From: an uncultured delta proteobacterium
Lineage (GTDB): Bacteria; Desulfobacterota; Desulfomonilia; Desulfomonilales; Desulfomonilaceae
Assembly: GCA_963789265.1 (NCBI GenBank)
Contig: CAWBKB010000003.1
Location: forward strand, 1,097,988-1,161,987
Reading direction: 5' to 3'
Length of the DNA: 64,000 bases
Shown here: in pieces, positions 1 to 64,000 of the stretch
How positions within the stretch are numbered: the first letter of the stretch is position 1
How the letters are laid out: each line of letters starts with the position of its first letter
Position numbers and translations under genes: made by a program
The notes under the pieces: generated by a model
Database searches by the model: none
What the model saw: only the letters and a program-made list of their open reading frames with translations
Told to the model about the DNA's origin: nothing

Positions 1-182
1 TCACTTTATGGCATAACTATGGAAGAACCTGGCGTGTCAGGTGTAGTTTCGGTTGAATTTGTGAAGTAAATAGGGGCCATGAAAGAAGCCCCATATTAAT
101 GAAGATTAATCAGGTTATGCATTTTTGCGACTGTGAATTTGCCCTTATGTCCGACAAACTTCATAGTCAATCCATTTGCCTC

Positions 183-259
183 CTAATCATTTTCTAACAG
201 AGCGCTCACCATATTCTAAACTTTACGTGACTAATTTCTAATATTGTTCTTACGGCCCC
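183..259 (+). promoter_or_regulatory. Pho-box-like array of 11-bp-periodic direct repeats upstream of pstS
   Basis: Units at 11-bp spacing from 183: ctaatcatttt, ctaacagagcg, ctcaccatatt, ctaaactttac, gtgactaattt, ctaatattgtt, cttacggccct; located upstream of pstS. Confidence 0.6.
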
Positions 260-349
260 TTAATGAATAGGGCTTATCTTTGGAATAATACTTACCAGCA
301 GTTGGTTATCCGGTAAGATATTGAAATGATGTGATGAAAGGAGTTGTCT

Positions 350-1429
350 ATGAAGGCAGGGCGAACTATCATGTCGGGCTCCCTCGTGGTTGCGGCGCTT
401 GTCGCTACTATTTTCCTGCTGGTTCCCGCCGCGGGCTCTATCTGCAACGCAGCGGGTCCGACCGCGATCAGTGGAGCGGGTGCAACTTTTCCATACCCGA
501 TTTATTCGGCGTGGGCCCACGAGTACCAGAAGAAAACGAGCGTTCAATTGAACTATCAGTCCATCGGTTCCGGTGGCGGTATTGCCCAGATCAAGGCAAA
601 AACCGTGAACTTCGGCGCATCGGATGAACCACTAAAGAAGGACGAGCTTGTCAAGCACGGGCTCATACAATGGCCGATGGTAATGGGTGGCGTGGTGCCG
701 GTAACTCATGTTAAAGGAATTGAAAAAGGGAAGCTCAAGCTCACCCCGGAGTTGTTGAGTGAAATTTATCTTGGAAAGATAAAGAAGTGGAATGACGCGA
801 AGATCAAGAAAGTAAATCCTGATCTTAAACTCCCCGATCAGGCTATCGTGGTGGTTCATCGATCCGACGGTTCAGGGACGACCTGGATTTTTACGAGCTA
901 TTTGAGCGCGATATCAAAAGAGTGGAAGGAGAAGGTTGGTGCGGCCAATGCCGTTTCATGGCCCGCCGGTATTGGCGGCAAGGGCAATGAAGGGGTTTCC
1001 GCGTTCGTGCAGCGCACTAACGGTGGCATCGGCTACGTAGAATTTGCGTACGCCTTACAAAACAATCTTGTTTACGCCCAGTTACAGAACAAGGCGGGCA
1101 AGTTTGTCCAGCCGACCATTGACACGTTCAAGTCGGCGGCTGCTAATGCGGATTGGAAGCATGCCCCGATGTATTTTATCTTGCTGGTAAATCAACCGGG
1201 TGAAAACAGTTGGCCGATAGTCGGCGCTACTTACATCCTGTTCTATAAGGAACAGGCCGACGCAGCTAAAACCGAGGCGGTCCTAAAATTCTTTTCTTGG
1301 TGTTATGACAAGGGTGACGAGATGGCGGCAAAGCTTCTCTACATCCCGATGCCGAAAAACGTAGTAGACTTGGTGAAGACCACATGGAAGGACGACATAA
1401 AGTCAGGCGACAAGCCCGTGTGGAAATAG
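350..1429 (+). CDS. pstS: phosphate ABC transporter substrate-binding protein
   Basis: GAGATFPYP, YQSIGSGGG, HRSDGSGTT, GGKGNEGV motifs; signal peptide; AAGGAG RBS before ATG 350. Confidence 0.97.
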   Translation: MKAGRTIMSGSLVVAALVATIFLLVPAAGSICNAAGPTAISGAGATFPYPIYSAWAHEYQKKTSVQLNYQSIGSGGGIAQIKAKTVNFGASDEPLKKDELVKHGLIQWPMVMGGVVPVTHVKGIEKGKLKLTPELLSEIYLGKIKKWNDAKIKKVNPDLKLPDQAIVVVHRSDGSGTTWIFTSYLSAISKEWKEKVGAANAVSWPAGIGGKGNEGVSAFVQRTNGGIGYVEFAYALQNNLVYAQLQNKAGKFVQPTIDTFKSAAANADWKHAPMYFILLVNQPGENSWPIVGATYILFYKEQADAAKTEAVLKFFSWCYDKGDEMAAKLLYIPMPKNVVDLVKTTWKDDIKSGDKPVWK

Positions 1430-1443
1430 TCATCTCATAACCC

Positions 1444-1477
1444 GAAATCGAGGGGCACCTAATCTCCCCTCGATTTC
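1444..1477 (+). terminator. 12-bp hairpin between pstS and pstC (mRNA-stabilising or partial terminator)
   Basis: gaaatcgagggg / cccctcgatttc perfect inverted repeat; no U-tract. Confidence 0.6.
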
Positions 1478-1505
1478 AGCATACAGCGACACGGACAAAA
1501 AACGG

Positions 1506-2444
1506 ATGGGTCCTCAAAAAAATAGAGTTCATAATACCGGCGACACTGTGTTTCAGCTAGCCGCTGCAGCGGGTGCCGCTGCTCTCGTATTACTTATGCT
1601 GGCCCTTCTGGTGCAACTCATTCGTGCAAGCGACTTGTCACTGCACCATTTCGGGTTCGGATTTCTCACGTCCGACGCATGGAACCCGGTCACCAAGGAC
1701 TTCGGGGCTGCTAGTAGCATCTTTGGCACCCTCGTTTCTACTGCGATCGCGATGATACTTGCGTTGCCAATAAGTCTCTTCATCGCACTGTTCCTTGCGG
1801 AGCTTGCTCCGCCCGTCATAAGCAAGCCGGTGGGGTATGCTATCGAACTCTTGGCGGCAATACCCAGCATAATTTACGGCATGTGGGGCCTGTTCGTTTT
1901 TGCTCCCTTCATGGCGGACCACGTGCAGCCGTTATTAGGGAAGTACGCGGGATTTTTGCCTCTCTTTCAAGGACCGCCCATGGGCATCGGCATGCTTACC
2001 GCCGGAATTATACTCGCACTCATGATTCTACCCTTTATCAGCGCTGTGATGAGAGACGTCTTTACTATGGTTCCCAAGGTGGTCAAAGAAGCAGGTTATG
2101 GGATTGGGAGCAGCACATGGGAAGTGACCCGCCACGTGACCATCCCGTATGGGTTCTCAGGGATGGTCGGTGCCTCGTTTTTGGGGCTGGGCAGAGCGAT
2201 CGGCGAAACCATGGCCGTGACTTTTGTCATAGGCAATATGCATAGTTTTTCAGCTTCCCTATTTTCCGCAGGCAACACCATAGCCTCAACCATGGCCAAC
2301 GAGTTTACAGAGGCGTCCTATCCACTTTATTTGAGTAGCCTTGTCGAGCTTGGTCTCATATTGTTCGCTATAACTCTGGTGATACAGATCCTTGCTCAGT
2401 TGTGGCTCAAACAGATTCGTGGTTCGATTGGAGTAGGCATTTGA
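1506..2444 (+). CDS. pstC: phosphate ABC transporter permease PstC
   Basis: ELLAAIPSIIYGMWG, GRAIGETMAV motifs. Confidence 0.97.
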   Translation: MGPQKNRVHNTGDTVFQLAAAAGAAALVLLMLALLVQLIRASDLSLHHFGFGFLTSDAWNPVTKDFGAASSIFGTLVSTAIAMILALPISLFIALFLAELAPPVISKPVGYAIELLAAIPSIIYGMWGLFVFAPFMADHVQPLLGKYAGFLPLFQGPPMGIGMLTAGIILALMILPFISAVMRDVFTMVPKVVKEAGYGIGSSTWEVTRHVTIPYGFSGMVGASFLGLGRAIGETMAVTFVIGNMHSFSASLFSAGNTIASTMANEFTEASYPLYLSSLVELGLILFAITLVIQILAQLWLKQIRGSIGVGI

Positions 2445-3286
2445 CTCGTCGCTCTTCCGGAATGCGGAATTTTGTGAATTTTTCAGCCAAGGTTGTCGCG
2501 ACCTTGTGTGCGGTTCTCGGCATTGTCTTTCTGAGTTGGGTTCTCATCGAAGTTATTCAAAACGGCTTTCACGCGCTTAACTGGTCTTTTTTCACGCAAC
2601 TGCCCCCTCCGCCGGGAAGCGAGACGGGGGGACTGGCCAACGCCATCTTAGGGACATTGGAACTCACCGGCCTTGCCACCCTCCTCGCGGTGCCTCTTGG
2701 GCTACTAGCGGGAATATATTTGTCCGAGTTCGGACAGAAATCTATGTTGGGAGCCACCGCACGCTTTGTTACCAATTGCTTGATTGGGATTCCGTCGATC
2801 ATAGTCGGACTTTTCGTGTATGCCTCGATGGTAGTACCGATGGGCAAATTCTCCGGATACGCTGGCGCAGTATCATTGGCCGTTATAATGTTCCCGGTCG
2901 TTGTCGGCACCTCGGAAGCCATGCTCAACCTGGTGCCGAACGAATTACGCGAATCGGCCATCGCTATTGGTGCACCCAGATGGAAGATAACTCTCCAGGT
3001 GGTTTTCGCTGCGGCAAAGGCCGGCATTGTTACCGGCATAATTCTTTCTGTAGCCAGAGTGAGCGGGGAAACCGCACCGCTATTGTTCACCGCTCTTAAT
3101 AGTCCGTACTGGCCGAGCCAGTTTGCCGCACCCACTGCAAACCTGACCGTAACCATTTTCAATTACGCGATGTCGCCTTATGCATACTGGCAGCAGCTTG
3201 CATGGGGAGCCTCACTTTTGATCATGATGGCGGTCCTGGCACTGACGATAGCTGCCCGTACGGCTTTCAGGGAGTCCCTACGATGA
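2441..3286 (+). CDS. pstA: phosphate ABC transporter permease PstA
   Basis: [26 protein letters not shown] start overlapping pstC stop with GGAG RBS (start uncertain). Confidence 0.95.
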
Positions 3287-4122
3287 AGAAAACCCCGGCT
3301 TTCTCTTATCTCGCGGAGCCGCAACCGGTCGAGGAAATGCCAAAATCACAAGACACGCCTTTGGAAGCGGAGATCAAGGTTTCGGTTAGAAACCTCGATT
3401 TCTACTATGGCAATCATCAAGCCCTCCACTCAAATGATCTGGATATTATCTCCAATAAGGTGACGGCGATAATTGGGCCCTCGGGATGCGGCAAATCCAC
3501 CCACATACGAGTCTATAACAGGATTTACGAACTCTACCGCGATCAAAGAGCCTCCGGAGAGATTCTTATGGACGGCATGAACATCTTGTCCCCTTCCGTC
3601 AACATCCTTGAATTGCGACGAAAAGTCGGCATGATCTTCCAGAAGCCCACGCCGTTCCCAATGACAGTGTTCGAGAACATAGCTTGGGGCTTGAAGCTGC
3701 ATTATAAGATGTCCAGCCGCGACCTTTCGGAACGGGTCGAACAGGCTTTGGAAGGGGCAGCGCTCCTGGATGAAGTGAAGGACAAGCTCCACTCTCCCGG
3801 GACTGCGCTCTCCGGCGGTCAGCAACAACGACTTTGCATAGCCAGGGCCATTGCTGTACAACCTGAGGTGTTGTTGATGGATGAGCCCACTTCCGCTATC
3901 GACCCAAGGGCTACCGATAAAATAGAAGAGTTGGTCGAATCCCTGAAGGACAATTTCACCATTGTCATCGTTACTCATAACATGCAGCAAGCGGCCCGTA
4001 TCTCAGACTATACCGCCTTCTTTTTTGAGGGCCGGATAATCGAAGTCGGCTCCACGAGTCAAGTGTTCACAAACCCTAAAAACCAGCAGACGGAAGGCTA
4101 CATAACGGGCCGATTTGGCTAA
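3283..4122 (+). CDS. pstB: phosphate ABC transporter ATPase PstB
   Basis: [49 protein letters not shown]. Confidence 0.97.
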
Positions 4123-4480
4123 GGGTATGGTTCCGGGCTTGGGCAGTGCCGCAATTGTTTGGTCCGGATCCCGCTCCCAGGGCTCAGACACTGCTCCTTC
4201 TAGGGCGTTGACCCGTTTGCGATAATTTGAAACAGCGAAGACCTCTTCTTCTGCAATCCGCTGATAGCACACGTATCTCTGCGCTTCTTGCCGCGTCTTG
4301 TTCCTGCCGGTATTCCACATCAAGTTGTGAATGAGGTTTCCTAATGCGGGATGGGCCCAAGCAGGCTGTCCCGCGTGCATATTTTTTCAGTTGCTCTTGA
4401 CAAATTTATCATTAAAAGGTATTACTTGCGACGTTTTCTTAAAGTAATTTACATGATCGACAGCGCGTCGACCACGGATA

Positions 4481-5227
4481 ATGAAAAAACTTCTCGTCAC
4501 TGCTTGGCTCACGGCTCTCTGTTTTCTCCTCCTCGGGAACGTCCATGCATGGGAAGTGCCTGCCTTCCTGAGACTGAGCGCGGGTACTAGAATGTGGTTC
4601 TCGGTGCTTCAAGGAGATCTCATACAGAGCGACAAAACCAAATTGGACATTATCGACAATGTTGGAGTAGATAGTAATAAGCTTGTGTGGGAATTCTTTG
4701 CGAATTTCAGAATAGATAATATACACGTGTTCAGGTTCCGCTGCGAACCGAACACCCTTTATAGCTCCGGAAACGCCTCTTTTCAAAAAATACGTTATTT
4801 TCAAATGGGTTATGATTGTGATTTCTACATGACCCCGCAGACCCTCTTCGGGGCCAATTGCGACCTTGGAATCTGGGACATGGAAACCAGAGTCAATGAC
4901 GTCACTGTTGCCAATTCGTTTTTTAATTACAGTGAAAACCAGAATCGCACGATACCTACTCTCGGCCTGCACGGAAGTTTCTACCCCATAATAGAAGGAA
5001 TCTCTCTACGCCCGTGCGTGTCCGGCAGGGCTGACTGGTGGAATTACAACAATCTTGAGACGTGGGATTGGGAGGTCAGCGGTGCAGTGGACATCCCGGT
5101 AAATAGTCTTTGGACTTGGACTATTAACTCCGGGTACAAAATGTGGCATATCAAATCCAAACGGGACCGCGACACAATTGACATAAATCGGAGCGGCTTC
5201 TTTATCGAAACATCGGTTCTATTTTAG
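4481..5227 (+). CDS. hypothetical exported protein, probable outer-membrane beta-barrel
   Basis: Signal peptide (VHA cleavage), aromatic-rich alternating strands, C-terminal Phe (FFIETSVLF). Confidence 0.65.
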   Translation: MKKLLVTAWLTALCFLLLGNVHAWEVPAFLRLSAGTRMWFSVLQGDLIQSDKTKLDIIDNVGVDSNKLVWEFFANFRIDNIHVFRFRCEPNTLYSSGNASFQKIRYFQMGYDCDFYMTPQTLFGANCDLGIWDMETRVNDVTVANSFFNYSENQNRTIPTLGLHGSFYPIIEGISLRPCVSGRADWWNYNNLETWDWEVSGAVDIPVNSLWTWTINSGYKMWHIKSKRDRDTIDINRSGFFIETSVLF

Positions 5228-5377
5228 ATGTCAACTCAATATTTATGGCCTTGCCCTATGCCCGCGTCGGCCACCTTATGGATTATTGCAACCGAAAGTG
5301 AATTTGGCTGAAGGTACCGCAGTGCCACCAGGGCCTTTGCTCCAAAATCTTGCCGGTTCGGCCGGGACTATGTCTGT

Positions 5378-6169
5378 CTAGCACGCGCCTGCCATTAACT
5401 TGCCCTCCAGCACTTCCGTAAGCCTGCCGAGGATCTCGCTCGCGCTTCCCAATAGCAAAATGTCGCTAACCTGTTCGTACATTGCCGATGGTTCCCGGTT
5501 TATCTCAACAACCGTTGCCGGAGGATATTTTAGTTTGACGGACAGCGGAATCTGCGCGGCGGGGAACACTTGTAGGGAGGTCCCAATCACCAGGAGCAGG
5601 TCACATTTTTGTGATTGGACCTGAGAAATCATAAGCGCCTTGGATGGAATGGCTTCCCCAAAGAAAATTGCGTCGGGCTTGAGCAATCCTCCGCATTTTT
5701 GGCACCTCGGGGCTCCGTCCGGAGCGCCGGCGAATCGGGCCTCCACTTCTCCTATGGGCTCCAGGGCCCGACATTTCATACATGCAGCCCGCAATAGATT
5801 TCCATGAAATTCAATTACGTCAACGGAGCCTGCTCTCTGGTGAAGGTTATCCACGTTTTGAGTGATAATGCACTTCAGCATTCCCATTTGCTCCAGTCGA
5901 GACAGAGCGAAGTGAGCCGGATTAGGGTTTGCCGAGGCTAAGTCGAAGTCACCGGATTCCTTTAACTTCAAGTGAAGTCGCCAGAATCGCGCCGGATTTT
6001 GGAGAAAGCGGTCGATCGAAAATTCGCCCGGATCGACCCGGGTCCAAAGCCCGCCCGGGCTTCGGAAATCCGGGATGCCGGATTCAGTACTAATTCCGGC
6101 ACCGGTCAACGCCACTGCGTTTTTGGCGCGCACTATGCTCTGTGCAACTTTTTCTATGAGGTCTTCCAT
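5378..6169 (-). CDS. cobB: NAD-dependent protein deacylase (sirtuin)
   Basis: GAGISTESGIPDFRS, TQNVDNLH, HG, two CxxC, GTSL, EIN motifs. Confidence 0.95.
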   Translation of the reverse strand: MEDLIEKVAQSIVRAKNAVALTGAGISTESGIPDFRSPGGLWTRVDPGEFSIDRFLQNPARFWRLHLKLKESGDFDLASANPNPAHFALSRLEQMGMLKCIITQNVDNLHQRAGSVDVIEFHGNLLRAACMKCRALEPIGEVEARFAGAPDGAPRCQKCGGLLKPDAIFFGEAIPSKALMISQVQSQKCDLLLVIGTSLQVFPAAQIPLSVKLKYPPATVVEINREPSAMYEQVSDILLLGSASEILGRLTEVLEGKLMAGAC

Positions 6170-6568
6170 GCACTCTCCTCACTTTTCCTCATATTATAAG
6201 GGGCCGGGCAATGACGCAACGGATTTCTCGGAGGGGAATGAATTTCAGGCGACAATCCCCACGCCGGGCGACCTTTCAATCAGAGAGCGAATTTGTACAA
6301 AGCAATATCAGCCCCAATATTTAAGACTTTCATCGGACAATATGTGTCAATGAGCCATCAACCGCTTCAACTTGCTATTGATGAGCCCGCGGCGTACCGG
6401 GAGATCTTTTATGGGGCAAAAATTTCGTCGGCCTTCGGCGCGCATCCCGTCTACCGCTGCTCTGGTTTGCTCTTGACACAAGGAAGAGATAGATACTATG
6501 GTTAAATAGAATCATCAATTTTGCGATTCTTTAGCTTTGAAGCACGCATCTTTGACACAGGGACGAAC

Positions 6569-7177
6569 ATGGACGAAGACCGACAAACAATAGCAGAGGT
6601 CCTCGCCGGAGACTACGATGCTTTCGAGCGCCTGGTGACGAAATATGAAGGTAGGATTTATCGTCATTTGAGAAAGATTGTTAAGGATAACCATCAGGCA
6701 CAAGATTTATTGCAAGAGACTTTCTTGAACGCCTATAAGGGCTTGAAAGGCTTCAGCGGCACGTCATCCTTTTCCACATGGCTGTTCAGGATAGCAACGA
6801 ATAATGCTTTGATGCTTCTCAGGAAGAATAAGCCGGAACTCATTGAATATGACGATCAGCTTAAAAGCCCTATCGACTCCTCCTCTGGTCCGGGTTCCGC
6901 TGAGTTCGCTAGTTCGCCTCTGGATCTTCTTCTTTCGAAAGAGGGCTGCAAGAAGATCGAAGAAGCCATTGACGATCTTCCCGTGTTATATCGTTCCGTA
7001 ATTGTTCTTAGAGATGTCGAGGGTTTTTCGCTCAAGGAAGTTTCCGAGATAATGGATTCTTCAGTGGCGGCGGTAAAATCGCGTCTTCACCGGGCCCGGA
7101 ATTCTGTCCGCCTGGCTTTAAATTCCTATTACATGGAAGAAGAGGTCTCTTCCGGCACGCGTAGGGCATCGAGATAG
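6569..7177 (+). CDS. ECF RNA polymerase sigma factor
   Basis: DLLQETFL, FSTWLFRIATN, VKSRLHRAR region 2/4 motifs. Confidence 0.95.
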   Translation: MDEDRQTIAEVLAGDYDAFERLVTKYEGRIYRHLRKIVKDNHQAQDLLQETFLNAYKGLKGFSGTSSFSTWLFRIATNNALMLLRKNKPELIEYDDQLKSPIDSSSGPGSAEFASSPLDLLLSKEGCKKIEEAIDDLPVLYRSVIVLRDVEGFSLKEVSEIMDSSVAAVKSRLHRARNSVRLALNSYYMEEEVSSGTRRASR

Positions 7178-7180
7178 AAA

Positions 7181-7423
7181 ATGAAAACTTGCGAAGATTA
7201 TTGCGATCATTTGTCTGATTTCCTGGACGGTGACATTGGGGAAGATGAGTGTAGGTGCATCGAAGAGCACTTAGCGCTGTGTGAGCCATGCTCCCTGGTA
7301 TACCAGTCGCTTCGAGCCACCGTAAATCTATGCGCCAGGGGTGTTTCGGAGGATATCCCGGAAGATGTTCGGACCAAACTGAAAATGTTTCTGAGAGAGC
7401 ATTGCGGGAGAGAGCAAATTTAA
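7181..7423 (+). CDS. zinc-binding anti-sigma factor (zf-HC2/ZAS), soluble
   Basis: HLALCEPC = HxxxCxxC, extra Cys, no TM helix, directly follows ECF sigma. Confidence 0.9.
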   Translation: MKTCEDYCDHLSDFLDGDIGEDECRCIEEHLALCEPCSLVYQSLRATVNLCARGVSEDIPEDVRTKLKMFLREHCGREQI

Positions 7424-7443
7424 GCTTTTGAGAGGAGTGTATA

Positions 7444-7776
7444 ATGTCTGAAAATGAGAACCTTTACCATGTGACTGATGGAGATTTCGACCAACAGATC
7501 CTTCAGTCGGATATACCCGCACTGGTGGACTTCTGGGCCGCGTGGTGCGGCCCCTGCCGGACCGTGGGTCCTATCGTGGAAGAACTCGCGGACGAATATA
7601 AAGGGAAGGTCAAAGTCGCCAAGCTGGATGTCGACAATAATAAACAGGTTGCGAGCAAGTACGGAGTCAGGGGCATCCCAACTTTAATGCTGTTCAAAGA
7701 TGGACAAGTAGTTGACCAGATTGTCGGCGCGGTTCCCAAAAGCCGTATAAAGGAGCTGCTAGACAAGGCCTCTTAG
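7444..7776 (+). CDS. trxA: thioredoxin
   Basis: [15 protein letters not shown]. Confidence 0.98.
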
Positions 7777-7777
7777 C

Positions 7778-8698
7778 ATGAAGAAAGATCTTCTTATTTT
7801 GGGAGGCGGGCCGGCAGGCCTGACGGCCGGTCTGTATGCAGCTAGAGCTCGCGTCCCTGTTGCCGTCCTTGAAAAGGGCTTGCCTGGGGGGCAACTAACC
7901 GCGACGGAGACTGTGGACAACTACCCTGGCTTCAGCGAACCGGTTCTGGGCTTTGAGTTGGCCCAAAGAATGGAAGCCCAAGCGAAGAGGTTCGGTGTGG
8001 AAATTGTCCAGACCGAAGTGAAACGGGTTACGCCAATAGATAAAGGCTTTTCAGTAAGTACGGACGCAGGGGAGGATTTCGCATGCCAAGTGTTGATATT
8101 GGCCACAGGAGCGGCGCCGGTTAAGCTAGGCATTCCCGGAGAATTGAAGTTGGCGGGCAGAGGAGTGAGCTACTGCGCGGTTTGTGACGGCCCTTTCTTC
8201 AGAGATCTTGAAGTCGCCGTTGTGGGAGGCGGCGATTCGGCAGTGGAGGAAGCTTGCTATCTCACGAGGTTCGCTTCGAAGGTTCATCTTATCCACAGGC
8301 GTGACCAATTACGAGCAGTAAGAGAAATTCAGGAAAAGGCGTTTACCCAGCCCAAAGTCATGATTCACTGGAACACGGTTCCCGTTGAGATTCTAGGTGA
8401 CCATGAGGTACAAGGGTTGCGCGTTCGTTCAGTGCATGACGCGTCTGAAAAAGTGCTGCCGGTGGGCGGGATTTTCTTCTATGTGGGCTTGAATCCCAAT
8501 TCGGAAGGATTCCGCAATCTCGTCGACGCAGACGAGAGAGGATTCATTACTACGGACAGTAGCATGGCCTGCTCCAGGCCGGGCGTCTTCGCAGCCGGAG
8601 ACATACGGGCCAAAATCCTCCGTCAGATTTCCACCGCAGTTGGGGATGGCGCCACAGCCGCGTACAGCGCACAACAGTATCTCGAGAGCATGAGCTGA
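7778..8698 (+). CDS. trxB: thioredoxin-disulfide reductase
   Basis: GGGPAG, GVSYCAVCDG, GGGDSAVEEA, HRRD, GVFAAGD. Confidence 0.97.
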   Translation: MKKDLLILGGGPAGLTAGLYAARARVPVAVLEKGLPGGQLTATETVDNYPGFSEPVLGFELAQRMEAQAKRFGVEIVQTEVKRVTPIDKGFSVSTDAGEDFACQVLILATGAAPVKLGIPGELKLAGRGVSYCAVCDGPFFRDLEVAVVGGGDSAVEEACYLTRFASKVHLIHRRDQLRAVREIQEKAFTQPKVMIHWNTVPVEILGDHEVQGLRVRSVHDASEKVLPVGGIFFYVGLNPNSEGFRNLVDADERGFITTDSSMACSRPGVFAAGDIRAKILRQISTAVGDGATAAYSAQQYLESMS

Positions 8699-8773
8699 TC
8701 ACGACAAACCCGTTTTCGATTTGTCGCAAGCGGCCAAATTTGTGCGGTACCCCTCCGGTTCGATCTTCGGGAA

Positions 8774-9232
8774 TCAGCGCGGCGGCCCTGTATACCAAAA
8801 AGGATTCGGATCGAAGTAATCCTGATCCCCGAAAGCGCGGCAACGAGTTCCGTATTCCGGGTCCATCGTTGGGCCGTATTCCGGCTTCCAGAATGTGGCA
8901 ATCTCGAGGGCGCCTAATGTCATTCTTTTGAGCCCGTACACAAGACCCGAGGCTGTTCCGGCAATCATGCCATTAAGGGAACCTGCTATATTCCCCCAGC
9001 AACCACTCTCGTACGATCCTACATAGGCTCCATTAATAGCGCTGTTCGCGAAGTGTGTAGCGAGTTCATGGGGACCTGATATAAGATCTACGAAGCCTCG
9101 CCCAAGTTTCCAAGCGGGGAGGCACCTGTCGAAGTTGTTGAGATCGTCAAAATCCGTCTCAAACGCAAATGACCAGCAACTAATTCCGATTAACAGAACC
9201 ATTGCCACGGCCAAGATTAGGAACTTCTTCAT
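8774..9232 (-). CDS. exported/membrane protein resembling exosortase system-associated TIGR04073 family
   Basis: Signal peptide; KLGRG...Gly-rich helix...R..G..E..TF pattern recalled from that family. Confidence 0.5.
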   Translation of the reverse strand: MKKFLILAVAMVLLIGISCWSFAFETDFDDLNNFDRCLPAWKLGRGFVDLISGPHELATHFANSAINGAYVGSYESGCWGNIAGSLNGMIAGTASGLVYGLKRMTLGALEIATFWKPEYGPTMDPEYGTRCRAFGDQDYFDPNPFWYTGPPR

Positions 9233-9760
9233 CTCATCCTCCGTGGTCCGAATGCCCGCCGCGCTGTCGAACATTCAGATTTGTGTCTGTCCCATGATAT
9301 TTGTCCATGTCAGAGCATTCACGGGAATTGATTCACGTGGCTATATTATCATAATAGATTGCAAAAAACAATAAAATTACCTATTATTACACCGGGATGT
9401 GGAACATCTATATAAATAACTTTCACTATTGGGCAGGCTTGCCTCCTTTGATCCAGCGAGGTATCATCGGTTGCGGAACGTTTTTCCCGGGGATCGCGGT
9501 CGGCCCACACGAGGATCACGATGAAAAGATGGTTGCTGGTTGCCCTGACTCTGCTTATGCTTTCCAGTTGCTCTTGGGACAATTTTTTGAAAAGCATTAA
9601 GGATATGGATTGGGAGCGCGATGACCAAACTGTCCGCATCACGGACATATTCATAAGATAAAGATGCTGAGTTGGGGTATGACCGAAGCTCTAGGATTTT
9701 AGTTTCTTGAGCCTACAAGCGTTATTTCAACCCGACAAGCCGACTCACTCGGAGGCTGAA

Positions 9761-10156
9761 ATGGTGGAGATCAAGGTGGACAGAGACGTATTGGAGGCTA
9801 ATTCTACCGAAGAGATAATCAGAATACTCCGAGAGGAGAGAGACGATTACACTCCCGAGGCAATAAAGATTTTCGAGGAAATCCTTCGGGAAAGGCGAGG
9901 GCCGGAGATAAATCGAGAAAGCAGCGAACCCGATCCTGCAATACCTGACCGCATTTCTCCTGTTTATGCTGCTCCACGGGAGCCCTTGATTCGCAGGCCG
10001 GCAGATGCTGTGCGCGTTCTAAACGACCTACTCAGCGGCGTCTTGAATGGAAGCACAGAGCCACAGGTGGCGCAGGTTGCCTCCGGTATCGTGATGGGTA
10101 TCCTCCATGCCATCGAGCAGGAGTTAATGACCGAAAGTGAGGAGACCCCCGGATGA
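9761..10156 (+). CDS. hypothetical protein
   Basis: GGAGG RBS, stop overlaps hisI start (ATGA). Confidence 0.7.
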
Positions 10157-10524
10157 AGCCGCTAGCAGGAAACGATCAACCGGAGGTTGATTTTGAAAAA
10201 GGCAATGGGCTCGTTCCGGCCATAGCTCAGGATGTTCGTACCGGTAAAGTCCTTATGATGGCTTACATGAATAAGGAAGCGCTGGAGACGACTTTGAAGG
10301 AAGGTAGGGCATGCTACTGGAGCCGTTCTCGGAAAGAACTGTGGCGCAAGGGAGCGACTTCGGGAGACGTCCAGATCGTCAAGGAGGTACTGGTAGACTG
10401 CGATCAGGATACCATACTACTCTTGGTAGAACAGCAAGGAAGAGGGGCTTGCCACACCCGAAAATGGAGCTGCTTCTTCCGCCGCCTTACCCCGCAAGGA
10501 GAGATTCTGGATATAGATGAATAA
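10153..10524 (+). CDS. hisI: phosphoribosyl-AMP cyclohydrolase
   Basis: [24 protein letters not shown]. Confidence 0.97.
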
Positions 10525-11395
10525 AGAAGCACTCAAGCTGGTAATACCAAAAGGCAGCCTCGAACAGGCCACCATAGACCTGTTTCGCAGAGCAGGATGG
10601 AACATCAACGTTTCCCCTCGCAGCTATTTTCCCACTGTTGACGACGATGAAATCATAATGGCACGTTTGAGAGCCCAGGAAATATCTCGCTATGTCGAAG
10701 CCGGCACGTTTGACGTCGGTTTGACAGGAAGAGACTGGATACTTGAGAACGAATCAGACGTGATGGTCATTGACGATTTAGTTTACTCTAAAGTCTCGCA
10801 AAATTCGGCACGTTGGGTGCTGGCTGTGGACGCGGAATCCGACTACAACGTGCCTGAAGACCTTGATGGAAAACGTATCGCCACCGAACTGGTGAGGTTT
10901 ACAAAAAAGTTCTTCTCGGAGCGAGGCGTGAATGTTGAGGTCGAGTTTTCATGGGGAAGTACTGAGGCTAAGGTCAATGAAGGAGTTGTGGATGCAATTG
11001 TGGACGTCACCGAGACCGGCAGCACGCTGAGAGCAAACGGACTGAGGATCATTCACAACCTGCTTACCACCAATACTCAATTCATTGCAAACCGAAGAGC
11101 GTTTAAGAATCCCTTCAAGAGAGAGAAGATCGAGCAGATTCACCTCTTGCTGCAAGCCGCTCTTGAGGCGCGTAAAATGGTGGGCCTCAAGATGAACGTT
11201 CCACGGGACAATTTGGACAAGGTAGTGGGCCTTCTCCCATCCTTAAATGCCCCTACTGTGGCCGGGCTTTACAAATCGGATTGGTTTTCGGTCGAGTCGG
11301 TAGTATCTGAAGAAGTCGTGCGCTCCCTCATTCCGAAGTTGTTGAAGGCCGGAGCTACGGGCATCGTCGAGTATTCCCTCAACAAGGTGATTTGA
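10517..11395 (+). CDS. hisG: ATP phosphoribosyltransferase (long form)
   Basis: [33 protein letters not shown]-terminal regulatory domain. Confidence 0.97.
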
Positions 11396-11462
11396 GCATT
11401 CTGTGAACCTACACCTCGATACAGCCATGCTGCATGCTCTGCCCAGGTTCTAAGCGCGGTTT

Positions 11463-12491
11463 TCAATGCGGTTCGCTATAGCACTTATCTTCTTGGCTTA
11501 TTTGGATTACGGCGCCGCGAGCGGCTATTGATTGCTCCACCAGCGTTAGAGCTTGCATAGCTCTCAGGCCTCTCAGCCCATCCACCAGCGGAGGATTCCC
11601 TTCCCGGATAGCTAAGACGAAGTCCTCGATCTCACGCCGCAGCGGCTCTTCATACGGCACGGAAATCTCTTCTTTATCAACGTTTCCCATCATGCACAGA
11701 TTGTTTTCCATTGGGGAAAGTTGATCCGCCGTGTATATTGTGAGGGAACAGGCGAGCGTGTCGGCTATTAGGCAGCGCCTGGGCGTGCTGACGGTCAAAG
11801 TACGGATCTTCATAGGGGAGCATTTTCCGGTCCAAAAGATTCCCGCGACACCGTTCCCGAATTCAATTCGTGTGTGGGCGACATCAGTTTTCTGCGAAAA
11901 AACCGGACGGCCTACTGCGGACACGTTGAGAACTGAAGAGCCTGCTATTTCCTGGGCAAGGTCGATATCGTGAATCAGCAAATCATAGAGCACGTCAACA
12001 TCAATGCAGCGGGAGCCGTCGAAGGGAGCCAGCCTTCGAGCGTCGATTGAAATGATCTCTTCCGGTTCCCGGCGAAGAACCTCTATGAGTTTATCCACAG
12101 CAGGATTGTACCGTTCGACATGTCCTACCATGAGTACCAGGCCGGCCTTCCGTGAAAGATCCACCAGCCGAGCGGCGGCTTCCACATCATGGGCGAGCGG
12201 TTTCTCCATCAACACGTGGATCCCCCGGCCCAAACATTTCTCTCCAATTTCGTAGTGCGTTGATGTGGGAGCCGCCACAATTACCGCGTCACTCTGGTTC
12301 AGCAATTCGTCAAGCGTATCAAAACATTCGCAACCGTGCCTGTCGCAAATTTCTGCGGATCTTACCGGATCGGGGTCGTGAAACCCTGCCAGGTTCACAT
12401 CCGAAGTCTGGGAAATGATGCGAACGTGGTGTTGCCCCATAGTCCCGACACCAACGACGCCAACTCGCAAATTCCTATCTGCATTCTTCAT
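11463..12491 (-). CDS. Gfo/Idh/MocA family oxidoreductase
   Basis: GVGTMG, EKP, GHVERYNP, DLLIHDID. Confidence 0.92.
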   Translation of the reverse strand: MKNADRNLRVGVVGVGTMGQHHVRIISQTSDVNLAGFHDPDPVRSAEICDRHGCECFDTLDELLNQSDAVIVAAPTSTHYEIGEKCLGRGIHVLMEKPLAHDVEAAARLVDLSRKAGLVLMVGHVERYNPAVDKLIEVLRREPEEIISIDARRLAPFDGSRCIDVDVLYDLLIHDIDLAQEIAGSSVLNVSAVGRPVFSQKTDVAHTRIEFGNGVAGIFWTGKCSPMKIRTLTVSTPRRCLIADTLACSLTIYTADQLSPMENNLCMMGNVDKEEISVPYEEPLRREIEDFVLAIREGNPPLVDGLRGLRAMQALTLVEQSIAARGAVIQISQEDKCYSEPH

Positions 12492-12664
12492 GAGCGTGGA
12501 AGATACACCGCCGGCATAGTTTCGTCAAAGGGCACATCTATTTCCAATTCGAGTTCAGATAAGCCCTCGCAAGAGCCTACCTAAATCATCGTGCAGTCAT
12601 CCGAATTATGGGAGCCGACCTGCCGGATTGAGCCGCCCTCGCCGGTAAGCCGGACCCGAAAGAA

Positions 12665-13849
12665 TCATTCAAAGCGCATAGCGCTCACCGAATCCAGCCT
12701 GCTCGCTCTGATCGATGGATATAGTCCTGAAAGCACCCCAAGAAAAAAGGTAAATATAAGACCTCCGATGATGCTCACAGTCATCATCAAAGGAGAGACC
12801 TCCACCCCCAGTGGCGTCTTCAAGAACTGGACGGACAGAGCCCCACCGACGGCACCGATTATGCCCGCAAAAAGACTTATGAAAATCGCCTCGGTGAGAA
12901 ACTGAACCATGATAAACTCTTCTCGGGCCCCAAGGGCCTTGCGGAGACCTATCTCTCGGGTTCGATCCCGCACCGCGGCAAGCATGACATTCGTTATGCC
13001 AAGGCCACCAAGAATTATAGTTATACCAAGCGCGGAATAGACTAAGAGCTTGACGATATAAACCGTTCCCTTTACTTTCTTGATGCGCTCAGGGTAGTGG
13101 ACGACACGAATTCCCGCTTCGTAACCTTTGTGCGATCCCTTGAGTGCCCGAAGGGCCTCATCGCGGACGGGCTCCACCGCATTCCAATCATCTACTCTCA
13201 GGTATATCTCCCTGATCCATAGTAGGCCCTCAAATAGATCTCGGGCGGTTGAGATCGGGATAAAGACAGAACGGCGAATGTCTGAATTTTGAACTCCACC
13301 AAGAATCCCTATCACTTGAAAGGACAAATTCCCAACGCGGATTGTCCGTCCGACAGGATTTGGATTATCGAACAGATACTTGACGACGTCTTGGCCTAGC
13401 ACGCAAACGTTCTTCCTGCCCACTACATCCGATGGACCTATCAGACGCCCGTAAAGCAAAGTGGGGGTTTGAGTTCTCCAATACGATTGGTCAACGCCAA
13501 AGAGTCCGGGGCTCCATTCTGTGCTGCGAAAATAAGCGTCGATTTGAGGCAGCGAAACGATCGGTGCAACCGCCATCACATGGGGAAGGTGTTTCAGCTT
13601 TATGACATCCCTCTGGTAGTACTGACCCGGATGATAATTCTCATCATTTTGCCATTCCGCTTTCATGACGGTAGCTTCTCCGAGGAGTTCGAGGTGCTCG
13701 CCCATCCTCTTTTCTACCGAATGGCCCATGGTTTGAATAATTATGAATCCAGCGGTGCCGACGGCTATACCGGCCATTACCGCTTTGTAGCGGCGGCGGT
13801 TGCGCAACACAAGACGCCAGCACATGGTCATGAGGTCATCGAATTTCAA
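12665..13849 (-). CDS. MacB/FtsX-like ABC transporter permease
   Basis: GGLGITNVMLAAVRDRTREIGLRKALGA, QFLTEA, GLYPSIRASRLD. Confidence 0.92.
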   Translation of the reverse strand: MKFDDLMTMCWRLVLRNRRRYKAVMAGIAVGTAGFIIIQTMGHSVEKRMGEHLELLGEATVMKAEWQNDENYHPGQYYQRDVIKLKHLPHVMAVAPIVSLPQIDAYFRSTEWSPGLFGVDQSYWRTQTPTLLYGRLIGPSDVVGRKNVCVLGQDVVKYLFDNPNPVGRTIRVGNLSFQVIGILGGVQNSDIRRSVFIPISTARDLFEGLLWIREIYLRVDDWNAVEPVRDEALRALKGSHKGYEAGIRVVHYPERIKKVKGTVYIVKLLVYSALGITIILGGLGITNVMLAAVRDRTREIGLRKALGAREEFIMVQFLTEAIFISLFAGIIGAVGGALSVQFLKTPLGVEVSPLMMTVSIIGGLIFTFFLGVLSGLYPSIRASRLDSVSAMRFE

Positions 13850-14545
13850 GCTGTGAAGCTCCTCTGCCTAGAGCCTAACTGTAGTGAGCTGCATCGAGAT
13901 TCGCACCGTTCTCGCGATTTTGGAGCGGGACGCAGCGTGCAACGCCCCTACACGTTGATGTGCACGTGCTGCGTATGACGCAGGGCCAAGCGTGCAGTGC
14001 CCGGATGCGAAGCGCAGTCCACTACTGTGCAGTTCACTGTAGTCTCCTTTATGGTTCCTTCAATAGTACACGATTTACTCGGAAATTCCAGCCCGACGGG
14101 GTACCGTTCATGAGCCGGACCCCACAGAAAAAAATGGAAACTGTCGTCCTTCAATTCGAGCTCAACCTGTTTAGGAGCCGAGTAGTTGATCAATTATTCT
14201 TTGATAAGAATTCAAAGAAGGTTGAAGACTTCAAAGGATTGATTGAGTGTCAGAGTGATTTTTTCTCGTTCCCAGTTAGGCGTTTCGCGGGATTGGGAAC
14301 CAGAAATGTCTTTTCAACTGACTCATTATCGTCGTTTGATATTCTCGGACAGGTTCAACTTTTGTCTTGAATAAGAGGACCAAGACATGTGACGATAATG
14401 CTGGTGAGGACGTGAAGTTTGCCGGCTCTTTGCCATGTTGCTTCCGTATGTTCCTCCGATCCACTGAAGTGAAACGATCTAACACTGTAAACCCCTTCCG
14501 GACGTGTGGGGGTCTACGGCCCATTTAGCGCAGTTGCCAGGCATA

Positions 14546-15799
14546 ATGAAATTCAACGCCCTATCTCTGATCTTCGTAGCTGTTTACCTCTCCCAATTTC
14601 TCTTTTCGTTGTGGTTGGAGCGGCTGAATCGTAACCATCTCCAGAGATCGGGTAACGAAGTGCCCAGACCGTTCGAAGAAGTTGTTGATGCAGACACGCT
14701 CGCCCGCATCAACGCGTATTCCGTAGATAAAAGTCGACTCTTTGAAATCCGGAAAATTACGGTCGACCTGACGCTTCTAGCAATCATCTTAACCGGCGTA
14801 CTGCCGATCGCGGACAGTTACTCCCTCAATCCGCAATTTCATTATATATGGGCCGGACTGGTTTTCTTCATAGCCGTAGGCGTACTGCTTTTCATGCTGG
14901 AGCTGCCTTTTGACTATTACAACACTTTTGTAATCGAAGAAAAATATGGATTTAACAAATCAGACTTCAAGACATGGACCTTCGACAATCTAAAAGGAGA
15001 ATTGTTGTCGGTGGTTTTTCTCGTGGTAGTTATGGCGCCACTCCTATGGACAATTCACTTGTCGCCGAACTATTGGTGGTTGTGGGGCTTCATCATTATT
15101 GCCTCAGTCCAATTCATTGTTGTGGTTATCTATCCAGTGCTTATAGCGCCGCTATTCAACAAGTTCGAGCCGCTGGAAGACAGAGAGCTCGTTGCAGCAG
15201 TGGAAAAGCTTGTGAAAAGTGTAGGAATGCGGTCCGGTGGCATATTCAAAATGGATGCAGGCCGAAGAAGCACTCATTCGAACGCCTATTTCACCGGCTT
15301 TGGCAAGACCAAACGTATAGTGCTCTTTGATACACTTTTAGAACGCCACACTCATGACGAGATCCTGGCAGTGCTGGCACACGAATTGGGACACTTTAAG
15401 TTCAAGCATATCTGGCGGATTTACGCGGTCGGTCAGTTGGCCGCACTTGTGGGCCTCTACGTCTCCCATTTCATGCTGAAATGGGAGCTGCTGTATTCGA
15501 CTTTCGGCCTCAACCTCTCTCAATCGTATATCGCACTCTTTCTTATCGGTATATTCTGGCTCAAAATCAGTTTCTTTGTTAAGCCATTTTATGCGGCCAC
15601 ATCCAGACGCTTCGAGACGCAAGCAGACGCTTTTGCGGCAAACCTCCAAGAGAATCCTCAGAGTCTTGCCGCGGCTCTAAAGAGAATAGGCGCGCAGAAT
15701 CTTTCTAATTTGACACCTCATCCGTTTTATGTATGGTTCTATTATTCTCATCCACCTCTGCCGGAGAGGGTTGCGTTACTGGAAGATCGGAAGTACTGA
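14546..15799 (+). CDS. M48 family (Ste24-like) membrane zinc metallopeptidase
   Basis: NAYFTGFG, RIVLFDTL, AHELGH, E..ADAFA, SHPPL. Confidence 0.95.
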   Translation: MKFNALSLIFVAVYLSQFLFSLWLERLNRNHLQRSGNEVPRPFEEVVDADTLARINAYSVDKSRLFEIRKITVDLTLLAIILTGVLPIADSYSLNPQFHYIWAGLVFFIAVGVLLFMLELPFDYYNTFVIEEKYGFNKSDFKTWTFDNLKGELLSVVFLVVVMAPLLWTIHLSPNYWWLWGFIIIASVQFIVVVIYPVLIAPLFNKFEPLEDRELVAAVEKLVKSVGMRSGGIFKMDAGRRSTHSNAYFTGFGKTKRIVLFDTLLERHTHDEILAVLAHELGHFKFKHIWRIYAVGQLAALVGLYVSHFMLKWELLYSTFGLNLSQSYIALFLIGIFWLKISFFVKPFYAATSRRFETQADAFAANLQENPQSLAAALKRIGAQNLSNLTPHPFYVWFYYSHPPLPERVALLEDRKY

Positions 15800-15949
15800 C
15801 TAACGCGGGGGTGACCCATTTGTCAGAGGTCATGGTAATGCCTTGCCCCGAAGACAAACGGACTATTCGACACAACGCCCGCGCCCAATACGGCTCAATA
15901 ACCGGTCCCGCGCCCCTGGGATCGGTCCTACCACGAGAGGTCTAGAAAA

Positions 15950-16603
15950 ATGGAAGCCTGGTGGCAGGGACTTTCAACGCTGACTCAAGTTTTCTTCCTG
16001 GGAGCGCTCTTTTTCTCGGTAATTTCAGCCGGTCAAGTGGTATCCATGTTGTTCGGCGTGGGGCACTTCCACGGACACCTGGATCATGCGGGAGGCTTGC
16101 ACCATACGGATTTGTCTTCGCACCACTTAGGCTCATCTCCGGGGGGTGGGGGCCATTCGCATGTAGCACATCCTCATGAGGCTCACGGCGCCGAGAAATC
16201 TGCATTCACCTTTGTCTCCATGCGCTCGTTGATTACCTTCGGCACGCTATTTTGCTGGTCTGGGACCCTTTACTTGATGGGAGGCACCCATGCGGTCTGG
16301 GCGATAGGATTCAGCGTGGTATGGGGACTGCTCGGCATGTTAGTCGTTTCTTATCTGATGTACCGGCTGCTCAATTTGGAAGAAATCGGCAATATTGATC
16401 TTGGTACTGCACTGTTTGAAGAGGGCACGGTGTACATCGGCATCCCCTTGAATGGGACCGGCCAAGTCCGGATCATGGTCAGTGGGGTGGTCAGCTACGT
16501 CAAAGCGCGTTCCAAGACAGGGGAAGCAGTCAGTCGCGGAACAAAAGTGCGAGTTGTAGGAGTCTCCGACCAGAGTGTCATAGAGGTCGAGCCTGTAGAG
16601 TAA
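15950..16603 (+). CDS. NfeD-like membrane partner of SPFH protein, with His-rich loop
   Basis: TM helices, C-terminal OB-like GTVYIGIP...G..VRVV; upstream of flotillin. Confidence 0.8.
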   Translation: MEAWWQGLSTLTQVFFLGALFFSVISAGQVVSMLFGVGHFHGHLDHAGGLHHTDLSSHHLGSSPGGGGHSHVAHPHEAHGAEKSAFTFVSMRSLITFGTLFCWSGTLYLMGGTHAVWAIGFSVVWGLLGMLVVSYLMYRLLNLEEIGNIDLGTALFEEGTVYIGIPLNGTGQVRIMVSGVVSYVKARSKTGEAVSRGTKVRVVGVSDQSVIEVEPVE

Positions 16604-16624
16604 AAAATCGAAAAGGAGATACGT

Positions 16625-18145
16625 ATGGGAACAGCGGTCATCTTAATCATAATTCTGGCCATCTTCGTGGCCGCAATTCTTCAGATGTTCATGAGTCGGT
16701 TCAAGCGCTGTCCGTCAAATAAGATTCTAGTGATCTATGGAAAGACCGGACAGGGCGTTGCCAAATGCGTACACGGCGGAGCAGCTTTCGTCTGGCCCGT
16801 CGTCCAGTCGTACGATTGGCTGGATCTGGATCCCTTCGACATTACCTTGGAGCTAACCAGCGCGCTGTCTCATGAGAATATTCGAGTGACCGTGCCCACT
16901 ACGGTCACTGCGGCGATAAGTACCGAAGAAGGGCTGATGCAAAACGCCGCGATCCGCCTCCTCGGCCGTAGCAGGGAGGAAGTTCAGAGGCTGGCTCAGG
17001 ACATTATTCTGGGTCAGATGCGGGCTGTTATGGCAACCATGCGCATCGAAGAGATCAACCGTGACCGGATCTCATTTATGGCCAAGGTGAACGAGGCGGT
17101 GGCAATAGAAATCGAGAAAATCGGTCTTTCAGTCATAAACGTCAACATCAAGGACGTTGAGGACGAAAGCGGGTACATAAAGGCTCTGGGGCGCAAGGCG
17201 GCTGCTGAGGCCATTAATCAGGCTATGATAGACGTAGCCGAACAGGATAAGATCGGGAAAATCGGAGTGGCCGAACGAGACCGCGATCAGCGTCGCGCGG
17301 TCGCTGGAGCGACTGCGGAAGCGGCTGTTGGAGAAGCAGAGGCAGAATCGAATCGTCGTAAAGCGGTCGCAGCGGCCAACGCGTTGGCGGCGGTCGGCGA
17401 AGCACAGGCTGAGCGGGACCGCAGGCAGCAGACGTCATTGCTCGACGCCCAGGCCGTTGAGACCGAAACTACTGCAAATGCCAATAAGGCCGGCTACCAT
17501 GCGAGCCAGAAGGTGGCCGAAGAAGAAGCGAGAAGCAAATCCCAATCAGCCGCGATGAAGGCAGACGGGGCTATACGAGTCGCTCAGGAAGAAGCCCAAA
17601 AAGCGGCCGAAGAGGCTCGTGCCCATCGGGAACAGGCGCGGCTTAATGCAGAGGTTGTCGTACCCGCGGAGGCTGCCAAACAAAAGGCGGTGGTAGAAGC
17701 TGAAGCGGAGCGACAGCAGAAGATACTGGTGGCCCAGGGTGAGGCGGAAGCGGTGACGGTCAGGATGCAGGCCGAAGGCAAAGGGCAGCAGGCCATTCTT
17801 GACGGGAAAGCCGGGGGGTACAGATCGCTCGTCGCGGCGTGCGCGCAGGAACCCAGCCTTATGGCCGCGTTGCTACTCATCGAGAAGTTGGTGGACGTGG
17901 CTCGCATCCAGACCGAAGCTGTGAAGAACCTGCCCATAGAAAAAATCATGGTCTGGGATGGCGGTGGGGACAGCGGTATGTCAAACTTGGGGCAGCGCAT
18001 CATGGGCATACTCCCTCCCATGCACGAGTTGGCCAGGATGGCCGGCCTGGAGTTGCCCGAATTCCTTGGTAAGATCGAGTTCAAGAAGGAAGGATCGCCG
18101 GACGAGCCCCTCTCGGCATCACCGGAAAAGAAGAAAGATGATTGA
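16625..18145 (+). CDS. flotillin-like SPFH/band 7 protein
   Basis: N-terminal TM, GGAAFVWP, SPFH domain, AEA-rich coiled coil. Confidence 0.93.
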   Translation: MGTAVILIIILAIFVAAILQMFMSRFKRCPSNKILVIYGKTGQGVAKCVHGGAAFVWPVVQSYDWLDLDPFDITLELTSALSHENIRVTVPTTVTAAISTEEGLMQNAAIRLLGRSREEVQRLAQDIILGQMRAVMATMRIEEINRDRISFMAKVNEAVAIEIEKIGLSVINVNIKDVEDESGYIKALGRKAAAEAINQAMIDVAEQDKIGKIGVAERDRDQRRAVAGATAEAAVGEAEAESNRRKAVAAANALAAVGEAQAERDRRQQTSLLDAQAVETETTANANKAGYHASQKVAEEEARSKSQSAAMKADGAIRVAQEEAQKAAEEARAHREQARLNAEVVVPAEAAKQKAVVEAEAERQQKILVAQGEAEAVTVRMQAEGKGQQAILDGKAGGYRSLVAACAQEPSLMAALLLIEKLVDVARIQTEAVKNLPIEKIMVWDGGGDSGMSNLGQRIMGILPPMHELARMAGLELPEFLGKIEFKKEGSPDEPLSASPEKKKDD

Positions 18146-18156
18146 TGGGGGCAGCC

Positions 18157-18330
18157 TAGTGCTGATTACTCCGTTTCGCGAACACGGTGACGATAGGAAC
18201 TCCCGTATGCAAGAAGATTGCTTCGCTGCGCTCGCAATGACAGATAGCGGGAATGTCATTGCGAGGAGTGAAACGACGAAGCAATCTCAATCGTGAAAAT
18301 GTGTTACCGAACTTATGAAACATAACACTA
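18157..18330. repeat. MITE-like element carrying a REP doublet (core 18215-18287)
   Basis: agattgcttcgctgcgctcgcaatgaca ... tgtcattgcgaggagtgaaacgacgaagcaatct; imperfect terminal IR tagtg...aacac / gtgtt...cacta. Confidence 0.75.
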
Positions 18331-18349
18331 AGGCAAATAGGAGAAACGT

Positions 18350-18859
18350 ATGCCCGCCAACGAGAAAGTGATCAAGATCTTCGAGTACGCGCTTAACCAG
18401 GAAAATACCGGCCTGAGCTTTTTTCAGCATTCGCTGGAGCGTTTGGGAATGGGCGCGGCCGTTACTGCGTTCAAGACCTTAATTCAAGAAGAACAAATGC
18501 ATATCGCCTTCATAACCCGAATTATCAGCGAACTTAAAGAGGATCGAGAACTTCAGCTCTCGAATATGAAAGACCTTGTTATGGAGCCAACGGACTATTT
18601 CGACGATCGCGCTCGGTCGGAGTTCCTCGAGAGGTGTATTGAGGGTTCCATGGTGCCCGATGTGACCGTTTTCAACACAGCCTGGCTCATCGAGAAGGAC
18701 TTGAGCGAGTACTACGCGGCAATGGCCGACCTAACGGAGGGGAAGGCTAAACAAGCTCTTACGATGCTCTCAAATTGGGAGAAGGAGCACGAAAAGTTCT
18801 TCCGGGAATTTCGCGACAGACTCTCTGATATTTATGCTCTAATGCCCTGGGGAGGATAA
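18350..18859 (+). CDS. ferritin-like (rubrerythrin-type diiron) protein
   Basis: Two E...ExxH motifs (EEQMH, WEKEH); AGGAG RBS. Confidence 0.85.
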   Translation: MPANEKVIKIFEYALNQENTGLSFFQHSLERLGMGAAVTAFKTLIQEEQMHIAFITRIISELKEDRELQLSNMKDLVMEPTDYFDDRARSEFLERCIEGSMVPDVTVFNTAWLIEKDLSEYYAAMADLTEGKAKQALTMLSNWEKEHEKFFREFRDRLSDIYALMPWGG

Positions 18860-19077
18860 TTATTTCGGGATCGCCGAAGATGCCACAGAGAGTGCAAAAA
18901 CGGATCGCACAGGACCGCAACAATCAGGAACGCAGCTAGTTAAAAGCATCGTTTTCCTCGCATCGCACGGTCGCAAATCCGAATGGACAATGTATCGACT
19001 AAGTTCAATGAAGAGAAAATACAATCCTCCGCGATCTCTGCGACCTCCGTGGTGAACGATTCCCATGAGGAACCGCG

Positions 19078-20592
19078 GTGACCAAATCCATCCTGGAATA
19101 TCATGACCAGACCGCATACCGGCGACATGGCATGTCGGGGCATGGACTGGATTGGGGCACTCAGCCGGACGTGTTCAAAACTTATCCCGGCTTGGAAACG
19201 ATTTGTTTGCCGGAGCCAACTCCCTGGCCGACAGATAATTTGTTCACACTCCTGGAACGAGACGTTGCTCATTCGACGCCCCTGGAGATCGACCACTATT
19301 GCCTGGCCCTAATACTTCGCCTTACGCACTCCTTGACTGCAAAGGCCCGGCATGGCGGCGTCGATTTCTTCTATCGCAGCGTGGCTTCCGCGGGAGCTCT
19401 TTACCCGTTCGAGCTGTACGTCGGCTTGGCGAACATCCCGGGCCTAAATAGCGGGCTTTACCACCACAGCGTTGCCAGTCAAGGTCTGACCCTATTGCGA
19501 GAAGGCAACGCCAACCTCGCTCTGGACGGCGCGGTGAAAACCCGGCGGGACACGCCCCCCGGCCTGGTCTTTTTTCTCACTTCCATATTCTACAGAAGCT
19601 CCTGGAAATATCGCGATCGCGCCTATCGGTATCATCTGCTCGATACCGGCCATTTGGCGGAAAACCTAGCCTTAGCTCTCACAGCCGCGTCTGTCCCGTT
19701 TGAGGTTCATTACGACTTTGCGGACGAATCCGTTAACAGCCTGTTAGGAGTGGACCCGACACTCGAGGCCTGCCTGGCGATAGTATGCGCATGGAATGAG
19801 ACCAGTGGCCCGAGCGACTCGGTGGACCTGACCGAGCCTGAAATCGACCTGGCGGATGCGAGCCGTGTTGCGGCAAGAGAGGCCCACTATCCTTTTATTC
19901 AAGAATTTCATTCAGCTACTTCTCCCGTGGTCGAACCTCCCCGCGACGGGCCTCGAATGCTGCACAACTTGGGACCCATCGTTAAAGAAACTGGCAAAAT
20001 TAACCGCGCGGAGAAATCGCCGGAGCTGATGAACTATTCTGAAGCGGTTCTCAAGAGACGGTCCATGCGGAACTTTGTGCGGGAAGAATTGCCCGCGGAC
20101 TGCATGGCGGCTTTTTTGAAAAGCCTTTGTTATGAAACGGGAGCCAAGAGCCGCTCTCAGCCGACTGGTAGCGATGTGATTTCAGTAGGGCTCCTTGTCG
20201 GAAAAGCTGAGGGATTCGCCCCTGGCTTCTATTTGCTTGACCGCCGCCATGAGTCGATAGGTCCGGTGTGCCAAGGTGATATGATGGATCGTATGGCGCT
20301 TGTCTGCCTGGATCAGGCCTGGTTGGCCAATTGTGCGATTCATTTCTTGTTTATCAGTAACTTGAAGCTTCTCGAAGAGAGCCGTGGCCCGCGAGATTAC
20401 CGCCATGCAATGCTGTCCGCGGGCCGTCTCGGGCAACTCATCTACTTGGCGGCTACATCTATGCGATTGGGATGCTGCGGAGTCGGAGCATTCTATGATG
20501 AAGAGGCGGTAGAACTATGCGGGCTGAACGACCAATCGAGGCTGTTGTATCTTGTGGCTGTTGGCCCGGTCAAGAAATGGTCTGTGAAATAG
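19078..20592 (+). CDS. SagB/ThcOx-family double nitroreductase-domain flavoprotein
   Basis: SAGALYPFELY, WKYRDRAYR...DTGH, second domain RRSMRNF...AGRLGQ...GVGAFYDEE. Confidence 0.9.
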   Translation: MTKSILEYHDQTAYRRHGMSGHGLDWGTQPDVFKTYPGLETICLPEPTPWPTDNLFTLLERDVAHSTPLEIDHYCLALILRLTHSLTAKARHGGVDFFYRSVASAGALYPFELYVGLANIPGLNSGLYHHSVASQGLTLLREGNANLALDGAVKTRRDTPPGLVFFLTSIFYRSSWKYRDRAYRYHLLDTGHLAENLALALTAASVPFEVHYDFADESVNSLLGVDPTLEACLAIVCAWNETSGPSDSVDLTEPEIDLADASRVAAREAHYPFIQEFHSATSPVVEPPRDGPRMLHNLGPIVKETGKINRAEKSPELMNYSEAVLKRRSMRNFVREELPADCMAAFLKSLCYETGAKSRSQPTGSDVISVGLLVGKAEGFAPGFYLLDRRHESIGPVCQGDMMDRMALVCLDQAWLANCAIHFLFISNLKLLEESRGPRDYRHAMLSAGRLGQLIYLAATSMRLGCCGVGAFYDEEAVELCGLNDQSRLLYLVAVGPVKKWSVK

Positions 20593-20605
20593 AGAGGAGG
20601 CCGTC

Positions 20606-21448
20606 ATGGCATTCGCAACTCTAAAGAAGCTCTTTACGCCGGTGGAATCCATTGATGCCGATCAACTCAGAGCTTATTTAGCCGAACATAAAGAGGGAAC
20701 TTTCACCCTGCTGGACGTTCGTCAACCGGGAGAATACAAGCAGGCTCATATTCCCGGTGCGAAACTGATCCCGATAGCGCAGTTGCCCGATCGAATGCGA
20801 GAACTTGACTCTGAAAAGCCGGTCATTGCGTACTGAGCGGTCGGCGGCCGGAGCCGAGTTGCGGCTCAATTGCTGTCAGGTCGCGGCTTTAGGGAGGTAT
20901 ATAACCTCAAGGGCGGAATAATGGGTTGGAATGGTCTGAAAGCCGAAGGCCCGATGGAACTGCATTTGGATATTGTGCGCGGTGATGAAACGCCGGCAGA
21001 GATCATTCGGCTGGCGTACGGGATGGAACACAGCTTGGGCGGTTTTTATCGTGCTGCAAAAACGAAAACCCTGGACGATGATCTCGCAGGCCTTTTGGAA
21101 AGGTTGATAACCGTCGAAGACAAGCACAAACAATATCTGTTCGAATTGTTCCAATCACTGGAGTCTTCCGGAATCAGCCTTGAAACCTTCGAGGCCGATG
21201 TTATACCCAAGGTCATGGAAGGCGGATTTGATACCGATGAATTCATGAAGCAAAACGAGATATTCCTGGATGACGTCCCTTCATTGCTGGATTTGTCCAT
21301 GATGCTCGAAACTCAAGCCCTGGACTTGTATCTCCGCTTCGCGGACAAGAGTGAAAACCAGAAGACGAAAGAAGTTCTCTATCGCATAGGCGATGAGGAA
21401 AAGGCTCATCTGGCCGCGCTCGGCGACATGCGTGACAAGAGGTTGTAG
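20606..21448 (+). CDS. selenocysteine-containing rhodanese / ferritin-like fusion protein (UGA 20834-20836 = Sec77, 280 aa)
   Basis: ORFs 20606-20836 and 20870-21448 are in frame; readthrough gives VIAY-U-AVGGRS = rhodanese active loop; followed by VYNLKGG and two ExxH motifs. Confidence 0.9.
20837..20867 (+). promoter_or_regulatory. bacterial SECIS-like hairpin
   Basis: gagccg(20851-56)-agttg-cggctc(20862-67); loop starts 21 nt after UGA, G at loop position 2. Confidence 0.7.
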
Positions 21449-21473
21449 AAACTTTTTAAGTCCAAGGGAACGT

Positions 21474-21588
21474 TAAGAACACGGCACCGAAGAGAAGATT
21501 GCTTCGTCGTTTCACTCCTCGCAATGACATTTCCAACACCTGTCATTGCGAGCGCAGCGAAGCAATCTTCTTCTGGACCGGGTTCTTA
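21474..21588. repeat. REP doublet (core 21496-21567), inverted copy of 18215-18287
   Basis: agattgcttcgtcgtttcactcctcgcaatgaca ... tgtcattgcgagcgcagcgaagcaatct; flanking IR taagaacacgg / ccgggttctta. Confidence 0.8.
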
Positions 21589-21667
21589 TAGCGTCTGCCA
21601 AACGTAAAGTCCGTTTGGCCGCCCGATGCCAAGAATGCTGAACATACTCCGCTGTGGACGTTTAGCC

Positions 21668-21775
21668 GTCATTCTCGCGTACGCCGGAATTCACTGTAGG
21701 GGCATCCCTGGTGGGTGCCCGGAAGAGGGCAGACACAAGATCTGCCCCTACAGACCTCGGATCGGAGTCCGGGGC
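21668..21775. repeat. nested REP-like palindromes (GTAG-type inside GTCATT-type)
   Basis: tgtaggggca(21695)...tgcccctaca(21752) flanked by gtcattctcgcgtacgccggaattca and cctcggatcggagtccgggg. Confidence 0.55.
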
Positions 21776-21969
21776 GTCCCCGCGGGACGCGGGGCAAATC
21801 GGTCAAACCTTTTGGCAAAGCCTATAACAAAACCGTATTTGCGAAAAGGAGTACTAAGTGCTGTGCGACCCGTGCTGATGCTGTCCTCGCCGGCTGAACC
21901 CATTGAATTAGACCGGCTTGTGCCTTATCTTTAGTGAGTAAGAATGCTGAAATGCAATGGGGGCAATCG

Positions 21970-22170
21970 ATGAAAACTACCGTTAAAGTCACAGGAATGG
22001 CGTGCAATCACTGCGTCATGGCCGTAAGCAAGGCACTAAATCAAATTGACGGCGTGAGTGACGTACAAGTGGACCTCGATAAAGGCGAAGCGACCCTGGA
22101 ACACGGAACAGCCGTGGAGATGTCTCAAATCAAGCAACAGGTCGAGAAGGCAGGTTATAAACTTGGCTAA
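21970..22170 (+). CDS. copZ: copper chaperone (HMA domain)
   Basis: GMACNHC motif, 66 aa, upstream of P1B ATPase. Confidence 0.92.
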
Positions 22171-24629
22171 GGAAACCATTCAGATTCAGGGCATGAGCTG
22201 CGCGGCCTGCGTGCGCCGAGTCGAGCAGGGTTTGAGCACTCTCGCGGGCGTTGATGGCGCTTCGGTCAATTTTGCCACCGAACGGGCTTCTGTCGATTAT
22301 GACCCTGATGCTGTCAGTCCCGCGGCCATGAAAGCAAAGATTCGAGAACTCGGTTACGAAGTGGTCGAGTCTCAACCCAAGTCTGGCGATAAGCTTCAGA
22401 AGACAACTGTCTCTATTGGCGGTATGAGCTGCGCATCTTGTGTTCGGCGAGTGGAAGGCGCACTCAAGGCTTTGCCCGGAGTCAAAGACGCCTCCGCTAA
22501 TTTGGCCACTTCCAAAGCGACCTTGATCCATACCGCGGATCTCTTGAATCTAACTGAAGTGAAGAAAGTGTTAGACGACGCGGGCTATGAATTTCTCGGT
22601 CTCGTCGGTGAGGCGGAAGCCGATCCCATGGAGGCTGCCCGCCGTAAGGACTTGGCCGACCTGAAATTAAAGCTCGTTGTGGGTGCGGTCTCGAGCGTCC
22701 TTATCCACGTGGGGTCCTCTCCTCATTTCTTTTCGTTCCTTCAGATAGTCCCTCATCATTTGATGCTCTTGATCCTTTTTGTCATGACCACCCCTGTAGT
22801 TTTCTGGGTGGGGAGCCGGTTCTTCGTTGGCGCTTACAAGGCCGCCCTGCAGCGAACAACCGACATGAACACTCTGGTGGCTGTGGGCGCGTTTTCGGCA
22901 TACCTTTACTCTTCTCTTGTGACGTTTTTTCCCAAGTTTTTCGAGGCCGCGGGTGTTACACCCCATGTCTACTTTGACGGTGCCGCGATGATCATAACGC
23001 TCATTCTCCTTGGAAGACTCCTTGAAGCAAGGGCCAAAGGCAAGACATCCGAGGCAATGAAAAGACTGATCGGGCTGAAACCCAAGACTGCGCGGCTTAT
23101 CAAGGACGGCCAAGAAATTGACGTTCCGATCGACCTTGTCACAACCAGTGACGTGATACTTGTGAGACCCGGCGAGAAGATCCCCACGGACGGCATCGTG
23201 CTCTCGGGCATATCCGCTGTTGACGAGTCCATGTTGACCGGTGAAAGCATCCCGGTAGGCAAGGAAGTCGGCAACGAGGTTTTTGGAGCCACAATAAACA
23301 AGAGCGGAAGCTTCACATTCCGGGCCACCAAAGTAGGAGCGGACACGGCACTCGCCCAGATTATCCGACTGGTGGAAGAAGCCCAGGGCTCAAAGGCTCC
23401 CATACAACGAATTGCCGACAGAGTGGCTTCTATTTTCGTGCCGGTGGTTTTCGGCATCGCGACCTTGACCTTCGTGGTGTGGTATTTTCTCGTGCCCGAA
23501 CCACTTTTCAGCCGAGCCTTGTTGAATTTCGTCTCGGTGTTGATCATCTCGTGTCCGTGCGCAATGGGATTGGCGACGCCGACCGCGATAATGGTGGGCA
23601 CAGGATTGGGGGCCGAGAAGGGCATCTTGATAAAGGGCGGAGAGAGTCTCGAAAAGGCTTACAAGCTAACCGCGGTGGTGTTTGACAAGACCGGGACACT
23701 GACAAAGGGTGAGCCCGCTGTTACAGAGATTCTGCCCGCGGACGGAGTGCTGCCGGAGGAGCTGTTGAAGATTGCTTTTTCCATTGAGGCGGTGTCCGAG
23801 CACCCCTTGGCACAGGCCATTATTGAAAAAGGCCGCTCTCAAGGATTGGAGCCCCTGCCCCTGAAGGACTTCGAAGCTTTGTCAGGACTTGGAGTAAAAG
23901 GGATTGTCGAAGAGAAAAAAGTTTCTGCTGGGAAACTTGCGGCTGATGGAGCAGCAAGGAATGCACATGAACGGCTTGGACGCCCAAGCGGCCCAATTGC
24001 TCCAAGAAGGAAAGACCTCTGTTTTCGTTGCCCAACAGGGGCAGGTCATGGGCCTCATCGGCCTATCCGACACCCCCCGGGAATCTGCCCGTGAAACGGT
24101 AAATGCCCTAAAGAATATGGGCCTCAAAGTTATGATGATAACCGGGGATAATCGCGAAACAGCGCGAGCCGTCGCGGAGGCGGTGGGCATACAAGAAGTG
24201 TTGGCGGAAGTGTTGCCCGGCGATAAGGCTGCCGAGATAACCAGGCTTCAACAGAACGGACAAGTCGTTGCAATGGTAGGTGACGGCATAAATGACGCGC
24301 CGGCTTTGACGGCCGCGGATATTGGGATTGCGCTCGGCGCCGGGACTGACGTGGCGATGGAAGCCGGGGACATCACCCTGATCAAGAATGATTTACGGCT
24401 CGTCCCTTCTGCAATAAAGCTTTCGTTCAAGACTATGAAGGTTATCAAGCAGAATCTGTTTTGGGCCTTTTTCTACAATTCGCTGGGAATTCCGATTGCC
24501 GCGGGGGTTCTGTATCCATTCTTCGGGATTCTATTAAACCCGGTATTTGCGGCCGCGGCCATGGCATTCAGCTCGGTGTCCGTCGTAAGTAATTCGCTTC
24601 GCTTAAGGTGGTCCGGAGCGGCAGACTGA
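22163..24629 (+). CDS. copA: Cu(I)-exporting P1B-type ATPase; +1 frameshift near 23922-23924
   Basis: Two GMSCxxC, TGES, CPC, DKTGT, HP, GDGIND, YN and MAFSS motifs split over two frames. Confidence 0.92.
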
Positions 24630-24740
24630 GGGCGCATCTCCTTTCAACGAAAAGCCGTCAACTCCGGCACGGATCCGACAAAGTCTTCCGCGGAACGCGG
24701 GATGGCACCCGCAACCTGATGCGACCGAATGCCCGGTGCA

Positions 24741-24779
24741 ACTGACCTGAGTGCCGTCTTAACGGGCACTCAGGTCAGT
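24741..24779. terminator. 15-bp perfect hairpin between convergent copA and dsrK-like genes
   Basis: actgacctgagtgcc / ggcactcaggtcagt. Confidence 0.6.
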
Positions 24780-24820
24780 GCTGTCTTCCCGTCAACCGAT
24801 TCTCACTCTTTAATAGCGGA

Positions 24821-26448
24821 CTATTCGTCGTCTTCGTCATCCGGCCATTCAATGAAAGGCTTTTCCTGATCGACCATAGCATTGACCATGAGTTCCACCA
24901 GGCCGGTGTACCAAATGCCCGTCTTCTCAAAGACCTCGTAATGTTCGAAAAGACTTCGGGTTTGGCCCTTGCAGTTGGAGCACGGTGCGCACACCATCTT
25001 GCGAATGGACGGATCCATCTCCCCTTGGAAGGCGTTCAGGTATTGGGTCAGTTTTTTCCTTCCCGACACCAGCCGCCTCCAATCCGGAAAATTCCCCGAC
25101 TCAATGATGGCGAATCCGGACCCACCTCCGCAACAGTAGTTTTCGACTCCATGCGGGGTCATTTCTCGGAACCGCCCCGGGGGAAAGATGGCGTTCAGAA
25201 TATTCCTCTGAGGTTGAACTATTCCCATAATGCGCACGACATTGCACGGATCGTGAAGTGTGACGGGAAAGTCGTTCTTATTCGGGTCAAACTTTATTTT
25301 GCCGGTCTTTACTATGTCCCATAGCAAAGGGAACGAACTTTCCCTCGGGACGAGCTGCTCGCCCGGGAGGAGTCGGTCCGCGATAACAGTGAGGGCCTTG
25401 TGAGCGTGCCCGCACTCGCCGATGACTATCTTTCTCACTCCAAGATTTCGTGCCACTTCGAGGTGCTTCAAAGCTACTCTGGCAAATTGGACGTCATCGT
25501 AAAAGAGCCCGTAGTTCACGGCATCGTATCCAAGCAGTTCCGTGGAAAGTGTATAGTCGATCCCGGCGGCATCGAAGAGGATGGCGAAGGACATAGGATT
25601 TTCTGGCCATGCCATAAATTCGCCTGCATTGTGCAAGAGTAGGTACGTCGGCACCTTTCTTGTTAAGAGGGATTTTGATCTTCTTCCCCGTCTTTTCTTC
25701 GATGTCGTCTTCGAGATACTCAATGATGTCTTCAACAGCCGCCTTGATCATGCCCGTGCTGGAACCGAATTTCAGGTGTTTTACCGAACCCTTTTCGTGA
25801 AGCTCCGCGGGTGCGATTCCCAGTTCCTGGCTAAAGATCTTCCTCAACTCATGCGTGATCAGCATGTTGTCTACCCCTACGGGGCACACCTGAGTGCATC
25901 GGCGGCACATCGAGCACCGATAGGCCAATTCGGCAAGTCGAGCGACGGTTTCCCAGTTGAGATCAATGTCATGCCCTCGGAAGCCCGCAAGGAGCCTTCC
26001 TCCTGTCGAGAGATATTTTTTGGCGATTTTCCGTAGCACGTCTGCACGAAAGGTCGGCCGGTACATGTCTTGTCGGCCGCTCATCTCATATACTTGGCAA
26101 GCTTCGGAACAGGTTCTGGCACTTGGCGCAATATTCCAGGGAGAGCGTGAGAGGCTGAAGGAACGCCCAGTTATTCTCTTTGGTCAGCAGTTTTCGAAAG
26201 CCTTCGAGGAACGCTTCCACGAGCTTTTGCTCTTCTTCCGGAGTCTCCGGCTTGGGTAGATTCAAGGCACTGACTCCGTCAAGAGAATGCTCCCAGCGTT
26301 GCTTCTGGTCTTCAGTAAGCTCCGTAATGGGTTTTTCCACATAATTCTCGTACGGAGGCGGTAGCGGGGGAAGATCCTCAATCTTAACTTCTCCCAACTG
26401 TTCGGTCTCTTTCGATATATCCTCAGGTTTCATCTGACGTCCTCTCAT
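24821..26448 (-). CDS. DsrK/HmeD-like Fe-S, CCG-domain heterodisulfide reductase subunit; frameshifts near 26114 and 25646
   Basis: Repaired CAKCQTCSEAC, CSMCRRCTQVCP, ECGHA, HDPCN, CCGGGSG, CSNCKGQ. Confidence 0.85.
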
Positions 26449-27377
26449 TTCTGATCTTCATCCTTTTGCCAAGGATTCGAAGTGGCCACATCGGCCCAGG
26501 TTTTCTTTCCGCCTTCAGCCCCTATGTGAGGAGCAGCCCATGTTACGGGATACGCGAGATATTTCTTAATCTTTGAATCCATGCCCGGTTGGCCGATATT
26601 CGGTCTGTCATCCCACTTGACCTTGTCCCACATGAAATACTTGGAAACCATGTGAGTCATGTGAGTGAAAGGAAAATACGCCCAAAAACCTATGAAGAGG
26701 AGCAGGTTAAGAATGTGAATACCGCTCATCGCACCAGTCATAGGCTTAAATGTGATCAAGCTTACCAGGTACTCACGCGAAACTACGAAGCCGGGATCGC
26801 TTATCCATACCAGGAAGCCTGTAACAAAGATTGCACCCAGCCAAACAAGATTCATATAGTCGATGCCCGCCGTAAAATCGGTCATGTTAGGGTCGGTCAT
26901 TCGTTTCATAATCAATCCGATCGCGCCGATTGTGCCGAGCACAAATCCTATGATCGCGAGAACGGTCGTCAGGGCCTGCACAAAGCCCGCCAGAGCAGAC
27001 GGACCGGGAACCAGGTGGGCAATCTGGAGAAACGCTCCTATGACAAGGAAAACCAAACCTCCAATGCTCAGATACAGCCCCATGTGAAACGGAAAAGACC
27101 AATACCAAAGGGGGCGGTTATCCTCATAAAGGGCCCGGATAAAGAGGATTTCGGGAACCATGAATTTGTACTGCTCAATATGGTGTTTGTGCCGTTCCTT
27201 TGTCCAATGATCGATCTCTTCGTAAAAGGAGCCACCGTAGGCTTTAGCCTCGTGGGGAACAGGGTATAGTTCCCAGCGAACATGCATGGGCATTGTGGCA
27301 TACTTGATTAATTTGACGGCAAACGCCACGACAAATACCATGCCGCTCGCGTACGTCAACAGTTTAAGAACGACCAT
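26445..27377 (-). CDS. DsrM/NarI-like membrane cytochrome b subunit
   Basis: Multiple TM helices, RWELYPVPHE, FHMG, PFTHMTHM heme-ligand pattern; overlaps dsrK-like start. Confidence 0.85.
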   Translation of the reverse strand: MVVLKLLTYASGMVFVVAFAVKLIKYATMPMHVRWELYPVPHEAKAYGGSFYEEIDHWTKERHKHHIEQYKFMVPEILFIRALYEDNRPLWYWSFPFHMGLYLSIGGLVFLVIGAFLQIAHLVPGPSALAGFVQALTTVLAIIGFVLGTIGAIGLIMKRMTDPNMTDFTAGIDYMNLVWLGAIFVTGFLVWISDPGFVVSREYLVSLITFKPMTGAMSGIHILNLLLFIGFWAYFPFTHMTHMVSKYFMWDKVKWDDRPNIGQPGMDSKIKKYLAYPVTWAAPHIGAEGGKKTWADVATSNPWQKDEDQK

Positions 27378-27491
27378 CTCGCTGCTCCTTTCAGGATTTT
27401 CTTGTTTATGAGTAATCGAGCGATGGGGAGAAATACCATCTATCTTTTACCATGTTCGCAAAAATTTTTCTAGAGTTTTCCTACCGTTGTT

Positions 27492-27613
27492 GTAACCATT
27501 GAGTCTTGTGGGGCAGGCTTTCCAGCCTGCCGGGGAAACCTCGGTTCAGTGGCGGGCTAGAAAGCCCACCGCGCGAAGCCATCCGCTACTTCCGGCTGTA
27601 ACTCAATGCTTAC
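27492..27613. mobile_element. 122-bp MITE with 13-bp TIRs and 8-bp target-site duplication, REP-like cargo
   Basis: TIR gtaaccattgagt / actcaatgcttac; DR ccgttgtt at 27484-27491 and 27614-27621; internal ggcaggctttccagcctgcc palindrome. Confidence 0.8.
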
Positions 27614-27924
27614 CCGTTGTTGTCTGCTTTTCTAGCCGGTGAGACAAATTCTTGCCTGTTCTTAAAGTGTGTATATTTGCCGGCCGTCAAGCACAAAGAG
27701 GCAGACCCGTCAGGACCGCTTTCCTAAAGGAGCCGGGCGGCTTCAAGCGAACGAGAAATTTTGTCGAGCGCTTCAAATGTGGAGAGTCGTCCCGCGGAGA
27801 GGTATAAGCAGCAAAGAGAGGAATAGGAATCGGGCTGGAATCAAAGAATTTCTCCTAAGGTCAGCTATCTCACACGGGCAAATACGGCTGGACTAATCAC
27901 GAGCAATTGAAATCCATGATGATT

Positions 27925-29157
27925 TCAATACTCGCCCGCTTGCTGATCGTTCCTTTCTCTTTCCCACTCTGAGTAATCGTACGCATCCGAGGCTGCTGCC
28001 TCCTCAGTTATTTCAGGAAGTAGCTCGTCAGCGAAATCCGCTCGGAAGAACGCATTGACCCACTCTTGCCCCCACGGGTCGTCTTCAAGAAAGTAGCGAA
28101 GTTCTTCAACTCCCTTTAGATTGTGAAATTCGACCCATCCGTCCCGGTCGTTCATGAGAGTGAGTTCCTCGGGCTTGTCGTCGGACCAGTCAATGAAATA
28201 AGGCGAATGGGAACTCATCAGCACTTGTTTTGCGGGATTTGCCGTGGCAAATCTGTGCATGAGCCCGTAAAGGACTCTGAGCCTGTTCGGATTGAGATAC
28301 GTTTCCGGCTCCTCGATAAAGAAGATGCGAGGCTGATCGGGCAGATTGAACAGAGTGCAAAGGGCCAAGAATACGAGGAAGCCGTCCGACAATTGCGGTC
28401 CGACGAAATAGCCGGATTTGCTATCCTCTTCCACGCCTATCCCCACTTGATGCGGATCTCCCAGGTGGGGAGTGAAAATTCGACAAATTCCTGGAACGCT
28501 GCGCTTCACTTCCTGGACAATCTTTTGGAAGTTTACAGGATGATTCCTCTCAAGGTGGTGTATCACCGCGGCCAGATTTTCACCTGTGTGGTCCAGAAGA
28601 TAGGAATCCTGTACTGCCGACGGCTTCTTGATCAGATCGGGAATGAAGCGGTACCGTTTTATTTTTGATAGATACTGCGCAACGGAGCGAATCCTCTTTT
28701 CCGCCTCGTTCCATGCATGGCCTTTCCTCATCTGGGCCATTTTGGACTCTCTGGCTTTCACATCTGAAATGGTGAATAGGATCTCTCCCTGTACTTCCTG
28801 AAGAGTTTCTTCCTTGATGAGGTATTCGTTCCGACGGATTTCCGTGAAGATGAGCGTGTAAGTATAATTTACACCCTCCACTTCCAAGGTCACTTCGAAG
28901 TGAAGATCCAGGTCCTGCGGATTCGAATCGCCTTTTTCCCGCCGGCTCAGAGTCTGACGGAATGTAAAGGGCCCCGGACCGAACGCGCTGCTGAAGGGCC
29001 CGGAAGACAAAAAGCTCATCATCAGGAGGAAATTGCCAAGATTAGATTTTCCGGTCCCGTTAGGCCCGATGAAAATATTCAACGGCCTGACTTCAAATTC
29101 AGCATCCCGGAAATTCTTGAAATTCTTGATGCGGATGCTCTTGATCATGTCCCCCAC
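27925..29157 (-). CDS. AAA_21/AAA_15-type ABC-like ATPase
   Basis: IKNFKNF, GPNGTGKSN, LSDG, IEEPE, SSHSP. Confidence 0.88.
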   Translation of the reverse strand: MGDMIKSIRIKNFKNFRDAEFEVRPLNIFIGPNGTGKSNLGNFLLMMSFLSSGPFSSAFGPGPFTFRQTLSRREKGDSNPQDLDLHFEVTLEVEGVNYTYTLIFTEIRRNEYLIKEETLQEVQGEILFTISDVKARESKMAQMRKGHAWNEAEKRIRSVAQYLSKIKRYRFIPDLIKKPSAVQDSYLLDHTGENLAAVIHHLERNHPVNFQKIVQEVKRSVPGICRIFTPHLGDPHQVGIGVEEDSKSGYFVGPQLSDGFLVFLALCTLFNLPDQPRIFFIEEPETYLNPNRLRVLYGLMHRFATANPAKQVLMSSHSPYFIDWSDDKPEELTLMNDRDGWVEFHNLKGVEELRYFLEDDPWGQEWVNAFFRADFADELLPEITEEAAASDAYDYSEWERERNDQQAGEY

Positions 29158-29625
29158 TCTCCCTTCTTAATAATATCCTTGCCGTACACGAGCCCCTTGA
29201 ATTCTTTCATGGGAAGGAACGCGTGGTGCGCAAAGCGGCCTCGTTGGTACGGCATGCTAGTACCGAGGAGAGGTCCCCTCACGGCCTGCGCCCGCCGAAG
29301 ATAACAGCACCGTTCAATCATTTGATCACTTTTCGGCCGGCCTAAATTTCTGAACCTTGGTTTCAGCGGCTGAAACTGCCTCCCGGCTATTTTTGATTCT
29401 TTGTCTGAGATTAATGCACTTTCAAAATCTCCCTACGCTCTCTTTATTAAAGGGGAAGGGGTATTTATATTATTTGTTTGAAAGAGCATCGGTATTACAA
29501 CCGCTTGTGCACAATCGGCCCCGGCACGCCTACGGCCCTTAACAAGCGCGTCGTGGATTGACGAAAAACTACCATTAGGCACAGCTCATCCTGGGCCGCG
29601 CGTCTGCATCATCTCAGAGAGAGAT

Positions 29626-30633
29626 CTACTTCTCGTCCAGCGGTGATGAAATCCAGCTCATCATTGACCGAAGACGCTCTCCCACTACCTCAATGGGGTG
29701 CGCATCTCCCAGTCGTTTCAGGGCCTTGAATCTGGGACGCCCCGCCAAATTTTCCAATATCCACTCGCGGGCAAATTCCCCTGAGCGGATCTCGGATAAA
29801 ATTTCTTTCATCTCTGATCTGGTGCGATCATCAACGATGCGCGGTCCTCGTGTCATATCTCCATATTCGGCAGTATTGCTGACAGAGTACCGCATGCGCC
29901 CGATACCGCCTTCGTAGATGAGGTCCACTATGAGTTTTAGTTCATGAAGACACTCAAAGTAGGCGATTTCGGGCTGATATCCGGCCTCCACTAACGTCTC
30001 GAAACCGGCCTGAACCAAGGCCGTTACTCCACCGCACAGGACTGCTTGCTCTCCGAAAAGGTCCGTCTCGGTCTCTTCTGCAAAAGTGGTTTCGATCACG
30101 CCCGCTCTGGTCGCGCCCAAGGCTCGCGCGTAAGCCATTCCGATGTTCCTGCACTCCCCTCCGGCATCCTGATGGATAGCAAGCAAAGCGGGCACCCCGA
30201 ATCCAGTCTTGTACATACGGCGTACCAGGTGTCCGGGCCCTTTTGGCGCCACCATGAAGACATCTGTGTCCGTGGGAGGGTCGATCTGCCCGAAATGGAT
30301 ATTGAATCCGTGCGCGAAGGCCAAGGCCTTGCCTCTAGCCAGGGCGGGTTCAATTTTTTCTCTGTAAAGGGCAGCTTGCAGCTCATCGGGGACCAGAATC
30401 ATTATCACGTCGGCAACGTCGGCTGCCTGATTCACCTCCAGCACTTCCAGTCCGTCCTGGCCCACCTTGTCCCAGCGGCGACTTTGGCGATGGAGTCCCA
30501 CGACTACCTTAACGCCTGAATCGTTAAGATTCAAAGCATGAGCATGCCCCTGGCTGCCGTAGCCTATAATGGCCACAGTTTTTCCGGCCAGGGCCGCTGG
30601 ATCTGCGTCCCGGTCATAGAATATTGTTGCCAA
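29626..30633 (-). CDS. ilvC: ketol-acid reductoisomerase
   Basis: [39 protein letters not shown]. Confidence 0.98.
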
Positions 30634-30806
30634 ATTTACTCCTCAAAAGCTGAGATTGAGTCCACTTCATAATTTGCGACCGGATTGTATCAAAAACGTG
30701 GATCATCTTCAAGAAATGCCTATCAATTTTTTAACTCTTCTCCCCTCGATGCGCGAGGATAGTAGATTTTGAAGCGTTTCCAGCGTAAACAAAGGCTGTT
30801 TTTGTT

Positions 30807-31829
30807 TTATTTGGCTGCACCCACTTCCACTTGGACCCCGGAAGAGCGTCTCAATTTCTCTTCCTTGAAAACATGCTTCGGAGTCTCCAAAAGGACCGTG
30901 TTATCCGGGGGGACTGAAGAGGTAAGCCACACGTTGCCGCCTATAACGCACCGCGCCCCAATGACTGTTTCTCCTCCAAGGATAGTTGCTTGGGCGTATA
31001 TTGTGACATCGTCTTCAATGGTCGGGTGCCGTTTTCTGCCTCTCAAGTAGTTGCCGCCTTCCGATCCTCGCGGCACAGATAGAGCCCCGAGGGTCACTCC
31101 CTGGTAGATGCGAACGCGGTCTCCAATATCTGTAGTTTCGCCAATGACTACACCGGTTCCGTGGTCGATAAAAAAATCCGAACCTATTTTGGCTCCAGGG
31201 TGAATGTCTATACCCGTGCGTGAATGCGCGTGCTCCGTCATGATGCGCGGCATTAGAGGTATGTCGCGAATAAAAAGCTCATGAGCCACCCTGTAAACAA
31301 AGATCGCAAATAGACCCGGATAGCAAAACACAATCTCGTCCAAGCTCTTGGACGCAGGATCGCCATCGTAGTGAGCTCGAACATCCCGAGCTAGTTTGCA
31401 TCGCAACTCCGGCACCTTTTCCAGGAATGTCACGGCCTCTTCCCGCCCTTTTCGTATGCATTGAACACAGAGACTCTCCATACGCCGGCACTCGTGGCGT
31501 ATACTCCGGGAGATCTGAGCCGCAAGCAGATCGTGAAGAACCATCAATTCGCTCCCGAGATGATATTCGAGAGTAGAATGTGTCAACTCCTGCCGCCCGA
31601 AAAAGCCAGGGAATAGAACATCCTGGAGCATATCCAGGCTGCGGATAATTTCAGCTTTGGAGGGGATCAAAGCGGCCCCCACGTGATCTACGGTTCTCTC
31701 ATCTGCACACGACTGTACCGTAGCTGCGATCGCGGCGTTCAAGCGATCTTCCTGCAAAGGAATGAGAATATCTTCTTCGAATTCACAGAAACTCTGCCCC
31801 CTTAACGCCGTGTCCACCCGATCTGTCAT
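30807..31829 (-). CDS. cysE: serine O-acetyltransferase
   Basis: GDPASKS, TGIDIHPGA, DHGTGVVIGET, YQGVTLGA, KRHPT; start uncertain. Confidence 0.92.
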   Translation of the reverse strand: MTDRVDTALRGQSFCEFEEDILIPLQEDRLNAAIAATVQSCADERTVDHVGAALIPSKAEIIRSLDMLQDVLFPGFFGRQELTHSTLEYHLGSELMVLHDLLAAQISRSIRHECRRMESLCVQCIRKGREEAVTFLEKVPELRCKLARDVRAHYDGDPASKSLDEIVFCYPGLFAIFVYRVAHELFIRDIPLMPRIMTEHAHSRTGIDIHPGAKIGSDFFIDHGTGVVIGETTDIGDRVRIYQGVTLGALSVPRGSEGGNYLRGRKRHPTIEDDVTIYAQATILGGETVIGARCVIGGNVWLTSSVPPDNTVLLETPKHVFKEEKLRRSSGVQVEVGAAK

Positions 31830-31971
31830 CGTCGGCCTCGCCCGTTGTAATACTGTTCCGCCGCGCCTTCCGGCGCGTCGAACGTCAACATCTTCTACAT
31901 ATAATAACACGTAATGGTGTTAGAAGCTTGGCCATTAATTGCCCGAGCCGTGTTGCGAACTGCCGTGGACT

Positions 31972-32263
31972 TCACTTCCCGGGAGGTTCTTTGACAGCAT
32001 AGGCGGGGGGACTGATGGATTCGGACCGGCAAACAGGGCAGCGACTCGGGGTGGTGAAGCGTTGGCGTTTTTTGAAAACAAACCCGCAGTTGAGGCAGCG
32101 CGCAGCTCGGCAGATCAGGGCTGATCGCTTGCGCAGGGACCGTTCTATGTGGGGGAGGTGTTCGGTACACCTCTTTTTCGCGGATTCCCAGCAGACGGGA
32201 AACGTCCCTTGCCGTCAACTCGCTTTCTCGAAGCATTTGCAATAATCTCTGACGTATGGTCAG
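31972..32263 (-). CDS. HTH + Zn-ribbon transcriptional regulator (~96 aa); +1 frameshift at 32164-32165; apparent CTG start
   Basis: Repaired: TIRQRLL...EKEVYEHLPHI...CLNCGFVF...PSRCPVCRSE; AAGGAGG RBS 6 nt before CTG. Confidence 0.8.
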
Positions 32264-32403
32264 GGAATTCCTCCTTGCACCGCGTCGGGGGTAAACCTTT
32301 CGTTCTTGACAACTTGTGGCATTTTCGTAGAGGATAACTTCTCCGGCATAATCACGGCAACGATTTTCCCTCACAGCCAATAAACCGTTTCACGGAGGAA
32401 CTT

Positions 32404-32877
32404 ATGGCCCAGAGATCGTTGAACAAGGTGCTTTTGCTTGGCAATCTGGGCAAGGACCCTGAGGTAAGGTATACTTCATCGGGCAGGGCCGTGGCCACTT
32501 TCACACTCGCTACATCGCAGCAGTGGCGCGATCAGGATGGTAATGACCAGGAAAGGACTGAGTGGCACCGCGTCGTCGCTTGGGGTCGTCTAGGCGAAAT
32601 ATGCGGTGAATACCTGAGTAAAGGTAAGCAGGTGTTTATTGAAGGGCGTATCCAGAGCCGTGAATGGGAGGACCAGGAAGGCAACAAGAGAACCACGGTG
32701 GAGATCATAGCAAATGACATGATAATGTTGGGTGGAGGGAGCTCTTACCAAAGCCGCGAACCTGGTGAAGGTCAGAGACGGCAACCCTCGTCCCAATCCC
32801 GAGGGCCGGCTCAAACCGGCAAGAAAGAAAACGGCCGATCCCAACCTCCGCCGCCGGAGGATGACATCCCCTTCTAG
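32404..32877 (+). CDS. ssb: single-stranded DNA-binding protein
   Basis: [22 protein letters not shown]-terminal DDIPF. Confidence 0.98.
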
Positions 32878-33002
32878 AGACTCGGGATAATCAGTTTCCA
32901 CTTGAATACCGGGCCGTTCCTGACTGGCAAGATCAGATGGTGTTGAAGGCGCGATAATATAGGTTACCCAAAACAATATTCTTTCAGCCCAAAGGAGGTT
33001 CC

Positions 33003-34934
33003 ATGCGACGAGGCATTAGCTTCACGGTGGGGATGGCGGCATTAGCCGCAGCGGTTTTCTTCTTGAGTTTCAGCCAGCCTGCATGCAAATCCTGTTGGGC
33101 CTTTAACGAGGCCCCCGGCCTGGCCAAAAAGGTTGCGTCAGGGGAGCTTCCTCCCGTTGACAAGCGCCTGCCCGCTGCGCCAGCAGTCGTGACCCCGGTT
33201 GACAGACCCGGACATTACGGAGGAGTCTGGAGACGTGCTTATACGGGCCTCTCCGATCTGGTCGGGCTTCGGCGTATCCTTTATGACCCACTAGTGCGAT
33301 GGAGCCCTGATCTAAAGATCGTCCCCAATTTGGCTGAAAAATGGGAAGTTGACGAAACGGGGCGTACATTTACTTTTCATCTGGTGAAAGGTGTTAGGTG
33401 GTCTGACGGCGCGCCGTTTACCGCCGATGACATCATGTTTTACTTCGACGACATTGTTTTCAACAAGGAATTGACCCCCTCTATCCCTAAATGGATTGCG
33501 CCGTCCGGCAAAGCGCCCAAGGTCACGAAAATTGATGATTATACTTTTCGTATTGAGTTTAGCCAGCCGTATAGCATTTTTCTGGAGCAGTTGGCGTGTC
33601 CGCAGGGTATGGCCTTAGTTACTAACCCAAAACATTACTTGAAAAAGTTCCATAAAAAATACGCGAAACCGGAGGCACTGGAAGCCTTGATGAAGGCAAA
33701 AAGGGCCACTTCGTGGGTCAATCTCTTTCAGGACTATTCCAACCTTCAGCATGGCCTTTTCGTGGACAAGAACTTACCTTCCATTTGCGCCTGGATCGTC
33801 AAGGTGCCCGCGCCGGCGAGACGCTTCGTTTTAGTACGGAATCCCTATTACTGGAAGGTCGACACCCAAGGTAATCAGCTCCCGTACATTGATAGCATAG
33901 TGAATGATCTTCAGGCCGAACCCCAAACGATTCTGCTCAAGGCTATCGCCGGTGAGATCGACATGCAGGCCCGCCACCTGGGAGGCATGCAGAATTCCGT
34001 GCTGCTTCTCGCCAGTGAAGCTCAAGGTAAGTATAGACTGGTGCCCAAGACGAGTACGGCATCCGTGGGACTATTATTGGCGCCGAACCTGAACCACAAG
34101 AATCCGGTAATGAGAAGTATCTTGTCCGATCCCAGGTTCCGGATTGCTCTTTCTCATGCGATCAACAGGGATGAGATCAACAAGATAGTATACCGGGGTA
34201 AAGGCGATCCGCGACAGGCTGCACCTTTAAAAGAATCCCAATATTATTCATCTTCATACGCGAAGGCTCACCTACAATATGACCCGAACAAGGCCACATC
34301 CCTTCTGGATCAAATGGGGCTAAAGCTCGGGCCGGACGGCAAGAGGTTGCGACCTGACGGTAAGCCGCTCCAGTTGTCCTTGGATGTCATGGTAAAAATT
34401 CAGACATGGGTGGATATGGCTGAAATCGTGGCCTCAAACCTGAAAAGCATTGGAATTGACACTGATGTGAGATCGGAAGCCCCGGAACTTTTCCGGCAAC
34501 GGACACAAAACGCTCTGCACGATATAGCGTTATGGACGGGAGACGGGGGGACGGAGTGCTTGCTTGAACCGCGCTGGTACTTCCCCTATAGCAGCGAAAG
34601 CCTCAATGCTCCGTTGTACGGCCAGTGGTTCCAGAGCGGAGGCAAGAAAGGAGAAGAGCCTCCCCAGACGATCAAGGAAATGATGGATACTTATACTAAA
34701 ATCCTTCGTACGATCGCTCCGGAAAAGAAAAAGGAACTGTTCGGAAAAATCATATCCCAGGACGAAAAGAATCTGTGGGTGGTCGGTCTGGTTCACGACC
34801 CTCCCGACTATTACGTTGTGGCGAAGAATATGTACAATATACCTAAGACGGACTTTCAGAGCTGGATTTACCCAAATCCGGGTCCGATCCATCCTGAACA
34901 ATTTTCCTATACGAAGGAGACCAAGAACCCGTGA
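33003..34934 (+). CDS. ABC transporter family 5 substrate-binding protein (DppA/OppA-like)
   Basis: Signal peptide, LPPVDKRLP, PNLAEKW, WSDGAPFTADD, RNPYYWKVD. Confidence 0.92.
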   Translation: MRRGISFTVGMAALAAAVFFLSFSQPACKSCWAFNEAPGLAKKVASGELPPVDKRLPAAPAVVTPVDRPGHYGGVWRRAYTGLSDLVGLRRILYDPLVRWSPDLKIVPNLAEKWEVDETGRTFTFHLVKGVRWSDGAPFTADDIMFYFDDIVFNKELTPSIPKWIAPSGKAPKVTKIDDYTFRIEFSQPYSIFLEQLACPQGMALVTNPKHYLKKFHKKYAKPEALEALMKAKRATSWVNLFQDYSNLQHGLFVDKNLPSICAWIVKVPAPARRFVLVRNPYYWKVDTQGNQLPYIDSIVNDLQAEPQTILLKAIAGEIDMQARHLGGMQNSVLLLASEAQGKYRLVPKTSTASVGLLLAPNLNHKNPVMRSILSDPRFRIALSHAINRDEINKIVYRGKGDPRQAAPLKESQYYSSSYAKAHLQYDPNKATSLLDQMGLKLGPDGKRLRPDGKPLQLSLDVMVKIQTWVDMAEIVASNLKSIGIDTDVRSEAPELFRQRTQNALHDIALWTGDGGTECLLEPRWYFPYSSESLNAPLYGQWFQSGGKKGEEPPQTIKEMMDTYTKILRTIAPEKKKELFGKIISQDEKNLWVVGLVHDPPDYYVVAKNMYNIPKTDFQSWIYPNPGPIHPEQFSYTKETKNP

Positions 34935-34998
34935 ACGGGCCTTGCCGTCGGATCGAGGAGTTCTGCGGTGCACGCATTTCCCTTGAAGGAAAGCGATC

Positions 34999-35997
34999 AT
35001 GCTGAGTTACGTGATCCGTCGCATTCTCATCATGATTCCCACGTTAGTGGCCATATCAATAATATCCTTCGCTATTATGAAATTACCGCCCGGAGATTTT
35101 CTCACCACATACGCGGCCCAGTTAGAGGCTAGTGGCGAATCAGTAGATCAAGCTGAATTGCAAGGGCTTAGACAACGCTTTGGGTTGGATCAACCGGTTT
35201 ACATCCAGTACCTGCGCTGGGCATGGAACTTTCTCCATGGTGATTTCGGGCACTCGTTCGAATGGAACAAGCCGGTTAGTTCGTTGATCGCCGAGCGAAT
35301 CCCTCTGACTATTTTGGTTTCTGTTGTCACCCTCCTCTTCACTTGGCTGGTCTCTATTCCGATTGGGATTTACTCGGCAGTACGTCAGTATTCGTGGGTT
35401 GACTATATTTTGACGTTCGTGGGATTTATTGGTCTGGCGACACCAAGTTTCCTTTTCGCCTTGGTTTTGCTCTGGATTTCTTATGCTTATTTCGGCATGA
35501 GCATCGGCGGGCTGTTTTCACCCCAGTACGCGGAAGCACCTTGGAGCCTGGCAAAATTTGCTGACTTGCTTTCGCATCTCTGGATCCCTGTCATCATCGT
35601 AGGAACGGCGCATACGGCCAAATTCATCCGTATCATTCGCGGAAATCTCCTGGATGAGCTCAAGAAGCCTTACGTTACCGCCGCAAGAGCAAGAGGGCTT
35701 TCAGAAACTCGCTTGATCCTCAAGTACCCGGTCCGGGTTGCCATCAATCCGTTGGTAAGTACGATAGGGTGGACCTTGCCGGAACTCATCTCTGGAATCG
35801 CCATTACAGCAGTGGTGCTGAACCTCCCCACGTCCGGGCCTCTGCTTCTCAACGCTCTTTTGAGTCAAGATATGCAGCTTGCCGGAAGTTTCATTATGCT
35901 GCTCAGCTTTCTCACCGTCGTTGGAACACTTATTTCCGATATTCTCCTGGCCTGGGTGGATCCCAGGATTCGTTTCGAGGCGCGTGAGAGTGCATGA
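34999..35997 (+). CDS. ABC transporter permease (DppB/OppB-like)
   Basis: GLDQP, GDFGHSF, TAARARGL EAA loop, DPRIR. Confidence 0.93.
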   Translation: MLSYVIRRILIMIPTLVAISIISFAIMKLPPGDFLTTYAAQLEASGESVDQAELQGLRQRFGLDQPVYIQYLRWAWNFLHGDFGHSFEWNKPVSSLIAERIPLTILVSVVTLLFTWLVSIPIGIYSAVRQYSWVDYILTFVGFIGLATPSFLFALVLLWISYAYFGMSIGGLFSPQYAEAPWSLAKFADLLSHLWIPVIIVGTAHTAKFIRIIRGNLLDELKKPYVTAARARGLSETRLILKYPVRVAINPLVSTIGWTLPELISGIAITAVVLNLPTSGPLLLNALLSQDMQLAGSFIMLLSFLTVVGTLISDILLAWVDPRIRFEARESA

Positions 35998-37101
35998 ATC
36001 AGGATCGGAGCAAGGAACACAAATATCTTGACGCCTCTATGCGGCAGCTAGTTTGGTGGCGTTACAAGAAGCATTCGTTGGCCATGATGGGCCTCTGTTG
36101 CATCTGCTTGCTCTATTTCAGTGCCGCGTTCTGCGAATTTCTTGCACCGTATAGCAAAGACAGACTAAATACTGATGCCGTCTACGCGTGTCCGTCAAAG
36201 ATCAGAATATTCGATGAGCAGGGGCGGCTCCACAGGCCCTTTGTATATGGACTTACGCCTGAGGTCAAAGCGACGTCGCTGCAACTATGCTACAGAGAAA
36301 ATAAGGAGCATCGGTATGCCATTCGCTTCCTGGTAAGGGGGGACCCCTATAAGTTCTGGGGCCTTTGTAAGAGCCGGCTACACCTGTTTGGGGCGGATTC
36401 TCCCGGCAAGATCTTCCTGTTCGGAACGGACAGGATGGGGCGGGATATGTTTTCCCGCTGTCTGTACGGAAGCAGAATATCTCTTTCAATCGGGATACTG
36501 GGAGTGTTCTTGAGCCTGGTGTTAGGGCTCGTTTCTGGGCGGAATTTCCGGCTACAAAGGCGGTTGGGCGGACACCTTGATTCAGAGGGTCATTGAAGTG
36601 ATCCGCTGCTTTCCGAGCATCCCCTTGTGGATGGGACTATCCGCGGCCATGCCGCCGCACTGGGGCGCATTGAAGGTATATTTTGTCATTACCATAATCT
36701 TGTCCCTCATCGGTTGGACGGACCTGGCTAGGGTAGTACGCGGGAAGCTCATAGCGCTTCGGGAGGAAGAATTTGTCCTGGCCGCTCGATTTGCAGGCGC
36801 CAGCCATGCCAGAATAATCTTTCGGCATCTTATTCCATCGTTTACAAGTCACATCATCGTTACCGTGACCTTGGCCATCCCGAGCATGGTGCTAGGTGAG
36901 ACCGCTCTCAGTTTTCTGGGAATCGGCCTGAGACCTCCGGTTACGAGCCTGGGTGTCCTGCTGAAGGAGGCTCAAAACGTTACTACTATTGCTCTTTACC
37001 CGTGGTTATTGATTCCTGTGCTGTTCGTTATCGGGATCGTGCTTTCCTTCAATTTTGTGGGAGACGGTCTTCGAGACGCCGTAGATCCTTATTCGAGGTG
37101 A
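35994..37101 (+). CDS. ABC transporter permease (DppC/OppC-like); +1 frameshift at 36532-36534
   Basis: FGTDRMGRD, repaired LGGISGY, ETALSFLGIG, GDGLRDAVDP. Confidence 0.9.
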
Positions 37102-38120
37102 ATCAAGTGGTTCCAATTCTGCAAGTTGAAAATCTTCGAGTTCACTTTATGTTGGATGAGGGTACAGTGCGGGCGGTTGATGGCGTGACTTTTACCCTTG
37201 AACCGGGGAAGACTCTCGGCATTGTCGGAGAGTCCGGAAGCGGAAAGAGTGTCGTAGGCCAGGCTATATTGAGAATCGTTCCGCCTCCGGGGAGGATTGT
37301 CGATGGAAAAATCCTTCTCCGCTACGGGAACAACAGTGGTGATTTCAGTCAATTAGACCTGGTGAAGCTTGATCCTTTCGGACGCCGGGCTCGGACAATA
37401 CGTGGTCATGATGTGGCGATGATCTTTCAGGAACCGATGAACTCGTTCAGCCCGCTTCATACTTTAGGAAGCCAAATTGCAGAGGCGCTTAGACTTCACA
37501 CAGATATTTCCAAAAAGGAGGCTCGTAATCGGGCGACCGAAATGTTGGGAAAGGTAGGGATACCACAGCCCGAGCGCAGGATCGACTCATATCCGCACGA
37601 GTTGTCCGGCGGTATGCGCCAAAGAGCCATGATAGCCATGGCACTGATCTGCAACCCGAGAATTCTGATCGCGGATGAGCCCACAACTGCTCTGGACGTC
37701 ACCATACAGGCCCAGATCCTTGAGCTCTTGAAACAGTTGCAAGAAGAGTTCGGTATGGCAATTCTCTTCATTTCTCACAATCTTGGAGTCATTGCAGAGA
37801 TCAGCCACGATGTCTTGGTAATTTACTCGGGCCGGGTGATGGAGCACGCGCCGGTGGACGTCCTGTTCAGGGAGCCACTCCATCCGTACACCAGGGCCCT
37901 TTTAAAATCCGTCCCGGGCATCGACACTCCGGTGCGGACTCAATTGGCGACAATAGAAGGCACCCTACCCGATCCTCTGGAGGAAATTAGGGGCTGCCCA
38001 TTTTTCGCAAGATGCCTCGAGTGCGGGGGCGAAACGCCTTGCCGGGACGACAAATACGGATTGACCAAGGTGGGGGAGCGTCACTATGTGTCCTGCTTGA
38101 GGCTATCCAGCGCAGCATGA
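37098..38120 (+). CDS. ABC transporter ATPase (DppD/OppD-like)
   Basis: GESGSGKS, LSGGMRQR, DEPTTALDV, C-terminal Cys motif. Confidence 0.93.
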   Translation: MNQVVPILQVENLRVHFMLDEGTVRAVDGVTFTLEPGKTLGIVGESGSGKSVVGQAILRIVPPPGRIVDGKILLRYGNNSGDFSQLDLVKLDPFGRRARTIRGHDVAMIFQEPMNSFSPLHTLGSQIAEALRLHTDISKKEARNRATEMLGKVGIPQPERRIDSYPHELSGGMRQRAMIAMALICNPRILIADEPTTALDVTIQAQILELLKQLQEEFGMAILFISHNLGVIAEISHDVLVIYSGRVMEHAPVDVLFREPLHPYTRALLKSVPGIDTPVRTQLATIEGTLPDPLEEIRGCPFFARCLECGGETPCRDDKYGLTKVGERHYVSCLRLSSAA

Positions 38121-38129
38121 GGATTGTTT

Positions 38130-39164
38130 GTGTCTGAACCGCAAGTTCTTCTTGAAGTAAAAGACCTCAAAAAATACTTCCCCATTCACAAGGGAATTTT
38201 CCGGAAGTTAGTCGGTTATGTGAAGGCCGTCGACGGCGTGACGTTCAGCGTGAACAGTGGGGAAACTCTGGGGCTGGCGGGAGAATCAGGTTGCGGGAAG
38301 ACCACTGTGGGCCGGATGATCATGGGCGCTTACAAGCCGACCAGCGGGCATATTTGGTTTCAGCCGCCGAATGGAGAGCCGCGAGTAGATCTGACCAGAA
38401 TCGATCCTTCGCGCATGCGGGCTCTGCGTCCTCACTTCCAGATGGTCTTTCAAGATCCGTTCGCATCTTTGAATCCTAGAATGACCATCAGGGAAATTCT
38501 TGCCGAACCTCTTCTGGTGAACAAGGTCGCACGCGGCCGTGCGCTGGAAAGCCGAGTCCGCGAACTCATAGAGCTTGTCGGCTTGAAGATTCAGCACCTT
38601 AACCGCTATCCGCATGCTTTCTCTGGCGGCCAGCGGCAACGGATAAGCATAGCCAGAGCCCTAGCTCTATATCCCAAACTCGTGGTGGCCGACGAACCTA
38701 CGTCGGCGCTGGATGTTTCGGTCCAGGCCCAGATTGTTAATCTTGCCTTGGAGATCCAAGACCGGTTGGGTTTGGCTTATTTGTTCATTTCTCATGACTT
38801 GGGCTTGATAAGGCATTTTAGCAAGAGGATCGCAATCATGTACGTGGGGCGCATCGTGGAATACGCCCCAGCAGAGCCCCTGTTCGCGCGACCGCGTCAT
38901 CCATACACGGAAGCGCTGATGTCCAATGTTCCCAGGTACTCGGCCCGAATTGATGGGACGCAAGATTGTTCTTAGGGGTGAACCCGCGGACCCAATCAAC
39001 CCGCCAGCGGGATGCCCGTTCCATCCGCGCTGTATTTACGCTGAAGATTTGTCGCGCGCGAGGTTCCACCCTTGGAGGAGGCCGAACCGGGACATTTGAC
39101 GGCGTGTCATTTCAAGAATTCGCTGACTCTAACCGGGTGTGACGCGCTCGGTTGCGCTATATAA
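38130..39164 (+). CDS. ABC transporter ATPase (DppF/OppF-like); frameshifts near 38934 and 39050
   Basis: [16 protein letters not shown]; shifted frames give [12 protein letters not shown] and HLTACH. Confidence 0.88.
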
Positions 39165-39240
39165 CAGTGCTATCTGTTGCTTAGAATCTTAATTTTATGG
39201 TAAAGTTCATTTGCCATGCGTTAAAACGGGAATTAAGCCG

Positions 39241-40479
39241 ATGCCGCACGAAAATGTTAAACGAATACTTGTCTACACCCATAATTCCATAGGGTTAGGG
39301 CACGCATTTCGTACGCTGGCCGTAATTACGGGAATGAAGAAGTGGCGGCCCGACATAGATTTCTTGGTGGTGTCCAGCACTTCTGTCCCGCAGATTTTTT
39401 TCAAGGAAGGGATTGAAGTGATCAAGCTCCCTTCAGTAAAAATTGATATCGACCAAAAAAGCAACCCCATGCGTTCACGGTATCTGACAGGCTTTGAGCT
39501 GGAGGCTATCTTCGATTTTCGCCAAAGACTTATTATGGAGAGCTTTGATTTTTTCCAACCGGATGTTTTAATTATCGAACATAATATGACGGGCCAAATG
39601 AGCGAACTGATTCCTCTGCTCATGAAGAAGTGGATGCGAAAAGGGGGGCCCGTGGATTTTGCCCTTGTCCACATTTGCAGGGGCATAATGAAGTGGGTTC
39701 CGTTGCTGAGCATCCCTTACCAAAACCCCAGGCATAGGTCCGAATCCATTAACATAGGCGCCCTGTATGATTTTATGTACGTCTTGGAGGACCGAGAAGT
39801 TATTGATATCAACCAACAATTCCTGGGGAATGATCCTGAATTAGAAAAGAAAATTAGGTACTTGGGAAAAATAACCAACAAGGCGTACGGTGAATTGCCG
39901 AGTCGGAGCGACGCTCTGGAACGCTTCGGGCTGCCGAACAAAAAGACCATCCTGATTTCGCTGGGTCGGAATTGTCACGTTTTTGGCCTATCGAAGCGAT
40001 TTCTCGAGATCTTGGAGAGAACAGGTATCAGCGACAATTATCAGGTCGTGATGGTGATGGACCCGTATCTTGATGATGGAGCTGCTCAAGCACTGTGCGG
40101 TCACCCTTTGAGCAAAAATGTGCGGTTTCTGCCATTTGTACCGGACCTTGTGGATCTGGTCCATCACTCGGACCTGGTGATCTGCCGGGCGGGATACAAT
40201 ACGGTAAATGAGATATTGCTAACAGGTACAAAGGCCATCGTCATACCCGAAAGTCATGGGGGAGGCGAACAGGAACTGCGGGCTCAAAGCATCCACGAAG
40301 AAAACATCTGCATATCAACGGAAGATGAGATCTTCACCAATGATCTGGAGAATCTCATCCCTGATATCCTTAATCGCCCTATATCGGGAGTCTCGTGCAA
40401 ATTCGACAAATACGCAGTAGGAAAATCCATACTGAACGACCTTGAAGACTGGAAGGCACGACCCCGCCCATGCCGTTAA
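39241..40479 (+). CDS. GT-B fold glycosyltransferase (GT28-C-like / COG4671-like)
   Basis: HNSIGLGH, DLVICRAGYNT..E, EQ..RA. Confidence 0.82.
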   Translation: MPHENVKRILVYTHNSIGLGHAFRTLAVITGMKKWRPDIDFLVVSSTSVPQIFFKEGIEVIKLPSVKIDIDQKSNPMRSRYLTGFELEAIFDFRQRLIMESFDFFQPDVLIIEHNMTGQMSELIPLLMKKWMRKGGPVDFALVHICRGIMKWVPLLSIPYQNPRHRSESINIGALYDFMYVLEDREVIDINQQFLGNDPELEKKIRYLGKITNKAYGELPSRSDALERFGLPNKKTILISLGRNCHVFGLSKRFLEILERTGISDNYQVVMVMDPYLDDGAAQALCGHPLSKNVRFLPFVPDLVDLVHHSDLVICRAGYNTVNEILLTGTKAIVIPESHGGGEQELRAQSIHEENICISTEDEIFTNDLENLIPDILNRPISGVSCKFDKYAVGKSILNDLEDWKARPRPCR

Positions 40480-40504
40480 AAGATTCTGGCCGCGAAAGAG
40501 CCGG

Positions 40505-41836
40505 CTACGGATAAATCCCCCGAATCACAATTGCGTCGGAAATCCGTTGAATGGCTAGAATCTGAGCGGCTTCTCGACTTGGCACGTTGTATTGCCGCGC
40601 GCATTCCGTGACACTCTCAAACGCCTTGAGCATCAGGTTCTGTAATTTGCGATTAATCTCCTCAACCGGCCAGAAAAACGACTGTAAATCCTGCACCCAT
40701 TCAAGGTAGCTCACTGTGACTCCTCCGGCATTACAGAGGATGTCGGGGATGATAAAGACTCCCTTGGAAATCAGGATCTCGTCCGCGTCGGGAGTGATCG
40801 GGCCGTTGGCTCCTTCGGCTATTATCTTGGCTTGAACCTTATCCGCATTTCGAGAGGTTATTTGATTCTCTATTGCCGCGGCAATCAACACGTCGCATTT
40901 CAGAGTCAGAAGCTCCTCATTTGAAATCGGGTTTGCGTTCTCAAACCCCAGCAGAGTCCCAGCTTCGCGCGCATGTCTCTCCACTGCAGTAGGATCTAAA
41001 CCTGACTCTCTAATAATTCCCCCCTTGGAGGAGGTCACCGCGATCACTTTCAGACCCATTTCTTGGGCCATACGAGCTGCTACGGAGCCAACGTTGCCGA
41101 AGCCTTGAACGGCCACAGTGGCTCCTTGAGGGTCGATGCCGTTCATTCTCAAGGCTTCGAGCATTGTGACAGCTACTCCTCGCCCGGTTGCTTCCGTCCT
41201 CCCCAGAGATCCTCCGATCTCGATGGGTTTCCCGGTAACTACTGCCGGAATCGAAAAGCCCCGATGCATCGAAAACGTGTCCATGATCCACGCCATAACC
41301 TGCGGGTTCGTGCCCACGTCAGGGGCTGGAATATCGCTTTCGGGGCCCATCATGATGCTGATCTCCGTGGCGTAACGACGGGTCAATCGCTCCAATTCAC
41401 GCGAAGATAGGGCCTTCGGATCCACTACAACTCCGCCTTTGGCTCCACCGTAAGGGAGATTCATCAGGGCGCACTTCCAGGTCATCCACATTGCCAGCGC
41501 TCGGACGTCGTCCAAGGTCACCCCTGGAGCATAGCGAATCCCCCCTTTCGTGGGACCCTTGGCTACGGAATGATGAACCCGATAACCCCTGAAGACTTTA
41601 ATTTCATTGTTGTCCATCAAAACGGGAAATGTCACCGAGAGTTCACGCTTGGGATACCGTAATGTTTCTGCTACACCGCTCTTTATGTCCAAATGAGCCA
41701 CTGCTTTATCAAACTGAGCCAAAGCGTTTACGTACGCGTTTTCTTCACCCATGACTCGGTTGTTTGTAAGCGATTGGGAAATCGAAAACGGGCAGGTGCC
41801 CGGGGATATCTGCGTTTGGGAATTGGTGTCGCTCAT
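40505..41836 (-). CDS. gdhA: Glu/Leu/Phe/Val dehydrogenase (glutamate dehydrogenase)
   Basis: GPTKGGIRY, GGAKGG, DIPAPDVGT, QGFGNVG, EGANGP; start uncertain. Confidence 0.93.
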   Translation of the reverse strand: MSDTNSQTQISPGTCPFSISQSLTNNRVMGEENAYVNALAQFDKAVAHLDIKSGVAETLRYPKRELSVTFPVLMDNNEIKVFRGYRVHHSVAKGPTKGGIRYAPGVTLDDVRALAMWMTWKCALMNLPYGGAKGGVVVDPKALSSRELERLTRRYATEISIMMGPESDIPAPDVGTNPQVMAWIMDTFSMHRGFSIPAVVTGKPIEIGGSLGRTEATGRGVAVTMLEALRMNGIDPQGATVAVQGFGNVGSVAARMAQEMGLKVIAVTSSKGGIIRESGLDPTAVERHAREAGTLLGFENANPISNEELLTLKCDVLIAAAIENQITSRNADKVQAKIIAEGANGPITPDADEILISKGVFIIPDILCNAGGVTVSYLEWVQDLQSFFWPVEEINRKLQNLMLKAFESVTECARQYNVPSREAAQILAIQRISDAIVIRGIYP

Positions 41837-41922
41837 CGGAAAAATCCTCGGGATTTATATTCCATTCAATGAAGTTACTTTACATTTTGCGGCCTTGCAC
41901 GCCGCCGGCCTCCGAACCAAAT

Positions 41923-42067
41923 GCAACCATTCAGTTACGAGGGGGAGTTGTCGGGTCCTTGTCATTGCGAGGAGTGAAACGACGAAGCAATCTAAGATCT
42001 TATAGGAAAAGATTGCTTCGCTCCGCTCGCAATGACAATCTTTTGTCGCTCGTAACTGAGAGATTAC
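41923..42067. mobile_element. 145-bp degenerate MITE carrying the REP doublet (41960-42037)
   Basis: TIR gcaaccattcagttacgag / ctcgtaactgagagattac; flanks aaccaaat / aaccagac (6/8). Confidence 0.7.
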
Positions 42068-42109
42068 AACCAGACAGACATTTACCTTGACCACCGCTAC
42101 GAGCATTGC

Positions 42110-43129
42110 CTAGCAAATCCTGGGCAACAGCTCGCCGGATGGTTCCGGAAGGATTCGCGATCCCCCGATGCGGGTCGTCATCACGACTTTTGCCGTGTTC
42201 TCGGAGGTCACTTCTCCTATGATGGCTGCTCCGCGCGCCAACGGGCAGTCTTTCAACAGCTCAAGGGCATCGGCGCCCTTCTCTTTCCCCACCACAGCCA
42301 CGACTTTCCCTTCGTTGGCCGCCTGGAGAGGGTCTATGCCCAGAATCTCCGAAGCAGCCGATACCGATTCATCCACGGGGATCGCCGATTCCTCGACCAC
42401 TATCCCCATCCCGGCCAGCGAAGCTACCTCATTCAGAGTGGCAGCGATCCCTCCACGGGTAGGATCCCTGAGGAACTTTAGGTTGGGGCCTAGTTCCAGC
42501 AATCTTTCCACGATAGGCCAAATCGAGGCGGAATCTGATTGCAGATCGAAATCGAATGAGAACTCGGCCCTGCTCAGCATTACTGCGAGTCCGTGATTTC
42601 CGACAGGACCGCTCACCAGAATCAGATCCCCTTTGCCTATTCGTTTCGCAGAGGGGCACACCGATCCGTGAACCTTACCAATTCCTGAGGTATTGATGAA
42701 GATTCCATCAGCACTCCCCTTGGGCACTACTTTTGTGTCACCTGTCACCACTTCCACTTCCGCCTGATCGGCAGCCCTTGCCACAGACTCCAGGATCAGC
42801 TCGAGCCTTTCCATGGGGAGTCCTTCTTCCAGGATAAGACTCAGCGACAGGAAAAGCGGGCGTGCGGCCGAACATGCCAGGTCGTTGCAGGTGCCATGCA
42901 CCGCTAGTGAGCCGATGTTGCCGCCGGGAAAAAAGATGGGAGATACCACGAATGAATCAGTCGTGTAGGCAATACTTTCCCCGAGACCGGACAGCACAAC
43001 AGAGTCAGGCAGCCCCGCAAGTTGACCTCGGTCCAGTCTGGGCAGAATGATGTCGCGAATGAGGCGGCCGGTCATCTTGCCTCCACCTCCATGCCCAAGA
43101 AGGACTCGTCTGATTGGCTTCTCTGACAT
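42110..43129 (-). CDS. hypE: hydrogenase maturation protein HypE
   Basis: HGGGG, TTDSFVV, GDTKVV, RDPTRGG, C-terminal PRIC. Confidence 0.98.
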   Translation of the reverse strand: MSEKPIRRVLLGHGGGGKMTGRLIRDIILPRLDRGQLAGLPDSVVLSGLGESIAYTTDSFVVSPIFFPGGNIGSLAVHGTCNDLACSAARPLFLSLSLILEEGLPMERLELILESVARAADQAEVEVVTGDTKVVPKGSADGIFINTSGIGKVHGSVCPSAKRIGKGDLILVSGPVGNHGLAVMLSRAEFSFDFDLQSDSASIWPIVERLLELGPNLKFLRDPTRGGIAATLNEVASLAGMGIVVEESAIPVDESVSAASEILGIDPLQAANEGKVVAVVGKEKGADALELLKDCPLARGAAIIGEVTSENTAKVVMTTRIGGSRILPEPSGELLPRIC

Positions 43130-43134
43130 AGTTT

Positions 43135-44214
43135 TCAGGCCGCCCCATATTTAAAATAGGCTGCACAGGTCCCTTCCGAGGAAACCATACATGGTCCCAC
43201 AGGATCGTCGGGCGTACATTCCCTACCGAAAAGGCCGCATCTATCGGGAGTTTTGCTGCCGGTAAGTATCGCCGCGCACAGGCAACGAGGATCGTCCGCC
43301 GCCTCGGGGACTTCGACGGGCAAGTGCAGCGCCGCGTCAAAGCGGGAATATCCGTCACCGAGCGCTAAACCGCTCCCGGGGATAAGCCCCAGGCCGCGCC
43401 AGGAAGCGTCGGAAGGTTCGAAGACTTCTTCTGTAATCAAGCGGGCAGTGGGATTTCCGTCGTTTCGCACCACTCTTTTGTAATCGTTAATAATCTTAGG
43501 AGAATGCTCCACCGTCATGCAGACCAGGTCTTTGAGAGCCAATAAAATATCCAAAGGTTCGAAACCGGCCACCGCGCCGGGCTTGCCAAAGTCACGCACG
43601 AGATAATCATACGAATCCGAACCGATGATTGCGGAGACATGACCCGGCAATAAAAACCCATTTAGATCGTCTTTTGCAGCCAGAATCTTGAGTGGGGGGT
43701 GTATGGTCTTAAATGCAGGTAGTACGAAGAAGTTTTCGATTCCCCGGACCTTCGCTGTTTTGAGAGTTGCAGCCACTGTCGGAATGGTGGTCTCAAACCC
43801 TACTCCGAGAAAGACCGTGGGACGCCCCGGCTGTTGTAAAGCAATTTCGATTGAATCCAAGGGCGAGTAGATCACTCGGACCGACCCGCCTTCGGATCGA
43901 AACGTCGACAGGGATCCCAAAGACCCGGGAACTCTAATCAGATCCCCGAAAGTCACCAGGCAAGCATCATATCTTTGTCCTATCAAAATCGCATGATCTA
44001 TGAAGCGCTTCTCCGTGACGCATACAGGGCATCCCGGACCTGATACCAGTCTGAGATTGTCAGGGAAAAAACTCTTTAGACCCGCAGCGTGAATTGCCAT
44101 TGTATGGGTTCCGCAGACTTCCATGTATTGTAATGGACCGGGGTGCTTAGCGGCGGCCACGCGAATCTCGCGTGCCAACGCTCGCGCGGCGCGGCCCTGT
44201 TCGTCCGGTCTCAC
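43135..44214 (-). CDS. hypD: hydrogenase maturation protein HypD
   Basis: EVCGTH, GPGCPVC, GFETT, PGHVS, CMVSSEGTC. Confidence 0.98.
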   Translation of the reverse strand: MRPDEQGRAARALAREIRVAAAKHPGPLQYMEVCGTHTMAIHAAGLKSFFPDNLRLVSGPGCPVCVTEKRFIDHAILIGQRYDACLVTFGDLIRVPGSLGSLSTFRSEGGSVRVIYSPLDSIEIALQQPGRPTVFLGVGFETTIPTVAATLKTAKVRGIENFFVLPAFKTIHPPLKILAAKDDLNGFLLPGHVSAIIGSDSYDYLVRDFGKPGAVAGFEPLDILLALKDLVCMTVEHSPKIINDYKRVVRNDGNPTARLITEEVFEPSDASWRGLGLIPGSGLALGDGYSRFDAALHLPVEVPEAADDPRCLCAAILTGSKTPDRCGLFGRECTPDDPVGPCMVSSEGTCAAYFKYGAA

Positions 44215-44450
44215 AGCTCCTCCTCACAGGCGGTGGCATCCGCGAGTTCTTTGAACAGATCGAGTCGAATTCTGGCTTCTTCCGCGTCCAGCACCTCTAT
44301 TCCGAAACCTGCGTGCACAATGAGATAGTCACCCAGCCTGGCTTGAGGAATCATCATGAGGCTGACACCGGTCCGGACGCCGCCCGCGTTCACCCTCCCT
44401 GTTCCTTCTCCGGTTATTTCAACGAGTTGCATAGGAACAGCCAAACACAT
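44211..44450 (-). CDS. hypC: hydrogenase chaperone HypC
   Basis: MCLAVP, VHAGF. Confidence 0.97.
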   Translation of the reverse strand: MCLAVPMQLVEITGEGTGRVNAGGVRTGVSLMMIPQARLGDYLIVHAGFGIEVLDAEEARIRLDLFKELADATACEEEL

Positions 44451-44512
44451 CTTTTTAACCTCTTTCACCGCGAGCTTACTTCCGACGGCCGAAGAACTGG
44501 AGACACGCTTCT

Positions 44513-46963
44513 CTATGCAGGGAAGCTTCCATCGGTCTTGCGACGCCTACGAAATCGGGCCCGGGCACATAACGCTTGGCCCAGCGCGATTCCACCGTCG
44601 TTGGGCGGGACGGCAGCGTGGAGCAGCACGTCAAGTCCGCGGCCCTTCAACAGTTCCACTGTCCGCTCTGTAAAAAGCTTGTTTTGGAAACAACCTCCGC
44701 TAAGACCTACGGTACTTATGCAGTTTTTTTCAACCAGAATTCCAATCCCGTTTGCCACCAGCCGAGCCATACTGTTATGAAACCGAGCTGCGACCACTGG
44801 GGGGCGGGTTCCACTGAGGATATCCCTGGCTACCTCCAGAATCAAGCCCCTAGAATCAGCCACGAGAATTTCGTCGTTGGAAAAACATATCGGGTATTCC
44901 CCAATTTCCTCTTTGTCTGCGATTCCTTCCAGCCACATCGCTGCCTGACCTTCGAATGTGACTGGCTTCCTGAATCCCGCAGCCGCTGCCGCAGCATCGA
45001 AGAGTCGGCCCGCGGAAGACGTGCGCGGCGAGTTCAGCCCTTTATTCACCGCCTCGATCCATATACGAACGCGATCGCCATATTCCCCCATCAGTGGGGA
45101 AAATTTCGACGGAATCTCATCCTTTTCTGCAAGGAGTGCGGCAAGTATGCGTACAGGCGCCCGAATTGCCGCCTCTCCGCCTGGAAGGTGAAACAGAGAC
45201 AGGTGGCCGGACCGACTGAACGTCTCCAAATCCGCGACGAGGAATTCACCGCCCCAGATGCCCGCGTCGCTTCCGTATCCGGTACCGTCAAAAACCGCAC
45301 AAATAATCGGGCCGGCAAGCCTGTGTTCAAGCAAAAGGCTCACCGCATGGGCATGATGATGGAATACCTCTTCAACCGGTACTCCCATTTCGCGGCCGAG
45401 GCTGTTGCTAAAGTATTCAGGGTGCGGATCAACGGCTACGATGTCAGGACTTGCTTCCAAGTAGTCGGTCAAGACTTTTGCGGATTGCTTGAAATACCCC
45501 TGAGCCACCGGCGAAGCCAGGTCCCCCACGTGAGGTCCGGGGACAGCCCGCCCCTTTTTGATGATTGCGAGCGAATTCTTCAAATCGCCGCCGGCTCCAA
45601 GTATTACAGGTTCCGCCGGCGAATCCAACAAACGGTCGGAAGTTTCACCGCCGTTTCTTTCCTCAGACGACGTTTCCAAAGCTTCCGGAGTAAGGATGAA
45701 CTCACCGGGCACAAGGCCCCGCGATCTCCGGAATGCGGTTGCCCGACCGGCAATGAACCGGAAAATAGAGTCGTCCGCCCTTAAGACTATATCACGGTCA
45801 TGCAGCAGAAACGCGTCGGCGAGATCCTTAAGTCGCTCCAGCGCCTCTTCGTTACCGCACGCTATCGGCTCTTCCGAGCGATTGCCGGAGGTCATTACCA
45901 GAACCTTGGGACGCGTATCAGTCGGTATGCCCGGATGTTTGAATAGGAGGTGATGGACGGGAGAATACGGGAGCACTATTCCGAGAGTACCGACAAAAGG
46001 AGCAACATTTGCGGCTGTCCGGAACAGGCCGGTCTGAAGCAGAACAATGGGCGAAATCGAAGACGTGAGAAGATTCTCTTCATCTTTTCCAAGGAAACAA
46101 TAGCTCCTCACGGTTTCCAGGTCCGGCATCATAACGGCAAAGGGCTTTTCAATGCGGCCTTTCCGTTGCCGCAATAGGTTCACCGCATCTTCATTCAGCG
46201 CATCACAGGCCAGATGAAATCCCCCAATTCCCTTGATTGCGACTGTCTTTCCTTCTTTGAGCAAAGCGGCAGTTTCCACGATGGGGTCCCTGTCAATCGC
46301 TATGCCGTCTCGATCAGTGAGGGTCAGCCGAGGGCCGCATTCCTGACATGAATTGGTTTGGGAATGAAAGCGCCGATCTTCCGGGGAATGGTACTCCAGT
46401 TCGCATCGCGGGCACATTGTAAAATCGGCCATGCTGGTGCGTTCGCGGTCATAAGGAAAAGCACGAACTACAGTGAAGCGCGGGCCGCAGAGTGTACATG
46501 TGATAAAAGGATAGAGATAACGTGGATTTTTAGGGTCGAACAACTCTTCCGCGCACTCGGGGCAAATCGCTACATCGGGCGGAATCGGTGTGATGGAACG
46601 CTCTCCCCCAAGGCTCGCCCTAATGCAGAAATGCTCTTCCCCGAGCGCGGGAGTGTCCTCCACTCGGGTTGTGTCGATCCGGCCCGGAAGGGGGATTTCC
46701 GAGGGAAGTTCTCGCACAAATCGGTCGCACTGTTCGGGAGATCCCTCGACTTCGATCCGAACCCCGGCAGAGGTATTGACCACCCATCCGACTAAATCCA
46801 GTCGTGTGGCGAGTCGGTAAACGGTGGGTCGGCAGCCGATACCTTGAAGTATCCCCGTTAGAGCAATGTGTTTGCGGACTTTGCCATCGGCAGCGCTTTT
46901 CTCAGAGTTGCAAATACTCATGGTCTGTATTGATTTCTCGCGGCTAGCGACCATCGTAGTCAA
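44513..46963 (-). CDS. hypF: carbamoyltransferase HypF
   Basis: Acylphosphatase domain, two Zn fingers, KGIGGFHL, HHHAH, DGTGYG, PPNDGGIALGQ; start uncertain. Confidence 0.97.
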   Translation of the reverse strand: MTTMVASREKSIQTMSICNSEKSAADGKVRKHIALTGILQGIGCRPTVYRLATRLDLVGWVVNTSAGVRIEVEGSPEQCDRFVRELPSEIPLPGRIDTTRVEDTPALGEEHFCIRASLGGERSITPIPPDVAICPECAEELFDPKNPRYLYPFITCTLCGPRFTVVRAFPYDRERTSMADFTMCPRCELEYHSPEDRRFHSQTNSCQECGPRLTLTDRDGIAIDRDPIVETAALLKEGKTVAIKGIGGFHLACDALNEDAVNLLRQRKGRIEKPFAVMMPDLETVRSYCFLGKDEENLLTSSISPIVLLQTGLFRTAANVAPFVGTLGIVLPYSPVHHLLFKHPGIPTDTRPKVLVMTSGNRSEEPIACGNEEALERLKDLADAFLLHDRDIVLRADDSIFRFIAGRATAFRRSRGLVPGEFILTPEALETSSEERNGGETSDRLLDSPAEPVILGAGGDLKNSLAIIKKGRAVPGPHVGDLASPVAQGYFKQSAKVLTDYLEASPDIVAVDPHPEYFSNSLGREMGVPVEEVFHHHAHAVSLLLEHRLAGPIICAVFDGTGYGSDAGIWGGEFLVADLETFSRSGHLSLFHLPGGEAAIRAPVRILAALLAEKDEIPSKFSPLMGEYGDRVRIWIEAVNKGLNSPRTSSAGRLFDAAAAAAGFRKPVTFEGQAAMWLEGIADKEEIGEYPICFSNDEILVADSRGLILEVARDILSGTRPPVVAARFHNSMARLVANGIGILVEKNCISTVGLSGGCFQNKLFTERTVELLKGRGLDVLLHAAVPPNDGGIALGQALCARARFRRRRKTDGSFPA

Positions 46964-47036
46964 TAGCTTAGCGATTTTGGCTTACGAATGGAAGGGAGAA
47001 TAATTGCTATCCTGGGACTTCTTTGAATGCAAACTG

Positions 47037-47414
47037 CTACAGCATCGTGTCCTTAAGTTGGCCACTGTCATATAAAGCCTTCAAATCAAAAGCTGGAGTC
47101 GAAGCCGAGATGTAGATCAGCTTCTCACTGCCCGTGTTTTCGATGGTATGAACTGTATTGCCGGGTATGTGCACAAGATCTCCGGGCTGAACCTCGGCAG
47201 TTTCGGTCCCGACTCTCATAAGGCCGTTGCCGCGAATAATGATGTACACTTGTTCGGGTGCGTGCGAATGAGGCTGCTGGGAAGAGCCCGGGTCGACTTC
47301 AACCCAGGTGACAGCCAATTTGTTTGTCGGCGTATCTCCCGCCTGCAACAGAATGTGTGACGCCAAGCCGGGACGGTCACGGTTCGGTGCTGTTGCAATG
47401 GTTGCCTTGTGCAT
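47037..47414 (-). CDS. cupin domain protein
   Basis: PHSH..EQ.Y, GD..HIP....H. Confidence 0.88.
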   Translation of the reverse strand: MHKATIATAPNRDRPGLASHILLQAGDTPTNKLAVTWVEVDPGSSQQPHSHAPEQVYIIIRGNGLMRVGTETAEVQPGDLVHIPGNTVHTIENTGSEKLIYISASTPAFDLKALYDSGQLKDTML

Positions 47415-47564
47415 GTTCTTCCTGCCTAACATATAATTTTGCGTGGGTGCATTCTCGACAGAGCTGTCCGAAGACTGGTTTCATGAACGGGCAGGCGTAG
47501 CCCTACCCAGGCACGGTTCTCAATCAACCATCACTCGAAGCATGATTGATCGGTGGTTATCTCC

Positions 47565-47783
47565 TCATGCAATCTGATAGATGACCGGACGGTAGCGAGG
47601 TTCGGGGACAGGCTTCCCATGCTCGCGTGCTGCCTCCAGCCATGCCTCTTTCGCCTTGAGCACTTCCCGCAAGGCCTCTTCCGGAGTTCCTCCGAAAGCA
47701 GCACAATGGCTCAAGTCCGGTATGTCTGCAATGTAACCTTCATCATCTTCGCTGTAGAACAGGTTAATGTGATAGTCCTTCAT
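47565..47783 (-). CDS. hicB: HicB family antitoxin (short, orphan)
   Basis: YIADIPDL..C.AFG.T.EEAL...PVPEP. Confidence 0.85.
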   Translation of the reverse strand: MKDYHINLFYSEDDEGYIADIPDLSHCAAFGGTPEEALREVLKAKEAWLEAAREHGKPVPEPRYRPVIYQIA

Positions 47784-47901
47784 GCCTTATTTTCCAATTG
47801 AGACACTTTCAATGCAGTGCCTTGGGGCGCAGGGAAGAAAGCCAGGAGAGTACAACCGGAGGTTCTGAGTCGGCCGAAGCACTCAGGCCTGCGGCCATTG
47901 T

Positions 47902-48216
47902 TCAGCCAACAGAGGCCGGTGCGTACTGCCTAATTGTCTTGAGAGCTTCCCGCTCTGACTGTTGCGCGCGATAAAGATCCCACCGTAACTGGATATTCAT
48001 CCAGAAGTCGGCAGACGTACCAAAGAATTTCGCCAGGCGCAGGGCCGTCGCAGGCGTAATTCCGCGACGTCCATTGATAATTTCATTGATCCGTTGATAC
48101 GGGACATGAATGGCGTCGGCGAGTTCACTCTGCTTAAGCCCTATAGGCTCGAGGAACTCTTCGAGGAGCATCTCACCCGGATGAGTGGGCGAACGGTCTG
48201 TTGGGACGCGAATCAT
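47902..48216 (-). CDS. higA: HigA/VapI family antitoxin (orphan)
   Basis: PTHPGEML.EEFL, HTH, TALRLAKFFGTSADFWMN.Q. Confidence 0.92.
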   Translation of the reverse strand: MIRVPTDRSPTHPGEMLLEEFLEPIGLKQSELADAIHVPYQRINEIINGRRGITPATALRLAKFFGTSADFWMNIQLRWDLYRAQQSEREALKTIRQYAPASVG

Positions 48217-48400
48217 TTTGTTGTCCTTCGATCAAACCAGTAATAATCCGCAATCTGTATTTTTTCAAATGGTAACTAGCAGAATCGGCATCTTCCACTT
48301 GAGACGCGATTTGATATGCGATTCGGCTCGCTGATACACTGCGGCTCTACTGACAATCCGGCCCAATCAATTATCAATTAGTCCTGAATAGAGCCCAGAA

Positions 48401-48730
48401 TCATGTTTGAGGCTCCCGATGGCCCAGATAAATAAGCTTCTTTTCGATGGCATCTTCCAGCTTCTTTTCCCATTCCGTCCATTGCCTTCTCAGGGCTTCC
48501 AACTGCCCGTAGAGTTCGGTCCACTCCGACGTTTGTGCCACCTGGTTATGAATCCCCCTGAGTTTATCCGCGATAGGACGAACCTCTTCCTTAATTCCCC
48601 TCATGCGCGCCAGAATAGACTCTTCCTCGCATGTGAGCACCTCGTTCGGCGAACAGCCGGTGCATGCCCCACCTTTCGGGTCCGGGAACGGATCGCAACC
48701 ACAGCCGGAAATGCTTGTTTGGTCGGCCAT
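48401..48730 (-). CDS. hypothetical protein, Cys-rich N-terminus plus coiled coil
   Basis: AAGGAGGTGA RBS; CGC...CTGC...C then heptad-rich helix. Confidence 0.7.
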   Translation of the reverse strand: MADQTSISGCGCDPFPDPKGGACTGCSPNEVLTCEEESILARMRGIKEEVRPIADKLRGIHNQVAQTSEWTELYGQLEALRRQWTEWEKKLEDAIEKKLIYLGHREPQT

Positions 48731-48859
48731 AGCAATCACCTCCTTGGAATCTTTGGTAATCACTTAATCATCTTCTACGTTGGAGTCAAAGGCGGAGCGT
48801 AGACACGCGCCTTAACCCCGCAGTTGTCCGACATGATCCACAAAGAGGCCTAATCTCGA

Positions 48860-49126
48860 TCAGTACCGACCTAACATATGGTCAAGCAGCGTGTTGGCAA
48901 TCTCGTGAAAAATAACCCGGTAGCCACCGGGCCAGGTGTGACGGATAGGCGGAGGAGGAACATAACCGTAGAACATCTCTTGCTGGGTCCTGGAGTGGGG
49001 AACGCCATGTGCCGGGCTCGCTGTCGCAGGCGCGGCAGGAAAATTGCCCCCGCGTGAGGCGGCCAGGGCCATACCAGAAAAACAGAAAATCAGGAGAAAT
49101 ATTAACAAGAACCTGCGCATTTCCAC
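48860..49126 (-). CDS. hypothetical exported protein
   Basis: Signal peptide ending ALA; Pro-rich. Confidence 0.6.
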   Translation of the reverse strand: MEMRRFLLIFLLIFCFSGMALAASRGGNFPAAPATASPAHGVPHSRTQQEMFYGYVPPPPIRHTWPGGYRVIFHEIANTLLDHMLGRY

Positions 49127-49271
49127 CTCTACGGGGGCATTTTAGCTCCGCTCGAAGAAAAAAGCAATTTCAAAACAAAACCAACTTGCTTCATTTTTGT
49201 CTTGATATAGAGATTAGCTTCATTACAACGGCTTATTCTTCTCTATTGTAAAGGTAGAGGCGGAGGTGAAC

Positions 49272-50400
49272 ATGACAAAGTTGGTTGCCATACTAGGCTT
49301 GGCTCTCATCTTCGTCGTTTTGTGGGACGCCTTCGAGACTATCGTTCTTCCGCGAAGAGTTACACGCCGGATTCGACTCACGCGCTTCTACTATCGTTAC
49401 ACCTGGTTGCTTTATTCTGCGCTGGCTTCTTCATTAAGGTCAGGAGAGCGCCAGGAAGCATATTTAAGCTATTACGGTCCTCTTTCGCTTCTGGGGCTCG
49501 TAGGGCTTTGGGCGGTAGTTCTACTGATCGGTTTTTCGTTTCTGTATTCGGCAGCCAGCCACGGGCTAAATGCTCCAGGGGGCGCGCCGAGCTTTCTAAC
49601 AAGCTTGTATCTCAGCGGCACCACGTTCTTTACGCTCGGCTTGGGCGATATTACTCCTCGGACTCCTATCGCCAGAGCCTTGGTTGTTCTTGAAGCCGGA
49701 ATAGGGCTTGCCTTTCTCGCGCTGATAATCGGGTACATCCCCTCTCTCAGCCAATCGTTTTCCCGCCGAGAAGTGAGTATCTCGCTTCTTGATTCGCGCG
49801 CAGGCTCGCCCCCCACGGCAGCCGAAATGCTGCTACGACACAGAGACGCCTACGGAATGGAGGCTCTGCAACAGCTTCTTCGCGATTGGGAACTCTGGTC
49901 CGCGGAATTCCTTGAGATTCACTTATCCTATACAGTACTCGCTTATTTTCGTTTCTCAGCACGAGAACCAATCGTGGCTTGCTTCGCTCGCAACAATTCT
50001 TGATACAAGCGCATTGGTGATGGTTGGGGTGGAAGGAGGATGCCGACTTCAAGCCGAGCGGACTTTTGCCATGGCACGCCACGCTGTGGTGGATCTAGCA
50101 ATCGTGTTCTATAGTCCTCCGCGTGAGCCCGAACGTGATCGGCTCTCAGCGGCGACCCTTTTACATTTACGCTCTGTCTTGGCTGCTGCAGGTGTAAGGC
50201 TCCGTGAAGGACCGGAAGCCGATCAAAAGCTGGGAGAGCTTCGTAAAATGTACGAGCCTTACATTTATTCCCTATCCAAGTATCTGCGCGTAGCCCTCCC
50301 CCCTTGGATATTCGAATCCAGCCACGCTGACAATTGGCAGACTAGCGCCTGGCGACAGCCATCCGGGCGGGTAGGTTCATCTGAGGCGAAGCATTTCTAA
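49272..50400 (+). CDS. potassium-channel-family (Ion_trans_2) membrane protein; +1 frameshift at 49952-49954
   Basis: Pore motif TFFTLGLGD; repaired LAYFRSQHENQSWL joins two ORFs. Confidence 0.82.
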
Positions 50401-50422
50401 TGTCTGCGCCTTGTCAAGAGGC

Positions 50423-51085
50423 TCAGCGAATGACCTTGAAGGTACGGTTCCATCGAACGAAATGGAAACCTGCTCCGGAATAGTAGATTAGGAACGCCTC
50501 CCCTTTGACATCCTTCACGGGAACGAATCCCCAAAAGCGGCTGTCCTGACTGAAGTCTCTGTTGTCGCCCATAACGAAAAGATGATCTGGGGGAACAATC
50601 AAGGGCTTCATATTATCGCGCGGATTCATATCTCCGGGCATAACCACATTGCTGTAGTAGTGAGCGTGTGGATTGTTGACTTCCTTGCCGTTCAGAATAA
50701 CTTTCTTGTTTCGAATCTCTATTGTGTCACCCGGGATCCCCACCACACGCTTGATAAAGTCTTTGGTCCGATCTCCCGGGAACACAAACACAATCACATC
50801 GCCACGTCGAGGCTTAACGAACTCAGGCCAGCGCTTATTTGTGAAGGGAATGCGAATACCGTAGACAAATTTGTTCACGAGAATATGGTCGCCGACGAGC
50901 AGAGTGGGTATCATCGAGCCCGAAGGGATTTTGAACGCCTGAACAAACAAGGCTCTAATAATGATCGCCAGAATCACCGCCACAACAAGCGCTTCTGAAT
51001 ATTCTTGAAATATGTTGCGGTTTGATTTCTTGTGTATTCCGGCCTGCTTGTCTGCCGTCACGTTCTTCTCTTTTTGCTTGACCAT
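50423..51085 (-). CDS. lepB: signal peptidase I
   Basis: IPSGSM, FIKRVVG, MGDNRD.S.DSR. Confidence 0.96.
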   Translation of the reverse strand: MVKQKEKNVTADKQAGIHKKSNRNIFQEYSEALVVAVILAIIIRALFVQAFKIPSGSMIPTLLVGDHILVNKFVYGIRIPFTNKRWPEFVKPRRGDVIVFVFPGDRTKDFIKRVVGIPGDTIEIRNKKVILNGKEVNNPHAHYYSNVVMPGDMNPRDNMKPLIVPPDHLFVMGDNRDFSQDSRFWGFVPVKDVKGEAFLIYYSGAGFHFVRWNRTFKVIR

Positions 51086-51387
51086 TGTACCGCCAAAAAA
51101 ATATTTCACTGCAAAGCTGCCCGCTGTTTCGTTGAGGGCTGTGCAACAACGCTCTGAAAGCCAATTCTAAACGCGCAGTCACAACGCGTGGACTAACGGC
51201 GCGAGGAAACTTTATAAAACATCACTGATTGCATGTAAAGGGGCTTCTAACTCTTGAGGTAATCCGTCACTTGTGGGCAGCAAAAGATTGTCGTAGCGAG
51301 TCCCACTTTCCGGGGGAAAGAAATTTTCGGCAGGATAGGGGTTGCGCCAATCAATTTTGTACGACCGGCAAAATACCGGCCCCAGTC

Positions 51388-51615
51388 AAGAAAAAATGAA
51401 ACCGGTGGGGAGGATGCCCGGCACCCTCACCCGCCGGTTCGCCGGTTTGAAGGCCCCTCCCTCCCCCGAGGTTGAGGCCGGGCCCTTCCCTACCACTAGA
51501 GGATCGGTGAGTCAAGTCAGTTCTGGAAAAATTAGCCATGAACCGCGACGTAGTTTTGCAAAAGGAGGTGATTCACCGGCCGGACCGGTTCCTTGCAGCT
51601 CCGGGGTTAGAGCAT
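51388..51615. ncRNA. candidate structured RNA / attenuator between LysR and lepB
   Basis: Long GC stem 51404-51494, UUCG hairpin, C-rich loop; minus-strand hairpin plus U-tract at 51388-51437; AAGGAGGTGA with no start codon. Confidence 0.4.
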
Positions 51616-51751
51616 TCGATATTTTTCATGAATCAGAAAATGACTTAAGACTTATCTTCGACCGTGCCCGGATAGGTGCCTCATCGTAAATGAGTCAAAC
51701 TCTATCTGGCTCCATAGCAATGAGGCCGCTCGCTTCACCGTATTCATACTT

Positions 51752-52639
51752 TCAACTGCTACGGAGATGGGCAAGAAAAGCAACGCCAAGAGGGGATATC
51801 TGACGGTTTTTACGCTGAATCAAATACAACGGTCTCAAGAAAGAAATCGCTTCAATCTCTACGGCCACCAGGGAGCCCTGCTGAAAGTCTTCGGCTACTG
51901 CTTCACGAGAAATAATTGACGCCCCAATACGGGCCTTGATTCCTTGTCGGACCGCTTCGGTGCTACCCATCTCGGCGGAAACCACGAGACGGGAAATGTC
52001 CATTCCATGCTCCTCGAGAATGCGGCTCATAACCATGCGGGTGCCCGATCCTCTCTCTCTAAGTATAAATGGTTGTTTGGACAATTCGGCCACGCGGATC
52101 TTGCGCTTCTCTGCCCAGGGATGGTTTGGGACAACAGCCAAGACCAGTTCATCCAAGCAAACTTCTTCGGTGATAAGCCTGCGGTCATTTGACTTAGAGC
52201 CTACCATGCCCGTCTCCAGGTTGCCTTCGAGGACCTCTTCCACGATCTGAGCAGTATCCGCGATCCGCAGCAATATTTGGATTGCCGGGTGCGCGGACTT
52301 GAACGAGCCTATGACTCTGGGAAGTATATACGTACCGGGTATGGTGCTCGCCCCAAGAACCAATTTCCCAGAGAGATTCCCCTTGAACTGACTTAGGGCT
52401 TGGACTGCTTCCTCTCGCATTTGGAGGATATTTCGCGCATACTGGTAGAAGACCTTCCCCGCCGGTGTCGGAAGGACTTCCCGGCCGAGGCGGTCCACCA
52501 GCTTTTCACCGAGCATTTCCTCTAGAGTGCGAAGATGTTCGCTCACCGTAGGTTGAGCCAGAAGTAGTGCCTCACCTGCCTTGGTGAAGCTTTTAAATTC
52601 GACTACCTTGCAGAAAACTTCCAGGCGACGCATGTCCAT
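51752..52639 (-). CDS. LysR family regulator (CysL-like / selenium-metabolism-associated type)
   Basis: SFTKAGEAL.LAQPTVSEH HTH, GASTIPGTYILP, RERGSGTR, GSTEAV; subfamily call from recall. Confidence 0.88.
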   Translation of the reverse strand: MDMRRLEVFCKVVEFKSFTKAGEALLLAQPTVSEHLRTLEEMLGEKLVDRLGREVLPTPAGKVFYQYARNILQMREEAVQALSQFKGNLSGKLVLGASTIPGTYILPRVIGSFKSAHPAIQILLRIADTAQIVEEVLEGNLETGMVGSKSNDRRLITEEVCLDELVLAVVPNHPWAEKRKIRVAELSKQPFILRERGSGTRMVMSRILEEHGMDISRLVVSAEMGSTEAVRQGIKARIGASIISREAVAEDFQQGSLVAVEIEAISFLRPLYLIQRKNRQISPLGVAFLAHLRSS

Positions 52640-52758
52640 GGTTGCCCATCCAGATCTTGCTGAGTTCAGTAATATCTTGGTATTTGATAAAGTCAAGTGA
52701 GTGAAATTGCGGAATCGAACCTTTACTCTAACAGAAATACACGTCCAAGGAGTTCCGG

Positions 52759-53682
52759 ATGCCACCTGTTGAAATCATGGAGGACCTGTTTTTTATCCAG
52801 AGAGGATACCTGAACGGCAATCATTTTGTATACAGGTCTGAACGTCCAATTCTCATTGATACGGGATACGTATCGGACTTTCACACAACCGCGGCACTCA
52901 TTAAGAGCTTGGGGCTTGACCTTTCCCGCACTCGAATGATTGTCAGCACGCATTGTCATTGCGACCACATAGGCGGCAACAAGATCATACAGGAAGAGGC
53001 TTCCTGCGAGATTGCAATGCATAAGATCGGCAAACACTTCATTGATGTTCGAGACGATTGGTCCACGTGGTGGAAATACTATCATCAGTCAGCCGATTTT
53101 TTTGTTTGTACCACTGCCTTGGAGGACGGCGCAAAAATATCTATAGGCCCGCATGAATTTGAGGTGATCTATACCCCCGGCCATTCCTCGGATGGAATAG
53201 TGCTCTATAGCGCCAAAGATAAAGTCTTGATATCGTCAGACACTCTCTGGGAAAACGACCTGGCCGTCATAACTATCCGCGTAGAAGGCAGCAAGGCCTG
53301 TTTTTCTATGATTGAATCTCTTGAGAAACTGGAAAAGCTGGAGGTCAAGATGGTTTATCCCGGGCACGGGCGGCCTTTCACCAATATGCAAGAGGCAATA
53401 TCAATGGCAAAGCGAAGGCTGAACGGGTTCCTTGCCGATCCCAAACGCATCGGGAAGGACCTCATAAAGAAAATCATCATTTACACTCTGATGATGAGAG
53501 ACCGAGTGGACGAGGATTCATTCTTTGACGACTTGATGCAAACTCACTGGTTCAAAGAAACTGTGGAACTCTATTTCAACGGGAGTTATCGCTCCAAGTA
53601 CGACGAAATAATGAAAAGCTTCTTCCAGCGCGGTATTGTCAAGAGCACAGATGGGAAGCTATATACTACGGTGAGGCGCTGA
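52759..53682 (+). CDS. MBL-fold metallo-hydrolase
   Basis: THCHCDHIGG, TPGHS, D, PGHG. Confidence 0.9.
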   Translation: MPPVEIMEDLFFIQRGYLNGNHFVYRSERPILIDTGYVSDFHTTAALIKSLGLDLSRTRMIVSTHCHCDHIGGNKIIQEEASCEIAMHKIGKHFIDVRDDWSTWWKYYHQSADFFVCTTALEDGAKISIGPHEFEVIYTPGHSSDGIVLYSAKDKVLISSDTLWENDLAVITIRVEGSKACFSMIESLEKLEKLEVKMVYPGHGRPFTNMQEAISMAKRRLNGFLADPKRIGKDLIKKIIIYTLMMRDRVDEDSFFDDLMQTHWFKETVELYFNGSYRSKYDEIMKSFFQRGIVKSTDGKLYTTVRR

Positions 53683-53738
53683 AAGAGGGTTGCGTGCTTC
53701 CTAGGCTTTGGGCAGGAACGCATTCCATTCGACAGAGT

Positions 53739-54038
53739 CTAAAACATCTTCATGTCTCGTTCACTCCGCCAAACTCGGACAATACGCACACAACGTTTGT
53801 CAATGCGATAAACTATACGAAAGGGCGGATGTATAATCTCCCGTAAATTAACGTTTCCGAACTCGGGCACAATCCGGCCGCGCTCGGGAAAGGAGGCAAG
53901 CCTTTCCACTGCTGAAAAAATCTCCTCCACCAACCGCTCACCTACTTCGGGAATCTGCTGCTCAGCGTACCAGGTGCGGATAGCCTCAAGATCTTGCACC
54001 GCCGAGACAGCAAAGGTGATTCTGTATTTTCTGGGCAC
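53739..54038 (-). CDS. RelE/ParE family toxin
   Basis: A..DL..I..., FPERGRIVPE, FRIVYRI; downstream of Phd antitoxin. Confidence 0.88.
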   Translation of the reverse strand: MPRKYRITFAVSAVQDLEAIRTWYAEQQIPEVGERLVEEIFSAVERLASFPERGRIVPEFGNVNLREIIHPPFRIVYRIDKRCVRIVRVWRSERDMKMF

Positions 54039-54042
54039 CTAT

Positions 54043-54318
54043 TCAGCCCAATCCGAGACGCCTTTTTGCGTCTGCGAGACTCATTTCTCGACCTTCTTCC
54101 AGATCCATCAGTCCTTGGATGACGCCGCGTAGAAAGGCCAGTTCTTCCGCTTGAGTTTCGAAATCCTCAAGTGATTGAACGACGGCTACGCCTCGTCCCC
54201 TGTTGGTTAAGAGAACCGGCCTGTGGGACTTGTCAACCTGCTTCACAACTCGGCCCGGATTAACTTTCATATCGCTCAGAGGGACGATATCTTCCGAAAA
54301 TTTGGTAGCTCTTTGCAT
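54043..54318 (-). CDS. Phd/YefM family antitoxin
   Basis: PLSDMK.NP, PVLLTNRGRGVAVV; GGAGG RBS. Confidence 0.88.
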   Translation of the reverse strand: MQRATKFSEDIVPLSDMKVNPGRVVKQVDKSHRPVLLTNRGRGVAVVQSLEDFETQAEELAFLRGVIQGLMDLEEGREMSLADAKRRLGLG

Positions 54319-54560
54319 AGGTCCTCCCGTGGTGGTTTCACAATAGTACTAATAATAGCACCTATTAAATGACCAGGCAAACCCTATCGTCCGTGAAATG
54401 CCACGTCGGTCGCCCGAAAAATGATGACCTAAATCTTGACCAAGTGCGCAATTTGTAATAGCAACATCGTCCTGTAAGAATTAATGTAGGATATATGATT
54501 CGTTTCAGCGTTTGAAGGGAGTCGGGAAACTAAGAGAAGAAGTTTGAGGAGGCACGGAAT

Positions 54561-54956
54561 ATGGGACTTGAGGAGACGCATCTTTCTGTGCTGGAGAATC
54601 TTGAGTTTGCCATAACAAGTGTGGACAGAGAACGTGATGACGTCAGCGACTATACTGTTATGGAAGCACTCGATGCCGCGATTTTGGTTTACCGAGAAGA
54701 GTTTCGCGGCCATGTGCCGAAGCACATCTCCTTGGATGGAGCGGAATTGCAAATCTTTGAAGCTGTGAAAGCAATGTGTGAATGGCGCATTGGCCGAGCG
54801 GAAGGCCCTTTTCGCCTGCCGGTGCTTTCTGAAGAACCAACTAGTGTTGAAGATATCCTGGCCTGTCTTCGAAAGATTCGGAAATCTGTGGACTTTTGGC
54901 ACAAACAAGGAGGCCGAAGAGGCTGTCTGGAGTTTGTGTCGCAATACGTCCATTGA
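54561..54956 (+). CDS. hypothetical protein
   Basis: GAGGAGG RBS; 131 aa helical ORF. Confidence 0.7.
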   Translation: MGLEETHLSVLENLEFAITSVDRERDDVSDYTVMEALDAAILVYREEFRGHVPKHISLDGAELQIFEAVKAMCEWRIGRAEGPFRLPVLSEEPTSVEDILACLRKIRKSVDFWHKQGGRRGCLEFVSQYVH

Positions 54957-55011
54957 ACCCAACTTATGCGCTCGCCTTGTCTGTCCCTGCGATTGGTGAA
55001 ATCTTGGGCGA

Positions 55012-55434
55012 TCATTTCACCCTGGACCACAGTTGATCTTTACCTTTCTTCACCGGGCTGCGCGTTACCATAAAATCACCTTTTATCCCATATACATAGT
55101 ATCCGATTCCCGAACCATTCTTGAAAGTGATGGACATCTGGTGATCGTTGAAAGTCCAGAGGCCGTTCGATCCGGTCGGATACTCCTTATTAAAAACCCG
55201 ACAGGTGCCGTCCTTTCTCAGAGCCATGAGGGTTCTGTGTGGAGGTTTAGCATTGTCCTTATTTCCTTCACCGAGCGGGTGCTCGTCAGGGAGCACCTCC
55301 CAAGTTCCTATCACGCTGTGCCAGTCAATGACCGTTTGAAAGATATGTTCGGGTGCAATTCCTCCTGCCGCCTTTGCATGTACGGAGAGCAAGGCAAGGA
55401 TCAGAATAAGAACAAGGCCTGACCAACTTTTCAT
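55012..55434 (-). CDS. hypothetical exported protein (lipocalin-like beta fold possible)
   Basis: GGAGG RBS, signal peptide, IGTW motif. Confidence 0.65.
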   Translation of the reverse strand: MKSWSGLVLILILALLSVHAKAAGGIAPEHIFQTVIDWHSVIGTWEVLPDEHPLGEGNKDNAKPPHRTLMALRKDGTCRVFNKEYPTGSNGLWTFNDHQMSITFKNGSGIGYYVYGIKGDFMVTRSPVKKGKDQLWSRVK

Positions 55435-55491
55435 TAATCCTCCGGTGGCACATTACCGCGAGTCATCGTCACCCGAGTGACACGAACCCTT

Positions 55492-55663
55492 AATCCCGGG
55501 GCGAGCACGGCTTGTCTTTCCTGAACGACTTCCGTCTGCGCGGGAAAAGATCCCTTTCCCGGAAGAATTCATACCAAAGACGGCACGTCGACGTCCAGGG
55601 GTACCCTGCTCAGAGCTGGTTCCTTCACAGCCAACGACCTGAACTGGCAGAAATCGAGGGATT
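55492..55663. ncRNA. candidate ~172-nt rod-shaped ncRNA (6S-like features)
   Basis: Nested pairings aatccc/gggatt, cctg/cagg, cgac/gtcg, ccgtct/agacgg, gggaaa/tttccc. Confidence 0.35.
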
Positions 55664-55933
55664 GGTTACAACTTCTTCTCCAAGCAGTTCGAATCAAGAG
55701 GGACATCTTAGCCTTTTCATATATATTGTGGTTTATCAATTACTTGTAGTTTGTAATTCAGTGGCTTTGTGTTGAGTAAGAGATAACATCCCAACATCAA
55801 ATATTTTACTTGACACATACCTCGGCCCATGATACCTCCCGCCCCCAGGAACAGAACGGGAAGCGGCCCCCGAACGCTTCCGGAGTCGCCGAATTCGGTA
55901 CAGTTCGCGAAACTGCGTGAATAAAAGGAGGGT

Positions 55934-56425
55934 GTGATGGTCAAGAAAGTTTTGAGTGTTTTTATCTGTATAATGATGCTTGGTGGGGCATCGCTGGCGC
56001 TTGCCGGAGGACCTGTCCCTGCCTACGCCCCTACTTGTGCTCCCCCGTGCGCTCCCCAGTGTGGTCCTAATGCTGCTGGACCCTACGGACCTGGTTCCCA
56101 ATATTGGGGAGATGCGCCGTTCCCGGGATTGTGCGGCGGAGTGGTTGCCCTGCCTTTCCTGGTAGTAGGCAGCCTACTTGGTGGAAACACAGCCGGACCC
56201 TACGGCCCGGGTTACAACTGCGCACCTCCACGGTACAACTGCGCACCTCCACGGTACAATTGCGCACCTCCACCTTGTGCTCCAGTCACGACGTGTGCTC
56301 CGCCAATGGGATGTGGTCCCGCTTATGGGCCTGGCGGCGGCGGGGGCTTATTTGGACTTCCCTGCTTAGATCTTTGCTCGAATATTCTAGGCAGCCTAGG
56401 CGGTGGAACGGGGTTTCTGTATTAG
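55934..56425 (+). CDS. secreted Cys/Pro/Gly-rich repeat protein
   Basis: AAGGAGG RBS, signal peptide (ALA), repeated CAPP and AGPYGPG. Confidence 0.8.
   Translation: MMVKKVLSVFICIMMLGGASLALAGGPVPAYAPTCAPPCAPQCGPNAAGPYGPGSQYWGDAPFPGLCGGVVALPFLVVGSLLGGNTAGPYGPGYNCAPPRYNCAPPRYNCAPPPCAPVTTCAPPMGCGPAYGPGGGGGLFGLPCLDLCSNILGSLGGGTGFLY
56213..56275 (+). repeat. 3 x 21-bp in-frame tandem repeat (YNCAPPR)
   Basis: tacaactgcgcacctccacgg x2 plus tacaattgcgcacctccacct. Confidence 0.95.
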
Positions 56426-56533
56426 GCTGGATCCGGCGTGAGGCTTCACAAGTCTGATCGGTTCATTCACCAAGACAGGAAACAAAGCGCACTAATCGAA
56501 CAATAACACGAATATCTCAACCTTCTAATCCTA

Positions 56534-56558
56534 TGGGGACTACGGTCCCCATTTTTTT
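56534..56558 (+). terminator. Rho-independent terminator
   Basis: atggggac-tacg-gtccccat followed by T run. Confidence 0.85.
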
Positions 56559-56851
56559 TGGAACCAACTTAAGGATTCGGGTTCAGAGGAACAGAAGCAA
56601 TCATCATTATTGATGTTGCGATTGGCTAGGTCTTTGTCGTTTTCATCTAGACTCTATTTGATGAAGATTGCCACCCGGGTGCTACGGTCGGTTGCGGGCC
56701 AAGGACATTATTTTCGGTATTTGCTATAGAAGTGTTACTGTTGTCCTGCTGCACCTTTCTCCTCGTCGTGGCTCGGGGGGCTTTGGGCTGGACGCGTGTC
56801 TGTTACGCCTTTAATATGAATTTTGCAAAACTTCTCTCGCGAGGTACTAGA

Positions 56852-59011
56852 ATGGTTGCCCCACCCAACGATACTTCCGAGCGCCTCCAAACTCTCGAAG
56901 GAATCCTGGACCGCCTTGTTTTCGCTGCCGAAGAAAGCGACTTCATAGTCGGCAAACTGGTGATGCGAGGACGACGAGAACCCGTGACAGTGGTGGGGGT
57001 GTTGCCCAGTCCGCACCCGGGCGAAACTCTAGTACTTCAAGGCAATTGGGAATTCGATAAGAAATTCGGCGAACAGTTTCGATTTCAGAGCGCACAGTCA
57101 CGGGCGCCTTCCACCGTCACGGGCATCGAGAAATACCTATCATCCAGCCTGGTTAAGGGAATCGGGCCGGAGATGGCGCGGAGGATCACCGCGGTCTTCG
57201 GCGAAAAGACGCTCGAAGTCATTGAAAATCAGCCCCAGGAGCTTCGGAGTGTGCCCGGCATAGGGCCGATGAGAGCCGAAAAGATTTCCGAGGCATTCCA
57301 AGAGCAGAAGAGCATCAGAGATGTAATGCTCTTTCTGCAAACTCACGGTGTATCTCCTACATACGCTTTCAAGATCTTCAAAAAATACGGAAAAGCAGCT
57401 ATCCAAGTGGTGTCGAACAACCCCTATTGTCTTGCCACAGCCATCCGAGGAATAGGCTTCAAATCCGCGGACAAGATTGCCGGGAGCCTCGGCATTGATA
57501 TGCGTTCGCCCCTGAGAGCACGCGCGGGCATTCTCTACGTGCTCGACACGGGTCAAGCCGAAGGACACGTCTATTATCCTCGAAACATCTTGGTGGAAAA
57601 GGCCAGGGAACTACTTGGCATAGATGTTCAGACTTTGGGGAAAGCCCTGGCAGATTTGGCTCAGTCAGGAGATGTCGTATTCGAGGAAGACCGTGTGTAC
57701 CCATCCTTGATGGCGACAATGGAAAATTCCGTCGCATCAAAGCTGAGGAATCTGATTTCAGCGCCACGTTTTCTTCCGCCAATCAAGGTTGATGCCGCGA
57801 TCCAGTGGATCGAGGTACGCAGCGGAATGAAACTGTCGGAAGCTCAACGGCGAGCTGTGGCATCCGTTATGGATCATAAAGTACTGGTAATCACAGGCGG
57901 CCCGGGCACCGGCAAGACTACGCTACTACGGGCACTCATTGAGGTCCTGGAAGCAAAGAAATTGCGGGTGTTGCTCGCCGCGCCCACGGGACGGGCGGCC
58001 AAGAGGCTCTCTGAAGCAACAGGCCGAGAAGCCAAGACCATTCATCGCCTGCTGGAATATTCGCCGGCCGAAGGGGGGTTTCAGAAGGGCGTTGGTCGGC
58101 CGTTAGAAGCCGAAGTTGTGGTTGTGGACGAAGTTTCGATGGTTGACGTATCCCTCATGCATTACCTCCTGTCAGCGATAAGCTCCCAAAGCACGCTGCT
58201 CCTCGTAGGTGATGCGGATCAGTTGCCTTCCGTAGGGCCGGGAAACGTACTCGGCGATGTCATAGAATCGGGAAAAATCCCTGTCGTGCGCCTTGAGACT
58301 GTGTTCAGACAGGCCGCGGAAAGCTCGATTATTACAAATGCCCACTTGGTGAACCAAGGGGAAATGCCTTTGAAAGAAGCGGAAACAGGGGCTCTCTCCG
58401 ACTTCTATTTCATCGAAAAGGATGATCCGGAGAAGTCTTTAGTTCTCATAAAGGAAATGGTCAGTCGAAGAATTCCGGAACGATTCGGCTTAAGCCCTAT
58501 CCAAGACTTGCAGGTGCTCAGCCCGATGCACAAAGGGACCCTCGGGACGGAAAATCTTAACAGAGAATTAAGAGAAATATTGAACTCTAGCGGTCACCCG
58601 ATAAAGGGAGACAGGTTCCGCGTAGGCGACCGCGTCATGCAGACAAGAAATAACTATGATAAAGAGGTCTTCAATGGCGATGTCGGCAGAATAGTAAGTT
58701 TTGATGCGGAATTGGATGAAGCTGTTGTGGAATTTGACAGCCGTTCCGTTCAGTACCATATCTCCGAAATGGATGAAATAATACTTGCGTACGCGGTGAC
58801 GATTCACAAGGCCCAGGGCAGCGAGTACCGAGCCGTGATAGTGCCCTTGAGCACACAACATTATGTGCTCTTGCGGCGGAACCTGCTGTATACGGCCATG
58901 ACACGAGGGAAAGAGCTGGTGGTGCTGCTCGGAAGTAAGAGAGCTTTGCAGATGGCGGTGGAGAATCGGATTGTAGAGCCACGGTACACTCACCTGGCCG
59001 CAAAGATCTGA
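56852..59011 (+). CDS. recD2: ATP-dependent RecD2-like DNA helicase
   Basis: HhH repeats, GGPGTGKTT, APTGRAAKRL, DEVSM, GDADQLPSVG, TIHKAQGSE. Confidence 0.95.
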   Translation: MVAPPNDTSERLQTLEGILDRLVFAAEESDFIVGKLVMRGRREPVTVVGVLPSPHPGETLVLQGNWEFDKKFGEQFRFQSAQSRAPSTVTGIEKYLSSSLVKGIGPEMARRITAVFGEKTLEVIENQPQELRSVPGIGPMRAEKISEAFQEQKSIRDVMLFLQTHGVSPTYAFKIFKKYGKAAIQVVSNNPYCLATAIRGIGFKSADKIAGSLGIDMRSPLRARAGILYVLDTGQAEGHVYYPRNILVEKARELLGIDVQTLGKALADLAQSGDVVFEEDRVYPSLMATMENSVASKLRNLISAPRFLPPIKVDAAIQWIEVRSGMKLSEAQRRAVASVMDHKVLVITGGPGTGKTTLLRALIEVLEAKKLRVLLAAPTGRAAKRLSEATGREAKTIHRLLEYSPAEGGFQKGVGRPLEAEVVVVDEVSMVDVSLMHYLLSAISSQSTLLLVGDADQLPSVGPGNVLGDVIESGKIPVVRLETVFRQAAESSIITNAHLVNQGEMPLKEAETGALSDFYFIEKDDPEKSLVLIKEMVSRRIPERFGLSPIQDLQVLSPMHKGTLGTENLNRELREILNSSGHPIKGDRFRVGDRVMQTRNNYDKEVFNGDVGRIVSFDAELDEAVVEFDSRSVQYHISEMDEIILAYAVTIHKAQGSEYRAVIVPLSTQHYVLLRRNLLYTAMTRGKELVVLLGSKRALQMAVENRIVEPRYTHLAAKI

Positions 59012-59158
59012 GGTGTCCCGATGAGCGCTGAAGCCAATGAGCCCGTCGTACAATGAAGCAGGGTCAGGATGTCCCTTTCCGGGCCGTCACATGCCATAGG
59101 GCGCCCCTTGTGCCCGACACGATTGTGTTAGATGGCCAATCTCGACGGCGTCAACATC

Positions 59159-60643
59159 CTATTTTAATTCATGGCGCTTCAGAATACTCATTCTGTCTGA
59201 GATGGCCCTCTCGTAAAGTCGCACATATTCCGTGGCCGAGCGCTTCCAGGAAAAATCGCGATTCATTCCTCGGACCATCAGCTTTTTCCACGCATCAGGC
59301 TCTTTGATGAATACATCCAAAGTGTTCAGAAGTGTTTCTTCGAGCGCTGACGGTTCCGGTTGTTCAAATTTGAAGCCGGTTCCCGAATCCTGGTCCGGGT
59401 TGAATTCCTCGACTGTGTCCCTCAAGCCGCCGGTGGCTCTCACTATAGGGACTGTCCCGTATCTTAAGGCATATAGCTGGGTAAGTCCGCACGGCTCGTA
59501 CCTGGATGGCACTATGAGTGCATCCGCACCGGCGAATATCTTATGAGCCAATTCGTAGTCATAGCTTAGGAAAATCCCGGTCTTGTCAGGGTAGCGTTCG
59601 CCGAACTCGCGGAATGACGCCTGGTAGCTGGCCTCGCCCGTCCCCAGGAGAACTAGCTGTAGGTCCTGTTTCATTAGCTCCGGCACGGCCTTGGCCAATA
59701 TGTCTATTCCCTTCTGGTCTGACAAGCGGCTCACCATGCCTACCAAAGGAACATCGGGTCTCGCGGGTAAATGAGAGATTTTCTGGAGGTCCGTTTTACA
59801 AAGGGTCTTGCCGGACAAATCCTTAGGATTGTAGTTGGCTGCAATCACAGGGTCGATGTCCGGATCCCAGGTTTTGTAATCCACTCCATTGAGTATGCCC
59901 GTGAGATGCGGCCCTTTCTCCTGTAGGATCCCTTCCAAGCCAAATCCGAATTCGGGAGTAAGGATTTCATCCCGATACCCCGAGGACACCGTGTTCACCT
60001 CATCAGCGAAAACTATGCCGCTCTTGAGGAAGTTCAGTCTACCGTGAAATTCCATGTGCTTGGGAGTAAAGAACTCCCAGCCTATTCCGACTAAAGGCAT
60101 GTCAAAATGCCAAAAGATCCCTTGATACCCAAGATTATGGATAGTCACAACCGAGGCGCTTGGTTCAAGTGCTGTCTCCCCGGCGTAGAGCGTCCGAAGA
60201 TAAACGGGAGCCAATGCAGCTTGCCAGTCATGGGAATGATAAATGTCATAGTGAGTCGATGCGGCAAGGCTCATTTCAATTGCCGATCTGCACAGGAATA
60301 CGAATCTTTCGGCGTTGTCCTCGTAGTCTGCCAGGGGTGTTCCGTAAAGATAGTCTCTATCAAAGTATTCATCGCACTCAACGAAAAGATATCTAGCGCC
60401 CCTCTTGTCTCGAAATTCCCACAACGCTGCCTGCGCCTTACGAGCGTTGATATCCACTTCGATCTTCAAACCCGTCTCTTTCAAATCATATTTGTCGCAA
60501 TCGACTCCACGATACTTGGGCATAAACACGTCAATTTCCACGCCCAATTCTGCGAGTTCCGCCGGTAGAGCCGACAACACCTCTCCTAAACCGCCCGTTT
60601 GGGCGAAAGGTGCGGCTTCCGGCGTAATCATCAAGACGCGCAC
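59159..60643 (-). CDS. glgA: glycogen synthase
   Basis: TGGLG (KTGGL-like), HSHDWQ, TIHNLGYQG, QKG, PSRYEPCGLTQ. Confidence 0.95.
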   Translation of the reverse strand: MRVLMITPEAAPFAQTGGLGEVLSALPAELAELGVEIDVFMPKYRGVDCDKYDLKETGLKIEVDINARKAQAALWEFRDKRGARYLFVECDEYFDRDYLYGTPLADYEDNAERFVFLCRSAIEMSLAASTHYDIYHSHDWQAALAPVYLRTLYAGETALEPSASVVTIHNLGYQGIFWHFDMPLVGIGWEFFTPKHMEFHGRLNFLKSGIVFADEVNTVSSGYRDEILTPEFGFGLEGILQEKGPHLTGILNGVDYKTWDPDIDPVIAANYNPKDLSGKTLCKTDLQKISHLPARPDVPLVGMVSRLSDQKGIDILAKAVPELMKQDLQLVLLGTGEASYQASFREFGERYPDKTGIFLSYDYELAHKIFAGADALIVPSRYEPCGLTQLYALRYGTVPIVRATGGLRDTVEEFNPDQDSGTGFKFEQPEPSALEETLLNTLDVFIKEPDAWKKLMVRGMNRDFSWKRSATEYVRLYERAISDRMSILKRHELK

Positions 60644-60646
60644 TTT

Positions 60647-61171
60647 TTAGATCCTCCGCGACTTCACCATGCCGTCTGCATCTTCTCGATTCTTCTTGAT
60701 GTGCTCAATTAGACCGCCGTTCTGAAGAAGTGCTCTCATGAATGGGGGGATAGGTTGCGCTCTGAAGCTAGCGCCTGTGCTCAAATTCCGAATGATCCCA
60801 TTATCCGAGTCCACTTCCAGAGTGTCGCCCTCCTTGGTGCCATCCACAGCGGACGGAGATTCCAATATGAGAAGCCCCATGTTGAAAGAGTTACGGAAGA
60901 AAATGCGGGCAAGACTTTTGGCTATCACGCACGCGACGCCCGAAGCTTTTATCGCAACCGGCGCGTGCTCTCTGGAAGACCCGCATCCAAAGTTCTTTCC
61001 CGCAACGACAATATCTCCTTGCTTCACTTTCGTCGCAAACGTGGCATCCGCGTCTTCCATGACGTGTTCGGACAATTGTACCGGATCAGTAAGACTGAGA
61101 TAACGAGCGGGAATGATTTCATCGGTGTTGACGTCATCGCCGAATTTCCATACTGTCCCCACAAAGGCCAT
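60647..61171 (-). CDS. leuD: 3-isopropylmalate dehydratase small subunit (LeuD/HacB type)
   Basis: DVNTDEIIP, NFGCGSSREHA, ARIFFRN. Confidence 0.93.
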   Translation of the reverse strand: MAFVGTVWKFGDDVNTDEIIPARYLSLTDPVQLSEHVMEDADATFATKVKQGDIVVAGKNFGCGSSREHAPVAIKASGVACVIAKSLARIFFRNSFNMGLLILESPSAVDGTKEGDTLEVDSDNGIIRNLSTGASFRAQPIPPFMRALLQNGGLIEHIKKNREDADGMVKSRRI

Positions 61172-61475
61172 TTATGTCTCCTTATCCAGACAAGGTTCAT
61201 CCCGAGCGATCATCCGCCTAAAGATGCTGTAATTGCGATCATGTAGAAGAGCGCCATGCATTTCGGCAGCCAACGACCTAACATACTTTTTGACATTATT
61301 GGCGTCTTATTGCAAGGAATCCTTGCCGGCGGATCAAAAGAAAACACCTTGGACAGCGCACTTGCGCCGCATCCGGTTGAGCGGCGAGGTGATCCATTGC
61401 TCTACCTCTTTGCGCATATACCGAATTTTCGTTTAAGATGCCGAGTCAAGCATATACTGATCCTGAGGTACTAGT

Positions 61476-62597
61476 GTGGCGTTACATGCCTTTGATTTAT
61501 CGGTTTTGAAGCCAGGGGTGCGCCCGCAGATCATACAGGGTATGACACTGGGCGATTTGTTGTGCGTTCTTGCCAGAAATGACTTTGTTGTGGACGCGGA
61601 ATGTCTGGGCCGCCTTGCTTACCTACTGGTGCTCGGAGTACTCAATTCTATCTATGGTGCCTGCGAGACCGCGCTTAACGCGCGCCGTATCCGCAATGTC
61701 GAGATCGATCCGTCTCCTTTATTCATTCTCGGCCACTGGCGGAGCGGAACGACCCATCTTCATAACCTGCTGAGTTTGGACAGGAACCTCGCATGCCCAA
61801 CGGTTTTTCAGAGCCTTTTCCCTCATCACTTCCTTCTCACACAGATCGCGGCCGGTCTTTTCAACCGGATTGCTCCGGAACAGCGTCCTATGGACAACAT
61901 GGCTTTTTCAGCCTTTGGCCCACATGAAGATGAATTCGCTGTGGCCGCCCATTCCACTGTTTCCCCTTATATCAAGTACTTGTTTCCCATCACGGGTGAC
62001 CCCGGGTACTCCGAGCTGGATCCCGAGCGTCTGCCGGAAGAAGCGCTTGAAAGATGGAAGAAGTCTTTTATCTTGTTCATGAAAAAGTTGAGGCTCTCGA
62101 ACGACAAAAGAATCGTGCTGAAGTCTCCCCCCCACCTCGGGCGAGTAGCTACGTTGCTGGAGATTTTTCCACAGGCCAAGTTCATACACATCGTAAGAGA
62201 CCCTTATCGGGTCTATATGTCTACTCGCAAGCTATGGGCCGACGGTTTGTCTGCAGCTCATCTTCAGATGCCGCAATCCGAACTCGTGGATGAGTTTATT
62301 TTCTCTTGGTACGTTCAGTTATTTTCTCTCTTTGAGAGGGACAGGCAGCTTATCCCTCCGGATTCGCTTTACGAGATCAAGTTCGAAGATTTGGAAGCCA
62401 AGCCGATTGAAACTATGAACGATATGTATGCAGGCCTCGGACTGCAGGGTTTTGAACTCCTGGAAGAACGTCTGAAGGATTATCTGCGGTCGGTCGCCGG
62501 TTACCGCAAGAATACCTATTCCCTGAGTGAGACGGAGCGTGAAAAGGTGAGGAATCTGTGGGGAGCCAGTTTTGAGCGCTACGGTTATCCGGTCTGA
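61476..62597 (+). CDS. PAPS-dependent sulfotransferase family protein
   Basis: GHWRSGTTHL 5'-PSB loop, RPMDN, LKSPPH, RDPY...S 3'-PB. Confidence 0.88.
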   Translation: MALHAFDLSVLKPGVRPQIIQGMTLGDLLCVLARNDFVVDAECLGRLAYLLVLGVLNSIYGACETALNARRIRNVEIDPSPLFILGHWRSGTTHLHNLLSLDRNLACPTVFQSLFPHHFLLTQIAAGLFNRIAPEQRPMDNMAFSAFGPHEDEFAVAAHSTVSPYIKYLFPITGDPGYSELDPERLPEEALERWKKSFILFMKKLRLSNDKRIVLKSPPHLGRVATLLEIFPQAKFIHIVRDPYRVYMSTRKLWADGLSAAHLQMPQSELVDEFIFSWYVQLFSLFERDRQLIPPDSLYEIKFEDLEAKPIETMNDMYAGLGLQGFELLEERLKDYLRSVAGYRKNTYSLSETEREKVRNLWGASFERYGYPV

Positions 62598-62910
62598 AGC
62601 GAATGAAGACAGGTGTAAACGAAATTAGTCATGCCGGTGTGCGCCCCGGTTGTCTTGGCCGGGATTCGCGTCGGGGAGATGACTCACAAGTTTTTTGGCC
62701 AGTTACCTATAGACAAACTTGTGAAATTAACTTATAGATTACCCTCAAGTCAAGGGTTATCTTCCCTCAAAGGGGCGATCAACCAAATGTCACGTTATCG
62801 CGGGCACTGGCCCGGATCTAAGCTACGGGCTGGTCATTTTGAATCACGGTCGGTGACCCAATAACCGGCCTATGGAATTATGGAACTAGGGGGTTGCGAA
62901 AGGAGGGGTT

Positions 62911-63135
62911 ATGCAAATCGGGGACATCGTTCACTTGGACGGTTTAAAGGCCGAATATAGTCTTTTTGGTCGTGACCGCTTTTCCACTTGTACTCTGCCG
63001 GACGGCGACTACGTGGTTCTCGGCTTTGAGGAGGATTATATCAAACTCGCCTGGAGCGACGCGAGCGGTTACCCGTCACGAAAGCACCGATACCGGATAG
63101 AGAGAGCCGCTTTCAGCCGTCCGATTGCGATGTGA
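62911..63135 (+). CDS. hypothetical protein
   Basis: AAGGAGG RBS, 74 aa. Confidence 0.65.
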   Translation: MQIGDIVHLDGLKAEYSLFGRDRFSTCTLPDGDYVVLGFEEDYIKLAWSDASGYPSRKHRYRIERAAFSRPIAM

Positions 63136-63370
63136 CGGTGTCAGCCCAATACGAGGGAGCAGGCGCGGCGTCTTTATCCACATTTTCTATCTGCTCTTTG
63201 CCATTAACCGGACTGGAAATCACCAATTGTAATGGCACCTGCTCTTTTCCGAGAGCAGATTCAGGTACGCATACCAACCTTATATTCGATTCAGGCCGAT
63301 GGACCCTGGTCTGCCTTCTTTTCCTTTCCATTTTCCACTCTTGCTCCCCTCTTCTTAAGAAAGAAGCCTC

Positions 63371-63820
63371 ATGGGGATAACGGATGAACATGTCAAACCC
63401 ATTGCGAGCCGGTTATCACGATTGCAATGGACAGCCTTGAGTGCTGTACTTGGATTTTTCCTTGGATTCGCGGATACGCTTTTGATAGCGTGTGTGTTGG
63501 GCTATCTGGGATTGCGGGTTCCTGCTTACTTTGGTGTCCCTACCACGTTTGTCGGCTATTTCTTTACGGGATTAATCGTGGGCAATCTCGCCGGTCCAGA
63601 CATAGTGTGGGAGGCGCCGGCCGGAATTATACTGTGCGTGCTCCTGCTCATGTGGGGTCTGGCCGGGACTCATGGGCTGAGCGCCCCATACTTGTTACTG
63701 AATTATGTATGTATTCCGGGAATTGCTATGGGCACTTGCTGTCTGGGGCTCCGAGTCGGGAGGAAGAGGGCAGCCAAAAAGCGGCAGCGGGAACTTTTGA
63801 AAGAGACCTTTGCCGGCTGA
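63371..63820 (+). CDS. hypothetical membrane protein (~4 TM)
   Basis: Four hydrophobic segments, basic C-tail. Confidence 0.7.
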   Translation: MGITDEHVKPIASRLSRLQWTALSAVLGFFLGFADTLLIACVLGYLGLRVPAYFGVPTTFVGYFFTGLIVGNLAGPDIVWEAPAGIILCVLLLMWGLAGTHGLSAPYLLLNYVCIPGIAMGTCCLGLRVGRKRAAKKRQRELLKETFAG

Positions 63821-63884
63821 TCGGGTGTAGACTGAGGCCCCTAATTGATGTAAACTGTTAATGAAACAGCTTGGAGGCAAGACC

Positions 63885-64000
63885 ATGGAATGCGATCAAC
63901 ACCTTTGCGACGGTTGTGCTACCGGATGTGCGGAAAGACACACGGCCGACAAGGTCGCAGAGGAAGCAAGTGCCAATACGCAACGGTCAAGGGGCTACAC
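63885..64000 (+). CDS. partial ORF running off window (MECDQHLCDGCATGC...)
   Basis: GGAGG RBS; open to window end; Cys cluster. Confidence 0.5.
   Translation, partial: MECDQHLCDGCATGCAERHTADKVAEEASANTQRSRGY

Follow-up and report, generated by a model that had tools for sequence, protein, structure and literature searches.

A predicted selenocysteine rhodanese joined to a ferritin-like, putative diiron domain, divided by gene calling in a Desulfomonilaceae genome

A gene that is split at a TGA codon in public calls very likely encodes one protein of 280 residues with selenocysteine (Sec) in the active site of a rhodanese domain, which is followed by a ferritin-like bundle with a predicted diiron site. 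The gene lies in the window, the whole stretch of 64,000 nucleotides of contig CAWBKB010000003.1 that was analysed, from an uncultured delta proteobacterium of the Desulfomonilaceae. The sequences themselves showed interchange of UGA and Cys codons at the active-site column, a SECIS-like hairpin that tracks the UGA, the Sec machinery and a conserved ligand set. The fusion gene is an ordinary further member of a catalogued predicted selenoprotein family, so the result amounts to an annotation correction and one added member of a listed family. The remaining value lies in the function of this common family and in the predicted docking of Sec on a diiron site. The features of the locus are collected in Table 1.

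Table 1. Features of the fusion gene and its surroundings (positions in the window; aa, residues of the fusion protein)
Feature	Position	Strand	Basis
Predicted Sec-rhodanese/ferritin-like diiron fusion gene, 280-aa protein	20606..21448	+	translation, Pfam, homologous loci
Shine-Dalgarno-like AGAGGAGG, 5 nt ahead of ATG	20593..20600	+	sequence
UGA within the frame (predicted Sec77), aligned with the catalytic Cys; loop Y-U-A-V-G-G-R-S	20834..20836	+	
Predicted bacterial SECIS stem-loop	20837..20884	+	folding, -25.2 kcal/mol
Conserved upper stem GAGCCG/CGGCTC, loop AGUUG	20851-20867	+	perfect in 30 of 40 TGA loci
Rhodanese domain, Pfam PF00581, aa 26-109	20681..20932	+	over cut-off; structural match aa 10-115
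Ferritin-like four-helix bundle, Pfam PF02915 (Rubrerythrin), aa 132-272	20999..21421	+	over cut-off
Predicted iron ligands of the bundle: E141, E171, H174, E235, E265, H268			
Bundle tyrosines Y148, Y242; conserved E205-G-G turn			
Two-domain SagB-like nitroreductase gene, 13 nt upstream	19078..20592	+	Pfam, locus comparison
Separate 169-aa ferritin/rubrerythrin-like gene	18350..18859	+	ORF list, Pfam
CopZ-like gene and CopA-like P1B ATPase, downstream	21934..24629	+	ORF list, Pfam

The in-frame UGA and its hairpin

The TGA of codon 77 was the single internal stop in the 280-codon frame, and with this TGA read through the surrounding residues are KPVIAY-U-AVGGRSRVAAQLL. ORF calling with table 11 cut the frame into pieces of 76 aa and 192 aa, as the preliminary description had proposed in treating two neighbouring ORFs as one gene. 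The public protein collection held records of 76 aa and 175 aa, and the whole 280-aa protein was absent. The ATG is preceded by GGAGG (20596-20600), a strong ribosome-binding motif, and apart from the Cys77 column the protein has no Cys in its own sequence. The nearest titled records were deltaproteobacterial, one of them from a Desulfomonilaceae bin with 77% identity. No paralogue was found in the source genome beyond one weak rhodanese match, a plasmid search gave no match, no RNA record carrying the gene was listed, and the promoter and terminator scan at the locus gave results no better than chance.

The codon at column 77 was inspected in the fetched homologous loci, which were the best-scoring ones. 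It was TGA in 43 of 65 loci, TGC in 20 and TGT in 2, and in each TGA locus this was the only stop within the match. Removal of three duplicates left 62 distinct loci, with TGA at 40, TGC or TGT at 22 and no other codon at this column, which agrees with the earlier placement of the UGA at the catalytic Cys of the rhodanese loop. Probable frameshifts nearby in the assembly, such as that of the CopA-like gene lying in two frames, would fit a genuine stop codon, a lesion in a pseudogene or a mistake in the assembly. This explanation is extremely improbable, because the same-column TGA was found in 40 distinct loci of several families, TAA or TAG never occurred there and the downstream frames were intact. 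Also against it, two short contigs covered the codon at a depth of 2.3 without a differing letter; these contigs came from two runs of one study, which is possibly the source of the assembly.

The hairpin reported earlier, GAGCCG-AGTTG-CGGCTC, was found with its first base as the 15th after the TGA, and it forms the top of a longer stem. The hairpin alone is modest evidence, because the folding z of the stem-loop was only -1.11 in comparison with shuffles, which is not significant by itself, and because, of the 14,334 six-frame ORFs of the source genome that end in TGA, 262 were followed by a similar 6-bp hairpin. The strong part of the evidence is its conservation. A perfect six-pair stem was present in 30 of the 40 TGA loci and in none of the 22 Cys loci, which supports the SECIS role assigned to it before; these counts are not independent events, since homologous loci are related. 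The other TGA loci had a shifted GCAGC/GCTGC register (7/40) or five pairs (3/40). The protein sequence dictates part of the stem but leaves the synonymous choices free: the stem codon Ala87 was GCT in 36 of 40 TGA loci, in comparison with 6 of 22 Cys loci and 159 of 794 other Ala codons of the TGA-locus genes.

A quick tree, built with site 77 masked, required nine changes between Sec and Cys; branches with strong support make at least four of them unavoidable. The Cys form of locus L054, among others, nested inside Sec clades. Three Cys-codon loci, L054 (genome G058), L075 (G050) and L102 (G433), adjoined UGA relatives on the tree; L054 was one pair short of the stem (5/6 retained) and L102 retained the shifted-register hairpin. 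These Cys forms are likely recent Sec-to-Cys reversions. Close UGA and TGC relatives (L054 in comparison with L059 and L062) offer a natural experiment, though a small one, on the rate at which a SECIS is lost once Sec has reverted to Cys.

All four genes of Sec synthesis and insertion that the preliminary description had wished to see were found in the source genome: selA, selB and selD were each over the profile cut-off, and selC was a tRNA-Sec with anticodon TCA. The selD gene itself has an in-frame TGA, followed by a hairpin at a spacing similar to that in the fusion gene. By analogy with established bacterial recoding, SelB and tRNA-Sec would almost certainly read the hairpin and insert Sec at codon 77. 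Besides selD (contig C7, locus L108), further probable in-frame UGA genes of the source genome were a HesB-like gene (C1 near 2145063), a peroxiredoxin-like gene with UxxC (C1 near 899765) and a GlpC-like gene with UGH (C7 near 35810); except for selD, these candidates are motif matches only, from a scan that was mostly noise.

At E 1e-20 or better, the homologues of the fusion fell into 2,823 protein clusters. Within the Desulfomonilaceae, the gene's own family, 52 of 70 genomes carried the fusion gene, with one TGA in 34, two in 1 and none in 17. In the phylum sample it was present in 99 of 401 genomes, with one TGA in 36, one TAG in 1 and no stop in 62. Because selA occurred in 69/70 family and 371/401 phylum genomes, its co-occurrence with the fusion cannot discriminate. 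Among the one-TGA genomes, 34 of 36 were listed with selA, and the remaining two (G377 and G423) had selB and tRNA-Sec, which were also present in three Cys-form genomes checked beside them. Two genomes (G207, contig C19; G189, contig C12) each showed two selB-family matches over cut-off, one of which adjoined a tRNA-Sec-family match; these may be second Sec-like systems or special elongation systems of another kind.

Domains and their predicted contact

The C-terminal half, described before as a ferritin/rubrerythrin-like bundle with two ExxH motifs, matched PF02915, and the motifs were located at E171-H174 and E265-H268. No NCBIfam model was over its cut-off for the fusion (0 of 21 listed families); the equivalog models GlpE and PspE gave 53.7 and 36.8 bits against a cut-off of 102 for each, and encapsulin cargo models matched below cut-off only. 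Conservation was determined from 114 full-length rows, made up of 113 representatives and the query; these were the sequences of 250-300 residues among 150 listed ones plus the query. Site 77 was Cys in 112 of these rows. The predicted ligands were kept in 113 (E141), 111 (E171), 114 (H174), 112 (E235), 112 (E265) and 113 (H268) rows, the tyrosines in 112 (Y148) and 110 (Y242), E205 in 112, and D240 in 97%. There was no second conserved Cys column, the next best having Cys in 13 rows, and a resolving cysteine is therefore unlikely. At position 238, 93 of the 114 rows had Ala and 15 had Ser. This position presumably corresponds to that of the extra glutamate (E97) of rubrerythrin peroxidases; the conserved E205 might stand in for that residue.

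The AlphaFold2 model of the fusion had a pLDDT of 95.8 and a pTM of 0.91, with the four-helix bundle at residues 130-279. When the rhodanese and the bundle of a Cys homologue were folded as separate chains, the score was 0.84, in comparison with 0.36 for the best of three controls. Among solved pairs 116 of 157 attained the docking mark, and among mismatched pairs 2 of 215; these figures apply only roughly here. The docking runs agreed in at least 65% of contacts, with a partner pLDDT of at least 86. The predicted interface comprised residues 76-78, 80-81 and 83-85 of the active-site loop and, on the bundle side, helices C/D around E234, E264 and H267 (numbering of P0007, one less than that of P0001). 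The three iron ligands themselves were absent from the interface list, which held only their neighbours, and the catalytic residue was outside the 25 best-resolved pairs. The conserved surface residues D240 and R244 fell in the interface. Two of the top coevolution pairs, A58-G273 and L89-T236, coincided with predicted contacts; this signal was noisy (Neff 168), and the sequences behind it were for the most part those used for the models. Structure searches found no solved chain with both a rhodanese and a ferritin-like domain. Judged from these models, the active-site face of the rhodanese probably packs on helices C/D. The earlier proposal that S/Se transfer is coupled to the diiron redox centre thus gains model support for the contact, while the coupling itself is unproven.

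The two domains might instead be chemically uncoupled, or the rhodanese loop might be a redox-sensing lid that only gates a ferroxidase or peroxidase site. The active-site face is buried in the model interface, which could represent a closed, inactive state, and stand-alone relatives of both domains are common. Retention of Sec is costly, though, and usually marks a catalytic residue. Both sites were also jointly conserved down to about 31% identity, and D240 and R244 lie in the predicted interface, so that we consider an uncoupled or merely gating arrangement improbable.

Gene neighbourhood and possible function

The SagB-like nitroreductase gene is likely co-transcribed with the fusion gene. 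A nitroreductase was directly upstream in 30 of 34 own-family loci, but this link was confined to the own family; among the 28 other loci, 12 had a neighbour of the fatty-acid-hydroxylase family. A CopA-like ATPase was downstream in 19 of the 34 own-family loci and was seen in none of the 28 outside it. FAD oxidoreductases, rubrerythrin, Ni-SOD or TauE were found at single loci (56 of 146 listed ORFs scanned, 25 loci). No Fe-S assembly gene was seen among the recurrent neighbours, within flanks of mostly 1.5 kb. These neighbours hint at redox or metal stress but do not single out a pathway.

Some further features of the locus were recorded. NfeD-like, SPFH/flotillin-like and the 169-aa ferritin-like genes stand ahead of the nitroreductase (window positions 15950-18859), and the order was similar in loci L006 and L007. 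A short palindromic repeat element lies 3' of the fusion gene (21496-21575); it was matched by dozens of unrelated contigs from three runs, with differing flanks and with inversions. A conserved ORF of about 80 aa, whose family is unassigned, was present between the fusion gene and copA in 13 own-family loci (L060 and 12 others), but it was not found in the corresponding gap of the window in the three plus frames. The CopA-like ATPase gene (22058-24629) is in two overlapping frames, probably through an assembly frameshift, and an Fe-S oxidoreductase-like gene on the minus strand (24821-26448) is likewise in three pieces.

The reading that we favour, at slightly less than an even chance, is an enzyme that reduces peroxide or oxygen and in which electrons would enter through Sec in place of rubredoxin; its chemistry we infer. 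The Sec loop, predicted to sit against the diiron four-helix bundle, would feed the bundle electrons from reduced sulfur, which is the job of the rubredoxin domain in rubrerythrin. With sulfide, polysulfide or a thiol as partner, Sec would cycle via a selenosulfide or selenopersulfide and would re-reduce the diferric site, and the diferric/diiron site would reduce H2O2 or O2. In the own family, the upstream flavin nitroreductase may supply electrons from NAD(P)H. Rubrerythrin-like bundles served by other donors are described in two papers: ferriperoxin reduces peroxide with FNR (PMC3317640), and a hydrogenase-rubrerythrin fusion also reduces peroxide (PMC11926857). Ferriperoxin was also considered as a precedent for a nitroreductase partner and was dropped, since PMC3317640 names FNR and does not contain the word 'nitroreductase'. 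Against the peroxidase reading stand the Ala or Ser at the presumed E97 position, the uncharacterised state of the nearest solved bundles together with the weak match to true rubrerythrin, the absence of the iron ligands themselves from the interface list, and the restriction of the nitroreductase link to the own family.

The Ala or Ser at this presumed position would also suit a sulfane-sulfur oxidase, in which a persulfide on Sec77 would be handed to the diiron site and the sulfur oxidised there with O2 or H2O2, in the manner of persulfide dioxygenase-rhodanese fusions (PRF) but with another metal domain. The fusion rhodanese resembles those of PRF (5ve3-5ve5) and of CoA-persulfide reductases, the loop faces the bundle in the model, and a TauE sulfite exporter adjoins one locus (L092). 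This alternative is nevertheless rather unlikely: the rhodanese is no closer to PRF than to many others, the predicted interface is on the outside of helices C/D, and the fusion has no metallo-beta-lactamase domain according to Pfam.

Copper damages Fe-S clusters, and the CopA-like gene downstream in the own family would fit a protein that, under copper or oxidative stress, donates iron held in its bundle and sulfur from its rhodanese to the repair of Fe-S clusters. The second ferritin-like gene upstream in the window points the same way, and rhodaneses distribute sulfur to Fe-S formation, as stated in PMC8346489. We find such a repair function doubtful, because the recurrent neighbours within these short flanks included no Fe-S assembly gene and because the CopA link did not appear at the 28 loci outside the family.

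In the most far-reaching reading, the catalogued rhodanese selenoprotein would represent an unrecognised class of selenium-diiron enzymes. A rhodanese-loop Sec clamped on the bundle would pass electrons or sulfur straight to the non-haem diiron centre, and sulfate reducers and their kin could then use the sulfide or polysulfide that they make to burn peroxide or O2, with no need for rubredoxin. We put this forward tentatively, as a possibility that falls somewhat short of an even chance. Should the predicted docking be right, selenium would be in direct redox contact with a diiron centre, and anaerobes would have an oxygen defence fed by sulfide. The natural Cys forms of the fusion should make expression easy.

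Comparison with catalogued selenoproteins and known relatives

The preliminary description had called Sec-rhodaneses a described family, and we found that the full-length Sec fusion already stands in print as the representative of a predicted selenoprotein family in the catalogues. A review (PMC13188914, 2026), in its Table 1 and section 7, lists a rhodanese selenoprotein under accession MBM9537886.1 as 'form 2' with the motif UxxG, and there credits it to Zhang and Gladyshev 2005. The full-length sequence of this representative is printed in row 24 of file 3 of the deep-Sep supplement (PMC12013277). Compared by eye, the printed sequence is similar in size to the fusion described here and has Sec at the same site of the same loop, followed in the same order by the first Glu and Tyr, ExxH, the EGG turn, E-x-Q-A-L-D-L-Y and the second ExxH. 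Three further entries of the catalogued protein, in file 1 of the supplement, have the same layout. Nothing of substance differs between the catalogued protein and the fusion, which likewise has a PF00581 domain and one Sec in UxxG (U77-A-V-G). Because the representative is printed at full length, the Sec site and the architecture were both already on record.

In the portions of the catalogue texts examined, the words 'ferritin' and 'rubrerythrin' had no matches, and PF00581/COG0607 only was given; JGI names on Cys-form homologues do cite both halves ('rhodanese-related sulfurtransferase/rubrerythrin'). The one thing that the examined catalogues do not say is that this selenoprotein has a predicted diiron domain. 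The supplements of PMC13326102, PMC1794560 and PMC8318568 contained nothing on the fusion family. The literature search found no functional study of a rhodanese-ferritin fusion, in agreement with the earlier statement that no characterised function was known. The short Sec rhodaneses from GOS ('Sulfurtransferase COG0607', supplement of PMC2398784) have, like the fusion, a catalytic-site Sec and a UxxGxR loop, but their read-derived sequences stop after the rhodanese domain.

The fusion shares the four-helix bundle and two ExxH motifs with rubrerythrin, ferriperoxin and sulerythrin, is over the PF02915 cut-off, and has, as in rubrerythrin, a ferritin-like domain with a diiron ligand set, here predicted from sequence and model. 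It differs from rubrerythrin in that it has no rubredoxin-like Fe(Cys)4 domain (no Pfam match; Cys only at column 77), has Ala or Ser at the presumed E97 position, and has a rhodanese predicted to be docked on the bundle. The sequence match to a true rubrerythrin in the solved-structure search was weak (E 0.11). The nearest solved relatives of the C-terminal half were TM1526 (1vjx), P. furiosus 2fzf and COG1633 (2oh3), with best C-terminal matches of E 2.7e-15 by sequence and of Z 13.6 with an rmsd of 3.6 over 137 residues by fold. Unlike the fusion, these are single-domain proteins; they are uncharacterised, and the EGG turn was missing from their printed alignments. The persulfide dioxygenase-rhodanese fusion BpPRF and the CoA-persulfide reductases with a rhodanese domain resemble the fusion in joining a rhodanese of similar fold to a redox domain. 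Their partner, however, is a metallo-beta-lactamase or a flavoprotein; the metallo-beta-lactamase persulfide dioxygenase domain of PRF was absent from the fusion in both Pfam and the model, and the place of the partner is taken by the ferritin-like bundle.
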